Shown here piece after piece: positions 1-64,000 of a stretch of 64,000 nt of DNA; positions within the stretch are counted from its first letter, which is position 1; each line of letters opens with the position of its first letter. A program made the translations under genes and the position numbers. The DNA is from Methanomassiliicoccaceae archaeon. GTDB taxonomy: Archaea > Thermoplasmatota > Thermoplasmata > Methanomassiliicoccales > Methanomassiliicoccaceae. The DNA lies in contig CAVSJV010000017.1 of assembly GCA_963728405.1 (NCBI GenBank), positions 1-64,000 of the forward strand, read 5' to 3'. Below the pieces are notes generated by a model that was given only the letters and a program-made list of their open reading frames with translations, was not told the origin of the DNA and ran no database searches.

Positions 1-1266
1 CGCAAGCGAGTTCATGTACAGTAGCCGTCCGTTCAGGTCATAGAGCCCCATCCCAATGCCAGTATGCTCGAGGATGGCCCGGTTCATCTCCTCGCTCTTG
101 CGGAGAGCATCCTCGACCATCTTCCGTTCGGTGATGTCCTTGGAGATGCACGAGACCATCAGCGTGGTGCCATTCTCGTCCACTATCGGGTCGGCAATGG
201 TCAAGTAGTACCTCACCTCGCCGGTGTGGGTCACCACCTTGACCTCGATCTCCCCCCGCCCCTTGGTCTGGAAGACGCGGCGGACGAGCTTCAACCGCCT
301 CTCGGCCTCGTCGTAGGGGAAGAGAGCGTGGGGCGTCCTGCCGATGATATCCTCAGGGACCTTCCCGAACGGCCGAGCGAAGGCCTCGTTCACGAACCTA
401 TAGGTCTCATCTGGATTGAAGCTGAAGATGGGGTCGCTGGAGTACCGGATGAGGGTGCGGTAGTTCTCCTCCCGCTCTCGGAGCGCGGCCTCGGTCTGCT
501 TGGCCTCGGTGATGTCCTGATTGATCACGAACGCGCCGGTGATGCCCCCCGTATCATCCTTCAACGGGATGGCCCAGTTCAGCACGTGCTTGTGGGTGCC
601 GTCGAACGCCTCGATCTCCAGGAGCTCGTTCTCGGTGCTCTTGCCCTCGTTCACGGCATGGCCGAGGGCCCAGTCGCCCGCCTGGACCGGCTCGTGCGAC
701 GGGAGCCTCCACGCCTTGAACACACCATACTCCGCCTGACCCACATGCGGGTACGCCTCCCATATCCTCTGCCCGGCCGGGTTGCCGAGAATGAGCGTTC
801 CGTTCTTGTCAGCAAGCCACAGCCCGATGGGCAGGGACTCCAGCACTTGCCGGAAACGGCGCTCGCTCTCCTTCAGGGCCTCGTCGGTGCGGCGCCTCTC
901 CGCCGCCAGTTTGATCTTGTGGGCCAGCTCGGCAAACTGAGGGACCGGCGCTCCGCCCTTCTGCAGATAGAAGTCAGCGCCGCCGTTCAAGGCCTGTATG
1001 ACCACATCCTCGCGACCCCGGCCGGTGAAGAGGATGAACGGGGTGCGATCTCCCGAGGACCTTATCTCCTTCAAGAAGGCCAACCCGTCCATCCCCGGCA
1101 TCATGTAGTCCGAGATGATGACATCGATGCCGCCCTGGAGCACCCGCTGGAGGCCTTCCCGAGCGGTGGTGGCGGTCTCAAGGCCGATGTCCGTTGTCGC
1201 TTCCAGGAACTCCTTGGCTATGTCCAAGAGGGCCTCCTCATCGTCAACGTACAAGACCTTGATCAT
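1..1266 (-). CDS. Receiver (REC) + multiple PAS domain signalling protein, runs off the left edge
   Basis: Not in the ORF track. Hand translation from ATG 1266 gives MIKVLYVDDEEALLDIAKEFL...IISDYMMPGMDG...FILFTGRGREDVVIQALNGGADFYLQKG, the typical archaeal REC N-terminus, followed by PAS-like repeats (xNEAF/xNEAL). Confidence 0.9.
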   Translation of the reverse strand, partial: MIKVLYVDDEEALLDIAKEFLEATTDIGLETATTAREGLQRVLQGGIDVIISDYMMPGMDGLAFLKEIRSSGDRTPFILFTGRGREDVVIQALNGGADFYLQKGGAPVPQFAELAHKIKLAAERRRTDEALKESERRFRQVLESLPIGLWLADKNGTLILGNPAGQRIWEAYPHVGQAEYGVFKAWRLPSHEPVQAGDWALGHAVNEGKSTENELLEIEAFDGTHKHVLNWAIPLKDDTGGITGAFVINQDITEAKQTEAALREREENYRTLIRYSSDPIFSFNPDETYRFVNEAFARPFGKVPEDIIGRTPHALFPYDEAERRLKLVRRVFQTKGRGEIEVKVVTHTGEVRYYLTIADPIVDENGTTLMVSCISKDITERKMVEDALRKSEEMNRAILEHTGIGMGLYDLNGRLLYMNSLA

Positions 1267-1535
1267 TTCCCACTTACCGCTTCGAGAATGTCGTCCCCCT
1301 TATGAATCAGATGGATAATAGAACATAAATTGGATAATTATGGGGATGGATAATGGCCATACTGATCTGACGATCTCGGCCCCTAGGCCACAAGGTCCCT
1401 CGCATATTAGACCGCAGGCATCCCGATGCACCCGCTCGGACGAGGGGTCTCGGCAGGCCCGCGCGTTCTACCATGGCTCATAAGGGGGTTATGACCATGG
1501 TGCCGCGGGCCATCGCGCCAAGTTAGTTATTGTTA

Positions 1536-1844
1536 TCAGGCGGCCATGCCGTCCAACAATCCCTTCATGTCGGCCGGCAGTTCGTTCTTCTTGATGGCAT
1601 AGGCCGCACGTACGTATGGCATCGACTCGGCGGGCATGGAGCTGAGAGTGGCCTTGCCATTCTCCATCTTCACGTCCAGAGCGATCTGGTTTGCCAGCCA
1701 GGTATCGGAGCACAGGTCACGGGCGGTGTCGCGCAACATCTCCAATTGCTGTTGGTATTGCGAGGGTGCGGTCGAGTGCGCACTGTGTCCCTGTTCGTGG
1801 TCGCTCGGCGATCCACCGAGGGCCCTGCGGATCCTTTCGATCAT
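1536..1844 (-). CDS. Small hypothetical protein
   Basis: Part of ORF 1536..2069. Likely start ATG 1844 (MIERIRRALGG), with an AT-rich promoter-like stretch upstream. Confidence 0.5.
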   Translation of the reverse strand: MIERIRRALGGSPSDHEQGHSAHSTAPSQYQQQLEMLRDTARDLCSDTWLANQIALDVKMENGKATLSSMPAESMPYVRAAYAIKKNELPADMKGLLDGMAA

Positions 1845-2156
1845 TCCTACCTTTGCTTCCAGATTATCACCAGGCAGGGCCAGGGCGGCATGTATTATTA
1901 GTTTTGGGTTGCATCTCAAGAAAAAAAGCGAACGTTCGTCTTTTCGCGGCCAGAATGGGCCCAAATGCGCAGTGGGTCGGACGAGCTCGAACAGACCTAT
2001 GGCTGACCTGTAAAAAGTGGAGGTTTGTGTTCTACTCGAACGCGTTTGATGCACCAGGCCGATCATCACGAAAAGAACCTGATACCTCAGCAGCCCTTAG
2101 TAACAATGATGAACAGGGGCATCGCATATTGAACGATTCGTCGGAGGAGCACAGAA

Positions 2157-2598
2157 ATGGCCCATCGCGTAAAGCAAAACACCAACGGTCCCTCGTTCCA
2201 GGGTAAAAAGGGCAGTGGAAAGGCTGAGATCATTCTCGTGTACAACAGTCGATAGCGGGGTCCTCAACAGATTCAAGGACCTGCTGCACCGCACCTTAGC
2301 GCCTACCACCTACGAGTGCGGCCTGCGCGCGGTGACCTGCGGGGTCCTGGGCATCAGGCGGAGCTGGAAGGCCTACATCGCCGGCTCGGACATACCGATC
2401 ACCGTGCTCCGCCGCGACGATTTCAAGGAAGCATACCCCAAGGTCGATGCCGTATACCCCGCCGGGTTCATAAAGAGAGGAAAGAAGGTCGAGCAGTTCA
2501 TCCTCAGCCGGGAGATCGACCACTGCAAGGACATCAACTGTTTGGAGGACCTGATCAAGAAGAAGCTGGAAGCGGAGAAGAACAAAGGGGCCGCCTGA
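2157..2598 (+). CDS. Conserved hypothetical protein (IILVYN-DSG...TYECxL type), frameshift near 2247
   Basis: ATG 2157 follows a GGAGGAG RBS and reads ...AEIILVYN. The sequence continues in another frame as DSGVLNRFKDLLHRTLAPTTYECGL (ORF 2215..2598). Confidence 0.6.
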
Positions 2599-2649
2599 CC
2601 AGGGCCCTGTTCCAGATCGCTGCTTCATCTCAGCCACTAGCGATGGCAG

Positions 2650-3684
2650 CTAGCTTTTATCTATCAGGTCCCAGGTGTTCCCGAAGATCAGGTGTCGGAT
2701 GAATTCACTGGCCAGGAAGTCCTGGGGGAAGCCCAGGGCTATCTTACTGGCCTCGTTCAGGCGGGTCAGCTGCTCGTTGGTGAGCTGGAAGTCCAGACAC
2801 CCCAGGTCATCCCGTATCTGAGACTCGGACCTAGCCCCCAATATCGGCACGATGTCACCGCCCTGCTGTCGTATCCAGTCAATGGCGACCTGCGCGGGCG
2901 TCCGATCCGTATCCTGAGCGACCTGGATGACCTCCCCGGCGATCTGCCGGTTCCGATCGTTCAGGAACCGCGACCCCGCCGGGGTCTGGGTCAGGCGGGT
3001 GCCCTTGACCCCCGCACCCACGTTATATTTCCCGGTGAGGACGCCCGCGCCCAGGGGGGACCAGGGAGTGACGGTGAGGCCCAGGGAGCGGGCCATGGGC
3101 AACAGCTCTCTCTCGGGCGTTCGCTCCACCAGGCTGTACTCGATCTGCAGGCCGGAGAACTCCGTCCATCCTTTCGCTTCGGCCAGGGTGTTCGCCCGGG
3201 AGACCACCCAGGCGGGAGCGTCGGAGATGCCGAGATAAAGCACCCGGCCGGAGCGGACCACATCGTCCAGCGCCCTCATCATCTCCTCGACCGGGGTGAT
3301 GGAATCCCAGGCGTGGACCCAATAGATATCGAGGTGGTCCGTCCCTAGGCGTTCCAGGCTTCCTTCGAGCGCCTGGAGCAGGCTCTTGCGGTGGTTCCCC
3401 CCGCTGTTGGGATCGTCCGGCCGGTCGTTCAGCGAGTACTTGGTGGCAATGACGAAGCGGTCCCGGTCGCCGGCGATCAGCTCCCCCAGGATCTTCTCGC
3501 TGGACCCGTTCGTATAGTGATTGGCGGTGTCGATGAAGTTGCCGCCCCGCTCCACGAAGGCGTTGAAGATCCGCCTGCACTCCTCCCTGGGCGCTCCCCA
3601 CCCCCAGTCAGTACCAAAGGTCATAGTGCCCAGGCACAGTTCGGAGACCCTCAGCCCGCTCCTCCCGAACAACTTGTACCGCAT
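2650..3684 (-). CDS. Aldo/keto reductase
   Basis: Motifs MRYKLFGRSGLRVSELCLGTMTFG, GGNFIDTANHY, IATKY, SLERLGTDHLDIYWVH and PWSPLGAG. Confidence 0.95.
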   Translation of the reverse strand: MRYKLFGRSGLRVSELCLGTMTFGTDWGWGAPREECRRIFNAFVERGGNFIDTANHYTNGSSEKILGELIAGDRDRFVIATKYSLNDRPDDPNSGGNHRKSLLQALEGSLERLGTDHLDIYWVHAWDSITPVEEMMRALDDVVRSGRVLYLGISDAPAWVVSRANTLAEAKGWTEFSGLQIEYSLVERTPERELLPMARSLGLTVTPWSPLGAGVLTGKYNVGAGVKGTRLTQTPAGSRFLNDRNRQIAGEVIQVAQDTDRTPAQVAIDWIRQQGGDIVPILGARSESQIRDDLGCLDFQLTNEQLTRLNEASKIALGFPQDFLASEFIRHLIFGNTWDLIDKS

Positions 3685-3799
3685 TATCCGTCCCACCGGA
3701 TTAGTGACAAGGACATGCATATGAAGGACATGGTCGATGACTGCCTGAGGAGCGATCTAGGCGGAGCCATTATCCTACGCTGATCACGTTATTTGGGTC

Positions 3800-4309
3800 A
3801 TGGCGAGCATGGGCCGCATTGCGTGGCCGAAAAGTTACGATCCCAAGAACGCTCCGGTCTACGTCTGGAACGAACTTGCCATCCCCGCCCCGCCGGAGCA
3901 GGTGTGGGCCTGGCTAGTGCGGGCCCAGCAATGGCCTGCTTGGTATCCTAATTCGGCCGATGTGCTCTTCATCACCGGCTCGTTCCCGGACCTGGACATT
4001 GGTACGAAGTTCCGATGGCGGACCTTCGGCGTGCGTCTGGAGTCGACCGTCACGGAGTTCGTCCCCCCCGAACGACTGGCCTGGGACGCCCACGGGTCGG
4101 GGATCGATGCCTACCATGTCTGGCTTCTGGAACGGACCAAAGGCGGTTGCCACATGGTGACCGGGGAGACCCAGAGAGGGTGGCTGGCCCGTCTCCAGAA
4201 TATGTTCTTGCCGACCCGGATGTATAAACAACATCAGATCTGGCTCGAACGATTGCGCGACCAAGCAATGCGAGGGTGGCCCGACGCGGTCCCGGTCGGC
4301 CCCCTTTGA
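3800..4309 (+). CDS. SRPBCC (START-like/polyketide cyclase) family protein
   Basis: IPAPPEQVWAWL..WPAW, GTKFRW, VTEFVPPERLAW. Confidence 0.85.
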   Translation: MASMGRIAWPKSYDPKNAPVYVWNELAIPAPPEQVWAWLVRAQQWPAWYPNSADVLFITGSFPDLDIGTKFRWRTFGVRLESTVTEFVPPERLAWDAHGSGIDAYHVWLLERTKGGCHMVTGETQRGWLARLQNMFLPTRMYKQHQIWLERLRDQAMRGWPDAVPVGPL

Positions 4310-4430
4310 TCGATCCGCTCCCTGTGGCCGATCGGAAGCGAACGACCCGGCCGCGTGCATCAAGCGATATAACCTCAGCCCACATGCCCGATGGGGCGAG
4401 CCGATCTCTCCCATAAAGAGCCTCATCGTC

Positions 4431-4961
4431 TCAGGTTAGGGTTATCACCACATTACTCGGATTGACCACAAATCCAGGAGGGGTCTGGACCACGACCGGA
4501 ACGGTCACGGTCTCGCCCGGGGCGATGGTGACGGCCGTGGAGTTCGTGAGAACCACATTGTTCGTGGGCGTCTCCCGGCTGGGGTAGGGCTGGTTCGGTG
4601 TCGCAACTCCCGGGGTCTGGCTTACCGCGACGTTGAGGTCCCGGAACAAGCTGGAATCGCCAGTGTTGGTCACGGTGACGAAGAAGGTCGTCTCGCCCGA
4701 GGTGGCGTTCTGATCGAATGTGAAAGTGTCCACCTTGAGGTCTTGGGCGGTCCGGTTAGAGGTCGCCGTCGGTTGAGGATACGTTCCCCCGCCAGACGGA
4801 GTGTTGGCGCCCCCATTGTTGGGCGAGTTGGTCGTCAGAAAGGCTAAAGCGACCACGATGAGGACGATGGCGACCACCGCGACCAGTACGATATAGACGA
4901 TGGTCCTCTCTCGACTGATCTTTGATGGAATGAGCTTCCTGCCCTTGCCCTGGTCCGCCAT
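4431..4961 (-). CDS. Membrane-anchored hypothetical protein with an Ig-like/CARDB-like external domain
   Basis: N-terminal TM helix; Thr/Asn-rich; VTVTNTG and IAPGETVTV beta motifs. Confidence 0.65.
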   Translation of the reverse strand: MADQGKGRKLIPSKISRERTIVYIVLVAVVAIVLIVVALAFLTTNSPNNGGANTPSGGGTYPQPTATSNRTAQDLKVDTFTFDQNATSGETTFFVTVTNTGDSSLFRDLNVAVSQTPGVATPNQPYPSRETPTNNVVLTNSTAVTIAPGETVTVPVVVQTPPGFVVNPSNVVITLT

Positions 4962-5214
4962 TTCAACCGCTCATTCTTCCTCAATGGCAGTATATGATAC
5001 ATGGCTGGGGGAACGTGTAAAAAAGCACTGGAAATCTAATGAACGAGCGCTACGGTCGAGGCAATATCCATCCTAAATGCGGCCCCATCGAGGTCTTATT
5101 CGTCATAGGCCACAGGTTCGACGAAGAGCTGCGAGGAGCGGCTGATCGGTTTAAACCCCTTCTGAATATTTTTCTTGCAAAGCCGTGAAATACACCTCTG
5201 CTATTGAGTGGTTC

Positions 5215-5999
5215 ATGCCAGGAAAGCCCATCATCGAAATGCACAAGGCCTCGATCACCAAGGGATGTTCGACCATCCTGAGGGACGTGGACCTGCGCAT
5301 CGATCATGGAGAGAGGATCGCCGTCCTCGGCCCCAATGGCTCCGGGAAGTCCTCGCTCATCAAGACCATGACCGGAGAGAACCGCTACGACACTTCGGTC
5401 GATGGAGCTTCGTCCGCATCCGGGGGGAGGAGTGCTGGGACCTGTTCGACGTCCGCAAGGCGTTCGGCGTGGTGTCGGGCGAACTGCAGCACACCTTCAC
5501 CAGGGACATGAGCGGCCTGGAAGCAGTGCTATCGGGCTTCTTCGGCTCGGTGGGAACGAACCGCTCCCAGGGCATCGACGTGGAGATGGAACAGAGGGCG
5601 ATGAATGCGCTTGCCCAGGTGCGATCGGAGCATCTGGCCCGGAGGAAGGTCCACACCCTGTCGATGGGTGAGTCCCGCCGGGTGCTCATGGCCCGAGCGT
5701 TGGTCAACGGGCCGGAAGCGCTCGTACTCGACGAGCCGATGACCTCGCTGGACCTGACGGGCAAATACCTGGTCCGGGAGGCGATGCGATCGCTGGCCCA
5801 GAGCGGCAGGACCCTCGTCCTGGTTACGCACGATCCCTCGGACCTTATCCCGGAGATGGAACGGATCATCATGATGAAGGATGGCCGGGTGTTCAGCGAC
5901 GGGGGCATGGACACGCTGACCGAGGATAATCTCTCCGAGCTGTTCGACGTGCCGGTGAGGTTGACAAAGATCGACGGCAGATCCTTCGCCTGGTCGTAG
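5215..5999 (+). CDS. ABC transporter ATP-binding protein (ModF-like), frameshift near 5400
   Basis: Walker A GPNGSGKS lies in ORF 5185..5511. Signature LSMGE and Walker B LVLDEP plus the H-loop lie in ORF 5208..5999. Confidence 0.88.
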
Positions 6000-6147
6000 A
6001 GCTGAACAGCACAACGATCAAAGCAAGGAGCTGCAGACCACTCGATGACACTTACGGCGCTAGCTCAGGAACAACAAATGCTCTGGAATGAGAACTTAAC
6101 AAAAAATGGGTCTAATGGGTTTAAGAAAAAGGTTTATAAAAACAGGT

Positions 6148-6318
6148 TTAGAACCTGTCCTTGGGCTTGTGCTTCTGGAAGCAGTCCCTGCAGTAAACCG
6201 GCCTTCCCTCGGTCGGCTTGAACGGTACCTGGGTCTGAGCTCCACAGTCGGAGCACTTTACGTCATGCATTTCACGGGGTTCGCGGCTGTAGCCGCCCTG
6301 TCTCTTGTTTCCGTACAT
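6148..6318 (-). CDS. CxxC-x17-CxxC domain small Zn-binding protein (56 aa)
   Basis: Below the ORF-track size cutoff. Hand translation: MYGNKRQGGYSREPREMHDVKCSDCGAQTQVPFKPTEGRPVYCRDCFQKHKPKDRF*. Followed by a T-rich tract on the minus strand. Confidence 0.92.
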   Translation of the reverse strand: MYGNKRQGGYSREPREMHDVKCSDCGAQTQVPFKPTEGRPVYCRDCFQKHKPKDRF

Positions 6319-6562
6319 TACTAATCTACCTACTCGCCCTACGCACCCTTGCGGATGATTTCAGACAGTTCTGCCCAAGGCAGACCTACTATTTAATTTA
6401 GTGCCTAAAGGCAACAAATGGCTCCCCATCCTTACCGACCCACCGGGTCGATCGTCCCACATTCTAGGGCCTTTTTCACATCGACCCTTGCCTAGGCCAT
6501 TCTCTCCGCCCCTCGGTGCTAGGAGTTCCCTTTATACAGACGTATACTGTTTCCCGATTTCA

Positions 6563-7990
6563 ATGAAGCTCAGCTCTGGCATGTCCAATAGGGCCCTGGC
6601 GACGGCGATCGCCCTCATGATAGTATGCACATCGTTCGTTGTGATCGTAACGGCTCCCAGTTCGCAGGCGGCCTTCCCCGCCATGAACGAAGGGGACAAG
6701 TGGGCGTTGAAGGGCGAGAGGGACCTAACGCTCTCCTACTCGACGATCAATGACCTGTTCTCCATTGGAAGCGAGGAAAACTGGCTCCGCAACGCGTCCC
6801 TCAAGGGGGCCGGGTTCAGCGGCAATGTCGGATCGGCCGCAGTGTTCGAGGTCGTGGACGTGACGGCGTCCGAGTACGTGATCAAGATGACTGCGGCCCA
6901 GAACCTGTCGCTCGCGGCCATGCTGTCGATCGAGGGCGAGATGGCCCTACCGGGCCTGTACATCAGCGACTGGTACACGACCTCCCTTAACCCCGACAAC
7001 CTGAAGAACCTCAGCGAGGCCGCCACCATGAAAGGGCCGTTCGGCGTCGACGCCGAGCTGGTCCTCGGGGCGAATGAGACGGTGACCTTCCACGTGCAGA
7101 AGAGCACCATGGCCGTCAAGACGGTGGAAATGGACCTGACCGCCTACGCCCGCGGCCACATCGTCGTGAACAATTTCCCGAACATCACTGACTCCATTTG
7201 GGATTCGACCAACAATCGCTACCTGATGAACATAACCTCGTATGAGTCGTTCGATAGCAACATCTCGCTCGACCTGAGCCTCTCGGCGGCCGCCGAGTTC
7301 GATCCCTATCTGGAGATCATCACGGACTCCCCGAGCGAGGGGAGCACCTGGACCCAGGACACCTATGTCAACGGGACCATGAACTGGAACGGCGTGTTCG
7401 ATGTGACCGGTCTCCCGACCAACATCACCGACATGCTGTTCGGCGCTGACCTGGCCGATTGGGGCATCACCGGATTCCCGATCGACCTCGCCACCATCTA
7501 CAACCCGGACAGCTCTGGACCACAGATCAACAACGGGACGCTGGAGATCGATACCGCAATGATCGACCCCACTTTCGCCAACGCCAGGAACGACACGGTG
7601 GAGGGAACGGCCTTCGGCGCCATCTTCGTCAACGAGATGGCCATCGCTCTGGACGGCTCGTCCGATCACCTCACCTTCCTCTATTATCCGGAGAAGGGGT
7701 ATATCGTGGGTACCAAGGTCATGCTCCCCATAATGGATGGCATGAGCTTGACGCTGACCATGGACTCGGTGCCAGTCAGCGAGGCCCAGGATATGGTAGG
7801 GAGCATCGCCGACCAGGTCAAGAAGGACGCTCCCTTTGACGCGGTGAACGCTGGCACCGTTGCTGCCGCGGGGTTCGTTTTCCCCATGGACCTGCTCATC
7901 ATCCTGCTAGTGGTCGTCACTTCGCTGGTAGTGATGCTCGGCTATGTGTACGTCAAGGTCTACATGAGGAAGCCCCAGGACAAGGCGTAG
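6563..7990 (+). CDS. Secreted/surface protein with C-terminal membrane anchor
   Basis: Signal peptide, acidic beta-rich body with many N-x-S/T sequons, C-terminal TM helix and basic tail. Confidence 0.75.
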   Translation: MKLSSGMSNRALATAIALMIVCTSFVVIVTAPSSQAAFPAMNEGDKWALKGERDLTLSYSTINDLFSIGSEENWLRNASLKGAGFSGNVGSAAVFEVVDVTASEYVIKMTAAQNLSLAAMLSIEGEMALPGLYISDWYTTSLNPDNLKNLSEAATMKGPFGVDAELVLGANETVTFHVQKSTMAVKTVEMDLTAYARGHIVVNNFPNITDSIWDSTNNRYLMNITSYESFDSNISLDLSLSAAAEFDPYLEIITDSPSEGSTWTQDTYVNGTMNWNGVFDVTGLPTNITDMLFGADLADWGITGFPIDLATIYNPDSSGPQINNGTLEIDTAMIDPTFANARNDTVEGTAFGAIFVNEMAIALDGSSDHLTFLYYPEKGYIVGTKVMLPIMDGMSLTLTMDSVPVSEAQDMVGSIADQVKKDAPFDAVNAGTVAAAGFVFPMDLLIILLVVVTSLVVMLGYVYVKVYMRKPQDKA

Positions 7991-8481
7991 GCCCTTTCGA
8001 TAGAACGTAGGTCCAAGCAGACCTCCTCTTCCCATAGCTCATTTTTTAACGGCCGACCACCCCGAGAGCGTATCGACGAGCATCCGGGCTCTCACAGCAG
8101 GTCAATTCTTCGACCAACGGCCGCTAGATGACGGAGAACTAGCCTCTACCTCGCGGCCAATTTCCTCTCAAGTTTTTCCCTTCGATCGCAGCCTAAATGC
8201 CATAAACGACATAACCTGATCGGACGCTCTGTTCGGTTACAGGACGGACCAGTGTCTCGACCGGCCTTAGGTCTGAGAATGCAGACCTTGGCCCTCGCTC
8301 TTTAACTAACTCTCTTCCCCCCCCCTATTTTTTTCATAACTGGCCCTGTCGAGATAAAACATGAAGTTTGTCAACCTGTTTGATCTGAAAGAAAATCGAT
8401 AGCATCCGAGCACCTTCCACATCGCTGAAGGTCTGTTGCACATAATGAAAAAATATGAGGAAAAGATTATCTTTGCTTTTT

Positions 8482-8955
8482 TTACTTCTTCCGCCTTCGC
8501 ATATACACGAATATTAGTAACGCTGTAGCCAGCAGTCCTACGATGACTATGACTGCATACGACATCACGCTCGAGCTTTCGTTCGACGCAAAGGTCTCCA
8601 CGTTGCCCATGCCCAGACCGGAGTCGCCGACATTAATAATCATGTCCCGTGTTTCAATTCCCGGCCCACTGAAAGTCAAGGTGTGTTCTCCGGGAGAGGA
8701 CATCATGACGAAGTTGCCTTGAGCCCCCGTTGTTACTGAGGATTCGTTCTCCAATTTTACAGTAATTCCAGCTAGTCCGTTTCCGTTGGAGTCCAGAACT
8801 TTCCCACTGACGGGAACAGTAACATCGCTTATTTCGGCACTGGTAGTACCTACGATCAATGCCATCATTGACGATATTAACAATAAGATTACGATTGTCG
8901 AACCTATCGCTCGGATATTCTGTTTCTTCCACATACGATCTTCACACCTTATCAT
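8482..8955 (-). CDS. Carboxypeptidase-regulatory-like (prealbumin fold) domain membrane-anchored protein
   Basis: Signal peptide, VSGKVLDSNGNGLAGITVKL..TTGAQGNF..PGEHTLTF, then a TM helix and RRRKK. Confidence 0.8.
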   Translation of the reverse strand: MIRCEDRMWKKQNIRAIGSTIVILLLISSMMALIVGTTSAEISDVTVPVSGKVLDSNGNGLAGITVKLENESSVTTGAQGNFVMMSSPGEHTLTFSGPGIETRDMIINVGDSGLGMGNVETFASNESSSVMSYAVIVIVGLLATALLIFVYMRRRKK

Positions 8956-8964
8956 AATTGCCGA

Positions 8965-9480
8965 TCATTTTCGAGATCGGCCATGGACAACAATCGTGCC
9001 ACATAATAAACTAACAGGCATAGAAAAACCGGTTGGGTGGTAGTGCCCATAGTTCGACCAGCTTTGAGCATTCCTTGCTAGGGAATGTATGCCGAGGGTG
9101 GGGCGGGGGATGAGTCCGGCCTCTTTGACGATCAATAGATTAGGTTCTATCTCCGAGGCGTTCCCCAGGAAGGCGTTGATGAAGACGTGATTACGCCCAC
9201 CTGGCAGGACCGCCCTGGTCGAACCGTCCTTGCCGAGGCGGTCCATGACCTTGGTGGCGAGAGGCGCTTCCGTTCTTCTGAAGGTCATAACCGACAGACC
9301 GTTGACCACAGTGATGTCGATCTCCGCAACGAAGGCCCTGATCACTCCCTGACCCATCAGCTCCTGGACGCGCTTATGGACGGCCGGCACGGAGATGCCG
9401 AGGACCTTTGCCAGCTCCTGATATGATGTCCTAGAGTTCTTGATAAGCTCTTTGCACAATACTACGTCGGCCCGGCCCAT
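8965..9480 (-). CDS. Lrp/AsnC-family winged-helix regulator, C-terminus possibly truncated
   Basis: DVVLCKELIKNSRTSYQELAKVLGISVPAVHKRVQELMGQGVI. The C-terminal part runs into AT-rich, unrelated-looking sequence. Confidence 0.75.
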   Translation of the reverse strand: MGRADVVLCKELIKNSRTSYQELAKVLGISVPAVHKRVQELMGQGVIRAFVAEIDITVVNGLSVMTFRRTEAPLATKVMDRLGKDGSTRAVLPGGRNHVFINAFLGNASEIEPNLLIVKEAGLIPRPTLGIHSLARNAQSWSNYGHYHPTGFSMPVSLLCGTIVVHGRSRK

Positions 9481-9611
9481 GGTAAAGCCATCATGGTTCT
9501 GGGACATTACAAATAATTGCCCCGCTGAGGTCACCATCGATCGATGGAGAGAGGGCCATTTGGCCGAAAGTACCATATCGTAGGCCGTGGCACGTCCTTA
9601 TTGCGATTTAT

Positions 9612-10025
9612 ATGGTCAACATCCCTGAGGAGGTCCTTAAGATCGTCAATGAGATTGGGGCGGTCAAGACCCTAGCCACCATGTTCCCTGGCGAGAGAAG
9701 GCTGCATACCATCCAAATGGGCAGTTTAACGGCCGTGAGCGCCGACCGCCTCATCTTCGGGCGGGTGCTGACCAGGAGGTCCCACGCCAACCTCGTGGAG
9801 ATGAAAGAGAACAGCGAACTGGCCTCCGTGCTCGTTAACTTCGAGAAACGGTCCTACGAGATCATGGCCAAGCCCCTGGAATATGCTGAATCCGGAGATG
9901 TGCTGGACAAGATCAACGATATCCTGAAGCCCATAGGCGTAAAGGCGTTCGGGGTTTGGACTCTGGAGCCGGTCGAAGTGTGGAACCAGTGCCCTGGTCC
10001 GTGGGCGGGCAACAAGATGGCCTGA
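9612..10025 (+). CDS. Pyridoxamine 5'-phosphate oxidase-like FMN-binding protein
   Basis: IPEEVLKIVN..VKTLAT...SHANL...SYEI; size and pattern fit archaeal split-barrel flavoproteins. Confidence 0.7.
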   Translation: MVNIPEEVLKIVNEIGAVKTLATMFPGERRLHTIQMGSLTAVSADRLIFGRVLTRRSHANLVEMKENSELASVLVNFEKRSYEIMAKPLEYAESGDVLDKINDILKPIGVKAFGVWTLEPVEVWNQCPGPWAGNKMA

Positions 10026-10121
10026 GACATCCCGAGATCTCAGAACGCTCTGTCGGATAGGCGGCCATAGGGCGCATGATAACGCTTTATCAAAGGAAGA
10101 CCATCTCCGGCTAGGCTCTAC

Positions 10122-10451
10122 ATGACCTCCAAGGTGCGCGTGGACATGACCATCTGCGACCACAAGACGTTGATCGAAGCCGACGCTCAGGAGGATGGAA
10201 CGGTCAAGGTGCGCATTCGGTCCACCTGCCGGGACGTGCGGGACTTCGCCAAGGGTCTGGGGCCCATCGGCCCGGAGGACTACACATCCTTGCAGAACTC
10301 CAAGATAATGGACCTGGCCGCCCATTCTCGGCTGACCCCGACCTGCCTGGTCCCCACCGCCATCTTCAACGTGGTATGGATGGAGGTGGGCATGATCTCC
10401 AAGCGGCACGCCCTCAAGGAGAAGAGCATTTGCATCCACTTCGAGGAGTAG
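10122..10451 (+). CDS. Small Cys-containing conserved protein (DUF6951-like)
   Basis: TICDHKTLIEA, IRSTC, TCLVPTAI, SICIHF. Confidence 0.65.
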   Translation: MTSKVRVDMTICDHKTLIEADAQEDGTVKVRIRSTCRDVRDFAKGLGPIGPEDYTSLQNSKIMDLAAHSRLTPTCLVPTAIFNVVWMEVGMISKRHALKEKSICIHFEE

Positions 10452-10486
10452 CCCATTACCGAGAACTCGTCCAGCTCCAGCCCATA

Positions 10487-10576
10487 GCTGGATGATACAT
10501 CCAACTGATTTTCTCCTTAATAAAATGATATATACTCGAATTTTGAATCGGTCATTGGTTGGATGATACATCCAAC
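10487..10576 (+). promoter_or_regulatory. Promoter with two 19-bp palindromic operators flanking a TATA-like box
   Basis: GCTGGATGATACATCCAAC at 10487-10505, GATATATA at 10527-10534, GTTGGATGATACATCCAAC at 10558-10576. Confidence 0.85.
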
Positions 10577-10620
10577 TCTATTGTCCAGCTTACCAGCATA
10601 CATTAGCGGAGCGTATCGAG

Positions 10621-12078
10621 ATGTCAGAAACGAGCGAACATTGCGGTCTTCAACGTTGCATTGATTGGAAACAGGGCCTGTTGATCGGGATTGGCATCCC
10701 CTTGGCCATTCTACCGGTCATCGTGCCCACCACGTTCTTCCTGTGGGCCGCATCGATCCTGCTGTGGGCCATGTCGGTGGTCCAGGGATTCATGCAGAAC
10801 ATGGCCTTCGGCGAGCTGGCGGCGGCCTTCCCCAACGCCAGCGGCATTCCCGGTTTCACCCAGGAGATATTCAAGGACAAGAACGGCGCCGATAAGAAGT
10901 ATGAACGGGGCCGATTGATAGGTGGGTTCTGCGGCTGGGCCTATTGGCTGGTGTGGGCTCCCGGCCTGGCCATCTTCATCATCGTCATCTGCGGCTACAT
11001 GATCGGCCTGTTCCCCACCCTTGCCGACATGGACTTCCTGACCCTGAACCTCATCGTCGGGGGCCTTATCCTCGGCGGCCTGGCCTTTGTGTCCTCCCGA
11101 GGGCTCAAGCACAGCGCCAGGCTTGGGTTGGTCGTAGGGGTGTTGACCCTCCTTCCCATAGCTATCATCGCCCTGGCGCCATTCTTTACCGGTAACTTTC
11201 ACATGGAGAACATCACCACCGCCCTCGTCCCCGCTGACTGGACCTGGGACGGGGACCACATCATGATGCTCCTCGGCGTCGCGGTCATCGCCCAGTGGAG
11301 CGCTTGCTGCTGGGAAGTGGTGGCGGTCTACGGGCCGGAGTACAAGAAGCCCAGCGTCGATCTGCCCAAGGCCCTGTTCGCCTGCGGCATCGTCTGCCTC
11401 ATTATGTTCGTGCTCATCCAGACCTCGGTCATCGGGGCGTTGGGTGTCGAAGGTGTGCTGGCCGAGCCGATCTCCCCGCTGCAGCCGGTCGCGGCCATGG
11501 CCTTTGGGAGCTTTGGTGCCTCAGTGGTCATCCTGTTCCTGATCTTCGCCTGCGTCCTCCTGATCCAGATCGGCTACTCCGCCGGAGCCAGGGCCATGCA
11601 CTCCATGGCACTGGCAGGCAACCTGCCCAACTGGTTCTCGAAGACCAATTCGAAGGGAGAACCGATGCGGGCCATCTATGTCATCGCCGCGTTCAACCTC
11701 ATTCTACTGGTCATACTGCAGGGGGATCCCGTGGCCATCCTGGCCATGTCGGCCATCGGCTATGTGTTCGTGTTCGCTATCGCCTTGTTCGCTTACGTCA
11801 AAGCGAATCGCGATCCCGAGCTGAGGAAGATAGAAAGGCCGTACAAGGCACCGAGGGGATGGGTGTGGGTCGCCCTCGCCCTGGCCATATTCCAGATACC
11901 CTTCCTCCTCTTGGGAGCGATATACATCAACAACCTGGAGTACGGGTGGATCACCAATCTGATCGGGTTCGGCGTCCTGGCGTTGTTCTTTCCGCTGTGG
12001 ATCTACTCCCAGCACCAAGCCCACCGGTTGAGACAGAGCAAGAAGGAGGAGGTCGACGGCAAGGCCGAGCCCAACTGA
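10621..12078 (+). CDS. APC-family permease resembling the methylamine permeases MtmP/MtbP
   Basis: About 12 TM helices. IDWKQGLLIGIGIPL N-terminus, ELAAAFPNASGIPG, YGPEYKKP and ERPYKAP. Confidence 0.88.
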   Translation: MSETSEHCGLQRCIDWKQGLLIGIGIPLAILPVIVPTTFFLWAASILLWAMSVVQGFMQNMAFGELAAAFPNASGIPGFTQEIFKDKNGADKKYERGRLIGGFCGWAYWLVWAPGLAIFIIVICGYMIGLFPTLADMDFLTLNLIVGGLILGGLAFVSSRGLKHSARLGLVVGVLTLLPIAIIALAPFFTGNFHMENITTALVPADWTWDGDHIMMLLGVAVIAQWSACCWEVVAVYGPEYKKPSVDLPKALFACGIVCLIMFVLIQTSVIGALGVEGVLAEPISPLQPVAAMAFGSFGASVVILFLIFACVLLIQIGYSAGARAMHSMALAGNLPNWFSKTNSKGEPMRAIYVIAAFNLILLVILQGDPVAILAMSAIGYVFVFAIALFAYVKANRDPELRKIERPYKAPRGWVWVALALAIFQIPFLLLGAIYINNLEYGWITNLIGFGVLALFFPLWIYSQHQAHRLRQSKKEEVDGKAEPN

Positions 12079-12147
12079 TCATTCTCTCGCCAAACCCTTT
12101 CTCCTATTTCGGGCCGGGCGCCGTATTTCCTGCGGCGCCCTCGCCCA

Positions 12148-12550
12148 TCAGTTCTTCCAACCTTTGACCTTGCCGATGGCACCTTCCTCCCCCAGGAGCC
12201 GGGCCTTGGTGCTTGCTCCCCCTGCCCCGGCGTAGTTGCCAACCCCTCCCGGGGCCGGGACCACCCCATGGCAGGGGACCACTACCATGACGGGTTCTTG
12301 GCACAGGCGTTGCCCACCGCCCTCATCGCCTTGGGGCGGCCCAACCGCCGGGCGATTCCCATAGGTCATGACCTCGCCCGAAGGGATCGTTCTGAGCAGG
12401 TCCAACGCCCCGCGCTCGAACCCGCTCACCGGCAGGTCGAGCGGATACGTCCAGCATGGCATCCTTTCCGGTGGCCAGGTGCTCCAGCCGGATAAGGTGA
12501 TACATACCGCGCTCATCCTCACGACCATGCTCTGACACAGAGATATCCAT
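12148..12550 (-). pseudogene. ogt: Methylated-DNA--protein-cysteine methyltransferase (Ogt/MGMT), frameshifted
   Basis: IPSGEVMTYG, then RAVGNAC in a shifted frame, then VVPCHGVV and G.Y.G...KARLL. At least two frame changes. Confidence 0.75.
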
Positions 12551-12592
12551 TACCCCGGCGAGCGCCGGGTGGGGCCTGGCAATATGTGCTGA

Positions 12593-13046
12593 TCAGCCCA
12601 TTAGGCCTGCGGCGATGCTCTTTCCGAACTCCACGGCCTTTGCTTCTTCGCCGTCCGCCAGCGGACCCTTGGTCTTGGCGACAGTGAACCACGGGGGTTC
12701 GGCCATGACCTTTGCTTCGGCCTCATTTAGTGATTCTGCCATCTTCCCGGCCGCCCCAGCCCCACTGGCATTGGCGAACCTGATGTCGAACGCCGTGACC
12801 TTCTTGCCAGAAGCGATCTTGGCAGCGTCCTTGACCACGCGCTTGGCGACCCCTGTGGCGCTACCCATATGGGCTGGCGAGCCGAAGACCCAGGCATCCG
12901 CTCCCTAGAGATCATCCTCGGATACGCTCTCTGCCTCCCTCAGCATAACGTCCGCCACGCCTCCGGCCTTGATCCCGGACGCAATGGCCTGTGCAACCTT
13001 CTCGGTCATGCCGTATTTGGTACCGTAAACGATGAGCGCCGTTCAT
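12593..13046 (-). CDS. Flavodoxin/NAD(P)H:quinone oxidoreductase-type protein with in-frame TAG at 12905-12907 and a 1-nt indel just after the start
   Basis: Hand translation: ALIVYGTKYGMTEKVAQAIASGI...EDDL*GADAWVFGSPAHMG...GPLADGEEAKAVEFGKSIA. This is in frame with ORF 12593..12868. Confidence 0.8.
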
Positions 13047-13113
13047 AGGCTGAACCCAATGATAACTATCGTAATATGAAGATAAAAATTGTTTGGGTCA
13101 TCACCCCGTTCGC

Positions 13114-13530
13114 TTACTCGCTGGTCTTGCCGTCGAAGTGCTCTTCCGAAGCCTCGGCATCGGCCTTGGTCTTTCGGACGACCTTGTCCTGGTGCTCTGG
13201 GGGCGAGTAGATGGTGTACAGCTTCAGGGACCTCTTTCCGGTGTTCACGACATTGTGCATTGCCCCGGACGGAACGATGGCCGCGCTGCCACCCTTGACC
13301 ACGTATTCGTTGCCGTTTATGATGACCATGCCTTCGCCCTCCTCGAACCGGAAGAACTGATCGATCTCGTCGTGCTTCTCCATGCCAATGTCTTCGCCCG
13401 GCTTGAGGCTCATCAGCACGAGCTGGCTATGCTTGGCCGTATATAGCACCCGCCGGAAGTCGGTGTTCTTTAGGGTTTCTTCCTCGATGTCGATGGCAAA
13501 GCCATTCTTGGTATCCATTTTTGTAGCCAT
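13114..13530 (-). CDS. Cupin domain protein
   Basis: NTDFRRVLYTAKHSQLVLMSL.PGEDIG.E.H..DQFFRFEEG, HNVVNTG, KLYTIYSPPEH. Confidence 0.92.
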   Translation of the reverse strand: MATKMDTKNGFAIDIEEETLKNTDFRRVLYTAKHSQLVLMSLKPGEDIGMEKHDEIDQFFRFEEGEGMVIINGNEYVVKGGSAAIVPSGAMHNVVNTGKRSLKLYTIYSPPEHQDKVVRKTKADAEASEEHFDGKTSE

Positions 13531-13633
13531 GGTATCAAGATAGTTCTTCGACCTCTCGGTATTTAGCGTTGGTCCAGAAAATGAGCGGGCCGGACACCTC
13601 GGCCTTATAACACCGCACAACGATTCTATCACT

Positions 13634-14668
13634 ATGAACCCGCGGGAACGCTTCCATGCCGCCCTAGACCAGGAGACCGTCGACCATGTTCCCTTATTCT
13701 ACCAGCATCTAGGGGCGGCCAAGTGGCTGCTGCGGTCGACCGGCCTTCGGATGTTCGACGGCTTCCACGATCCGGAGGTTTTCGCCAAGCTGTCCATGGC
13801 CGCCTACGACCAGTACGGCTTTGATAATGTGATGGCCGGGTGGGGCGATATACTGGTGGAAGCACAGGCCCACGGGACGGTGTGGAAGTTCCCAGAGCGG
13901 GATTTCTACCCACGGGTGGAGAGGTACATGCCGCTCAGCGACATCGACAAGGTTCAGCCCGTCGATCCGCTCCAGGACCGCTTCTGGTCGATCCCATTGA
14001 AGGCCGCCCGCATCATGATGGACCGGATAGGAAAGGAGGTGGCGGTGGTCGGCTGCATCAACTGTCCAACGATGATCGCCTCCGAGCTGGTGGGCATGGA
14101 GAACCTGATGCTCGCCTACATGACCGAGCCGGAGCCGGTGCTCCGTCTGATGGACACCCTGACCGAGTCGTCCCGACGATACGGCCAGAGGCTCGCCGAA
14201 CTAGGGGTCGAGGACGTTTTCATCGAGAACGCCACCGCTGGCCAGGAGATGGTTAGCTTGGAGATGTATGAGCAGTATGACCGCCGCTATCTGCAGGCGG
14301 AGATAGACTCGTTCCGAAAGGCGGGGCTGAGGACCATCCTGCACAACTGCTCGGCCCAACCGTACTGGCGCTCCCAACTGGAGACGGGGCCGACCGCACT
14401 GCACCTCCACCTAAGGGCGGTGAACGTTCCCGAGGTCTTCGCCGAGATCAAAGGACACGCGTGCATGCTGGCTGGGGTTGACCACATGGAGCTGCTGTTC
14501 GCAGGGACCCCGAAGGAGGTGGAGAATGAGGTCAAAGGGACCCTAGCCCAATGGGGGAAGGGGCCCGGCCTGATCGTCAGCTCGGGGTGCGAAATGCCTT
14601 ACAAGACCCCGGAAGAGAACATAAAACGGCTCAAGGAGAGTGTGTTAAAGTATGGGTCTGGCCTTTGA
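13634..14668 (+). CDS. Uroporphyrinogen-decarboxylase-fold methyltransferase (MtaA/CmuA, MT2-type)
   Basis: MNPRERFHAAL..ETVDHVP, VEAQAHG, and the Zn motif ILHNC...SSGC. Confidence 0.88.
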   Translation: MNPRERFHAALDQETVDHVPLFYQHLGAAKWLLRSTGLRMFDGFHDPEVFAKLSMAAYDQYGFDNVMAGWGDILVEAQAHGTVWKFPERDFYPRVERYMPLSDIDKVQPVDPLQDRFWSIPLKAARIMMDRIGKEVAVVGCINCPTMIASELVGMENLMLAYMTEPEPVLRLMDTLTESSRRYGQRLAELGVEDVFIENATAGQEMVSLEMYEQYDRRYLQAEIDSFRKAGLRTILHNCSAQPYWRSQLETGPTALHLHLRAVNVPEVFAEIKGHACMLAGVDHMELLFAGTPKEVENEVKGTLAQWGKGPGLIVSSGCEMPYKTPEENIKRLKESVLKYGSGL

Positions 14669-14831
14669 GCAATGCGATCGTCGGACCGCTCTCTCCTCGG
14701 ACCAGGGTTTGGGTCCATATTAAGGACCGGCCTGCGCAATTGTAAGATATGACCAGAGCTTTTATCGATGAACGGCCATACCTGTTCGACTGGGTCCTGG
14801 CATAGGATGAGGTCTTTGGCTGGTCGAAAAG

Positions 14832-15605
14832 ATGATGGATATGGCTAAGAACTGGCCCGTGGTGCCAGGCGACTACATGATCGGGGACAGGGACAGCCCG
14901 GTGGCCGTCCTCATCATAGGGCGGGGGACCGTTTCCCTACCAGACCAGCGGTTCGCCATAAAGGGGACCGTGAAGACCGAGAACATGGGGGTGGAAAAGG
15001 TCATCACCAACATCGTTGCCAACCCTCACATCCGTTTCCTCATCGTGTGCGGAAGGGAGGAGTTCGGGCACTTCCCCGCCGACGCCATCGCCTCGCTTGT
15101 CAAGAACGGCGTGGACGGACAGATGCGCATCATCGGTTCGCGCTCGGCCATCCCGTTCCTGTGCAATCTGCCCCGGGCAGCGGTGGAGCGGTTCCGGGAG
15201 CAGATCGAGATCGTGGACCTCGTCCATCCCAAGGATGCCCGGGAGATCGTGGCCTACGACCCCGAATACAAGTTCGAGGAAGAACGGACAGCGGATCTCC
15301 GACAGGCCATCGAGGACTGCCGGTCCAGGGACCCCGGGACTTTCCCGGGAGAACCGTTCCTGATCGCAAGCAAGAGCCTGATCGCCGATGGTTCCAAAAT
15401 AGCGAGCCAGCTGAACAAACTGGCCGATGATTTCGTGGGACAGATGCTACGCATGCCCAGCGAGAGGCTGAGCACCAGCGCGTCCATCGCGGTCATATCT
15501 TCGGAGTTCCGGGTCATCCTCGACCCAGTGGATGGAGTGGTGCGGACGGTGCCGTCGGTGGAGTTCGCCGGTCGCCTCCAGAAGTATCTAAGAGGAGAGC
15601 AGTGA
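14832..15605 (+). CDS. mtrA: MtrA/MtxA-like corrinoid protein lacking a C-terminal membrane anchor
   Basis: WPVVPGDY..GD.DSPVAV, KTENMGVEKVITNIVANPHIRFLIVCG.E..GH, IPFLCNLP..AVERFREQIEIVDL. Confidence 0.9.
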   Translation: MMDMAKNWPVVPGDYMIGDRDSPVAVLIIGRGTVSLPDQRFAIKGTVKTENMGVEKVITNIVANPHIRFLIVCGREEFGHFPADAIASLVKNGVDGQMRIIGSRSAIPFLCNLPRAAVERFREQIEIVDLVHPKDAREIVAYDPEYKFEEERTADLRQAIEDCRSRDPGTFPGEPFLIASKSLIADGSKIASQLNKLADDFVGQMLRMPSERLSTSASIAVISSEFRVILDPVDGVVRTVPSVEFAGRLQKYLRGEQ

Positions 15606-15606
15606 C

Positions 15607-16497
15607 ATGATGCGTTTTCACAACGAGCAGACGGAGTTCACCATATCCGGGGTGCGGTTCGGAGGACAGCCGGGGAGAAGGAGGACCGCGATGATCGGTT
15701 CGATGTGCTATCCGCGGCACAGCATCGTGGAGAACAGGATAGCGGGGACCTGCAAGCCGGACTCGTTCGAGCGGCTGCTCTCGGGACTGAACGCGGCTTC
15801 ACGGGAGACCGGAACGCCGGCCGGGGTCATGCTCTATGCAGAGACGGCCCAGGCCATGGAAGCATACCTGAGGGCCGCGGCCGATCTGACCCCCTCCCCC
15901 CTGTTCGTTGACTCCCCGAGCCCTGAGGTGCGCCTGGCCGGCTGCCGTGCGGCGGGGGAGATGGGCATTGGCGACCGCATCATCTATAATTCGCTCTCCG
16001 CCGGCGCTACCACGGAAGAGCTGAACGGGATCAAAGATTCGGGAATCAAGGCGGCGGTCCTTCTGGCATTCAATCCCAAGGATATCGAGACCAAAGGGAA
16101 GATCTACCTGCTGGAGGACGGCGGGGGCATCCTGCCCAACGGCCTCATCGAGATGGCTCGGTCCGCCGGCATCACCATGCCGTTGCTCGACACTGCGGTG
16201 ATGGCCGCCGACCAGAACGCCGGTGCATCCCTGAGAACGATCATGGTGGCGAAGGCCAAGTGGGGCCTGCCCTGCGGCTGCGCGCTACACAACGCCATCG
16301 AGTCGTACGGTCCATTGACCAAACTGGAGGGCGACGACCGGAAGATCTATCGCTATGTGGACGTGGCCTCGGTGGTCATGCCCATGATGGCCGGGGCCGA
16401 CTTCGTCATGTACGGTCCGCTGGAATATGCTCGCCGAGCATTCCATGCGGCGGGGTTCGCCGACGAGATGCTGAGGCAAGCGGCCTCGGACCTCTGA
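15607..16497 (+). CDS. mtrH: MtrH/MtxH-like methyl-tetrahydropterin methyltransferase
   Basis: RF..EQ..F.I.GVRFGGQPG...AMIGS..Y..H, LFVDS, IYNS, LLDTAV, GADFVMYGPLE. Confidence 0.9.
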   Translation: MMRFHNEQTEFTISGVRFGGQPGRRRTAMIGSMCYPRHSIVENRIAGTCKPDSFERLLSGLNAASRETGTPAGVMLYAETAQAMEAYLRAAADLTPSPLFVDSPSPEVRLAGCRAAGEMGIGDRIIYNSLSAGATTEELNGIKDSGIKAAVLLAFNPKDIETKGKIYLLEDGGGILPNGLIEMARSAGITMPLLDTAVMAADQNAGASLRTIMVAKAKWGLPCGCALHNAIESYGPLTKLEGDDRKIYRYVDVASVVMPMMAGADFVMYGPLEYARRAFHAAGFADEMLRQAASDL

Positions 16498-16505
16498 GCC
16501 TGCGG

Positions 16506-18486
16506 TCAGAGCGAGTCTATCGTCGGTGGCCGGTCGGCCGATCGCCCGGGCTCGGACCCTCAATTGCACCAGCTCGTCCTTCTGGAGGATGCTGTTGGAC
16601 CGCCCCCGCTCCTCCTCGAGCATAAGCTCCACCCGAAGGTCGACGCCTCCCGCGCTCCTTGCCCGCTCTAAAGCATACTTATTGGCGAGTACCTTGGCCT
16701 GGGAAACCGCCTCCACCTCACCTCCACAGGCTATCGGCGAATTGAAGCTGGAGAACACTGCGTAGCCCTTGTCCCGCGGATAGACATAGACGTCCACGTA
16801 TTCCGATACTTGCCCACACACCGCGCCCACGGCGTTCCCGACGTCATGGTCCTCGGGGATGATCACCGTTACATGCAGTCGCTCCGAGAGGGGGGCGATG
16901 AACACCCCGGCGGGTGCGCCCAGGCCGACCACCGGCCTATCAATGGTGGCCTTCAGCCCCAGGGTGGCGCATTGTCTTTTTCCACTCACCAGGTCCATCA
17001 CTCCCTGGAAGGCCGGGGCGTCCGGTAAAGCTCCTACCTCGTCCGAGAGGAGCTTTCTTAGCAGCTCATCGGCGATCAGGGCGGTGACCGTGTCCAACAC
17101 CGACGCGATCGTCTCTTCCTCGGTCCTCCTCAGCACGGCGGAGAACAGCCTGACCCCTTCCCGGGATGCGGCGGCATCCCCTTTGACATACAGGCCGGCG
17201 GCGTGCAGGACATCGGTGGGGGTGAGGCCGATACCGATGATCGCGCCCTGGGCCCGGAGGCTCTTAAGGAACGAATCTAGAAGTATGGCCTCGTCCAGGT
17301 CGATCTTCAGCTCGGAGGGGGCCAGGGGGCCGTTCTTCCGAAGGTGGTCGACGATCCGCGATTCGGTGGGCGATAGTTTGAAGCCGTCCTTGGGAGAAGC
17401 GTATAGAAATCGGGCTTGACCCAGTGTTGCCATCTTTTCTGCCAGCCCAGGGAACTGCAACGAGGCAAAGCAGAGCGGAATGACTCGTTCTGGACCGATG
17501 ACCAGGCCATCGGTAAGGGAGGCCCGGATCTCGGAATCGCCACCCAGACCAGTGGTCCACATATCCACCGCCTCCACCCTGGTCCGCCACATTCCAACGG
17601 TGGAACCATCAGTGGTGACCTTTGGAAAACCGTTCTGCAGGACCGCGATGTCGGTGGAAGTTCCCCCAATATCGATAACCACGCAGTCATCGTGGCCGGA
17701 GAGCACCCGTCCGCCCATGGCGCTGGCGGCCGGTCCGGAAAGGATCGTGTCCACCGGTCGTTCCATCGCCGTCCTGATGTTCATCAGGGTGCCATCGCCC
17801 TTGAACACCATCGAGGGCAAGCGATCCCCGCTCCGACATTATTACCTGGACCTTGCCGAGGAAATCGCTGAGCACGGGGATGAGCCTGGCGTTCAGCACG
17901 GCGGTGACGGTGCGCTCGTGGATGCCCAGTTCCCCGGTGAGCTGGTGACCCATCACCACCGGGACCCCGTACCGGTCCTTGATCATCTTGGCGACCTCCA
18001 GCTCGTGGTACGGGTTATGAACACTGAAAAGGCCGGAGACCACGATGGAATCGACCTGAGGGGCCATCTCTCTCACTGCTGCGTCCAGGCCATCGGTGTC
18101 CAGGATCGCCAGGGAACGCCCTCGGTACACTCATGGCCGCCGGCCAGGAACCTCTGCACCTTTGCTCCCAGGTCCCAGCCTTGCTGTGGTGTCCACCCCA
18201 GTCCGATCAATCCGACCGAACCGCCCTTGCCCTCCAGGATGGAGTTTGTGGCCAGGGTCGTGGACACCCCCACCAGGGCGGGATCGAAGCTTAGGGCTCC
18301 GAACGCGGCCAGAACGGAATCGACCGCCTCACCAAGACCGATGCTGAGATCGTGATGGGTCGTCCGCGCCTTGGCCTTGGCCAGCACACGGTCGGTGCAC
18401 AGGTCCACCACCGCCGCGTCGGTGAACGCACCCCCAGTATCGATACCCAATCCATAGATGCGGTTGGAGCCTGAGGCCGGGTTCAT
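16506..18486 (-). CDS. Hydantoinase/oxoprolinase-family (ASKHA) protein, split by frameshifts
   Basis: GLGIDTGG.FTDA and STTLATNSILEG (18073..18663); HER..TAVLNARL (17687..18130); TILSGPAAS, DIGGTSTD, GLGGDS and VGNAVGA (16285..17820). The 3' end is uncertain because the open frame reads into mtrH antisense. Confidence 0.85.
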
Positions 18487-18816
18487 GTCATCTACCTGTG
18501 TCCCTGCGCCCATCGTTCCTAACGGCCCAATGGCACAACGGACCACTGATAATGACGGAGGAAGGGTATAACCTCTGCTCCGAATCTCGTTGGACGAAAG
18601 AGAGGGGGCGTTCCCGCCCTGCGCCTTCTGCCTCGACCTGTCATCGACCTCATTGAGCTTCAAAGAGAGAGCTGCCTCGCCTGACCTCGGTCGAACATGT
18701 CCGGGTCATCGGCATCGTCTGCGATTCTCCCTCTGAGCATGCGCTTAGGCCCATGCACGATGGACGGGGGGTGGCCGATCGGACGGCTGAAGGCAAAATG
18801 CGAGAGCGCCTGGAGC

Positions 18817-19290
18817 TCACGACATTCCCGGGTGGGTCGAGAGCCGGGGCCTGATATCATGGGCTTCGTTCATGTGTTCCTCGAGGCGGTCTGAGAGGTC
18901 GTCCTCGTCAGCGCCTTGTAAGAGCCTGCCGCATAGGGGGCAGTTGACCTCTGCATTCCTTCGCTCGCCCGTCCCTCCGGCCCGATGGCGGACCTCTCCT
19001 CGCTCTTTTCGAACGATGACCATGGTCCGCCCACCGGCTATTCTACCCACCACCGGGTAACTGGGCTCAGGGGCGCGGGGAGGCCTGCTGCTTATGTGGG
19101 CCCGACCGCTCTCAGCATAGCTGGATGCGGCACTGTAGGATTTTCTACTGGACGAGCTTTCGATCGATCCCACGCCGATATTTTTCATGCGATGGACATC
19201 GGCCATATGCATTTTCAGGTTCTGGGACAGTTCGATTTGGTCCGCGCCGCGCACATCGTTCCTGCAGATTGGGCATTCTATCCTTGCCAC
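18817..19290 (-). CDS. Protein with two DUF1059-like CxxC...HxxxxH metal-binding repeats
   Basis: CPICRNDVRGAD..EL...LKMHMADVH and CPLCGRLLQGAD..DL...LEEHMNEAH. Confidence 0.7.
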   Translation of the reverse strand: MARIECPICRNDVRGADQIELSQNLKMHMADVHRMKNIGVGSIESSSSRKSYSAASSYAESGRAHISSRPPRAPEPSYPVVGRIAGGRTMVIVRKERGEVRHRAGGTGERRNAEVNCPLCGRLLQGADEDDLSDRLEEHMNEAHDIRPRLSTHPGMS

Positions 19291-19404
19291 TTTTTCACCT
19301 ATCAGATATCTAGAGCTATTCCATCATGTACCTTGCCCGTTCGACCATCGACCATCCTGCGGTAATGGGTCGTGCGCGGGGACAATGTGCGGCCTCCGCC
19401 CGGT

Positions 19405-20466
19405 TCAGTATCTACCGTCCCGGTGGCAGGCGTCTATCATGATCTTCAGGTTGTCCAGGGGGATCCCCCGGTGGACGGAGCAGGAACACATCATAACGTA
19501 ACCGCCCCCCGGAGCGCAGGTGGCCAGGTACTTTTCCGTCTCCCGACAGATCCGCTCCGCTGGACCGAACAGCAGCGTGGTGAACACATCCGCCCCTCCC
19601 AGGATGCAAACCTGGTCCCCCCATTCCTGCTTGGCCCTGACAAAGTCGTTCAGCTCCGCGAACTGGAAGCCCCTGATCCCCTGCTCGATGGACGCATCGA
19701 CCAGAGAAGATAGGTCTTGATCGGTGAAGACCCCATGAGGATGGAAGATAGTAGGCAGACCACACTTCTCGGCCTCCACCACCAGCCTTCGGAGGCCCGG
19801 AACGGAGATCGAGCGGAAGACCTCCGGCCCGATGAGGTTGGGGTTATCGGATGCCGCGGCCACGAAGATGGAGCTGTTCACCCCATGGGCGGCCAAGGCT
19901 CGGATGAGGTCGCTCCCTAATCCGGTGGAGAAACGGATGGTCTTCTCCGCCAGTGCGGGGTCCAGGAGCAGATCCATTAGGAGCACGTCCAGCCCCCTGA
20001 GGATACCCGCCTTGGTGATCGGCCCTTCTAGATTCCCCACGATGGCTACGTCCCTGCCGATGCGATCTGCAGTCATTTGGTAGGAACGCAGGACGTTGGC
20101 CAGGGGAGAAGTGCGGTCCAGGTCGGGAAGTTCGGCCCGATCGATGTCCTCCGCCGTGCGGAAGGGCGGCTCCACCACGGAGGGGATGCCCCTCTTGGGG
20201 AATTGAAGCCTGCCACCCAGTGCCTCCACCTCCATGCCACAGAACTGAATGCTCCCCACCACCGCGTCGTGGCCCAGCGCCCGCTGGGCGGCCACCACCG
20301 CCTGGGACGATTTTTCGGCATCGAAACGGCCCGCGCATACCTCGGGCGTACCGTAACCGACCACATCCAGTCCAAGGGTGAGGTCGCGGAGGAAGATCGG
20401 CACGCGGTCCGGTGTACCTCCTTCCAGCGCCGTTAGCATCCGTTCACAGGGACTTTGGGCGTTCAC
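19405..20466 (-). CDS. Uroporphyrinogen-decarboxylase-fold methyltransferase-like protein
   Basis: ERMLTALEGGTPDRVP, EVEALG, EGPIT.A..LRG, GGGYVMMCSCS. The Zn motif reads IFHPH rather than HxC. Confidence 0.85.
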   Translation of the reverse strand: MNAQSPCERMLTALEGGTPDRVPIFLRDLTLGLDVVGYGTPEVCAGRFDAEKSSQAVVAAQRALGHDAVVGSIQFCGMEVEALGGRLQFPKRGIPSVVEPPFRTAEDIDRAELPDLDRTSPLANVLRSYQMTADRIGRDVAIVGNLEGPITKAGILRGLDVLLMDLLLDPALAEKTIRFSTGLGSDLIRALAAHGVNSSIFVAAASDNPNLIGPEVFRSISVPGLRRLVVEAEKCGLPTIFHPHGVFTDQDLSSLVDASIEQGIRGFQFAELNDFVRAKQEWGDQVCILGGADVFTTLLFGPAERICRETEKYLATCAPGGGYVMMCSCSVHRGIPLDNLKIMIDACHRDGRY

Positions 20467-20471
20467 AGTCC

Positions 20472-21476
20472 TCAGTCCTTCAAGGCCGTGAGAAATCTCG
20501 GGTCCGCACAGGCCGCGATGTCGGGCATCACCGTGATCTTGTTGTTGTCCAGAAGGAACTGGGCGGTCGAGTCGAGGCTGCCCATGATCTGAGGGTCCAG
20601 AGACAGACCATAGGTCAGCGTGGTCAAGCAGCGCGTCTCGTCGGTGATGCTCAGTCCGGTCTTGTTGGCGCAGATAGATATGGCATCATCATGGTTCGTT
20701 GTCATATAAGCGATAGCGCGGTCGAGAGCCCTCAGGGCAGCGGAGATCGCGGTGGGCTTCTCGGTGACCAGTTTCTGAGAGGCCATCAGCACCAGCGGGT
20801 AGGTGCTCCCCAGCCCCGTGGAGTTGGCGATCTCATTGACGTTGGCCCCGCAGGTCTTCTGCACGTTGGTGGGCCAGGGTTCGCTGCCTATGATGGCGTC
20901 GACCTGCCGGGTCTTCAGGGCGGTGGGCATGTCACTGGGGCCGAGAGAGACCTGGGTGACATCGGCCTGGTCCAGGCCGTTCTTTTCCAGCAAACGCAGC
21001 AGGGCACCCTGGCTGCTCGATCCGAACTGGACCCCGATCTTCTTACCTGCCAGATCGGTCACGTTCTGGATATCCGTCCAAGCGACCAAACGGTGCATCC
21101 CTTCTCCTCCACCATAGCTAGCCACCAGCTTCGCCCCCTGGCCCTGGGCCATCAGGGTGACCCCGGGCGCATCGCCCATCGCTCCCAGGTCCGCCGAGCC
21201 GGTGGCCAGGGCTTCCGCCGACTGTATGCCGCCAGCAACTATGAGGGCGGTGACGTTCAGGCCCTCGTCCTTGAAGAATCCCTTCTCGGCCGCGATGATC
21301 AGGGGCTCATAATCGACCTTGTTCGAGTAGGTGATCCTCAGGTCCATTGGCTCGGTCTTGCTGATGCTGTTCATCATCACCAAGGTCGCCAATACTGCAA
21401 TTATCAATACGGCGGCCACCACAATCACGGCCATCTTCGTTCCTTTATTGCTCGTACCTTCAGCCATTGATCCCAT
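20472..21476 (-). CDS. ABC transporter substrate-binding protein (NitT/TauT/SsuA type)
   Basis: TM anchor, IAAEKGFFKDEGLNV, ALATGSADL, DLAGKKIG, VDAI..SEP. Confidence 0.9.
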   Translation of the reverse strand: MGSMAEGTSNKGTKMAVIVVAAVLIIAVLATLVMMNSISKTEPMDLRITYSNKVDYEPLIIAAEKGFFKDEGLNVTALIVAGGIQSAEALATGSADLGAMGDAPGVTLMAQGQGAKLVASYGGGEGMHRLVAWTDIQNVTDLAGKKIGVQFGSSSQGALLRLLEKNGLDQADVTQVSLGPSDMPTALKTRQVDAIIGSEPWPTNVQKTCGANVNEIANSTGLGSTYPLVLMASQKLVTEKPTAISAALRALDRAIAYMTTNHDDAISICANKTGLSITDETRCLTTLTYGLSLDPQIMGSLDSTAQFLLDNNKITVMPDIAACADPRFLTALKD

Positions 21477-22300
21477 TCTCCTTTCCTTTGAAATCCTCGG
21501 TCGGTAAGATGGGGATGTAGACCTCTGCCCGCTTGCAGCCACACCGCTCCAGGACGTTCTGGAGAGAGCGGGAGACCTCCATCCTGAATTGGGCCGTCTC
21601 AGGTTGGAAGATGTCCCGGGGGCGCGGGAGGGCCACCTGCCATTCCTGGTGGATGTGGCCGGGGTTCGTGCCCAGCAGCACGATCCGGGTCCCCAGCATG
21701 ATCGCTTCCTCGATGTTGTGGGTGACGAACAGCACGGTCATGCTCTGTCGTTGCCAGATCTTCAACAGCTCCAGGTCCATGTGCTTGCGGGCCTGCTCAT
21801 CGAGGGCCCCGAACGGCTCGTCCATGAGCAGGATCTCCGGCTCGAGCACCAGGGTCCGGGCGATGGCCACCTTCTGACGCATCCCCCCGGAAAGGTCGCT
21901 GGGCCGGGTCTTCTCGAACTTGCTGAGATCCACCAGTTCCAGCATCGCCCGGGCCTTCTCCCGGCGCAAGGTCTTAGGCATCCCTTGGTTCTTCAGCCCG
22001 AACTCGACAGTTCTCGAGGACCGAGAGCCAAGGGAACAGGCTATGCTCCTGGAACACCACCCCGACCCGCGGGTCGGGCCCGGTGACCTCATTGTCGCGC
22101 AAGGTCACCCGTCCTTTTGACGGTCGTTCGAAACCAGCGGCTAGATCGAGTAGGGTCGACTTACCGCAACCGCTCGGGCCGATGAGGCAGAGGAACTCAC
22201 CTTCCTCGATGGAGAGGTCTACCCCCTTCAACGCCAGCAGGCCTTTGCCGGTCTCCCGGTCCACGAACGCCTTGGACACGTCGGAAAAGTGCAGCAGCAT
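21460..22300 (-). CDS. ABC transporter ATP-binding protein (TauB/SsuB type), frameshift near 22010
   Basis: GPSGCGKST and VFQEHSLFPWL (21974..22300); LSGGMRQK, LLMDEPFGALD and FVTHNIEEA (21460..22092). Confidence 0.92.
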
Positions 22301-22301
22301 G

Positions 22302-23216
22302 TCAGTTCTGCCCCTCCATGCCCAGCCGGTCCCGTATGCGGTTCTCTATGACGCTGAAAAGGACCTTTTCGATGAACAGGCCGATGGCGCAGACGATCAG
22401 TATGGAGACGAAGGCGGCCTCGAAATCCAGCGACCATCGCGCCTGAATGAGAACATAGCCCAGGCCGAGAGCCACTCCCACGACCATCTCGGCGGCGATG
22501 AGCACCCGCCAGCCATTGGCCAGCCCGATGCGCAGCCCGTTGATGGTCTGCAGGGACGAGGCCGGGAGTAGGACACGGTAGAAGATCGCGGTCCGACCGG
22601 TACCCATCATCCGGGCGGATTTCAGGTAGATGGACGGTACCGACCGTATGCCGCCGGCGGTGCTGATAGCAATGGTCGGCAGGACGGTCATGAAGATCAT
22701 GAAGATGGTGGCCGTTTCCCCCAGACCAAAGATCAGCAAGGCGATGGGTATCCAGGCCAGGCCGGGGATCAGCTGGAGCATGGTCATCGGGGTCATGGAG
22801 AGCTCGTGAAGGACCGAGTTCACTCCCATGGCCATGCCGATAAGTATGCCCAGGGCCGCGGCCAGCAGGTAGCCTATCCCCCAGCGGGCCAGGCTGCTGA
22901 GCATGTGATCGTAGATCGTCTGGTCGTACAATCGAGCTCCCATGAGCAGGTCGCCCAGCCGACCGGCGGTATCGAACGGCGCGGGGAAGGTGATGCCTTT
23001 CAATTGAAAGACCCAGATCGCTATGAGTTGCCAAACGAACAGGAAGAGCAACAGACCGGCCAGGCCGAGGGCCAGGCGGGAGGCCCGAAGCCTTTTCTTC
23101 CCCCCGGTGCACTCGAAATGGACGGTACCATTGGTGATGGCGTCATCGATGGCCGTAGCTTCCTGAACTGGGGTCCACCACGAAGTTATCGTTTTCCAGG
23201 TCAATTTCAGTCCCAC
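22302..23216 (-). CDS. ABC transporter permease (TauC/SsuC type)
   Basis: LQLIPGLAWIP, ARMMG, INGLRIG, W..LIAAEM, GLGY. Confidence 0.92.
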   Translation of the reverse strand: MGLKLTWKTITSWWTPVQEATAIDDAITNGTVHFECTGGKKRLRASRLALGLAGLLLFLFVWQLIAIWVFQLKGITFPAPFDTAGRLGDLLMGARLYDQTIYDHMLSSLARWGIGYLLAAALGILIGMAMGVNSVLHELSMTPMTMLQLIPGLAWIPIALLIFGLGETATIFMIFMTVLPTIAISTAGGIRSVPSIYLKSARMMGTGRTAIFYRVLLPASSLQTINGLRIGLANGWRVLIAAEMVVGVALGLGYVLIQARWSLDFEAAFVSILIVCAIGLFIEKVLFSVIENRIRDRLGMEGQN

Positions 23217-23609
23217 ATGTTCCCATAGAGCGAGGGATGCCCAAACCTTCCTACCGTTCCAGATGTCCTCCTAATCGAGTAGACGAAGTGAACGGAGGCG
23301 GCCTAATGGCAGGCCAGATCTTTCATTAACAGGCTTAATTGAGTTTTATGTGAAATAGTTATGTCTAAACTCAAATATTTGATATGTGCCAAGCTAAGGA
23401 TCCTCCCGACCTTCGATCGATGCACCTCGATGGGAGCGACCCAGGACAAGGGCGGTGGCTTCTATCGTGGATGAAGGGGGCCGTGAGCCCCATCCGGAGA
23501 ACGGGGACCTTAGCTGACGGAAACCAGATCGAACTATTTCGTCATATTACTGGCCTTTTTGGACAATAATATATTCTAATGGAGGAGAAAATTAGTATAC
23601 GGTGAGCAA

Positions 23610-24965
23610 GTGGTCGACGAGACGTTGCAGAAAAGGGCCCGAAAGCTCAAGGATCGGCCGTTGCGCCCTGGCCCTGTGATCTACTGGATGGACCGTGATC
23701 AGCGAGTGGATGACAACTGGGCCCTAGAATACGCCCGACAGGTGGCCGACGAGCGTGACGTGCCCCTGTGCGTGGTGTTCTGCCTGGTGCCCGAGTATTT
23801 AGGCGCCACGATCCGCCAGAACGGGTTCATGATCAGAGGGTTGCCGGAGCTCGAGCATCGTCTTCGCGCCCTTGGGATCGGCTTCCAACTGCACCTGGGC
23901 CTGCCCGAGATCTTCCTCCCCCAGTTCCTGCATCGGGTTCACGCTGGCCTGCTGGTGACCGACTTTGATCCTCTTTCCATCAAGAGGGCCTGGAGAAAGC
24001 GGGTGTACGTCCAGGACGGTCTACCCTTTCACGAAGTGGACGCGCACAACATCGTACCTTGCTGGCGGGTTGGCGCCAGGAAGATCTCCTCTTTCCAGAT
24101 GTTCCGGGCCAAGATCGCCCCCCTTCTGGATGAGTTCCTCACCGCGATACCCCCATCCGTATCGCCTGGCCGCTCCTGGGAGGGAGACGGGACGGTGAAC
24201 TGGACAGAGGTCATGAGTAAGTTGAGGACCGACCGCTCGGTGAAGGAGGTCGAGCGTATCGTCCCTGGGGAGCGCGCCGCCAAGTACGCCCTGGACCACT
24301 TCTGCCAGCACCGACTTGGGACCTATCCTGAGGACTCCATGAACCCCCTGGTCGGCGGGCAGTCCGACCTATCGCCGTACCTCCACTTCGGCCAGCTTGC
24401 CGCCCAGCGGGCCGCCCTTGAGGTCAAGGGGTCCGCGGCGTCGGAGGAGGCCAAGACCGTTTACCTGGATCAGCTGGTGGTGAAGAAGGAGCTGGCTGAT
24501 AATTTTTGTCTGCACACCCCGGAATACGATACTTTCGGGGCCTTCCCCAAATGGGCGCGAGACTCCATCGACAGGCACCGTTCCGACCCGCGGGAACATT
24601 TGTACACCAGGGAGCAGTTCGAGAACGCCGGGACCCATGATCCCCTGTGGAACGCTGCCCAGACCGAACTGCTCAAGATCGGCAAGATCCACGGCTCGCT
24701 GCGAGCGTACTGGGCAGAGAAGATGCTCGAGTGGACCGCTTCTCCGGAGGAAGCGCTCTGCATCGCCATCTACTTGAACGACCAGTATGGGCTTGACGGT
24801 CGGGACCCCAGCGGTTACAGTGGCATCGCCATGGTCCTCGGCGGCCTTTACGGACGGCCCTGGCGGCCCAAGGAGGTACTGGGCAAGATCAGGGCCCGGA
24901 CCTACACGGAGGAAAGGATGAGCTATGACATCCATGCCTACCAAGAAAAGGTGAGGAATCTCTAG
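23610..24965 (+). CDS. phrB: Class II CPD photolyase-family flavoprotein
   Basis: GPVIYWM.RDQRVDDNWAL, EVDAHNIVP, SDLSPYLHFGQ, THDPLWNAAQ, YW..KMLEW, YLND.Y.LDGRDP. Confidence 0.92.
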   Translation: MVDETLQKRARKLKDRPLRPGPVIYWMDRDQRVDDNWALEYARQVADERDVPLCVVFCLVPEYLGATIRQNGFMIRGLPELEHRLRALGIGFQLHLGLPEIFLPQFLHRVHAGLLVTDFDPLSIKRAWRKRVYVQDGLPFHEVDAHNIVPCWRVGARKISSFQMFRAKIAPLLDEFLTAIPPSVSPGRSWEGDGTVNWTEVMSKLRTDRSVKEVERIVPGERAAKYALDHFCQHRLGTYPEDSMNPLVGGQSDLSPYLHFGQLAAQRAALEVKGSAASEEAKTVYLDQLVVKKELADNFCLHTPEYDTFGAFPKWARDSIDRHRSDPREHLYTREQFENAGTHDPLWNAAQTELLKIGKIHGSLRAYWAEKMLEWTASPEEALCIAIYLNDQYGLDGRDPSGYSGIAMVLGGLYGRPWRPKEVLGKIRARTYTEERMSYDIHAYQEKVRNL

Positions 24966-25215
24966 TGCTGGGCCTCCCGCCCAGGTGAGAGGTTCGGTAG
25001 AGACGATATACCTTAATGGCCAGCGGAGCCCCGTTATAACCGGCCAGGTAGACGTCGGCCTCCTTGCCGGTGCTGATGAGACATGTCACCTCGGTGGCCA
25101 GGCCCGCTTCCTGTATGGCCTCGATGGTCGTTCGATGATCGGCTTCGCGGAACTATATGTTGCCGGACATGATGCGCCACGCGGCGCTGGCGTCAAGGTA
25201 GGGATCGTTGGGCAT
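24966..25215 (-). pseudogene. RIO-type Ser/Thr kinase 5' fragment
   Basis: LISTGKEADVY...AIKVYR kinase N-lobe, in-frame TAG at 25153-25155, homology ends at the photolyase 3' end. Confidence 0.75.
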
Positions 25216-25403
25216 TTCTTGTTGGTCGTTCTGAGGCGTTCGAACATAGGCCCGCCGAGAACAAAGGACCTAGATGGGCCGAATGGCTCCCGACACTGTT
25301 AAAAGAACGATCGTGGACATCGTTACCGGCAGCCTCCTGGCCACAGGACCGAAACTTATAATGGTCGAGATATATTTAGAAAATATCCTCATGGCCCCGG
25401 CCC

Positions 25404-25934
25404 TCACTTGGTTCGGTTCGCCAGGTCCATCGCCGTGGTAGCGTGGGTCGAGGCCTGTTCGTAATAGTTCATCGCAGCGTTGATCTCCCCCATATCCATG
25501 TTCGCCGCCCCCTTGTCTCCATGCTCCACCGCCAGCTTGAGATCGGAGAGCACTTCCCGGAACTCGCTGCGGACCGGTTCCAAGGTAGAGTTGAGAGTCA
25601 TGTTGCTCAACGACCGGGAGTAGGATTCGGTCATGGCCAGCAGTTGATGGCCATAGGAACGGGCGGCCGAGATGTTCATATTATTGCCCGCATCCTCGAT
25701 CTTGCTCGCGATATCGGTCAGATTCTCCCAGGACCCTGCGACCCATGCGCTGAGCTCAGTATCGTTTCCGTCGGCACCGGACCTCACTAGCAAGCCATTG
25801 TCTGGTTGGTCCGGCGAGGTGTAGACCGCTTCTTCCTTATCGGGGCCCTGAACGAAAAGCAAGGAGGCACTGAGGAGCACCAGGACGAAGATGACCACCA
25901 TGAGGGTGAACAATATACCTCGGGAGACCTTCAT
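25404..25934 (-). CDS. Membrane-anchored helical hypothetical protein
   Basis: N-terminal TM helix followed by a helical domain. Confidence 0.65.
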   Translation of the reverse strand: MKVSRGILFTLMVVIFVLVLLSASLLFVQGPDKEEAVYTSPDQPDNGLLVRSGADGNDTELSAWVAGSWENLTDIASKIEDAGNNMNISAARSYGHQLLAMTESYSRSLSNMTLNSTLEPVRSEFREVLSDLKLAVEHGDKGAANMDMGEINAAMNYYEQASTHATTAMDLANRTK

Positions 25935-25984
25935 TGGCGAGAATTTGGGAACGGCGATGATAAAAAGGCTGCTGGTCCATCAGT

Positions 25985-27436
25985 TCAAGCGCCCTTCTTC
26001 ATCACCTTCATGAAGATCTCGGTATCCTCCTGGTCGATAGCCCCTAGGATGTAGAGCAGGGCGAAGTAGGCCAACGCGCCGATGGCCAGGGAGGTGAATA
26101 TATCGGCCCATGGGATCAAGAGCAGTATCGCGACCATGCCCACTCCCGCCATGCTCGGCCGGATAATGATCTCGGCGACGTCCAGTCGGAACAGCCGGCG
26201 GGTCAGATAGTAGTAGGTGATGATGTTGGTGGTCAGCACTGACATGGTGAAGGCCAGGGCGGCCCCCGACGCTCCGAACGTGCGGGATGAGGACCAGACA
26301 GACCGCCACATTTCACACCTGCCCCCAGTGCCGCCGAGACAGTGTTAAGGGGCATCATCTTGGCGGAGGCTAGCACTGCCCCGGTCCCCGTACCGAAATA
26401 GGAGATGGCCAGCACGGGAAGGAGGACCCGCAGGACCAGCGCCGATTCGGGATAGTTCGGGAACAACAGCCCGATGATCTTGTCTGCCAGTATGATGCCT
26501 CCCAGGGTAAGGGGCAGGCCCAGGGAGAACATGTACTTCATGACCTTTTGCTGGGCATGCCGGGTCATCTCTTGGGACGAATGATAGAGCCGAGTTATCA
26601 CCGGCAGTAGGGCGGTCTTGAACATCGTGGGGATGGCGATCAAAGAGACCACCAGGTTGAACGCGATGTAGAACTCGGTATTGGCCAGGGTGCCAGCCTC
26701 CAGCCCGTACATGCCCCAGATGATGGCCAGAAGAAGGAAGCCGTTCAGCGCGTAGAGCGTGTTGATCAGGGCCATATTTATAGCGTAGGGAACCGCGTCC
26801 TTCAGCTCCTCTTTGACCCCCCTCAGGTAGGCCCCTTTGGCCGGTCGTACGATCAGGCGGGTGCATACGATGTAGGAGAGCACGACAGTTGAGGGCGCTG
26901 CCGAAGAGGACCACCAGCACCACCGTCTCCAGCCCGAAGCCGAGAAGCACCAGGGCGATTGACAGCGTGACGGTGAACGCCCTTTCCACCAAGGAGGTCA
27001 TCAGCACGTAGTACATCCGCTCGAATGCGGTGAACATAGATGCGAAGGTCTGGGCGATCCAGCCGCAGGCGGTCGACAGTCCGATGATCAGGAAGGCGAA
27101 GGAGACGGTGGTCGGCATCTCTTGGAAGAGCACCAGCACGATGGTCAGGAGCAGGGCCACGGTGCCCAGGATGCCACGGAGCACCAGCGTGGTGGTCAGC
27201 TGTCGACCGGCCGACTCCCGGTTGGGGGCCACGTCGATCACCATCTTGAACCCCAGGCCGAAATCGGACAGGATGAACAGGACCGAGGCCACCGAGAAGG
27301 CCGAGGTGTAAGTGGTGTAGTCAGCACCGAGCGATCGGCTGAGGATCATTGCCAGTATGAGCGTGCTGATCTGACCGATGATCTGCACCATCCCCATGGC
27401 CAGAGAGTTCTTGGCGACGCCGCGCACTAGGCTCAT
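25985..27436 (-). CDS. Wzx/MOP-family polysaccharide flippase, two frameshifts
   Basis: VAKNSLA, ILSRSLG, LSDFGLG (26345..27436), continuing in ORFs 26233..26883 and 25985..26311; polytopic. Confidence 0.85.
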
Positions 27437-27500
27437 CTGCAGACCTCACTAACGCCTTGGAGGGGACCGGCCCGTGGGATGGTGCACTGGGTGGCCATGG

Positions 27501-28813
27501 TCACAAGGCCCCCTTGCCTTTGATGGCCGGGTCAATGTTGGTCTGATCGGCCAGGGAGGCCCGCATGCGGTCGAGCCTAAGATCGGAGAAGCTCTTTTCC
27601 ACTGGCACATCATCCTCATCATTCTTCATCTTGAGCAATTGCCCCACCAGTTTGGCCAGTTCCACTCCGTACCCGATCCTATGAAGCGCTGGGCGGGGAT
27701 CGTCTGGAGCGTAGTAGGCATATACGTCTTGACCCGATCCAGGATCGCATCCATTGAAGAACGGTTATGTCTCCCCTCCGTCTCAGGCGCCAGAACGAAT
27801 CGAAGTCGCTCATCGAGTCCCACCACCTGACCCCGTCCTTAAAACGACCCAGGGCCGGTTTGGGCTGTCCAGTCAGGTCCAGGTATTCGAGGTAGGTGAG
27901 GGGGATGCCCGCCGCATCGGAGTGCTCGTTCTGCATCCAGGTACGGGCGTTCAGCTCTATCAGCTTCCACTTGCCGTCCCGCTCCTCCCTCTTGAACCCC
28001 ACCGAGCCGATGCCCCTATAGCCCAACCCTTTCATGAATCGCAGCCCGAGCTCGGCCACCTCGGCTTGATGCTGGCTCTCTACCAGCGATCCCACTCCGA
28101 AGTTGGGAGGGGACTGCCGTGCCTTGTGCCAGGTGAAAGCAGGTGATTCGTATCCATCGCGACCGAAATAGGCGGCGACGTTGTAGAGGTCCCGACCGGG
28201 AGGCCAGATGACCTCCTGGAGCATGGCCTCCACACCCGAATCGAACACCAGGAGCATCTTCTCTCGCAGCTCGTCCGGAGTATTGACCACGAATCCCTTG
28301 TTCCCGAAGATGCGGTACCAAAGGTGCGAATACAGGGGTTTTATGAAAACTGGAAAATGCAAGGAATCGAGGGCCTCGTCCACATCTCTCATAGAAAGAG
28401 GATAAAAGGTCTCGGTCATCGGAATGCCCAACCGCTTGGCCTCCGAGTACTGGGCCCGCTTGTTGACCATGGCCTCCTGGACCTTTTCAGTGGGGACCAT
28501 AAAATCGAAGTGAGCGGCCAGGGGACCTCGGTTCCGAGATATGAACAGCACTGCCGCATCCGAGGTTGGGAACAGCACCGCTCGCCCCTCCATTTCTTCC
28601 CCTTCCTCCCGGAGGGTTTCCAGGACCTCTTGGGGATAGAGGACGAGGTCCTGGCTGATGAGGGGTCGAACAGTACTTAGAGCTAAGCCCAGGCAGGCCC
28701 GGCCTATGGTCGACCCCCACCACCGGGATTCCACGCCTTCCCAGGGTCCGAGCTATCCCTAACCCATTGGCATCCATGCTTAGGATGAAGGCGGGGGGTC
28801 CCCTCTCCGACAT
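27501..28813 (-). CDS. ATP-grasp carboxylate-amine ligase (D-aspartate ligase-like), two frameshifts
   Basis: ANGLGIARTLGRRGIPV..SSKY, VLFPTSD, FPVFIKP, LQEVI, KARQ.P..FG, LIELNAR. The last frame ends at TGA 27501. Confidence 0.85.
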
Positions 28814-29060
28814 CAACGCTCCTCCCCCATTGAGCATGATTTATTTTAGCTCATAGTATTAATTTGTTTCAATGGAATATGGTACGATTGGAGGAAATAT
28901 CAATGAACGATCACGGCTGTCCTCACCCGATCGAATGTCTCTTCTCTTATGTTAGTAAAAATAAATCCATATCCATCTTACATTCGTTAGATAATCATAT
29001 TTAGTTTCATATATCGATAGAATATCCGGTCAGACCATCCAGCCGGAAGCTCCTTCTCGC

Positions 29061-29322
29061 TCATGGAACTCCACCGACGTGTCTTCGGAACTTGCCAGCC
29101 CGGTGCTCGTCCCTGAGGAGATTATAGGCCTTGGCGTTCCTCTCTGTCCGTTCGTGCACGGTGGGATCGTCCGCCTTGACCACCTTTCCAGGCACTCCGA
29201 CTACGACCGAACGGGGCGGAACGACCATGTTGCCGGTGATCACCGCGTTCGCCCCGATGATACAATCGTCGCCGATGACCGCTCCCTCCACAATGGTGGA
29301 GTTCATTCCGATGATGCTGCCC
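29061..29322 (-). pseudogene. Gamma-carbonic-anhydrase/hexapeptide-repeat protein, 3' fragment only
   Basis: GSIIGMNSTIVEGAVIGDDCIIGANAVI...PPRSVVVGVPGKVV; the N-terminal half is absent. Confidence 0.8.
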
Positions 29323-29865
29323 TATGAAGATTCTCTGACGCTGGTCCGCAGCCACGCACATAAGGAGAACAACGTCAAGCACATGATCGCGGTGGGAGCG
29401 GTCATGGGCGAGGTCTCTGCCCGCCTGGGGGAGGATGTGGACCGGTGGCGGCCGGTGGGCATCCTTCACGACATCGATTTCGAGGAGTGCTCCGGAATGG
29501 AGGATCACACCCTCAGGGCCACGGAGATCCTCCAGGGCATTGTGGATGGGGAGCTCATCGAAGCGATCATGGCCCATAACTACGAGGCGACCAAGGTGCC
29601 CGTCAATAATCGGCTGAAGATCGGCCTTATCGCTTCGGACGCTGTCTCCGGCCTGGTCATCGCCTGCGCCCTGGTCATGCCGTCCAAGAAACTTTCTGAC
29701 GTCCAGATGAGCTCAGTTATCAAGAAGTTCGGGAACAAGGACTTCGCCAAGGGCGTTAGCAGGGAGCGGATCATGCGGTGTCGGGAGCTAGGATTGTCAC
29801 GGGACGATTTCCTGGGCATCGCCCTCGAGGGCATGAGGAAGGCCGCCGGAGAACTTGGGCTCTAA
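29311..29865 (+). CDS. HD-domain (HDIG) phosphohydrolase
   Basis: VKHMIAV.AVM, GILHDIDFE, AIMAH, ASDAVSGLVIACALVMPSKK, KDFAKGV.R. Confidence 0.9.
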   Translation: MMLPYEDSLTLVRSHAHKENNVKHMIAVGAVMGEVSARLGEDVDRWRPVGILHDIDFEECSGMEDHTLRATEILQGIVDGELIEAIMAHNYEATKVPVNNRLKIGLIASDAVSGLVIACALVMPSKKLSDVQMSSVIKKFGNKDFAKGVSRERIMRCRELGLSRDDFLGIALEGMRKAAGELGL

Positions 29866-29904
29866 GACCGAAATGCTATTGCTCCGGAGCGCGTTACCGA
29901 AGCG

Positions 29905-30663
29905 ATGCCCGCGCCATCGTCGACCACGGTGGAGCAGCTTCTCCGCCAGAGGTCCTGGTTGGGAGAGTCGTGGACCTGGCTGCTCCAGAGCAAGGTGTTC
30001 GTTGGGCGGGGAGCGCTGGAGCGCTCACCGACCGCACTGGACATCGGATGCGGCCCTGGCCTAGTGATGGAGCTGCTGTCCCCATACCTGGACGTCCAGG
30101 GCGTGGACATCGATGCCGATGCGGTCATGGCCAGCAATGCTCGGGGCCAGAGAGCCCAGGTGGGAAGGGCGGAGGAGCTCCCCTTCGAAGATGGTTCCTT
30201 CGACATCGTGTACTGCTCCTTCCTGCTGCTGTGGACCCCGGACCCGGTGAAGGTGGTGAGGGAGATGACCAGGGTCTCCAGGGACTGGGTCATCTGTCTG
30301 GCCGAGCCGGACCACGGAGGTCGCATCTCCTATCCTCCGAGCCTTGGCTCGGTGGACGAGCTGTTCATCAAGGGCCTTAGGAAGCAGGGGGCCGACCCAG
30401 AGATGGGACGCAAGCTGCAGAGCGTGTTCATGCGCTGCGGACTTCTACCCGAGGCGGGGGTCCACGCGGGCATGTGGAACGTGGAGCGGATGAGGGCGGA
30501 GACCGAGAATGAGTGGCGTTCCCTCGCCCCGGTGTGCGAGGAGGTCGCCAGCGGGAGGGCCCTTTCCAAGGCCAAGAGTGCATGGGACGACACCGCGAAG
30601 AACGGCTCCTTGGTCCAGTACACGCCGATGTTCTACGCCCTGGCCCGGAAGAAAGGAGATTAA
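29905..30663 (+). CDS. Class I SAM-dependent methyltransferase
   Basis: ALDIGCGPG, GVDID, AEELPFEDGSFDIV, EM.RV. Confidence 0.9.
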   Translation: MPAPSSTTVEQLLRQRSWLGESWTWLLQSKVFVGRGALERSPTALDIGCGPGLVMELLSPYLDVQGVDIDADAVMASNARGQRAQVGRAEELPFEDGSFDIVYCSFLLLWTPDPVKVVREMTRVSRDWVICLAEPDHGGRISYPPSLGSVDELFIKGLRKQGADPEMGRKLQSVFMRCGLLPEAGVHAGMWNVERMRAETENEWRSLAPVCEEVASGRALSKAKSAWDDTAKNGSLVQYTPMFYALARKKGD

Positions 30664-39840: not shown

Positions 39841-40586
39841 TTGGTGTACCGGGGCCAGCACAGTTTTCCGATTACTTCTATCATTGGTCGACCCGTTCGG
39901 CGATCTAATGATGAACATCGTTTTCATTCACGGCCGATTCACCCTCGGTAAAGGCCATCCAAATAGCTCACCTAGGGACCTGACGATCCATCAGGCCAGT
40001 AAGGGGCAGGTTAGGAGTCAGGGCGAGAACACCTCCGCATATGGAGGTGCTGGCGGCAGTCCTGATGCTCATTAGCCTCGGTGTAGCCATGGCCAGCGCG
40101 TTCGATCGAGTAGGGATCGGCCCAGTCACCGACAACGACCATAGGGACATCGGGCTCATGAACCGAACCGGAAGATGAAGCGGCAACGGACCCCTGATCA
40201 TCGACTCGTTCCCGATGGGCACGGGCATCATCTTCGAGGTCCGCGCTCAATACTTCATACCTGCGGGCCAACGCACTCATGTCCGCGTGGTCAATTGCCT
40301 GGTCGTCCTGAGGGAGCGGATCGAGGCGTGGGATCCATAGCTTGCGCACATTGTAAAATGCAAAAGTAATGCCGCGGATGCAAAGAATGCAAGAAGATAT
40401 CTGATCGATGCGCATGGGTGATCGAAAGAGCGCTCTGCGCTGTGATCAGTTGCTCGCGATTCGTCCAACGATTGAACAGACATGTGTTCTCTGGAAACCC
40501 GCTTTTTAAAAAAGAGATAAAGCGGGAAGGTGTTGATCGGGGCCCCCCCATGGCCGGCGAAACGAAGCTTGAGTTACTTTTTGACG

Positions 40587-41502
40587 TCAGGCCATCGAAC
40601 GCTGCACCGCCCTCTCCTGGGCCGGGTCCCGAGGATTCTTCCCCAGCACTGTGGGGTTCTCGGGATGCGAGGTCCATTCGGTGAACGCCCCTTCGTGCTC
40701 CTTGACCCGAGGGTACCCCAGATACCACTTGAAAAGGTTGAACTCATTGGTGGCTTCCCGACCGGTACCGCAGGAGCAGATGACCAGCTTATCCTTGGTC
40801 GCACCGGCCTTCTCGATGAGCGCCTTGATCTCCTCGTCCGGCTTGAGCTTGCGAGTGTTGTCCGGCATCATGAGAGAAGCCCATGGCAGGTTCACCGCCC
40901 CCGGGATGTGCCCGCCGACCCGCCATGGCCCCTTGCCCTCATACAACGCCGGGGGGCGTGCGTCCAAAAGAATGACATCTTCCTGGTCCTTGGTCTCCTT
41001 GAACTCGTCGTAGGTGATGTAAAAATCCTTCTGGACCGCGGTCGTGAAATTGCCCGTTTCCACCTTCGGAAATTCCTGGGACAGGGCCTTGCCCTCGGCC
41101 TTCCACTTTTCCAATCCGCCGTCTAGGATGTAGACCCGGTCATGACCATAGCGAGTGAGACCATAGGCCATCATGGTCTGCTCGAGGCCATCGCCCCACC
41201 CTTTGAACGCACCCTTTCCAGTATAGACCAGCACCGGGGTGTCGTTACGGACCCCTACCCGCTGGTAATAGGGTTCCACAGCCTCTTTGCACATGAACTG
41301 GCCGCATAGTCCCCTCTTGGCCGCCCTCAGGAACTCCTCGTTGAGGTAGACCGCCCCGGGTATGTGTTCGGCAATGTAGTCATGGACATTGGGTTGAGCA
41401 TCAATGATGGTCATCCTGTTCGTCCAGATGGTCCTCGAGCCAATCGGTCGATGTCCACTTCACCTTTTGATTTCCGCTAGGATGGGGTTCTCTCTTCTCC
41501 AT
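40587..41502 (-). CDS. Two-domain rhodanese/thiosulfate sulfurtransferase, frameshift near 41415
   Basis: STDWL.DHL, YIAEHIPGAV, ILDGG..KW, LLDAR, GHIPGA, catalytic CGTGREA, GAFTEW. Confidence 0.92.
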
Positions 41503-41699
41503 GGTGATCCTCGGCCACATGTTTCTGAGTCCATCTTCCTTAATGATTATGATGTCTGGGTGATGAGCCGAGGGAGAAGTTCGAAGAGCCAGATGATTCC
41601 TGATATATTATGAAATAATAAGGACTCCACCTTAATACCCCACAAAGCTATGATGATTGTAACAGAATTATAAAGATATAGAATTGAAATACGGGTGGT

Positions 41700-43082
41700 A
41701 TGCTCTCAGCGGAGAGGAGACAGCGCCCGAGTGGCGTGGACGCTATCGAAGAGCTATCGTACCACGACCACATATGCCTGCTGTCTGATGGCCCAGAGGA
41801 TAATCTCGACCTCCTGGTACGCTTCTTCGAAAAGGGTCTCGAGAAGGACGGCATGGACGTCTACGTGGCCAAGGATGAGGACGCCCAGCGATTGTTCGCA
41901 TACATGCGATCAGTGGGCTTCGACATCGATGGCCAGTTGCATAGCGGACGGTTCATGTACGCTCCCCGCGACAGGGTGGTCATCAAAGACGGTAAGTTCG
42001 AGCCTGACTCGCTCCTGAAAGCGTGGGAGGACGTGGTCACGGCCGCCATCGACAAGGGGTTCTCCGGAGTCTTCGGCGTAGGGGAGATGAGCTGGCACAT
42101 TGGCAACGAACCCGGCTTGGATCGGTTCCTGGAGTTTGAATCCCGCTACAACGATATCTGTCCGGACAACTCCATCATCGGGTTGTGCAACTACGATGTC
42201 ACCCGGTTCGCCTGGGAGACACTAGCGGGGGCGATGCGTACCCATCCCAAGGTCATCATCAACGGCCTATTGTGCCGAAACCCCTATTACGTGCCGTCGA
42301 AGGAGTGTGCCCGGCCCCGGGCCGAGGATGAGTTCGCCCGCTTGACCGACAATACCTTATCGATAGAGATATACCATCGCCAGCTCGAGGAGATGAACGC
42401 CCGCTTGAGCTCTGAGATGATGTTGAAGCTCGAGGCCGAATCATCCCTTAACGCTATGAACCGCAAGCTGGAGATACTAGGTCGGGTCACCCGGCACGAC
42501 ATGCTCAATCAGCTCTCGGTGCTCGACGGATATCTCACCATGAGCCGTTCGGAGGTCACCGACACCAAGGTGGCAGAGATGCTCAGCAAAGCTGGCCATG
42601 CAAGCGACAACATAGGAAAGTACCTCACCTTCACCCGCGATTACCTGGACGTGGGCACCCTCTCCCCCATCTGGTCTGACGCCGCGCTCGCCTTCGCCCG
42701 CGGAGCATCCACGGTCGATATTGGATGCATCGTCATAGATGTCCGCCTGGCCGGCCTGAAGCTCATGCTGATCGTATGCTGGAGAAGGTGTTCCACAACC
42801 TGGTCGATAACGCCGTCCGCCATGGGCAGAAGGTCAGCAGGATAGAGGTGAGCTACCGCCGAGAGGGCAAGGACGTGATCGATTACCTGCCGGGACGACG
42901 GCATCGGCCTGGACCAGGATTCTAGACTTCGACTATCCCACGGGCAATCCTCCCACGGCCTGAACCTAGCGAACGAGATCCTGCACATCACCGGGATGAG
43001 CATTAGCGAGGTCGGCGAGGAAGGAAGCGGCGCTTGTTTCGAGGTCCGGGTGCCAGCGGATAGCTACCGCATTCGGGACTGA
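41700..43082 (+). CDS. MEDS-domain sensor histidine kinase, frameshifts in the HATPase domain
   Basis: HDHICL..., GEMSW, FES..N, CNYD, THP.VI (MEDS); H-box TRHDMLNQL; then NLVDNAVRHG, DDGIG and HGLNL in other frames. Confidence 0.85.
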
Positions 43083-43172
43083 GATCGAACGAAGGTGCGC
43101 CCCCAAAGGCCATTGCGGCGGAACAGGGAGATTCTTATTATGAAGGGAAAGCATCCAAACGATGGAGATCAG

Positions 43173-43877
43173 ATGGCGGTCAGGAAGATCATCAAGATTA
43201 ACGAGGAAAGGTGCAACGGTTGCGGCAAATGCGTGGACGCCTGTGCGGAGGGAGCATTGGAGATCAGGAGGGGCAAGGCCCGGGTCATCAAGGACCTACT
43301 TTGCGATGGGTTCGGGGCATGCCTGGGGGAGTGCCCCCAGGGAGCGCTCACCATCGAGGAGAGAGAGGCCACACCGTTCGACGAGGAAGCGGCCAAAAGG
43401 CACGTGGAGCTGATGAAGGAGCCCCAGTCCTGCGGTTGTCCTTCCGCCGCTCCACTTTTGCTCAAGCCCCAAGCCGCCGCCGGTACACCGACTGGAGAGG
43501 GCTCAGAACTGGGGAACTGGCCCATACAGATAAAATTGGTCTCCCCCAACGCCCCCTACTTCAAGGATGCCCATCTGTTACTGGCCGGCGACTGTACCGC
43601 CTTTACCTTCGCATCGATGCACTCCGACCTCATCAAGGGGAGGATGACCGTCATCGGTTGCCCCAAGCTCGATGATAACGAGGAGTTCATCGACAAGCTC
43701 TCCTCGATCCTCAGCGAGAACATCATCAGGGACGTCACCCTGGTGCACATGGAAGTGCCCTGCTGCGGCCAGATGAGGAGACTGGTCGAAGAGGCACGGA
43801 AGCGGTCCGGAAGCGCCATCCCGGTGAAGAGCTACACCATCCGCCGGACCGGGGAGCTGGTCGAGGACACTGCCTAG
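43173..43877 (+). CDS. 4Fe-4S ferredoxin-domain protein with a Cys-rich C-terminal domain
   Basis: CNGCGKCVDAC, CDGFGACLGECP, NWPIQ, AGDC, GCPKLD, MEVPCC. Confidence 0.9.
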   Translation: MAVRKIIKINEERCNGCGKCVDACAEGALEIRRGKARVIKDLLCDGFGACLGECPQGALTIEEREATPFDEEAAKRHVELMKEPQSCGCPSAAPLLLKPQAAAGTPTGEGSELGNWPIQIKLVSPNAPYFKDAHLLLAGDCTAFTFASMHSDLIKGRMTVIGCPKLDDNEEFIDKLSSILSENIIRDVTLVHMEVPCCGQMRRLVEEARKRSGSAIPVKSYTIRRTGELVEDTA

Positions 43878-43898
43878 AACATCCAATGGCCAGATAGA

Positions 43899-43988
43899 GT
43901 TGGATGTATAATCCAACTATGTTGACCGCTCAGTAAAAGATATATATCGTGCCTTTCTTGGTCAAGTTGGTTGGATGTATACTCCAAC
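43899..43988 (+). promoter_or_regulatory. Second promoter with two 19-bp palindromic operators flanking a TATA-like box
   Basis: GTTGGATGTATAATCCAAC at 43899-43917, GATATATA at 43939-43946, GTTGGATGTATACTCCAAC at 43970-43988, RBS AGGAG at 43991. Confidence 0.85.
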
Positions 43989-44003
43989 TTAGGAGCGGAT
44001 ATC

Positions 44004-45044
44004 TTGAGGGCAGCCGTACTGAGAAGGCCGGGAGATATGGCGATCGTCGACATGCCAGAGCCCGAGTGCCCCGTCGGCGGAGCGGTCATCCGGGTGGTGG
44101 CCTGTGCGGTCTGCCCCTCGGACATCAAGATGGCCCGGACCGGGCATCGCGATCTCTCCTATCCTCGCATCCTGGGACATGAGGTGGTTGGGGTGGTCGA
44201 AGGTTCCGATGCATCCCCTTCGATGGTTGAGGGCGACCTGGTCCAGGTATGGCCCGGCATCGCCTGCGGAACCTGCATACCCTGTCGGCGGGGGCAGGAC
44301 AACATGTGCGACCGCCAGGGCATCATCGGCTTCAACCGCGATGGCGGGTTCGCCGAGCGCATGGCCGTGCCGGCGGAGACCGTTCGGCGAGGCGGGGTGA
44401 ACGTTATCCCTCAGGGCCTCGATCCGGCACTGGCCTCGCTAACGGAGCCGCTGGCCTGTTGCGTCCACGGTCAGGACGCCGCCGCCCTCTCTGCCGCGGA
44501 CCGCGTGGTGATCCACGGTGCCGGCCCTATGGGCCTCATGCATGCCGCCCTGGCCGCCAGCAAGGGCGCGCCATGCTTGGTGATAGAGCCGGAGCAAGGT
44601 CGCCGGGAGCTGGCGTTGCGCATGGGTGCAGAGAGGACGGCGGACCCCCAGGAAGAGGACGTGGCCTCGGCCATCATGGACTGGAGCATGGGTCGGGGAG
44701 CGGACGTGGCCATACTGGCCACACCCCATGTAAAGGTCAACGACGCGCTCCTTAGGACACTGGCCCCCCGGGGAAGGATCTGCGTGTTCTCCGGCCTGCC
44801 CCGGAGCGATCCAGAGGTCCGGATGGACATCAATCTTCTGCACTACCGCGAGCTGACGATGGTTGGAGCCTACGGCTGCACCAGCGCCAGCAATACCAAG
44901 GCGCTGCATATGCTGGCCGGGGGGGAGGTCGACCTCATGCCCCTGCTGACCGAGCGCTTGCCTCTCGGTTCGCTCGAGAAGGCGTTCGGCCTGATCGAGC
45001 GACGGAAGGCGTACAAAATCGTGATCACGGAACTTACGAGGTGA
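44004..45044 (+). CDS. Zn-dependent medium-chain dehydrogenase (iditol/threonine-DH-like)
   Basis: VCPSD, GHE, CGTCIPCRRGQDNMC, EPLAC, GAGPMG. TTG start follows the RBS. Confidence 0.92.
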   Translation: MRAAVLRRPGDMAIVDMPEPECPVGGAVIRVVACAVCPSDIKMARTGHRDLSYPRILGHEVVGVVEGSDASPSMVEGDLVQVWPGIACGTCIPCRRGQDNMCDRQGIIGFNRDGGFAERMAVPAETVRRGGVNVIPQGLDPALASLTEPLACCVHGQDAAALSAADRVVIHGAGPMGLMHAALAASKGAPCLVIEPEQGRRELALRMGAERTADPQEEDVASAIMDWSMGRGADVAILATPHVKVNDALLRTLAPRGRICVFSGLPRSDPEVRMDINLLHYRELTMVGAYGCTSASNTKALHMLAGGEVDLMPLLTERLPLGSLEKAFGLIERRKAYKIVITELTR

Positions 45045-45048
45045 CGAC

Positions 45049-46167
45049 ATGGAAGAGAAGTTGAGACAATTCGGCAGCGGCGTGAACGATCTGATCGGCG
45101 GTAAGAGCCTGTCGAGGGCCCAGACCAAGGACCTGTTCCGGCAGGTGCTCTTGAACGAACAACCAGACCTGCAGCAGGGCGCGTTCCTGGCCGCCATCAC
45201 CGCGAAGGGCGCTACCCCCCAGGAGATCGCCGGCAGCTGGGAGGCCATCTACGAGATCGACACCATCAAGGTCACCCCCAATGTCACCACACCGCTGGTG
45301 GACAACTGCGGTACGGGCATGGACACGCTGAAGACCTTCAACATCTCCACTGCCGCCTCCATCATCGCCGCGGCTGACGGCATCGTCATGGCCAAGCACG
45401 GAGCGAGAGGCATTACTTCCAAGTGTGGCACCGTGGACATGATCGAGGCGCTGGGCGTGGATGTTGAATGCGATGTCAGCGTGGTCAAGAAGAGCATCGA
45501 GGAAACGGGCATCGGCATCTTCAACGGCATGTCGCCCAAGGTCCATCCCACCGCGTTGGGCCGCATCCTCTCGCAGATCAGGTTCGGGACAATTCTCAAC
45601 ATCGCCGGCTCTCTGGCGAACCCCGCTCTGCCAAAATACGGCGTCAGGGGGGTCTACTCCAAGGATATGCTCGCGCCGACATTACTGACGATGAAGGAGA
45701 TCGGTTACCACCGGGGGTTTGTCTTCCACGGACTGAACGCGTCGGGGACCAAGGGCATGGATGAGATGTCGACCCTCGGCCCCACCACGGTCATGGAGCT
45801 GAGCAAGAACGACTTGATCTCGACCTACCAGATCATACCGGACGATCTGGGCATCAAGGTCGCCCAGGAAGAGGACGTTCTCACCTCAGGCAACAAGGAA
45901 CTCGAGGTGCTCCGCCTGCTTAAGCTGCTGAACGGCGAGGAGGAGGGGGCGCGACAGGACATCGTTTGCCTCAATGCAGCCCCCATCCTCTGCATGATGG
46001 GGCGCGCTTCCACGCTGCAGGAAGGTGTAGAGAGGGCGAGGTCCATAGTCCAGGGCGGCAAGGCCATAAGTAAGTTGCAGGACTGGACCCGGTCGCAGAA
46101 CACCGACCCCTCGATGGGCGTCGGCAAGTTCAATGAGCTGATGAGCCGGGCGGACAGCCCGGCCTAA
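45049..46167 (+). CDS. Anthranilate phosphoribosyltransferase paralogue (TrpD-like)
   Basis: DNCGTGMD..KTFNIST, AKHGARGITSKCG..D, GTILN, GMDE. No other trp genes nearby. Confidence 0.85.
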   Translation: MEEKLRQFGSGVNDLIGGKSLSRAQTKDLFRQVLLNEQPDLQQGAFLAAITAKGATPQEIAGSWEAIYEIDTIKVTPNVTTPLVDNCGTGMDTLKTFNISTAASIIAAADGIVMAKHGARGITSKCGTVDMIEALGVDVECDVSVVKKSIEETGIGIFNGMSPKVHPTALGRILSQIRFGTILNIAGSLANPALPKYGVRGVYSKDMLAPTLLTMKEIGYHRGFVFHGLNASGTKGMDEMSTLGPTTVMELSKNDLISTYQIIPDDLGIKVAQEEDVLTSGNKELEVLRLLKLLNGEEEGARQDIVCLNAAPILCMMGRASTLQEGVERARSIVQGGKAISKLQDWTRSQNTDPSMGVGKFNELMSRADSPA

Positions 46168-46176
46168 GCTCTTTTC

Positions 46177-46568
46177 TCATATCGGCTGCTGGTCGTCCTT
46201 CGCTTCCCCCGCTTCCCACCAGTTGTTCCTCTTCTTGTGGTTATCGACGGGCTCATCGGAGGTGAGGACGATGGATGAACGCTGGGGCTCGCCCTCGAAC
46301 TCCACCACCGGCACCTTGGCCGCCTTGTGGAGCTTGAGGACGAAACCCTTCATGAACTCCAGATCATCGATGCTCACATCGGAGGGGAACTGGAGGTAGA
46401 ACATGTGGACCTCCCTTATGGTATCGAAGTAGTATCTGATGTTGGCCTTGGCAAGAAGCTCCTTGAACTTAGGAGCGTCCTTCCGGCGCTGGGAGAGCTC
46501 AGCAGCCGGTCAGCCCAGACCGCGTCGGCGTTGATCATGATGGCCTCTACGCCCAGTACTTTCCACAT
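46177..46568 (-). CDS. Hypothetical protein, frameshift near 46500
   Basis: MWKVLGVEAIMINAD..., then PKFKELLAKANIRYYFDTIREVH in frame with ORF 46177..46404. Confidence 0.6.
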
Positions 46569-46854
46569 GATTGCCTGGAAGCGGTTCAGCCTAATTAATT
46601 TATACGAGCGAGCTCCCCCTGCGCAAGCGAGTATCGCGCGATCATAACGCTTCGATCAATATCCTCCAAAGAGGATTACAGAAAGTATGGTCGGCACGAC
46701 CGGAACTCACGCTTGTGGACATTGGACCGCTACATCGTGAGGATGGTGCAGATCTGGTGGTTGAAGCAATGAGCGCTTTCAGAGAGGTAGTTCACTAGGG
46801 AGACATCATGTATTTTTTGAGGGATTCACAATATCATCGTACACTCCAAAGGCA

Positions 46855-47702
46855 ATGCTCTCGATACCACTGGGTGGAACCCCGCCGCGCGGCTTGAAAA
46901 GGTCGTGCCCAAGGGAGCGCCGAGGTCCACGTCCTCTCGGAATGATTCGATCCCTTGGGGAGCATCAAGGACCGTATCGCCATCTTCATGGTCGACCAGG
47001 CCAAGAAGTGGGCGACCTCCGGCCGGGGGACCAGATCGTCAAGGCCACCTCCGGCAACACCGGCATATCGTTCGCCTTGGTGGGGGCGACGGAGGGATAC
47101 CTCGTCACCATCGTCATGCCCGGGCAGATGAGCGTGGAGGGAAAGAATCTCATCAAGGCCCTAGGGGCCGAGATCATCTGTACGCCGGGCTACGGGAGCG
47201 ATGTGGACAAAACTCTGGCCAAGGTCCGAGGATCAAGGGGAGCGATCCATGGATCTGGGTACCGGACCAGTTCTCTTCCCCTGACAATATTCTGGCCCAT
47301 GTCAAGACCACCGGCCCCGAGCTGGTCGCAGGCGTGGGGCGGGGCATCCCTACCTTCGTGGCCGGGGTCGGAACGGGCGGTACGCTGATGAGCGTGGCGC
47401 GGTACTTGGAACAGGAGGTCATTCGCGCCGAGATCGTAGGCGTGGAGCTGTCGGAATCGGCGGCCATGCCCAGCGGGAAGGTTGGCCACCATAGCATCGA
47501 GGACATTGGCGATGGTTCCATCCCGCCATTGATGGACATGAGCGCAGTGATCAGAGTGGAGGCCGTATCGGCCCAGGAATCGGTGGACCTCACCCTTCGG
47601 CTGATGAGGGAGGATGGCATCATGGGCGGCATCTCCACCGGCGCCGACGTGGCCGCGGCGATCGGGTCGCTAGGGACCTCGGGCCGGGAAGGAAGGTCAT
47701 GA
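46855..47702 (+). pseudogene. cysK: Cysteine synthase (PLP) with several frameshifts and degenerate motifs
   Basis: GSIKDR, ATSGNTGI, PDQF..P.N..AH..TTGPE, AGVGTGGT, H.IE.IG, GISTGA, spread over three frames. Confidence 0.8.
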
Positions 47703-47801
47703 CCCTGGCCCCGACTCGTGCACCAGGCAATTCTCCACCACGTTGTTCCGAGAGCCATTGAAAAGAACTTAAGTAATGACAGGCATTGGAGCGACGCTAT
47801 C

Positions 47802-47991
47802 ATGGTCGTACGCCTCCCGCCTCACAAGCACTGCCTGAACTGCGAGGAGCCCATCCCCGAGGACCGGGACTATTGCAACGAGGAGTGCATGGTCAAGTCC
47901 AAGGTCAAAGAGAAACAGGGCAGCCGCAAAATGATGATATTCTACATCCTCGCTGCGATCGCTCTAGTTGCTATCTGGCTCCTATCATTCA

Positions 47992-48002
<11 letters not shown>
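47802..48002 (+). CDS. DUF2116-family Zn-ribbon membrane protein
   Basis: PPHKHCLNCEEPIP....YCNEEC followed by a TM helix. Confidence 0.85.
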
Positions 48003-50258
<2,256 letters not shown>

Positions 50259-50259
50259 C

Positions 50260-51501
50260 TTAATCCACCCTCGGCACGGTGATGCTTCCATCCATGCTGA
50301 CCAGGACCTTAGCGTCCTTGTTCTGGGCCAGTGCGGCGTCCACCGCCTCCTGTACGGTGGCGAAGGGACGGATGTTCGCCTTCTTCAGGAGCTCGGGGTC
50401 CAGGCCGGTCACGGCCCACACATTCGCCCATACCGCGATCTCGGCCATCTTGGCCGCCTTATGATAGCCAAGCTTGTACTCCTTGGCCAGGTTCTCCAGT
50501 ACCTTGCGTGGGTCGTCGGAGAGAGCTAGCTGTTGCAGGAAGGTGTCGTGGCCGATACCTTGGCGGCACTTGGACACCATGATAATGGTCCCACCCTCCT
50601 TCAATGCCCATTTTCCGTTGTCGAGCGCCTTCTGCGACTGATAGAGGTCCACATCCATGGGATAGGGGGCGATGGACACGACGACGTCGGCCTTCTCCTC
50701 GATCCTGACGGAGAAGACCTCGTTGGCCCACTTGACCGCCTGGGTGAAGGAGGCATGCAGGTCCCCGGCCTCGATCTTATAGATGTTCTGGTGACGGTCC
50801 AGCACGATCTGGATGGCGAAGATCGGTTTATCCTTCACGACCTTCAACGCGTCCATCATGTCCTCGTGGACGGGGTTGCCTTCCAGCACCAGCGCCTGCG
50901 CCTCCTGGCGCATCGCCAGCTTGTGGTTCTGCTCGATGGTCTTGCGCGAAGCGACCCCCGGCAGGAACGACTTCCGTCCCCCAGTATAGCCCGCGAAGTA
51001 GTGCGGCTCGACCGAAGTGATGATCACCAGGCGGTCGGCCTTCACAGCCATCTCATTGACGTGCATCTCGGTGCCGTTCTTCGAGGTGCCCAGGAACACG
51101 AAATTGTCCTTCTTGGAATCGTGGCTGTGAATGTTCGACTTCAGCTTGTCGTACTGCTTGCCGAAGATGAAGCGGTACTCCTCCTCGGTGGGAGCGCGGT
51201 GATCGCCGGTGGCGACGAGGTAGCGCGCCTTGGTCAGGTCCATTCGCTCCGCGAGCGCATCCAGTACCTTGCAGGTGGGCGTCGGCCGGGTGCCGTCGTT
51301 CACGATGAACACGATGTCCTTGCCGCCCTCCAGGAACTTTTCCAGAGCAGGGCCGGCCACGGGATTCTCCAACGCCCTGCGGATCTCCATCCTCTCGTCC
51401 CCGGTCTGGACATCCTTGGGGTAGATCGTTCCGGCGAAATTTTCCTCCGGCAGATGGAGGAACTGCTTCTCGTCCTTTCCGTAGGGGATGGTGAGCCTCA
51501 T
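50260..51501 (-). CDS. larA: Nickel-pincer-dependent lactate racemase family protein
   Basis: IPYG, VNDGTRPTP, ATGDHR, HD, EPHYFAGYTGGRKS.LPG, NH, LYQSQKA. Confidence 0.92.
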   Translation of the reverse strand: MRLTIPYGKDEKQFLHLPEENFAGTIYPKDVQTGDERMEIRRALENPVAGPALEKFLEGGKDIVFIVNDGTRPTPTCKVLDALAERMDLTKARYLVATGDHRAPTEEEYRFIFGKQYDKLKSNIHSHDSKKDNFVFLGTSKNGTEMHVNEMAVKADRLVIITSVEPHYFAGYTGGRKSFLPGVASRKTIEQNHKLAMRQEAQALVLEGNPVHEDMMDALKVVKDKPIFAIQIVLDRHQNIYKIEAGDLHASFTQAVKWANEVFSVRIEEKADVVVSIAPYPMDVDLYQSQKALDNGKWALKEGGTIIMVSKCRQGIGHDTFLQQLALSDDPRKVLENLAKEYKLGYHKAAKMAEIAVWANVWAVTGLDPELLKKANIRPFATVQEAVDAALAQNKDAKVLVSMDGSITVPRVD

Positions 51502-51763
51502 GACTAGAACCGATTTGGAATATTGGAGCCGATATATGAAGTTTTGACAAGACCTGACACGGTCCCGGGAGGAAAACACCAGGACCCGGGGCGGCGCTAC
51601 GAGTTACGCTCCCGGGACATCCCATTTTCTTGAGGGACCTGCGGTGCATCAACGGGCTAGACGACATCTATACTCTCCTTGGTGTTTTCATATATCGCTC
51701 ATTGACCGTGCCACCTTTTTATATCGCCTCGCGGATAATGCGCTCGGTCCGAAGGTGGCAGAA

Positions 51764-52489
51764 ATGACCGAGTACAAAGATTCCGATTGGACAGACGGCG
51801 TGTTCGTGGACAAGTTCTTGGACGCGGTGTACCTCAAGGTACCCCAGCGGCAGAGGATGTTCGAGCTAGCCGCCTCGTACTACCGTCATTTCCTCTCAGA
51901 CCGGACCGGAAATGTCATCCTGGACCTGGGGTGCGGCGACGGCATCCTCACCAAGGAACTTCTGGAGGTTGACGGGACCATCTCAGCTGTCCTTGTCGAC
52001 GCCTCATCGGATATGCTGCGGAATGCCAGAACGAAGCTTGCAGCGTACGATAGGATACGCTACGTTCATGCCAGCTTTGAGGACCTTATAGGGTCCAAGA
52101 CCGAGCTGGGACCTTTCGACATGGCTGTCTCCTCGTTGGCCATCCATCACCTGACGCTCAAGGACAAGAGGAGGCTGTTCGAGCTGATATTTCGGAGCTT
52201 GAACCCTGGAGGACATTTCCTGAACATCGACACCATGCTCCCGCCCACCCTGTCGCTGGAAGCCTGGTACCTGGTGCTATGGGAGGAATGGATGCGTCGC
52301 CGTTGCGATGATGCCCAACTGGCGGAAGGGATGGCCCTCATGAACGGACATCACCAGGTAGAGGCCCACCACGCTTGCCTGGACACCCTTGCCGACCAGC
52401 TGACGATCATGAAGGACGTAGGCTTCGAAGACGTGGACGTGGTCTTTAAGGATGGCATCTTCACTATCTATTGCGGACGAAGGCCCTGA
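51764..52489 (+). CDS. Class I SAM-dependent methyltransferase
   Basis: ILDLGCGDG, VDAS.DML, SSLAIHHL, LNPGG.F. Confidence 0.9.
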   Translation: MTEYKDSDWTDGVFVDKFLDAVYLKVPQRQRMFELAASYYRHFLSDRTGNVILDLGCGDGILTKELLEVDGTISAVLVDASSDMLRNARTKLAAYDRIRYVHASFEDLIGSKTELGPFDMAVSSLAIHHLTLKDKRRLFELIFRSLNPGGHFLNIDTMLPPTLSLEAWYLVLWEEWMRRRCDDAQLAEGMALMNGHHQVEAHHACLDTLADQLTIMKDVGFEDVDVVFKDGIFTIYCGRRP

Positions 52490-52672
52490 TCATCACGATC
52501 GTTGCCTAGGCCATCGAGCCACACCATGGGGTAGTAGGCCCATCGGAGCAAGTTAGCGGATAATGTAGGGCCTAAGAGAGCTTCGATGATCCATGGACCA
52601 GGTCCTTCCGGTAAGGCCAGAGACTGCCTCCGAAGAAAAAAGGATTTTAGCCCGTACGGCGCTGTGAGGGGC

Positions 52673-53632
52673 ATGAAGACCCTTGCCGACCTGGGAGAAA
52701 AGGAGATCATCTCCCTGCTGCTGCGGGACATAAAGACCGATGTTGCAGTAGGGCCCGGGGACGATGCCGCGGCCATCGACCTGGGAGGGCAATATCTGGT
52801 CGCCTCCACCGATGTCGTTTCCCGGACCGCTCACCTGCCCAAAGGGATGACCGACTGGCAGATCGGGTGGTTCGCCGCCGCGGTCAATTTCAGCGACATC
52901 GCGGCGATGGGGGCCCGGCCCCTCGGCCTGCTGCTCGCGTATGTTCTTCCGCGGAACATGCCGTTCGAGGACCTCCAGCGCATCGTGCAGGGGGCGCAGG
53001 ACTGCTGCCGGTCGGTGGACGCGGAACTGCTGGGCGGCGACACCAAGGAGGGTGAGGAGATGGTCATCGCCGGCACCGCCCTGGGCCTGGTGGACAAGGA
53101 CAAGATACTTTTAAGGAAGGGGGCGAGGGAGGGAGATTTGCTAGCGGTCACCGGCCCCCTCGGCCTGGCCGCCGCCGGCCATATTGCCAGTAAGAAGGGC
53201 ATATTCGCCCCCCGTACGGTCAAGGCGCTGTTAGAGCCACAGCCACGGATCAGGGAGGGGATGGTCCTATCCGCATCGGGCAAGGTCACCTCCTGCATGG
53301 ACATCACCGACGGCCTCGCCTACTCGATCGGAGAGCTATCTCGCCAGAGCGGGTCGCACTTCGAGGTGAGGTGGTGCTCGATACCGGTCGGGGAGGACGT
53401 CCAGAAGGTCGCCGACAAGAGCGGAATGGCGGTGAAGGACCTGGTGATGCACTTCGGCGGCGATTACGAGCTTCTGTTCACGCTGTCCCCGGACGCGGTT
53501 GACGATCTCTCCGCCGCATTGAGAGGGCGGCTGCACGTCATCGGCCGCGTCAAAGGAGAGCAAAACGTTTTAATCACCGCAGGGAAGGTAGTTCCCTTGG
53601 ACACTAGAGGTTACGAGCACTTCAGGAGCTAA
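52673..53632 (+). CDS. thiL: Thiamine-monophosphate kinase
   Basis: LGE..II, GPGDDAA, NFSDIAAMGA.P, GGDT, R.GA..GD, MDITDGL, GGDYELLFT, GYEHF. Confidence 0.95.
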   Translation: MKTLADLGEKEIISLLLRDIKTDVAVGPGDDAAAIDLGGQYLVASTDVVSRTAHLPKGMTDWQIGWFAAAVNFSDIAAMGARPLGLLLAYVLPRNMPFEDLQRIVQGAQDCCRSVDAELLGGDTKEGEEMVIAGTALGLVDKDKILLRKGAREGDLLAVTGPLGLAAAGHIASKKGIFAPRTVKALLEPQPRIREGMVLSASGKVTSCMDITDGLAYSIGELSRQSGSHFEVRWCSIPVGEDVQKVADKSGMAVKDLVMHFGGDYELLFTLSPDAVDDLSAALRGRLHVIGRVKGEQNVLITAGKVVPLDTRGYEHFRS

Positions 53633-56008
53633 TGATGCACGAGGCCCGATTCTGGAAGGCGGAAGGAGAAAGGATCAGATGCCAACTATGCCCTCACTCC
53701 TGCAGCATCTCCCCATTGCGGAGAGGGATCTGCGGGGTCCGGGAGAACCGCGACGGCAAGTTGTTCAGCATGAACTACGGCAAAGTCTCGTCAGCGAACG
53801 TCGATCCCATAGAGAAGAAGCCCCTCTTCCATTTCTATCCCGGAGAGGAGGTCTTCTCCCTAGGCAGCATCGGTTGCAACTTCCGGTGTCGGCATTGCTT
53901 CGTCCCAGGGACCTTTGTGGTAACCAGAAGAGGTGCCCACAGCATTGAGAAGATATCAGACATCGGCAAGGACGAACTGTTAACTCATTCCGGACGTTTT
54001 ATGAAGGTCAAAGATGTCTTTGATCATCATTATTCTGGTCAAGTCTGCAGGGTGAAGGCAAGATATCTCCCTGAGATCGTTTGTACCCCAGAACATCATT
54101 TCCTTGCTTCAGTTCATCCTACTTCCGATGGTATCCAAAAGATCGAGGCTCAAAACCTAAAAAAAGGACAATATGTCGTGATCCCCAAGAGGAAAGCATC
54201 CAACGATATCGAGATGCTTGATGTTAAGTCCATTTTATCTAACTGTTAATTATTCTTCATTTAAGGTCCACAGAAGAATTGACCCCGATTTTATTCGCCG
54301 AATCATCGAAATGAAAGCCAATGGATTTACTTCTAAGCAGATCGGCTCTGAGGTTTCTTGGAACCCCTCTAACATCAGATCACTATTTTCGACTATCAAC
54401 CGCCAAGGTGTTGATTCTCTTTTTGGGGATTTTGAAAGTAAATTGGACGAAGAAAATGGTTTTGTTAGATTGTCGAATGGGCGCTATTCTATCCCTTCAA
54501 AGATTGAGATGAGCCCTAAACTAGCCCGTCTTCTCGGCCTGTATTGTGCAGAGGGCTGTGTAAGTAAGGAGTCTGAAAGGGCGAATTCGCATAGGGCTGT
54601 TTTTTCTTTTGGTCATTCCGAAGGCGATTTTGCTGAAGAGGTAAAGGACATCTGTCAAGCTGTGTTCGGCGCCGATGCCAGGATCTCAAAAGAAAAGACA
54701 ACTCTCCAGGTCCATGTAAACAAGTCCCTTATTGCGCTATTATTCAAGGAATTATGCGGTGCAGACAGTAAAGCCAAGAAGGTGCCTGATGTTTTATTCA
54801 ACAGTTCCACAGAGATAGTAGGTTCTTTCCTTCGGGGTTATTTCGACGGGGACGGATGTTATAAAAAGGACTACTCGGACGCCATCACGGTATCAAAGCC
54901 CTTAGCCATGGGCGTCTACGAATTGCTCTTGAATCAGGGCGTGGTCCCTGCATTCTATCAATATGATCCTTCAGAGAAGCGTCTGCTATGTGGCAGGGAG
55001 GTTAATCAAAGCACTGAATATATTATCAGAGTACCATCGGCGTTCGACTTTGTCCACGGAAAGTGGACCAAGAAGTACAAATCCTTCTATGTTGAGGATG
55101 CTAACTATTTCTTTGTTCCAATTAGGTCGGTTTCTAAAGATTCTTACGAAGGGGAGGTTTTTAATTTTGAAGTAGAGGATGATCACACCTACACAGCCAA
55201 CTTTGCAGCTGTGTGTAATTGCCAGAACTACACAATATCCCAGGCCTCCCTGAGTGAGTTGGTGCTGAGGGAGATTAGGCCGGAGGAAGTGTCGGAAACG
55301 GCCCTGGCCCATGGGTGCCGGGGCGTGGCCTTCACCTACAACGAGCCGACCATCTGGCACGAGTTCACCTACGACGCCATGAAGACGGCCAAGGAGAGGG
55401 GGATGTTCACCGTCTACGTCACCAACGGCTTCATCCAGGAGGATCCCCTCCGTGAGCTGTCCAGCCGCCTTGACGCCATGAACATCGATGTCAAGGGGTT
55501 CACCGAGAAATTCTATGGAAAGGTGTGCAAGGCGCCGCTACAGCCAGTGCTCGACGCCACCACCCTGGCCCATGAGCTGGGGATCCATATCGAACTCACC
55601 TATCTCATCATACCTGGCGAGAACGACGCCCGGGACGAGATCCGCCAGTTCTCGGAGTGGGTGGTGGACCTCGACCCCCGCATCCCCGTGCACTTCACCC
55701 GTTTCCACCCGGACTATGAGATGACCGACAAGATTCCCACGCCGATCCCGACGATGGAGATGGCCAAGGAGATCGGAAAGGAAGCGGGATTGCAGTTCGT
55801 CTATCTCGGCAACGTCATGCTCCCTCACGGCGAGGACACCATATGCCCGAAGTGCCATGCCCTGGTCGCGGAGAGGAGGGGCTTCGGCATCCTCAAATTG
55901 GAAGCAAAGGAGGGGCATTGCGCCATCTGCGGCCAGGACCTGTACATGGTCCAGAGAAGGGGAGAGGTGGCCCAGTCGGAGCATAGAAGGGAACAGCTCA
56001 AGAGGTGA
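53632..56008 (+). CDS. amrS: AmmeMemoRadiSam-system radical SAM enzyme (PflA-like) interrupted by an intein
   Basis: CQLCPHSC..G.CGVREN, DPIEKKPLFHF.PG, GCNFRCRH|intein|CQN..IS, AFTYNEP, NIDVK, HFTRFHPDY. Confidence 0.92.
53896..55219 (+). mobile_element. Intein with LAGLIDADG homing endonuclease (1324 nt; one extra base near 54241)
   Basis: Block A CFVPGT, block B CTPEHHF, LLGLYCAEG, FLRGYFDGDG, blocks F/G VFNFEVEDDHTYTAN..VCN|C. Visibly AT-richer than the flanks. Confidence 0.95.
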
Positions 56009-56011
56009 GCG

Positions 56012-56654
56012 GTGGAGGTCCACGAGCTGCATCGCCGCCTCGCCGAGCACTATGACCTCCCCAACTGGTGGCCAGCCGAGACCCCCTGGGAGGTGATGGT
56101 CGGGGCGATCCTTACGCAGCAGACCGCCTGGGAGAAATGTGGAGAGGGTGCTGGGCGAGCTGAAGCGTCGAGATCTCCTGAGCGTGAACGCCATCGTCGG
56201 CCTTCCCCTCGAAGAGCTGGAAGCGATCGTCCGCCCCGCCGGTTTCTTCCGGCAGAAGGCCAGGAACATAAAGGCCCTGGCCGCCTATCTTCAGATGCAT
56301 TACTCTTCAGACCCTCGATGCATCCTGTCCAAGGAACTGAACGAGGCGAGGAGAGAGCTCCTTTCCCTGCCCGGCATCGGTAACGAGACCGCCGATGCTG
56401 TCCTGCTGTTCGCCGGTAGCCGGCCCAAGTTCATAGCTGCAGTGTACGTGTCGAGATTGTTAAAGCGCCTGGGCATCTTCGATTCTGAGGATTACGCCGA
56501 GGTCCAGCGATTCATGGAGGAGCAGGTGCTTCCAGACCCCCGCCAGTACGCCCACCTGTACGCACTCATGGTCCATCACTCCCGGACCGCCTGCCGCTCC
56601 CGTCCGAAGTGCGAGGTCTGCTTCCTCCGGGGCGAGTGTGAGTTCAGCGAATGA
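56012..56654 (+). CDS. Endonuclease III-related HhH-GPD glycosylase, frameshift near 56137
   Basis: WWPAETPWEVMVGAILTQQTAW, IVRPAGFFRQKA, LLSLPGIG.ETAD, C.S.PKC..C.L...C. Confidence 0.9.
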
Positions 56655-57546
56655 ACAGGAAGAGCAGGTTACCGACAATGACCGAGAACAACAGCGAGGC
56701 CGCGATGGGTATCAGGAACGGTATCTTGGGAGTGACCCAAACCTCCTGCAGACCGGCGGCGGCGAGCTGGTCGAACTCGGCGGCGGTGAACTCGGAGCCC
56801 TTGGGGAAGACGCTGAACTTCAGCTCCCCGTTCTCGATGCGCTCCATGGGCCACACGAACTTGTTCTTGGCCTCGGCCACCGGCAGCTTGTATCCGAAGA
56901 GCATGGCCGGGAAGCGGACCTGGCCCCGGGTTAGGTTATAGACAAGCAGGAACACCGGCACGACGATGGTAATGACCGCCGCATTGAAGAGTATCAACAG
57001 CGGGAACGGCAACACGAACTGGGCAGCGTCGTAGGGCAGGTGGATGATCGGCAGCGTATCAATGAGGGGATACAGCGGGAACATGATGGCCAGGGCGATG
57101 AGGGCCTTGGCGTCCGCTCCCCCCTTGATGATGTCGAACTGGTAGAGCAGGATGAAGATCAGGAACATGATCGGTACGATCATCAGTTTCCAGAAGTACA
57201 GGTCGCTGCTATACTGGAATATCATAAAGCCCAGTATGGCGAACCCCAGGACGTACATGGCGAGGGGGATCGGATTTATGCCATCCTCGAACATCCCCTT
57301 CCGCTCCCAGAATATGTCCAGGAAGAATAGCCCGATGGGCACCAGTATCAGGAGGTAGGCCAGGTTCACTCCGTCATTGAGGATCTGTGCGGCCAGGAAG
57401 ACCATGCCCGCTGCTCCTATCACGATCCAGTAAAGGTCCGAGGCTTCACGGGTCTTCCAATCGGCGCGGGCGGCCAGGAACAGTACGGCGAAAGCGATGG
57501 CCACCATGAGGACGGAGGTCCAGTCCATGGAGGAGGCCAACTCCAT
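56644..57546 (-). CDS. A24-family prepilin/preflagellin peptidase (FlaK/PibD-like)
   Basis: AARADWKTRE, GGADAKAL, VWVTPKIPFLIP. Confidence 0.9.
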   Translation of the reverse strand: MELASSMDWTSVLMVAIAFAVLFLAARADWKTREASDLYWIVIGAAGMVFLAAQILNDGVNLAYLLILVPIGLFFLDIFWERKGMFEDGINPIPLAMYVLGFAILGFMIFQYSSDLYFWKLMIVPIMFLIFILLYQFDIIKGGADAKALIALAIMFPLYPLIDTLPIIHLPYDAAQFVLPFPLLILFNAAVITIVVPVFLLVYNLTRGQVRFPAMLFGYKLPVAEAKNKFVWPMERIENGELKFSVFPKGSEFTAAEFDQLAAAGLQEVWVTPKIPFLIPIAASLLFSVIVGNLLFLFIR

Positions 57547-57615
57547 GAGACATAAAAATCCTTTCTACACCCATATCGGGGAAGATTTTTGTAGCAGCAT
57601 TGAATCCGCCCATCG

Positions 57616-59148
57616 ATGAGAAAGAGCCTCACCCTTTCATTCGTCACCCTCCTGTTGGCAATTGTACTTCTGGCCCCGATCGCATCCGGGGCAGATGTCA
57701 ATGTCCTGGAAGTGAAGGACGGTTACGATAAGACCGTTCATGCCCCCGAGACCGTCTCCTTCACTTGGGTCGTTTTTAACAACGATACCGCACCATACCT
57801 GGTCCAGGTGGATGCCCAGATAGGAAAGGACTCCGCCGGGATCATACCCGCGGACATCAATCTGGGAATTGAGCAGAACTACTCCGCGCTGGGTCCGGGA
57901 GAGAGCCGTCAGATCATCATCCAGGTAACTGCTAGTAAGGCCGCGCAATCCGATGACTTCCCCATCTATGCCAATATCTCCTTCTCCAAAATGAGTGACC
58001 CCTCGCAGGTCGAGGTCGTCTCCGAGTCGGCTACGGTGCATGCAAAGGCGATGTTCGAATCATCGGGGAACAAGATCTTCGGGACCTGGGAGAACACCTT
58101 ACCCTCGCCATTCAATACCCTGATCTGGTCCTTCATCTTCACTATCCTGCTCTGGGTGGGCGTCGCCGGGTTGATCTACTTCATCGTGGACCCATTGGTC
58201 CAACAGTTCACCAAGAAGACCAAGACCGACCTAGATGATCGGATCATGGCGGTGATCAGGATGCCCCTGTTCGCCCTCATCGTCATCTTCGGTATCGTGG
58301 ACTCTCTGGCCATCCTCGACATACCCCAAGAGTGGCACATCTCCATCATGCAGATGTATCAGATCCTAGTGGCCATTATTGCCGCCTGGGTCGCATTCCG
58401 CATATTCGACAAGGTGGTGATCTACTACGCCGAGAAATGGGCCAAGACCAGCGACACCGAGATAGATGACGTTCTCGTTCCCCTGCTTCACAAGCTCGGG
58501 ATCGTCATAATTCCGGTGGCTGGAATTATGGCCGTGCTTAGCGTAATAGGCGTGGACGTCACCCTGCTGGTGGCCGGCATGGGAGTGATCGGTTTGGTAG
58601 TAGCCTTTGCCGCCCAGGAAACACTAGGCAACCTCTTCGCTGGACTCCAGCTGCTGATGGATCGGCCGTTCAAGGTAGGCGACATAATCAAGCTGGATTC
58701 TGGACAGGTATGCAGGATCGAGAAGATCGGGCTGCGGTCGACACAGATGTACAACACCTTTGACCACGACATAATCATCATGCCCAACAACGATGTGGCC
58801 AACTCAAAGGTGGAGAACTATTCTCGTCCGGACAAGCGTCACGAACAGTACGCCGAGGTCGGGGTCGCCTACGGCACCGACCTGGAAAAGGTCAAGAATG
58901 TCCTGCTTGGCATCGCCAATGACCACCCTGACGTGATCAAACAGAAGGACCAGATGCCATACATCAGAATGGCCAAGTTCGGCGAGTCCTCGATCGACTT
59001 CAAGCTGTGGTACTGGGTCGATCTGCCCAATATGTGGCGCGTCGCGTCCGATGTGCGCATGGCCATCGACAAGCGGTTTAAGGAGGAGGGCATCGAGATA
59101 CCTTTCCCGCAGAGCGTGGTCACCTTCAAGAACGCCCCGCCCAAGTGA
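57616..59148 (+). CDS. mscS: Small-conductance mechanosensitive channel with a secreted N-terminal domain
   Basis: AFAAQETLGNLFAG, DRPFKVGD, IGLRST, IMPN, VGVAYGTD, GIEIPFPQ. Confidence 0.92.
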   Translation: MRKSLTLSFVTLLLAIVLLAPIASGADVNVLEVKDGYDKTVHAPETVSFTWVVFNNDTAPYLVQVDAQIGKDSAGIIPADINLGIEQNYSALGPGESRQIIIQVTASKAAQSDDFPIYANISFSKMSDPSQVEVVSESATVHAKAMFESSGNKIFGTWENTLPSPFNTLIWSFIFTILLWVGVAGLIYFIVDPLVQQFTKKTKTDLDDRIMAVIRMPLFALIVIFGIVDSLAILDIPQEWHISIMQMYQILVAIIAAWVAFRIFDKVVIYYAEKWAKTSDTEIDDVLVPLLHKLGIVIIPVAGIMAVLSVIGVDVTLLVAGMGVIGLVVAFAAQETLGNLFAGLQLLMDRPFKVGDIIKLDSGQVCRIEKIGLRSTQMYNTFDHDIIIMPNNDVANSKVENYSRPDKRHEQYAEVGVAYGTDLEKVKNVLLGIANDHPDVIKQKDQMPYIRMAKFGESSIDFKLWYWVDLPNMWRVASDVRMAIDKRFKEEGIEIPFPQSVVTFKNAPPK

Positions 59149-59248
59149 GACGAAAAACCCTTTCCAACCCCTTCCTTTCTATTTTTAACAAGATATTTCT
59201 AAGCCCACGTCCATAAGAACGCTTCAGAAATAGCTCAGAGGCGAGATC

Positions 59249-59749
59249 ATGGACGTTACCACTGCCATCAGGACCCGGCGGAGCATCCGCAAGTACAAGA
59301 GGAAGGAGATACCGGAGAACGTGCTGAAGGAGCTTCTGGAGGTCGCGAGGACAGCCCCCTCGGCAGCGAACCGGCAAGCCTGGGAGCTCATCGTGGTCAA
59401 GGACCAAAAGCTCAAGGCCGAGTTGGTGCCGGCGTGCAAGAACCAGAAGTTCGTGGAGGATTGTTCCGTTTTCCTGGTCGCGTTGGAGGACCCCGAGCAG
59501 AAGTGGAGCCGGGTAGACGTGACGATAATGATGGACCACATCACCCTGGCCGCTCACGAAAAGGGGCTTGGCACCTGCTGGATCGGAGCCTTCGACAAGG
59601 ACAAGGTGGGAACGTTGCTCGGAGCGCCGGCTAACCGTACGGTCGCCGTCTGCCTCACCCTGGGATACCCCGACGAGAGCCCCGAAGCGAGACCGCGCAA
59701 GCCCCTGGAAGAGCTGGTCCACTATGACCACTATGGATCCCGACAATGA
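59249..59749 (+). CDS. Nitroreductase family protein
   Basis: RRSIRKY, APSAANRQ.W, GLGTCWIG, LGYP, RK. Confidence 0.93.
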   Translation: MDVTTAIRTRRSIRKYKRKEIPENVLKELLEVARTAPSAANRQAWELIVVKDQKLKAELVPACKNQKFVEDCSVFLVALEDPEQKWSRVDVTIMMDHITLAAHEKGLGTCWIGAFDKDKVGTLLGAPANRTVAVCLTLGYPDESPEARPRKPLEELVHYDHYGSRQ

Positions 59750-60066
59750 AGATGGCCCATGAAAAGGACATCGGCTGCGAGAAGCGGGCCGGACAGAAGG
59801 GTTTCGTCCATGTCTGCGACCTCCTCGACGAGGAGCACTTCCTCCTGGGAGTGAGATGGATCGATCCGGACTCGGTCGTACCGCAGAAGCCTCACCGCCA
59901 CCTATTAAAGCAGGCCAACTACGTCATCGAGGGCACCGGCACGGTCACCAATGGTGAGGAAACGATGGACTTCCAGCCAGGGGACATCCTGCTGATGGAG
60001 GGGGGCGAAGAACATTACTTCTCCACCGCTTCGGGCATCAAGATGATCGAGATCAGATACAAATGA
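59746..60066 (+). CDS. Cupin domain protein
   Basis: PHRH..QANYVIEGTG, PGD......EEH. Confidence 0.8.
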   Translation: MKMAHEKDIGCEKRAGQKGFVHVCDLLDEEHFLLGVRWIDPDSVVPQKPHRHLLKQANYVIEGTGTVTNGEETMDFQPGDILLMEGGEEHYFSTASGIKMIEIRYK

Positions 60067-60136
60067 CGAGCCTCGATCGTCACCTTTTTCTTATTTGATG
60101 GAGGGTTAATCTACATGGAGCTGGCATGCTTAGTCC

Positions 60137-60648
60137 ATGACCAGCGGACTGGTGGTCAGGGGTCACAGAATGGATATCTGGGCGTGGGTCGCTCTGAGAT
60201 TTGTGCTGGCTTGGATGTTGCTGTGGGCGTTCTTCGACAAGCTCTTCGGCCTGGGATATGCGACGCCCCCCGGCCATGCATGGATCAACGGGGTCTCGCC
60301 CACCACCGGGTATCTTAAATTCGGCTCCGGGGGGCTGTTCGGAGACCTGTTCCAAGGGCTGGCCAATAACGTCGCCGTGGACGTGGTGTTCATGGCCGCC
60401 CTGTTGCTGATCGGAGGCGCCCTACTCCTGGGAATCGGCCTGAAGATAACGGCCGTCGCGGGCTCGCTGTTCTTCGGGTTGCTGTGGTTGTCGAACTTTC
60501 CTCCGGCGAACAACCCCATCGTGGACGAGCACGTGGTCTACATCATCGTGGTCATCGGCATCGCTTTGGCCGGGGCAGGAAGATATCTCGGCCTAGGAAG
60601 AGATGGTCGGAGCTGGAGATGGTCAGGAGGCATCGCTTCCTGGAGTGA
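60137..60648 (+). CDS. DoxX/TQO small-subunit-like membrane protein, frameshift near 60600
   Basis: LRFVLAW..LWAFFDKLFG, SPT.GYL, NPIVDEH.VY, YLGLG, then RW..L..V in a shifted frame. Confidence 0.85.
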
Positions 60649-60701
60649 TGGGGGGGAGACCTTCGGCGAGGTTTATTATCGAGCGTCCGGATTTCATACT
60701 C

Positions 60702-61436
60702 ATGATGATCGGGGCGATGGGAGACGCCCACGGCGGGAAGTACTTCCAGGAGACCATGGTGGAACAGCTCAAGGGCGTGGACCTGCTGTTGCTGGCGGGG
60801 GACATCGCCGATAGCAACGACCTGGAGAGCTTCGATCGGGTCTGGCGACAGCTCAGGAGCTCGTTTCACGGCACGATCGTCGCCGTGTTCGGCAATGACG
60901 AGTACGAACAGGACCGGGCGGAGTACCGCGCCAGGTTCGACGCGGTATTCCTGGACGACGAGGTCACCGACCTGACGGTCGATGGGGTCAAGGTGCGGAT
61001 CGTCGGGACCACCGGACCCCTGGACCGGCCGACCTGGTGGCAGCGCACCCACATTCCCAACATATGGAGCAAGTACGGTGACCGGGTCACCCGTCTTGAC
61101 GCCCTTTTGGACCGTGGGGGCGCGGACCTGCTGGTCCTCCTGAGCCACTACGCTCCGACCTATCTGACCCTGGAAGGGGAGAGGCCCAAGGCCTTTCCAG
61201 AGATGGGGTCGAAGGCCATGGAGAAGGTGCTCCTGGACCGGGGACCGGACCTGGTGGTCCACGCCCATGCCCACAATGGCTCAAGGCACGCCCTACTAAA
61301 GGAGAAGCAGACCAAGCTGGACGGACCGACGGGCAGGGCGGTGCCCATATGGAACGCCTCGCTGCCGTTGGGCAAGGAGATCTCGAGGTTGGAGTTGACC
61401 AAGGACGGTGGATGGAACGTTCGGCTGCAGAGTTGA
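60702..61436 (+). CDS. Calcineurin-like metallophosphoesterase
   Basis: GDAH, LAGD, GNDE, SHYAP, HAHAH. Confidence 0.88.
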   Translation: MMIGAMGDAHGGKYFQETMVEQLKGVDLLLLAGDIADSNDLESFDRVWRQLRSSFHGTIVAVFGNDEYEQDRAEYRARFDAVFLDDEVTDLTVDGVKVRIVGTTGPLDRPTWWQRTHIPNIWSKYGDRVTRLDALLDRGGADLLVLLSHYAPTYLTLEGERPKAFPEMGSKAMEKVLLDRGPDLVVHAHAHNGSRHALLKEKQTKLDGPTGRAVPIWNASLPLGKEISRLELTKDGGWNVRLQS

Positions 61437-62373
61437 ACCGGACATCGCGCGGTCGATCTACGACGCCACGACCCAGATACCTCCAGGGATGGTCTCCACA
61501 TACGGTGATATCGCGGCGGCTCTGGGCGATCCGGTGGCGGCCAGGGCGGTCGGGGAGATCCTCTCGCGCAACCCCACTCCCATAGTGGTCCCTTGCCACC
61601 GCGTCGTGTACTCGACTGGCCGGACTGGCTGGTACGGAGGCCATGGGCAGGGAGCGGACAGGAAGGTCGAGCTGCTGCGGGCCGAGGGAGTGAGGATCGA
61701 AGATGGAGCGGTGGTCGACCTGGACCGGGTCCGATTCACTGGTTTCCAGATCGAGCCGGTGCTGCGGGACATTAAGGAGGAGCAGGACCGCGTCCGCGAG
61801 CAGGTCATCGAGGAGGACCGGTTCGGAACGCTGCAGCGAATAGCCGGACTGGACATATCCTATGCTGGCGAGAGGGCCTTCGCGGCCATGGCAGTGTATG
61901 ACTGGGCTACGGGAGAAATGATAGAAGAACGGACCGCCGAGAAGGTGGTTCGATTTCCCTACATACCCACCTATCTCTCGTACCGGGAGATCCCGGCCCT
62001 GCGACCACTGATCGACCGCTCGGACGATCTCATCTACCTGATCGACGGGCAGGGCGTGCTGCATCCGCGGGGAGCGGGGATAGCCTCGCACATCGGCGTA
62101 TGCTTCGACGTCCCCACCATAGGGGCGGCCAAGAGCTGGTTGGTGGGGCAGGTCCAGGACGACATGGCCGAGCGCTCTCCCATACTAGTGGACGGTCGGG
62201 TGCGGGGCTACCGGCTGGGGGGCGGGAAGAAAGGGACCTATGTGTCCGTAGGCCACCGGGTCTCCTTGGACACCGCCGTCACCATCAGCGAGCGGTTCCT
62301 CCATAAGGGCATTCCCCTGCCGCTGCGGCGGGCCCACGACCTCGCCACTGAGCTCCGGAGGTCCTCGGAATGA
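61408..62373 (+). CDS. nfi: O6-alkylguanine-DNA alkyltransferase / endonuclease V fusion
   Basis: IPPG.VSTYG.IA, ARAVG, VPCHRVV; then AGLDISY, FPYIPTYLSYRE, DGQG.LHPR..GIASH, GAAKS, YVSVGH. Confidence 0.92.
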   Translation: MDGTFGCRVEPDIARSIYDATTQIPPGMVSTYGDIAAALGDPVAARAVGEILSRNPTPIVVPCHRVVYSTGRTGWYGGHGQGADRKVELLRAEGVRIEDGAVVDLDRVRFTGFQIEPVLRDIKEEQDRVREQVIEEDRFGTLQRIAGLDISYAGERAFAAMAVYDWATGEMIEERTAEKVVRFPYIPTYLSYREIPALRPLIDRSDDLIYLIDGQGVLHPRGAGIASHIGVCFDVPTIGAAKSWLVGQVQDDMAERSPILVDGRVRGYRLGGGKKGTYVSVGHRVSLDTAVTISERFLHKGIPLPLRRAHDLATELRRSSE

Positions 62374-63258
62374 AGATAACGGTGTTCGGGGTCGGAGCGG
62401 TCGGCAGCGTCGTCGGGGGACTGCTGTCAAGGGGGCACCGGGTGACTTTGATTGCGAGGAGGGAGCATGTCAATGCCGTCAACGCTGGCGGCCTACGCCT
62501 GACCGGGGTCGTGGACGAGACCTTCCGTCCAGATGCCAGGACCTCAGTGGATGGCCTGGGCGAGCAGGACCTGGTCCTCATCACCACCAAGGCATACGAT
62601 ACTGCCAAAGCTGTCGAGCAGATCACGCCACTGGTGGGCGCGGGCACGCTCGTCGTCTCCCTGCAGAACGGCCTCGATAACCTCGAGGTCCTGAGCGACT
62701 CTTTCGGCCACCAGGCGATCGTAGGGGTCCCCTTCCTGGGGGCGACCTACCTAGGGCCGGGCCAGGTCCGGCTGGCCGGATTCGGGGAGATCGTCCTGGG
62801 CTCGCCGTCCGACCGGAAGGAGAGCGTCGCGCTCGTCCGCGAGGCCCTGGACAGCGCGGGTATGAACGCTCGCATTTCGGATGTTATAATCTCGGTGGTG
62901 TGGCTGAAGGCCATCGTCAACGCGTCGATCAATCCGATCACCGCCCTTGTCCGGAAGGAGAACGGCTTCATCCTCGGTTCCGAGGAGCTGCTCGAGCTGA
63001 GCCGGTCGGCCTGCCTGGAGGGGGCGAGAGCAGCGGAGGCCAACGGCATCACGCTCGGTTGCGACGACCCGTTCGTAAAGGTGCTGGAGGTGCTTAGGGC
63101 CACTGCCTCGAACCGCTCCAGCATGCTCCAGGACTGTGCTCCGCTCGAAGCGCACCGAGATCGACCAGATCAACGGCGCGTTGGCCGACCGGGGTGAGGC
63201 CATGGGAGCACCTATGCCGGTCAATAGGACATTGTGGGCCCTGGTCCGGTCCTTGTGA
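62370..63258 (+). CDS. panE: 2-dehydropantoate 2-reductase, frameshift near 63134
   Basis: GVGAVG, TTKAYD, LQNG, WLKAIVNASINP, NRSSMLQD, then RTEIDQING in a shifted frame. Confidence 0.93.
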
Positions 63259-63364
63259 TACACTTGCCGATGAAGACGAGGCGGCCTCATGTTGGGACCG
63301 ACTTCCGCGTTGCACCCCGATGCCAACCCATTTATAGCCCGGTCAGTATTTTTCAACGGAGAGC

Positions 63365-64000: not shown

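What the first reader, a model, noticed from the sequence alone, without database searches (positions are those of the whole stretch)
13634..16497. Stand-alone soluble MtrA-MtrH pair beside an MT2 methyltransferase
Seen: mtrA-like and mtrH-like genes are adjacent with no mtrBCDEFG in the window. MtrA keeps the cobalt-ligand His (CG.E..GH) but has a hydrophilic C-terminal extension in place of a TM helix. The upstream UROD-fold gene has the full HxC...C Zn motif. Established: MtrH moves methyl groups between a tetrahydropterin and the MtrA corrinoid; MtaA-type enzymes move them between corrinoid and CoM; cultured Methanomassiliicoccales generally lack the membrane Mtr complex and H4MPT. Inference: this is a soluble, non-ion-pumping bridge between methyl-CoM or a methylated substrate and tetrahydrofolate (folP is in this window), possibly for C1 assimilation or use of a new methyl donor.
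Basis: partly seen in the sequence, partly recalled or inferred. Interest (0 to 1): 0.75.

Follow-up and report, generated by a model that had tools for sequence, protein, structure and literature searches.

The report
Soluble MtrA-MtrH methyl-transfer module
A methane-producing archaeon that lacks the membrane Mtr complex keeps only its two soluble catalytic parts, next to a zinc methyltransferase, probably to move methyl groups between folate and coenzyme M; this kind of gene pair has already been described in this order of archaea.

Summary
Three intact genes lie at 13634-16497: a UROD-fold methyltransferase (HxC...C kept), an MtrA-like corrinoid protein (His ligand kept, no membrane helix, a conserved about 100-residue C-terminal module) and an MtrH-like pterin methyltransferase. 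The genome (93.75% complete) gave no MtrD, MtrE, Mer, Mch or RFAP synthase. It does have McrA, MTHFR, formate-THF ligase, an AcsE-type methyl-THF methyltransferase and CODH/ACS.

The core is already in print. Speth & Orphan 2018 described stand-alone mtrAH in Methanomassiliicoccales, noted the MtrA extension and proposed a methyl-THF:CoM methyltransferase. Later papers report it across the environmental clades.

- MtrA-like and MtrH-like co-occur in 70 of 261 genomes of the order and are adjacent in 39 of 41 loci.
- The neighbourhood is conserved: RamA in 27 of 41 loci, and a UROD-fold methyltransferase in 26 of 30 loci with enough flank.
- The window's UROD gene is not canonical MtaA, which lies elsewhere in the genome.
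- In the host-associated family, MtrA-like tracks MTHFR (8 of 9 against 8 of 165).

Best reading: a soluble, non-pumping methyl-THF/corrinoid/CoM system. No biochemistry exists for it. Interest is moderate to low.

The parts
13634..14668 (+). UROD-fold Zn methyltransferase ('UROD1-type'), 344 aa. It is a divergent relative of MtaA/MtbA and the proposed corrinoid:thiol (CoM) methyltransferase of the module.
   Evidence: Pfam URO-D E 7e-52. NCBIfam NF004889 141.6 bits (cut-off 244) and TIGR01463 124.1 bits (cut-off 235), so below all MtaA/MtbA cut-offs. Best solved relative is MtaA 4AY7, E 3e-19. H237/C239/C319 are kept; 17 of 20 UROD1-type rows have HNC, 3 have HND, and all 20 keep the second Cys. 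Orthologues at 45-84% identity lie in 22 of 41 related loci.
14669..14831 (+). 163-nt spacer between the UROD gene and mtrA, with A/T-rich TATA-like stretches. A possible internal promoter; not tested.
   Evidence: Read directly from the sequence. No promoter scan or transcript data.
14832..15605 (+). MtrA-like corrinoid protein, 257 aa. The N-terminal cobamide-binding domain spans about residues 1-145. The conserved soluble C-terminal module spans about residues 148-257 (nt 15273-15602) and stands where canonical MtrA has its membrane helix.
   Evidence: Pfam MtrA E 8e-49. NF002126 167.8 bits against cut-off 161 (met); TIGR01111 158 bits against 249 (not met). 5LAA E 4e-42 with the His aligned. 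AF2 pLDDT 87.3 and pTM 0.85; the N-terminal part matches MtrA structures at TMt 0.83-0.87. KD19 maximum 1.28. The C-terminal module is conserved in 66 homologues.
15607..16497 (+). MtrH-like methyl-pterin:corrinoid methyltransferase, 296 aa, translationally coupled to mtrA.
   Evidence: Pfam MtrH E 8e-73. TIGR01114 240.7 bits against 271.4 (not met); MtgA NF047990 175.6 bits against 550 (not met). PDB matches: M. mazei MtrH 182 bits, 8Z9U 156 bits, MtgA 6SJ8 148 bits. It is the only MtrH homologue in the genome.
16285..18663 (-). Convergent hydantoinase_A/GlmL-like ASKHA ATPase gene. It is a recurrent neighbour of these methyltransferase genes. In this assembly it is split over three frames and runs past its usual stop into mtrH. 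Its role is unknown, and whether it belongs to the module is uncertain.
   Evidence: Pfam Hydantoinase_A and Hydant_A_N on separate ORFs. tblastn with the intact 688-aa orthologue from L006 gives pieces in frames -2/-1/-2 at 62-70% identity. Found beside mtrH or canonical MtaA in 8 of 41 loci. Paralogues lie beside MtaA/RamA at C2:98391-100473 and at C17:92708-96766.

Best explanation
The locus encodes a soluble corrinoid-dependent methyl-transfer module.

Proposed mechanism:
1. The MtrH-like enzyme moves a methyl group between N5 of a tetrahydropterin, most likely tetrahydrofolate, and the cobalt of the cobamide held by the MtrA-like protein.
2. The MtrA-like protein shuttles between Co(I) and CH3-Co(III). 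In the real Mtr complex, MtrA then dips its corrinoid into the membrane MtrCDE vestibule, where CoM binds. That part is absent here.
3. The second half-reaction (CH3-Co(III) + HS-CoM) would therefore be done by a soluble UROD-fold zinc methyltransferase. In this genome that is the upstream UROD1-type gene. In other lineages it is that gene and/or canonical MtaA.
4. RamA, encoded next to mtrH in most other lineages and elsewhere in this genome, would re-reduce inactive Co(II).
5. Without a membrane part the reaction pumps no ions. By thermodynamics it should run mainly from methyl-THF to methyl-CoM.

What is shown: the gene content, the conserved residues, the loss of the membrane helix, the absence of the searched H4MPT and Mtr membrane markers, the presence of THF C1 genes, and the conserved neighbourhood.

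What is inferred: THF as the pterin, CoM as the thiol, UROD1 as the partner, and the direction of flow.
For: Domains and residues.

No membrane or H4MPT context in a 93.75% complete genome. MtrE 0, MtrD 0, Mch 0, Mer 0 and RFAP synthase 0, each with positive controls.

THF context:
- MTHFR at C5:58839.
- FTHFS at C5:52342-54017.
- AcsE-type methyl-THF:CFeSP methyltransferase, 294 bits against cut-off 259.
- CdhC at C5:82705.
- McrA is present, so CoM is in use.

Pairing of the two genes. MtrA-like occurs in 70 and MtrH-like in 71 of 261 genomes of the order. The sets are the same, plus one contig-end fragment. They are adjacent in 39 of 41 loci.

Neighbourhood over 41 loci:
- MBL-fold gene 29, RamA 27, DUF169 25, UROD1-type 22, canonical MtaA 8. 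RamA from L032 scores 707 bits on TIGR04270 against cut-off 500.
- Of the 30 loci with at least 5 kb downstream, 26 hold a UROD1-type or canonical MtaA gene and 22 hold RamA.

Phyletic link to methyl-THF. MTHFR is present in 57 of 70 MtrA-positive genomes against 32 of 191 MtrA-negative ones. Within family f6 the figures are 8 of 9 against 8 of 165.

Published structure. In canonical Mtr the CoM site lies in MtrCDE and MtrA shuttles between MtrH and MtrCDE (bioRxiv 10.64898/2026.07.03.736320, passages).

Published proposal. Speth & Orphan 2018 made the same proposal.
Against: - No biochemical or expression data exist for any of the three proteins.
- UROD1-type is not tied to mtrAH. 16 of 191 MtrA-negative genomes have an orthologue at 45% identity or more, and 25 of 70 MtrA-positive genomes lack one. 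Family f4 has MtrA-like in 10 of 10 genomes but UROD1-type in only 1 of 10.
- UROD1 scores below every MtaA/MtbA cut-off, so CoM as its substrate is an inference.
- Its in-genome paralogue (47% identical) has lost both Cys ligands.
- 13 of 70 MtrA-positive genomes showed no MTHFR and 10 of 70 no CdhC. These include genomes 93-99% complete.
- By HMM and PDB scores the MtrH-like protein is nearer to H4MPT-using MtrH than to THF-using MtgA.
- Phyletic counts are confounded by relatedness among the genomes.
- MtrB, C, F and G were not searched.
Confidence: 0.55

Rival explanations
1. A substrate-to-folate demethylation system, like Mto of Methermicoccus or the bacterial O-demethylases. The UROD1-type enzyme would be the substrate-specific first methyltransferase, taking a methyl from a methylated thiol or another small methyl donor onto the MtrA-like corrinoid. 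MtrH-like would then pass it to THF for assimilation through ACS or for oxidation. CoM would not be involved.
For: - UROD-fold enzymes serve as first methyltransferases in known systems, and an MtrH-like enzyme feeds a pterin in the M. shengliensis methoxy cluster (PMC7374477 and PMC9478090, passages).
- UROD1 is not canonical MtaA, and in several loci it sits right beside a canonical MtaA, which suggests a different job.
- An APC-family permease lies 1.5 kb upstream in the window and in 2 of the 41 loci.
- The genome has AcsE, CFeSP and ACS to use methyl-THF.
Against: - The HxC...C zinc site is the kind used to activate a thiol acceptor such as CoM. That attribution is recalled, not tested here.
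- The nearest NCBIfam and PDB relatives are CoM methylases.
- No substrate is suggested by any neighbour.
- In family f4, mtrAH stands with canonical MtaA and RamA and without UROD1-type.
Confidence: 0.2
2. MtrA-like and MtrH-like form a real methyl-pterin:corrinoid pair, but the UROD gene is only a neighbour. It would be a general or paralogous methylcobamide methyltransferase serving the ordinary MtaC/MtmC-type corrinoid proteins. The methyl on MtrA-like would go to some other acceptor.
For: - UROD1-type genes occur without mtrAH in 16 genomes, and mtrAH without them in 25.
- The immediate adjacency is limited to the nearest relative (L042). In L006-L008 other ORFs lie in between.
- A 163-nt spacer with TATA-like stretches separates the UROD gene from mtrA.
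Against: - A UROD-fold methyltransferase (UROD1-type or canonical MtaA) lies within about 6 kb in 26 of 30 loci with enough flank, across several families of the order and in different gene orders.
- No other candidate for the second half-reaction is encoded nearby.
Confidence: 0.17
3. A remnant of canonical H4MPT-dependent Mtr that still works with methyl-H4MPT.
For: By score the MtrH-like protein is nearest to canonical MtrH: TIGR01114 240.7 bits, and M. mazei MtrH 182 bits against MtgA 148 bits. In a quick unrooted tree the MtrA-like clade falls in the half that holds 10 of the 11 TM-tailed sequences.
Against: Mer, Mch and RFAP synthase, the marker of H4MPT biosynthesis, gave 0 hits with controls positive. 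MtrD and MtrE are absent. Both proteins score below the equivalog cut-offs.
Confidence: 0.04

Closest known systems
Stand-alone mtrAH of environmental Methanomassiliicoccales (Speth & Orphan 2018, PMC6147122; Zinke et al. 2020 preprint; Xie et al. 2024, PMC10804542)
   Same: The same gene pair in the same order. There are no mtrB-G genes, MtrA carries a C-terminal extension, MtrH is divergent, the genome has a THF C1 pathway, and the proposed role is methyl-THF:CoM methyl transfer (passages read).
   Different: The passages I read do not mention the linked UROD-fold methyltransferase, RamA, DUF169 or MBL genes. A term search of PMC6147122 found 'ramA' 0 times and 'mtaA' only within mtaABC. Supplements could not be seen. 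Function is untested there as here.
Canonical membrane Mtr complex (MtrA-H)
   Same: The MtrA cobamide-binding domain keeps its His ligand, and the MtrH fold and the first half-reaction are shared.
   Different: No MtrD or MtrE in the genome, so no CoM site and no Na+ site. The MtrA membrane helix is replaced by a soluble module. Both proteins score below the equivalog cut-offs. No H4MPT markers were found.
mtxXAH operon of Methanosarcinales (MtxA/MtxH; function unknown)
   Same: Soluble paralogues of MtrA and MtrH encoded side by side, outside the mtr operon (PMC12978539, passages).
   Different: No MtxX-like gene was seen next to the pair in the window. NF010654 scores 147 bits against a cut-off of 279, and NF002142 scores 216 against 287. 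That NF010654 stands for MtxA is my recollection, not a tool result. MtxX was not searched in the genome.
MtaABC / MtgABC-type three-component corrinoid methyltransferase systems with RamA
   Same: The logic is the same: one methyltransferase loads a corrinoid protein, a second unloads it onto CoM or a pterin, and RamA reactivates it. MtgA is a homologue of MtrH, at 148 bits.
   Different: The carrier here has the MtrA fold, not the usual B12-binding-domain protein. The methyl donor or acceptor on one side is a pterin rather than methanol, an amine or a betaine.
CmtA of Methanosarcina acetivorans (soluble methyl-H4SPT:CoM methyltransferase)
   Same: It works alike: a soluble bypass of membrane Mtr that gives up ion pumping (PMC7374477, passage).
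   Different: Its architecture is unrelated to MtrA/MtrH as far as I recall. It was not compared here.

Membership tests
Stand-alone MtrAH of Methanomassiliicoccales (as described in PMC6147122) | mtrA and mtrH adjacent, with no membrane mtr subunits in the genome | tested here: met
   1-nt spacing between the two genes. MtrE 0 and MtrD 0 hits in a 93.75% complete genome. MtrB, C, F and G were not searched.
Stand-alone MtrAH of Methanomassiliicoccales (as described in PMC6147122) | MtrA carries a C-terminal extension instead of the membrane anchor | tested here: met
   Pfam match ends at residue 178 of 257. KD19 maximum 1.28. The extension is conserved in 66 homologues.
Stand-alone MtrAH of Methanomassiliicoccales (as described in PMC6147122) | THF C1 pathway present and H4MPT pathway absent | tested here: met
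   MTHFR, FTHFS and AcsE-type present. Mer, Mch and RFAP synthase 0 hits. FolD, Ftr and Mtd were not searched.
Canonical MtrA (TIGR01111 equivalog) | Score at or above the curated cut-off | tested here: not met
   158.2 bits against 249.15.
Canonical MtrA (TIGR01111 equivalog) | Cobamide-binding domain with the His ligand | tested here: met
   The His is aligned with 5LAA. H79 is invariant in 66 sequences. TMt 0.83-0.87 to the MtrA structures. Cobamide binding itself cannot be tested with these tools.
Canonical MtrA (TIGR01111 equivalog) | C-terminal transmembrane helix | tested here: not met
   KD19 maximum 1.28, against 2.3-3.1 in TM-tailed homologues.
Canonical MtrH (TIGR01114 equivalog) | Score at or above the curated cut-off | tested here: not met
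   240.7 bits against 271.4. The Pfam MtrH domain itself is met at E 8e-73.
MtgA (methylcorrinoid:THF methyltransferase, NF047990) | Score at or above the curated cut-off | tested here: not met
   175.6 bits against 550.
MtgA (methylcorrinoid:THF methyltransferase, NF047990) | Uses tetrahydrofolate | not testable with these tools
   Only genomic context speaks for THF.
MtaA/MtbA methylcobamide:CoM methyltransferase | Score at or above the subfamily or equivalog cut-offs | tested here: not met
   NF004889 141.6 against 244; TIGR01463 124.1 against 235.4; MtaA 114 against 400; MtbA 99 against 600. The genome's canonical copy at C2:100541-101539 scores 365.8 and 319.4.
MtaA/MtbA methylcobamide:CoM methyltransferase | UROD fold with a His-x-Cys...Cys zinc site | tested here: met
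   Pfam URO-D E 7e-52. H237/C239/C319 align with 4AY7 and are conserved in orthologues. That these are the Zn ligands of MtaA is recalled, not tested.
MtaA/MtbA methylcobamide:CoM methyltransferase | Methylates coenzyme M | not testable with these tools
MtxA/MtxH (mtxXAH operon) | Encoded together with MtxX | not tested
   The neighbours identified in the window are a cupin, UROD genes and a hydantoinase-like gene. MtxX was not searched in the genome.

The most novel reading that the evidence does not exclude
Together with RamA and a UROD-fold CoM methylase, this soluble MtrA/MtrH module is a complete methyl-THF:CoM methyltransferase. It would let 'obligately methyl-reducing' Methanomassiliicoccales make methane from methyl groups that arise on folate. 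Those methyl groups could come from formate or CO2 through the THF methyl branch, or from acetyl-CoA cleavage by CODH/ACS. That would be a folate-based hydrogenotrophic or aceticlastic route with no ion-pumping Mtr step. The conserved C-terminal module of MtrA would be the docking device that replaces the membrane stalk.
Probability: 0.15. Interest if true: 0.8.

Novelty: already known. Interest (0 to 1): 0.35.

Why it matters
The module bears on whether environmental Methanomassiliicoccales are strictly methyl-reducing, as cultured members are taken to be. If it carries methyl groups between folate and CoM, they could draw methane, or biosynthetic C1 units and acetyl-CoA, from a folate-bound pool. 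That would change substrate-range assumptions used in wetland and sediment methane budgets.

The conserved neighbourhood found here names a defined set of four to five proteins that can be expressed and assayed: MtrA-like, MtrH-like, a UROD-fold methyltransferase, RamA and perhaps the GlmL-like ATPase. The 2018 hypothesis thus becomes a bench experiment.

As a discovery it is not new, since the gene pair and its proposed role are already in print.

Tried and rejected
- Complex prediction of UROD1 (20-row alignment) with MtrA-like (66-row alignment): score 0.01 against a mark of 0.32. The verdict was no support and no evidence against, and the controls were not run. This says nothing either way.
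- Public sequencing runs for window 13100-18700: none was listed and no RNA holder was listed. Expression and the reality of the frameshifts could therefore not be checked, and read laying was not used.
- Fold of the C-terminal module alone (110 aa, pLDDT 75.6, pTM 0.52) against about 48,000 PDB representatives: best Z 4.8, nothing above background.
- Whole-protein Foldseek search: only MtrA structures match, and only over the N-terminal part. No known fold was assigned to the module. That does not show the fold is new.
- Earlier notes of this scan: none exist for this genome.
No named reference sequences were available as stored proteins. I used curated HMM cut-offs, PDB scores and a quick unlabelled tree of 142 representatives. 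In that tree five extension-bearing sequences plus P0125 form a clade with SH-aLRT 96. The careful tree search did not finish.
- Considered and dropped: that mtrAH exists to feed ACS. 10 of 70 MtrA-positive genomes show no CdhC, 73 MtrA-negative genomes have it, and the genome has its own AcsE.
- Considered and dropped: that the window's hydantoinase-like gene is a true pseudogene. Several unrelated genes in this assembly are split in the same way, so assembly indels are at least as likely.
Full report
**What is in the window.**
Three intact + strand ORFs occupy 13634-16497.
- 13634-14668 (344 aa) matches Pfam URO-D at E 7e-52.
- 14832-15605 (257 aa) matches Pfam MtrA at E 8e-49, over residues 4-178 only.
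- 15607-16497 (296 aa) matches Pfam MtrH at E 8e-73.

The mtrA stop and the mtrH start are one base apart, with a GGAG-like stretch just upstream. The UROD gene ends 163 nt before mtrA, and that spacer has A/T-rich TATA-like stretches. A TATA-like CTTATAA lies about 25 nt before the UROD start, which would fit a leaderless transcript. I read these promoter features by eye and did not test them.

- His ligand. CGREEFGH aligns with CGSEVQGH of solved MtrA 5LAA at E 4e-42. C72, G73, E76, G78 and H79 are invariant across 66 homologues.
- No membrane helix. The strongest 19-residue hydropathy mean is 1.28, in a charged stretch modelled as beta strands. Four TM-tailed homologues give 2.3-3.1.
- Zn motif. 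H237-N-C239 and C319 of the UROD protein align with LHICG and PGCG of MtaA 4AY7. Of 20 UROD1-type sequences, 17 have HNC, 3 have HND, and all 20 keep the second Cys.

**The MtrA-like protein.**
AlphaFold2 on a 66-row alignment gives pLDDT 87.3 and pTM 0.85. The model has helices at 149-164 and 186-204, three strands at 219-238 and a last helix at 242-252. Foldseek matches only MtrA structures, and only over the first 175 or so residues, at TMt 0.83-0.87.

The C-terminal 110 residues folded alone give pLDDT 75.6. Their best match among about 48,000 PDB representatives has Z 4.8, which is background level.

A full HMMER scan of 1.84 billion representatives found 672 relatives at E up to 0.001. 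Of the 150 best, only six full-length clusters and two fragments align over the extension. The rest align to residues about 4-140 or 4-180 only.

One of those six clusters (P0124, 39% identical) contains a member that its submitter labelled Candidatus Verstraetearchaeota. Its metagenome contigs L059 and L060 again have an MtrH-like gene directly downstream.

In a quick, unrooted tree of 142 corrinoid domains, five extension-bearing sequences plus P0125 form a clade with SH-aLRT 96. That clade lies in the half of the tree holding 10 of the 11 TM-tailed sequences. The careful search did not finish.

**Family membership by curated cut-offs.**

| Protein | Model | Bits | Cut-off | Result |
|---|---|---|---|---|
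| MtrA-like | NF002126 (generic subfamily) | 167.8 | 161 | passes |
| MtrA-like | TIGR01111 (canonical MtrA) | 158 | 249 | fails |
| MtrA-like | NF010654 | 147 | 279 | fails |
| MtrH-like | TIGR01114 (canonical MtrH) | 240.7 | 271.4 | fails |
| MtrH-like | NF002142 | 216 | 287 | fails |
| MtrH-like | NF047990 (MtgA) | 176 | 550 | fails |
| UROD protein | NF004889 (best of all MtaA/MtbA/CmuA models) | 141.6 | 244 | fails |

Among solved structures, MtrH-like is nearest to M. mazei MtrH (182 bits), then 8Z9U (156 bits), then THF-using MtgA (148 bits).

**The rest of the genome.**
G000 has 2.73 Mb in 18 contigs and is 93.75% complete.

Absent, with positive controls ringing:
- MtrE and MtrD.
- Mch, Mer and RFAP synthase.

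Present:
- One MtrH homologue only.
- Three MtrA-family hits: this one, a 255-aa paralogue with the same extension standing alone at C7:139987-140754, and a third copy with stop codons at C7:325830-326604.
- McrA at C2:111692.
- MTHFR at C5:58839.
- FTHFS at C5:52342-54017.
- An AcsE-type methyl-THF:CFeSP methyltransferase at C5:66002-66811, 294 bits against cut-off 259.
- CdhC at C5:82705.
- Three RACo/RamA-family genes.

So methyl-THF is a real metabolite of this organism, and no H4MPT markers were found. MtrB, C, F and G, FolD, Ftr, Mtd and MtxX were not searched.

**Which UROD gene is which.**
The genome's canonical MtaA is at C2:100541-101539. It scores 365.8 bits on NF004889 and 319.4 bits on TIGR01463, both above cut-off. 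It stands beside a 47% identical paralogue of the window's UROD gene (C2:101620-102657), a RamA (TIGR04270, 714 bits against cut-off 500) and another hydantoinase-like gene, about 6 kb from mcrBDGA.

The window's gene therefore belongs to a separate 'UROD1-type' clade. It is 24-28% identical to canonical MtaA. The paralogue at C2 has lost both Cys ligands.

**Conservation of the pair.**
Among 261 species genomes of the order, MtrA-like was found in 70 and MtrH-like in 71. The sets are the same, plus one contig-end fragment. By family the MtrA-like counts are f1 7/23, f4 10/10, f6 9/174 and f7 38/47.

In the 41 loci from genome contigs, 35 are titled Methanomassiliicocc-, 5 'Methanobacteriota archaeon' and 1 'Thermoplasmata archaeon'. 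The two genes are adjacent on one strand in 39 of them. The exceptions are a lone paralogue (L040) and a locus with a 30% identical MtrH on the other strand (L041).

Of the named proteins, nearly all are labelled Methanomassiliicoccus or Methanomassiliicoccales. One is labelled Candidatus Saccharibacteria and one Euryarchaeota.

**Conservation of the neighbourhood.**
Counts over the 41 loci:

| Neighbour | Loci |
|---|---|
| MBL-fold gene | 29 |
| RamA | 27 |
| DUF169 | 25 |
| UROD1-type (45% identity or more) | 22 |
| Canonical MtaA (50% identity or more) | 8 |
| Hydantoinase-like | 8 |
| CobW-type GTPase | 8 |

The usual order outside the window's genus is DUF169, mtrA, mtrH, then on the other strand MBL and RamA, then (CobW, a 164-aa ORF), UROD1-type, and on the other strand MtaA and the hydantoinase-like gene.

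Of the 30 loci with at least 5 kb after mtrA, 26 hold a UROD1-type or canonical MtaA gene and 22 hold RamA.

The tight order seen in the window (cupin, UROD1, mtrA, mtrH, hydantoinase-like) recurs only in the nearest relative, L042. In L006-L008 two further ORFs separate UROD1 from mtrA.

In G000 the ancestral cluster seems to have been spread over three places: the window, C2:98-104 kb and C17:92-101 kb.

**Limits of the UROD link.**
Orthologues at 45% identity or more occur in 45 of 70 MtrA-positive genomes and in 16 of 191 MtrA-negative ones. Family f4 has mtrAH in 10 of 10 genomes but UROD1-type in only 1 of 10. The UROD1-type gene is thus a frequent partner by position, not an obligate one.

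**Link to folate.**
- MTHFR is found in 57 of 70 MtrA-positive genomes and in 32 of 191 MtrA-negative ones.
- Within family f6 the figures are 8 of 9 against 8 of 165.
- In the window's own family MTHFR is nearly universal whichever way (7 of 8 against 14 of 16), so that family says nothing.
- CdhC is in 60 of 70 against 73 of 191.

Thirteen MtrA-positive genomes showed no MTHFR and ten no CdhC. Some of these are 93-99% complete. Related genomes are not independent, so these counts are descriptive only.

**Mechanism.**
In canonical Mtr, the cytoplasmic domain of MtrA moves between MtrH and the MtrCDE vestibule, which holds the CoM site (bioRxiv 10.64898/2026.07.03.736320, passages). With MtrCDE absent, the second half-reaction needs another catalyst. 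A soluble UROD-fold zinc methyltransferase is the established kind of enzyme for methylcobamide:CoM transfer.

I therefore read the locus as MtrH-like (pterin to cobalt), MtrA-like (carrier) and UROD1-type and/or MtaA (cobalt to CoM), with RamA for reductive reactivation. THF as the pterin rests on context only. By thermodynamics, which is established knowledge and was not computed here, a non-pumping enzyme should run from methyl-pterin to methyl-CoM. The reverse direction would need to be pulled by downstream reactions.

**Rivals.**
- An Mto-like system in which UROD1 loads the corrinoid from some methyl donor and MtrH passes it to THF (0.2).
- The UROD gene is only a neighbour (0.17).
- An H4MPT-dependent remnant (0.04).

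**Prior work.**
- Speth & Orphan 2018 (PMC6147122; abstract and passages) reported mtrAH without mtrB-G in a Lake Pavin-cluster genome. They noted an 'unusual C-terminal extension' of MtrA and a divergent MtrH, and proposed a methyl-THF:CoM methyltransferase.
- Zinke et al. 2020 (bioRxiv 10.1101/2020.03.09.984617; passages) found mtrAH in many environmental genomes of the order and in three SG8-5 genomes.
- Xie et al. 2024 (PMC10804542; passages) found mtrA and mtrH in most of the environmental clade.
- Adam et al. 2022 (PMC9635834; passages) note that many lineages carry MtrAH, hypothesised to feed methyl groups into the Wood-Ljungdahl pathway.
- Cozannet et al. 2020 (PMC7824343; passage) wrote that MXMAG1 has only mtrH. 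Its contig does carry an MtrA-like gene directly upstream of mtrH (L006, 72% identical), deposited as 'hypothetical protein'.

Searches for 'mtrAH', 'Methanomassiliicoccus + mtrH', 'mtxA/mtxH' and 'mtrH + methyl-tetrahydrofolate/methyl-reducing' turned up no biochemical test of this system and no description of the RamA/UROD neighbourhood. Supplements were closed and may hold gene-context tables.

**Verdict.**
The added value here is the conserved neighbourhood, the exact co-occurrence of the two genes, the correction that the upstream gene is not canonical MtaA, and the narrow distribution of the C-terminal module. Interest 0.35.

Noticed in passing
window 16285-18663 (-); also 47992-49154 (-); G000 C5:52342-54017, C5:74111-76061, C2:98391-100473: Several unrelated genes in this assembly are split over two or three reading frames: the hydantoinase-like gene, folP, FTHFS, an AcsV/RACo-like gene, and a second hydantoinase-like gene. 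The pattern suggests indel errors in the assembly rather than true pseudogenes. The UROD, mtrA and mtrH genes are intact.
   Followed up: partly
G000 C2:98391-104436 and C17:92708-101366; loci L015, L018, L020, L043: A hydantoinase_A-family ASKHA ATPase recurs next to canonical MtaA, UROD1-type genes, RamA and CobW. It has weak matches to MutL/GlmL, the accessory protein of B12-dependent glutamate mutase. It may be an unrecognised helper of corrinoid methyltransferase systems.
   Followed up: partly
G000 C7:139987-140754 and C7:325830-326604; L031 4909-5679; L040 1173-1931: A second MtrA-like paralogue (44% identical, with the same C-terminal module) stands alone in this genome. In some relatives it lies in tandem upstream of mtrA-mtrH. 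A third copy on C7 carries stop codons.
   Followed up: partly
L059 and L060 (metagenome contigs), 8001-9676: An extension-bearing MtrA-like gene with an adjacent MtrH-like gene (39-41% identical to the window's). It belongs to a protein cluster in which one member is labelled Candidatus Verstraetearchaeota by its submitter. So the soluble form may also exist in a second lineage of methyl-reducing methanogens. The taxonomy rests on that one label.
   Followed up: partly
L006 6001-6762 (MAG titled Methanomassiliicoccus sp. isolate MXMAG1): This genome was reported to carry only mtrH of the Mtr genes (PMC7824343). An MtrA-like gene, deposited as 'hypothetical protein', lies directly upstream of its mtrH.
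   Followed up: yes
window 19405-23216 (-): A second divergent UROD-fold gene (353 aa, with HPH in place of HxC) lies next to an SsuA-type aliphatic-sulfonate ABC transporter: a binding protein scoring 167 bits on TIGR01728 against cut-off 163.5, plus ATPase and permease ORFs. Coenzyme M is a sulfonate, so a link to CoM or methyl-sulfonate uptake is conceivable.
   Followed up: no
window 10621-12078 (+): An APC-family permease whose best NCBIfam match is 'trimethylamine N-oxide permease' (NF053774, 177 bits, far below the cut-off of 690). It is conserved upstream of the cupin/UROD1 genes in L007 and L042.
   Followed up: no
loci L009-L045, upstream and downstream of mtrAH: DUF169 (COG2043) lies upstream of mtrA in 25 of 41 loci, and an MBL-fold gene follows mtrH in 29 of 41. 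Both have unknown function and neither is next to mtrAH in the window's genome. No MBL homologue was found in G000 by tblastn.
   Followed up: partly
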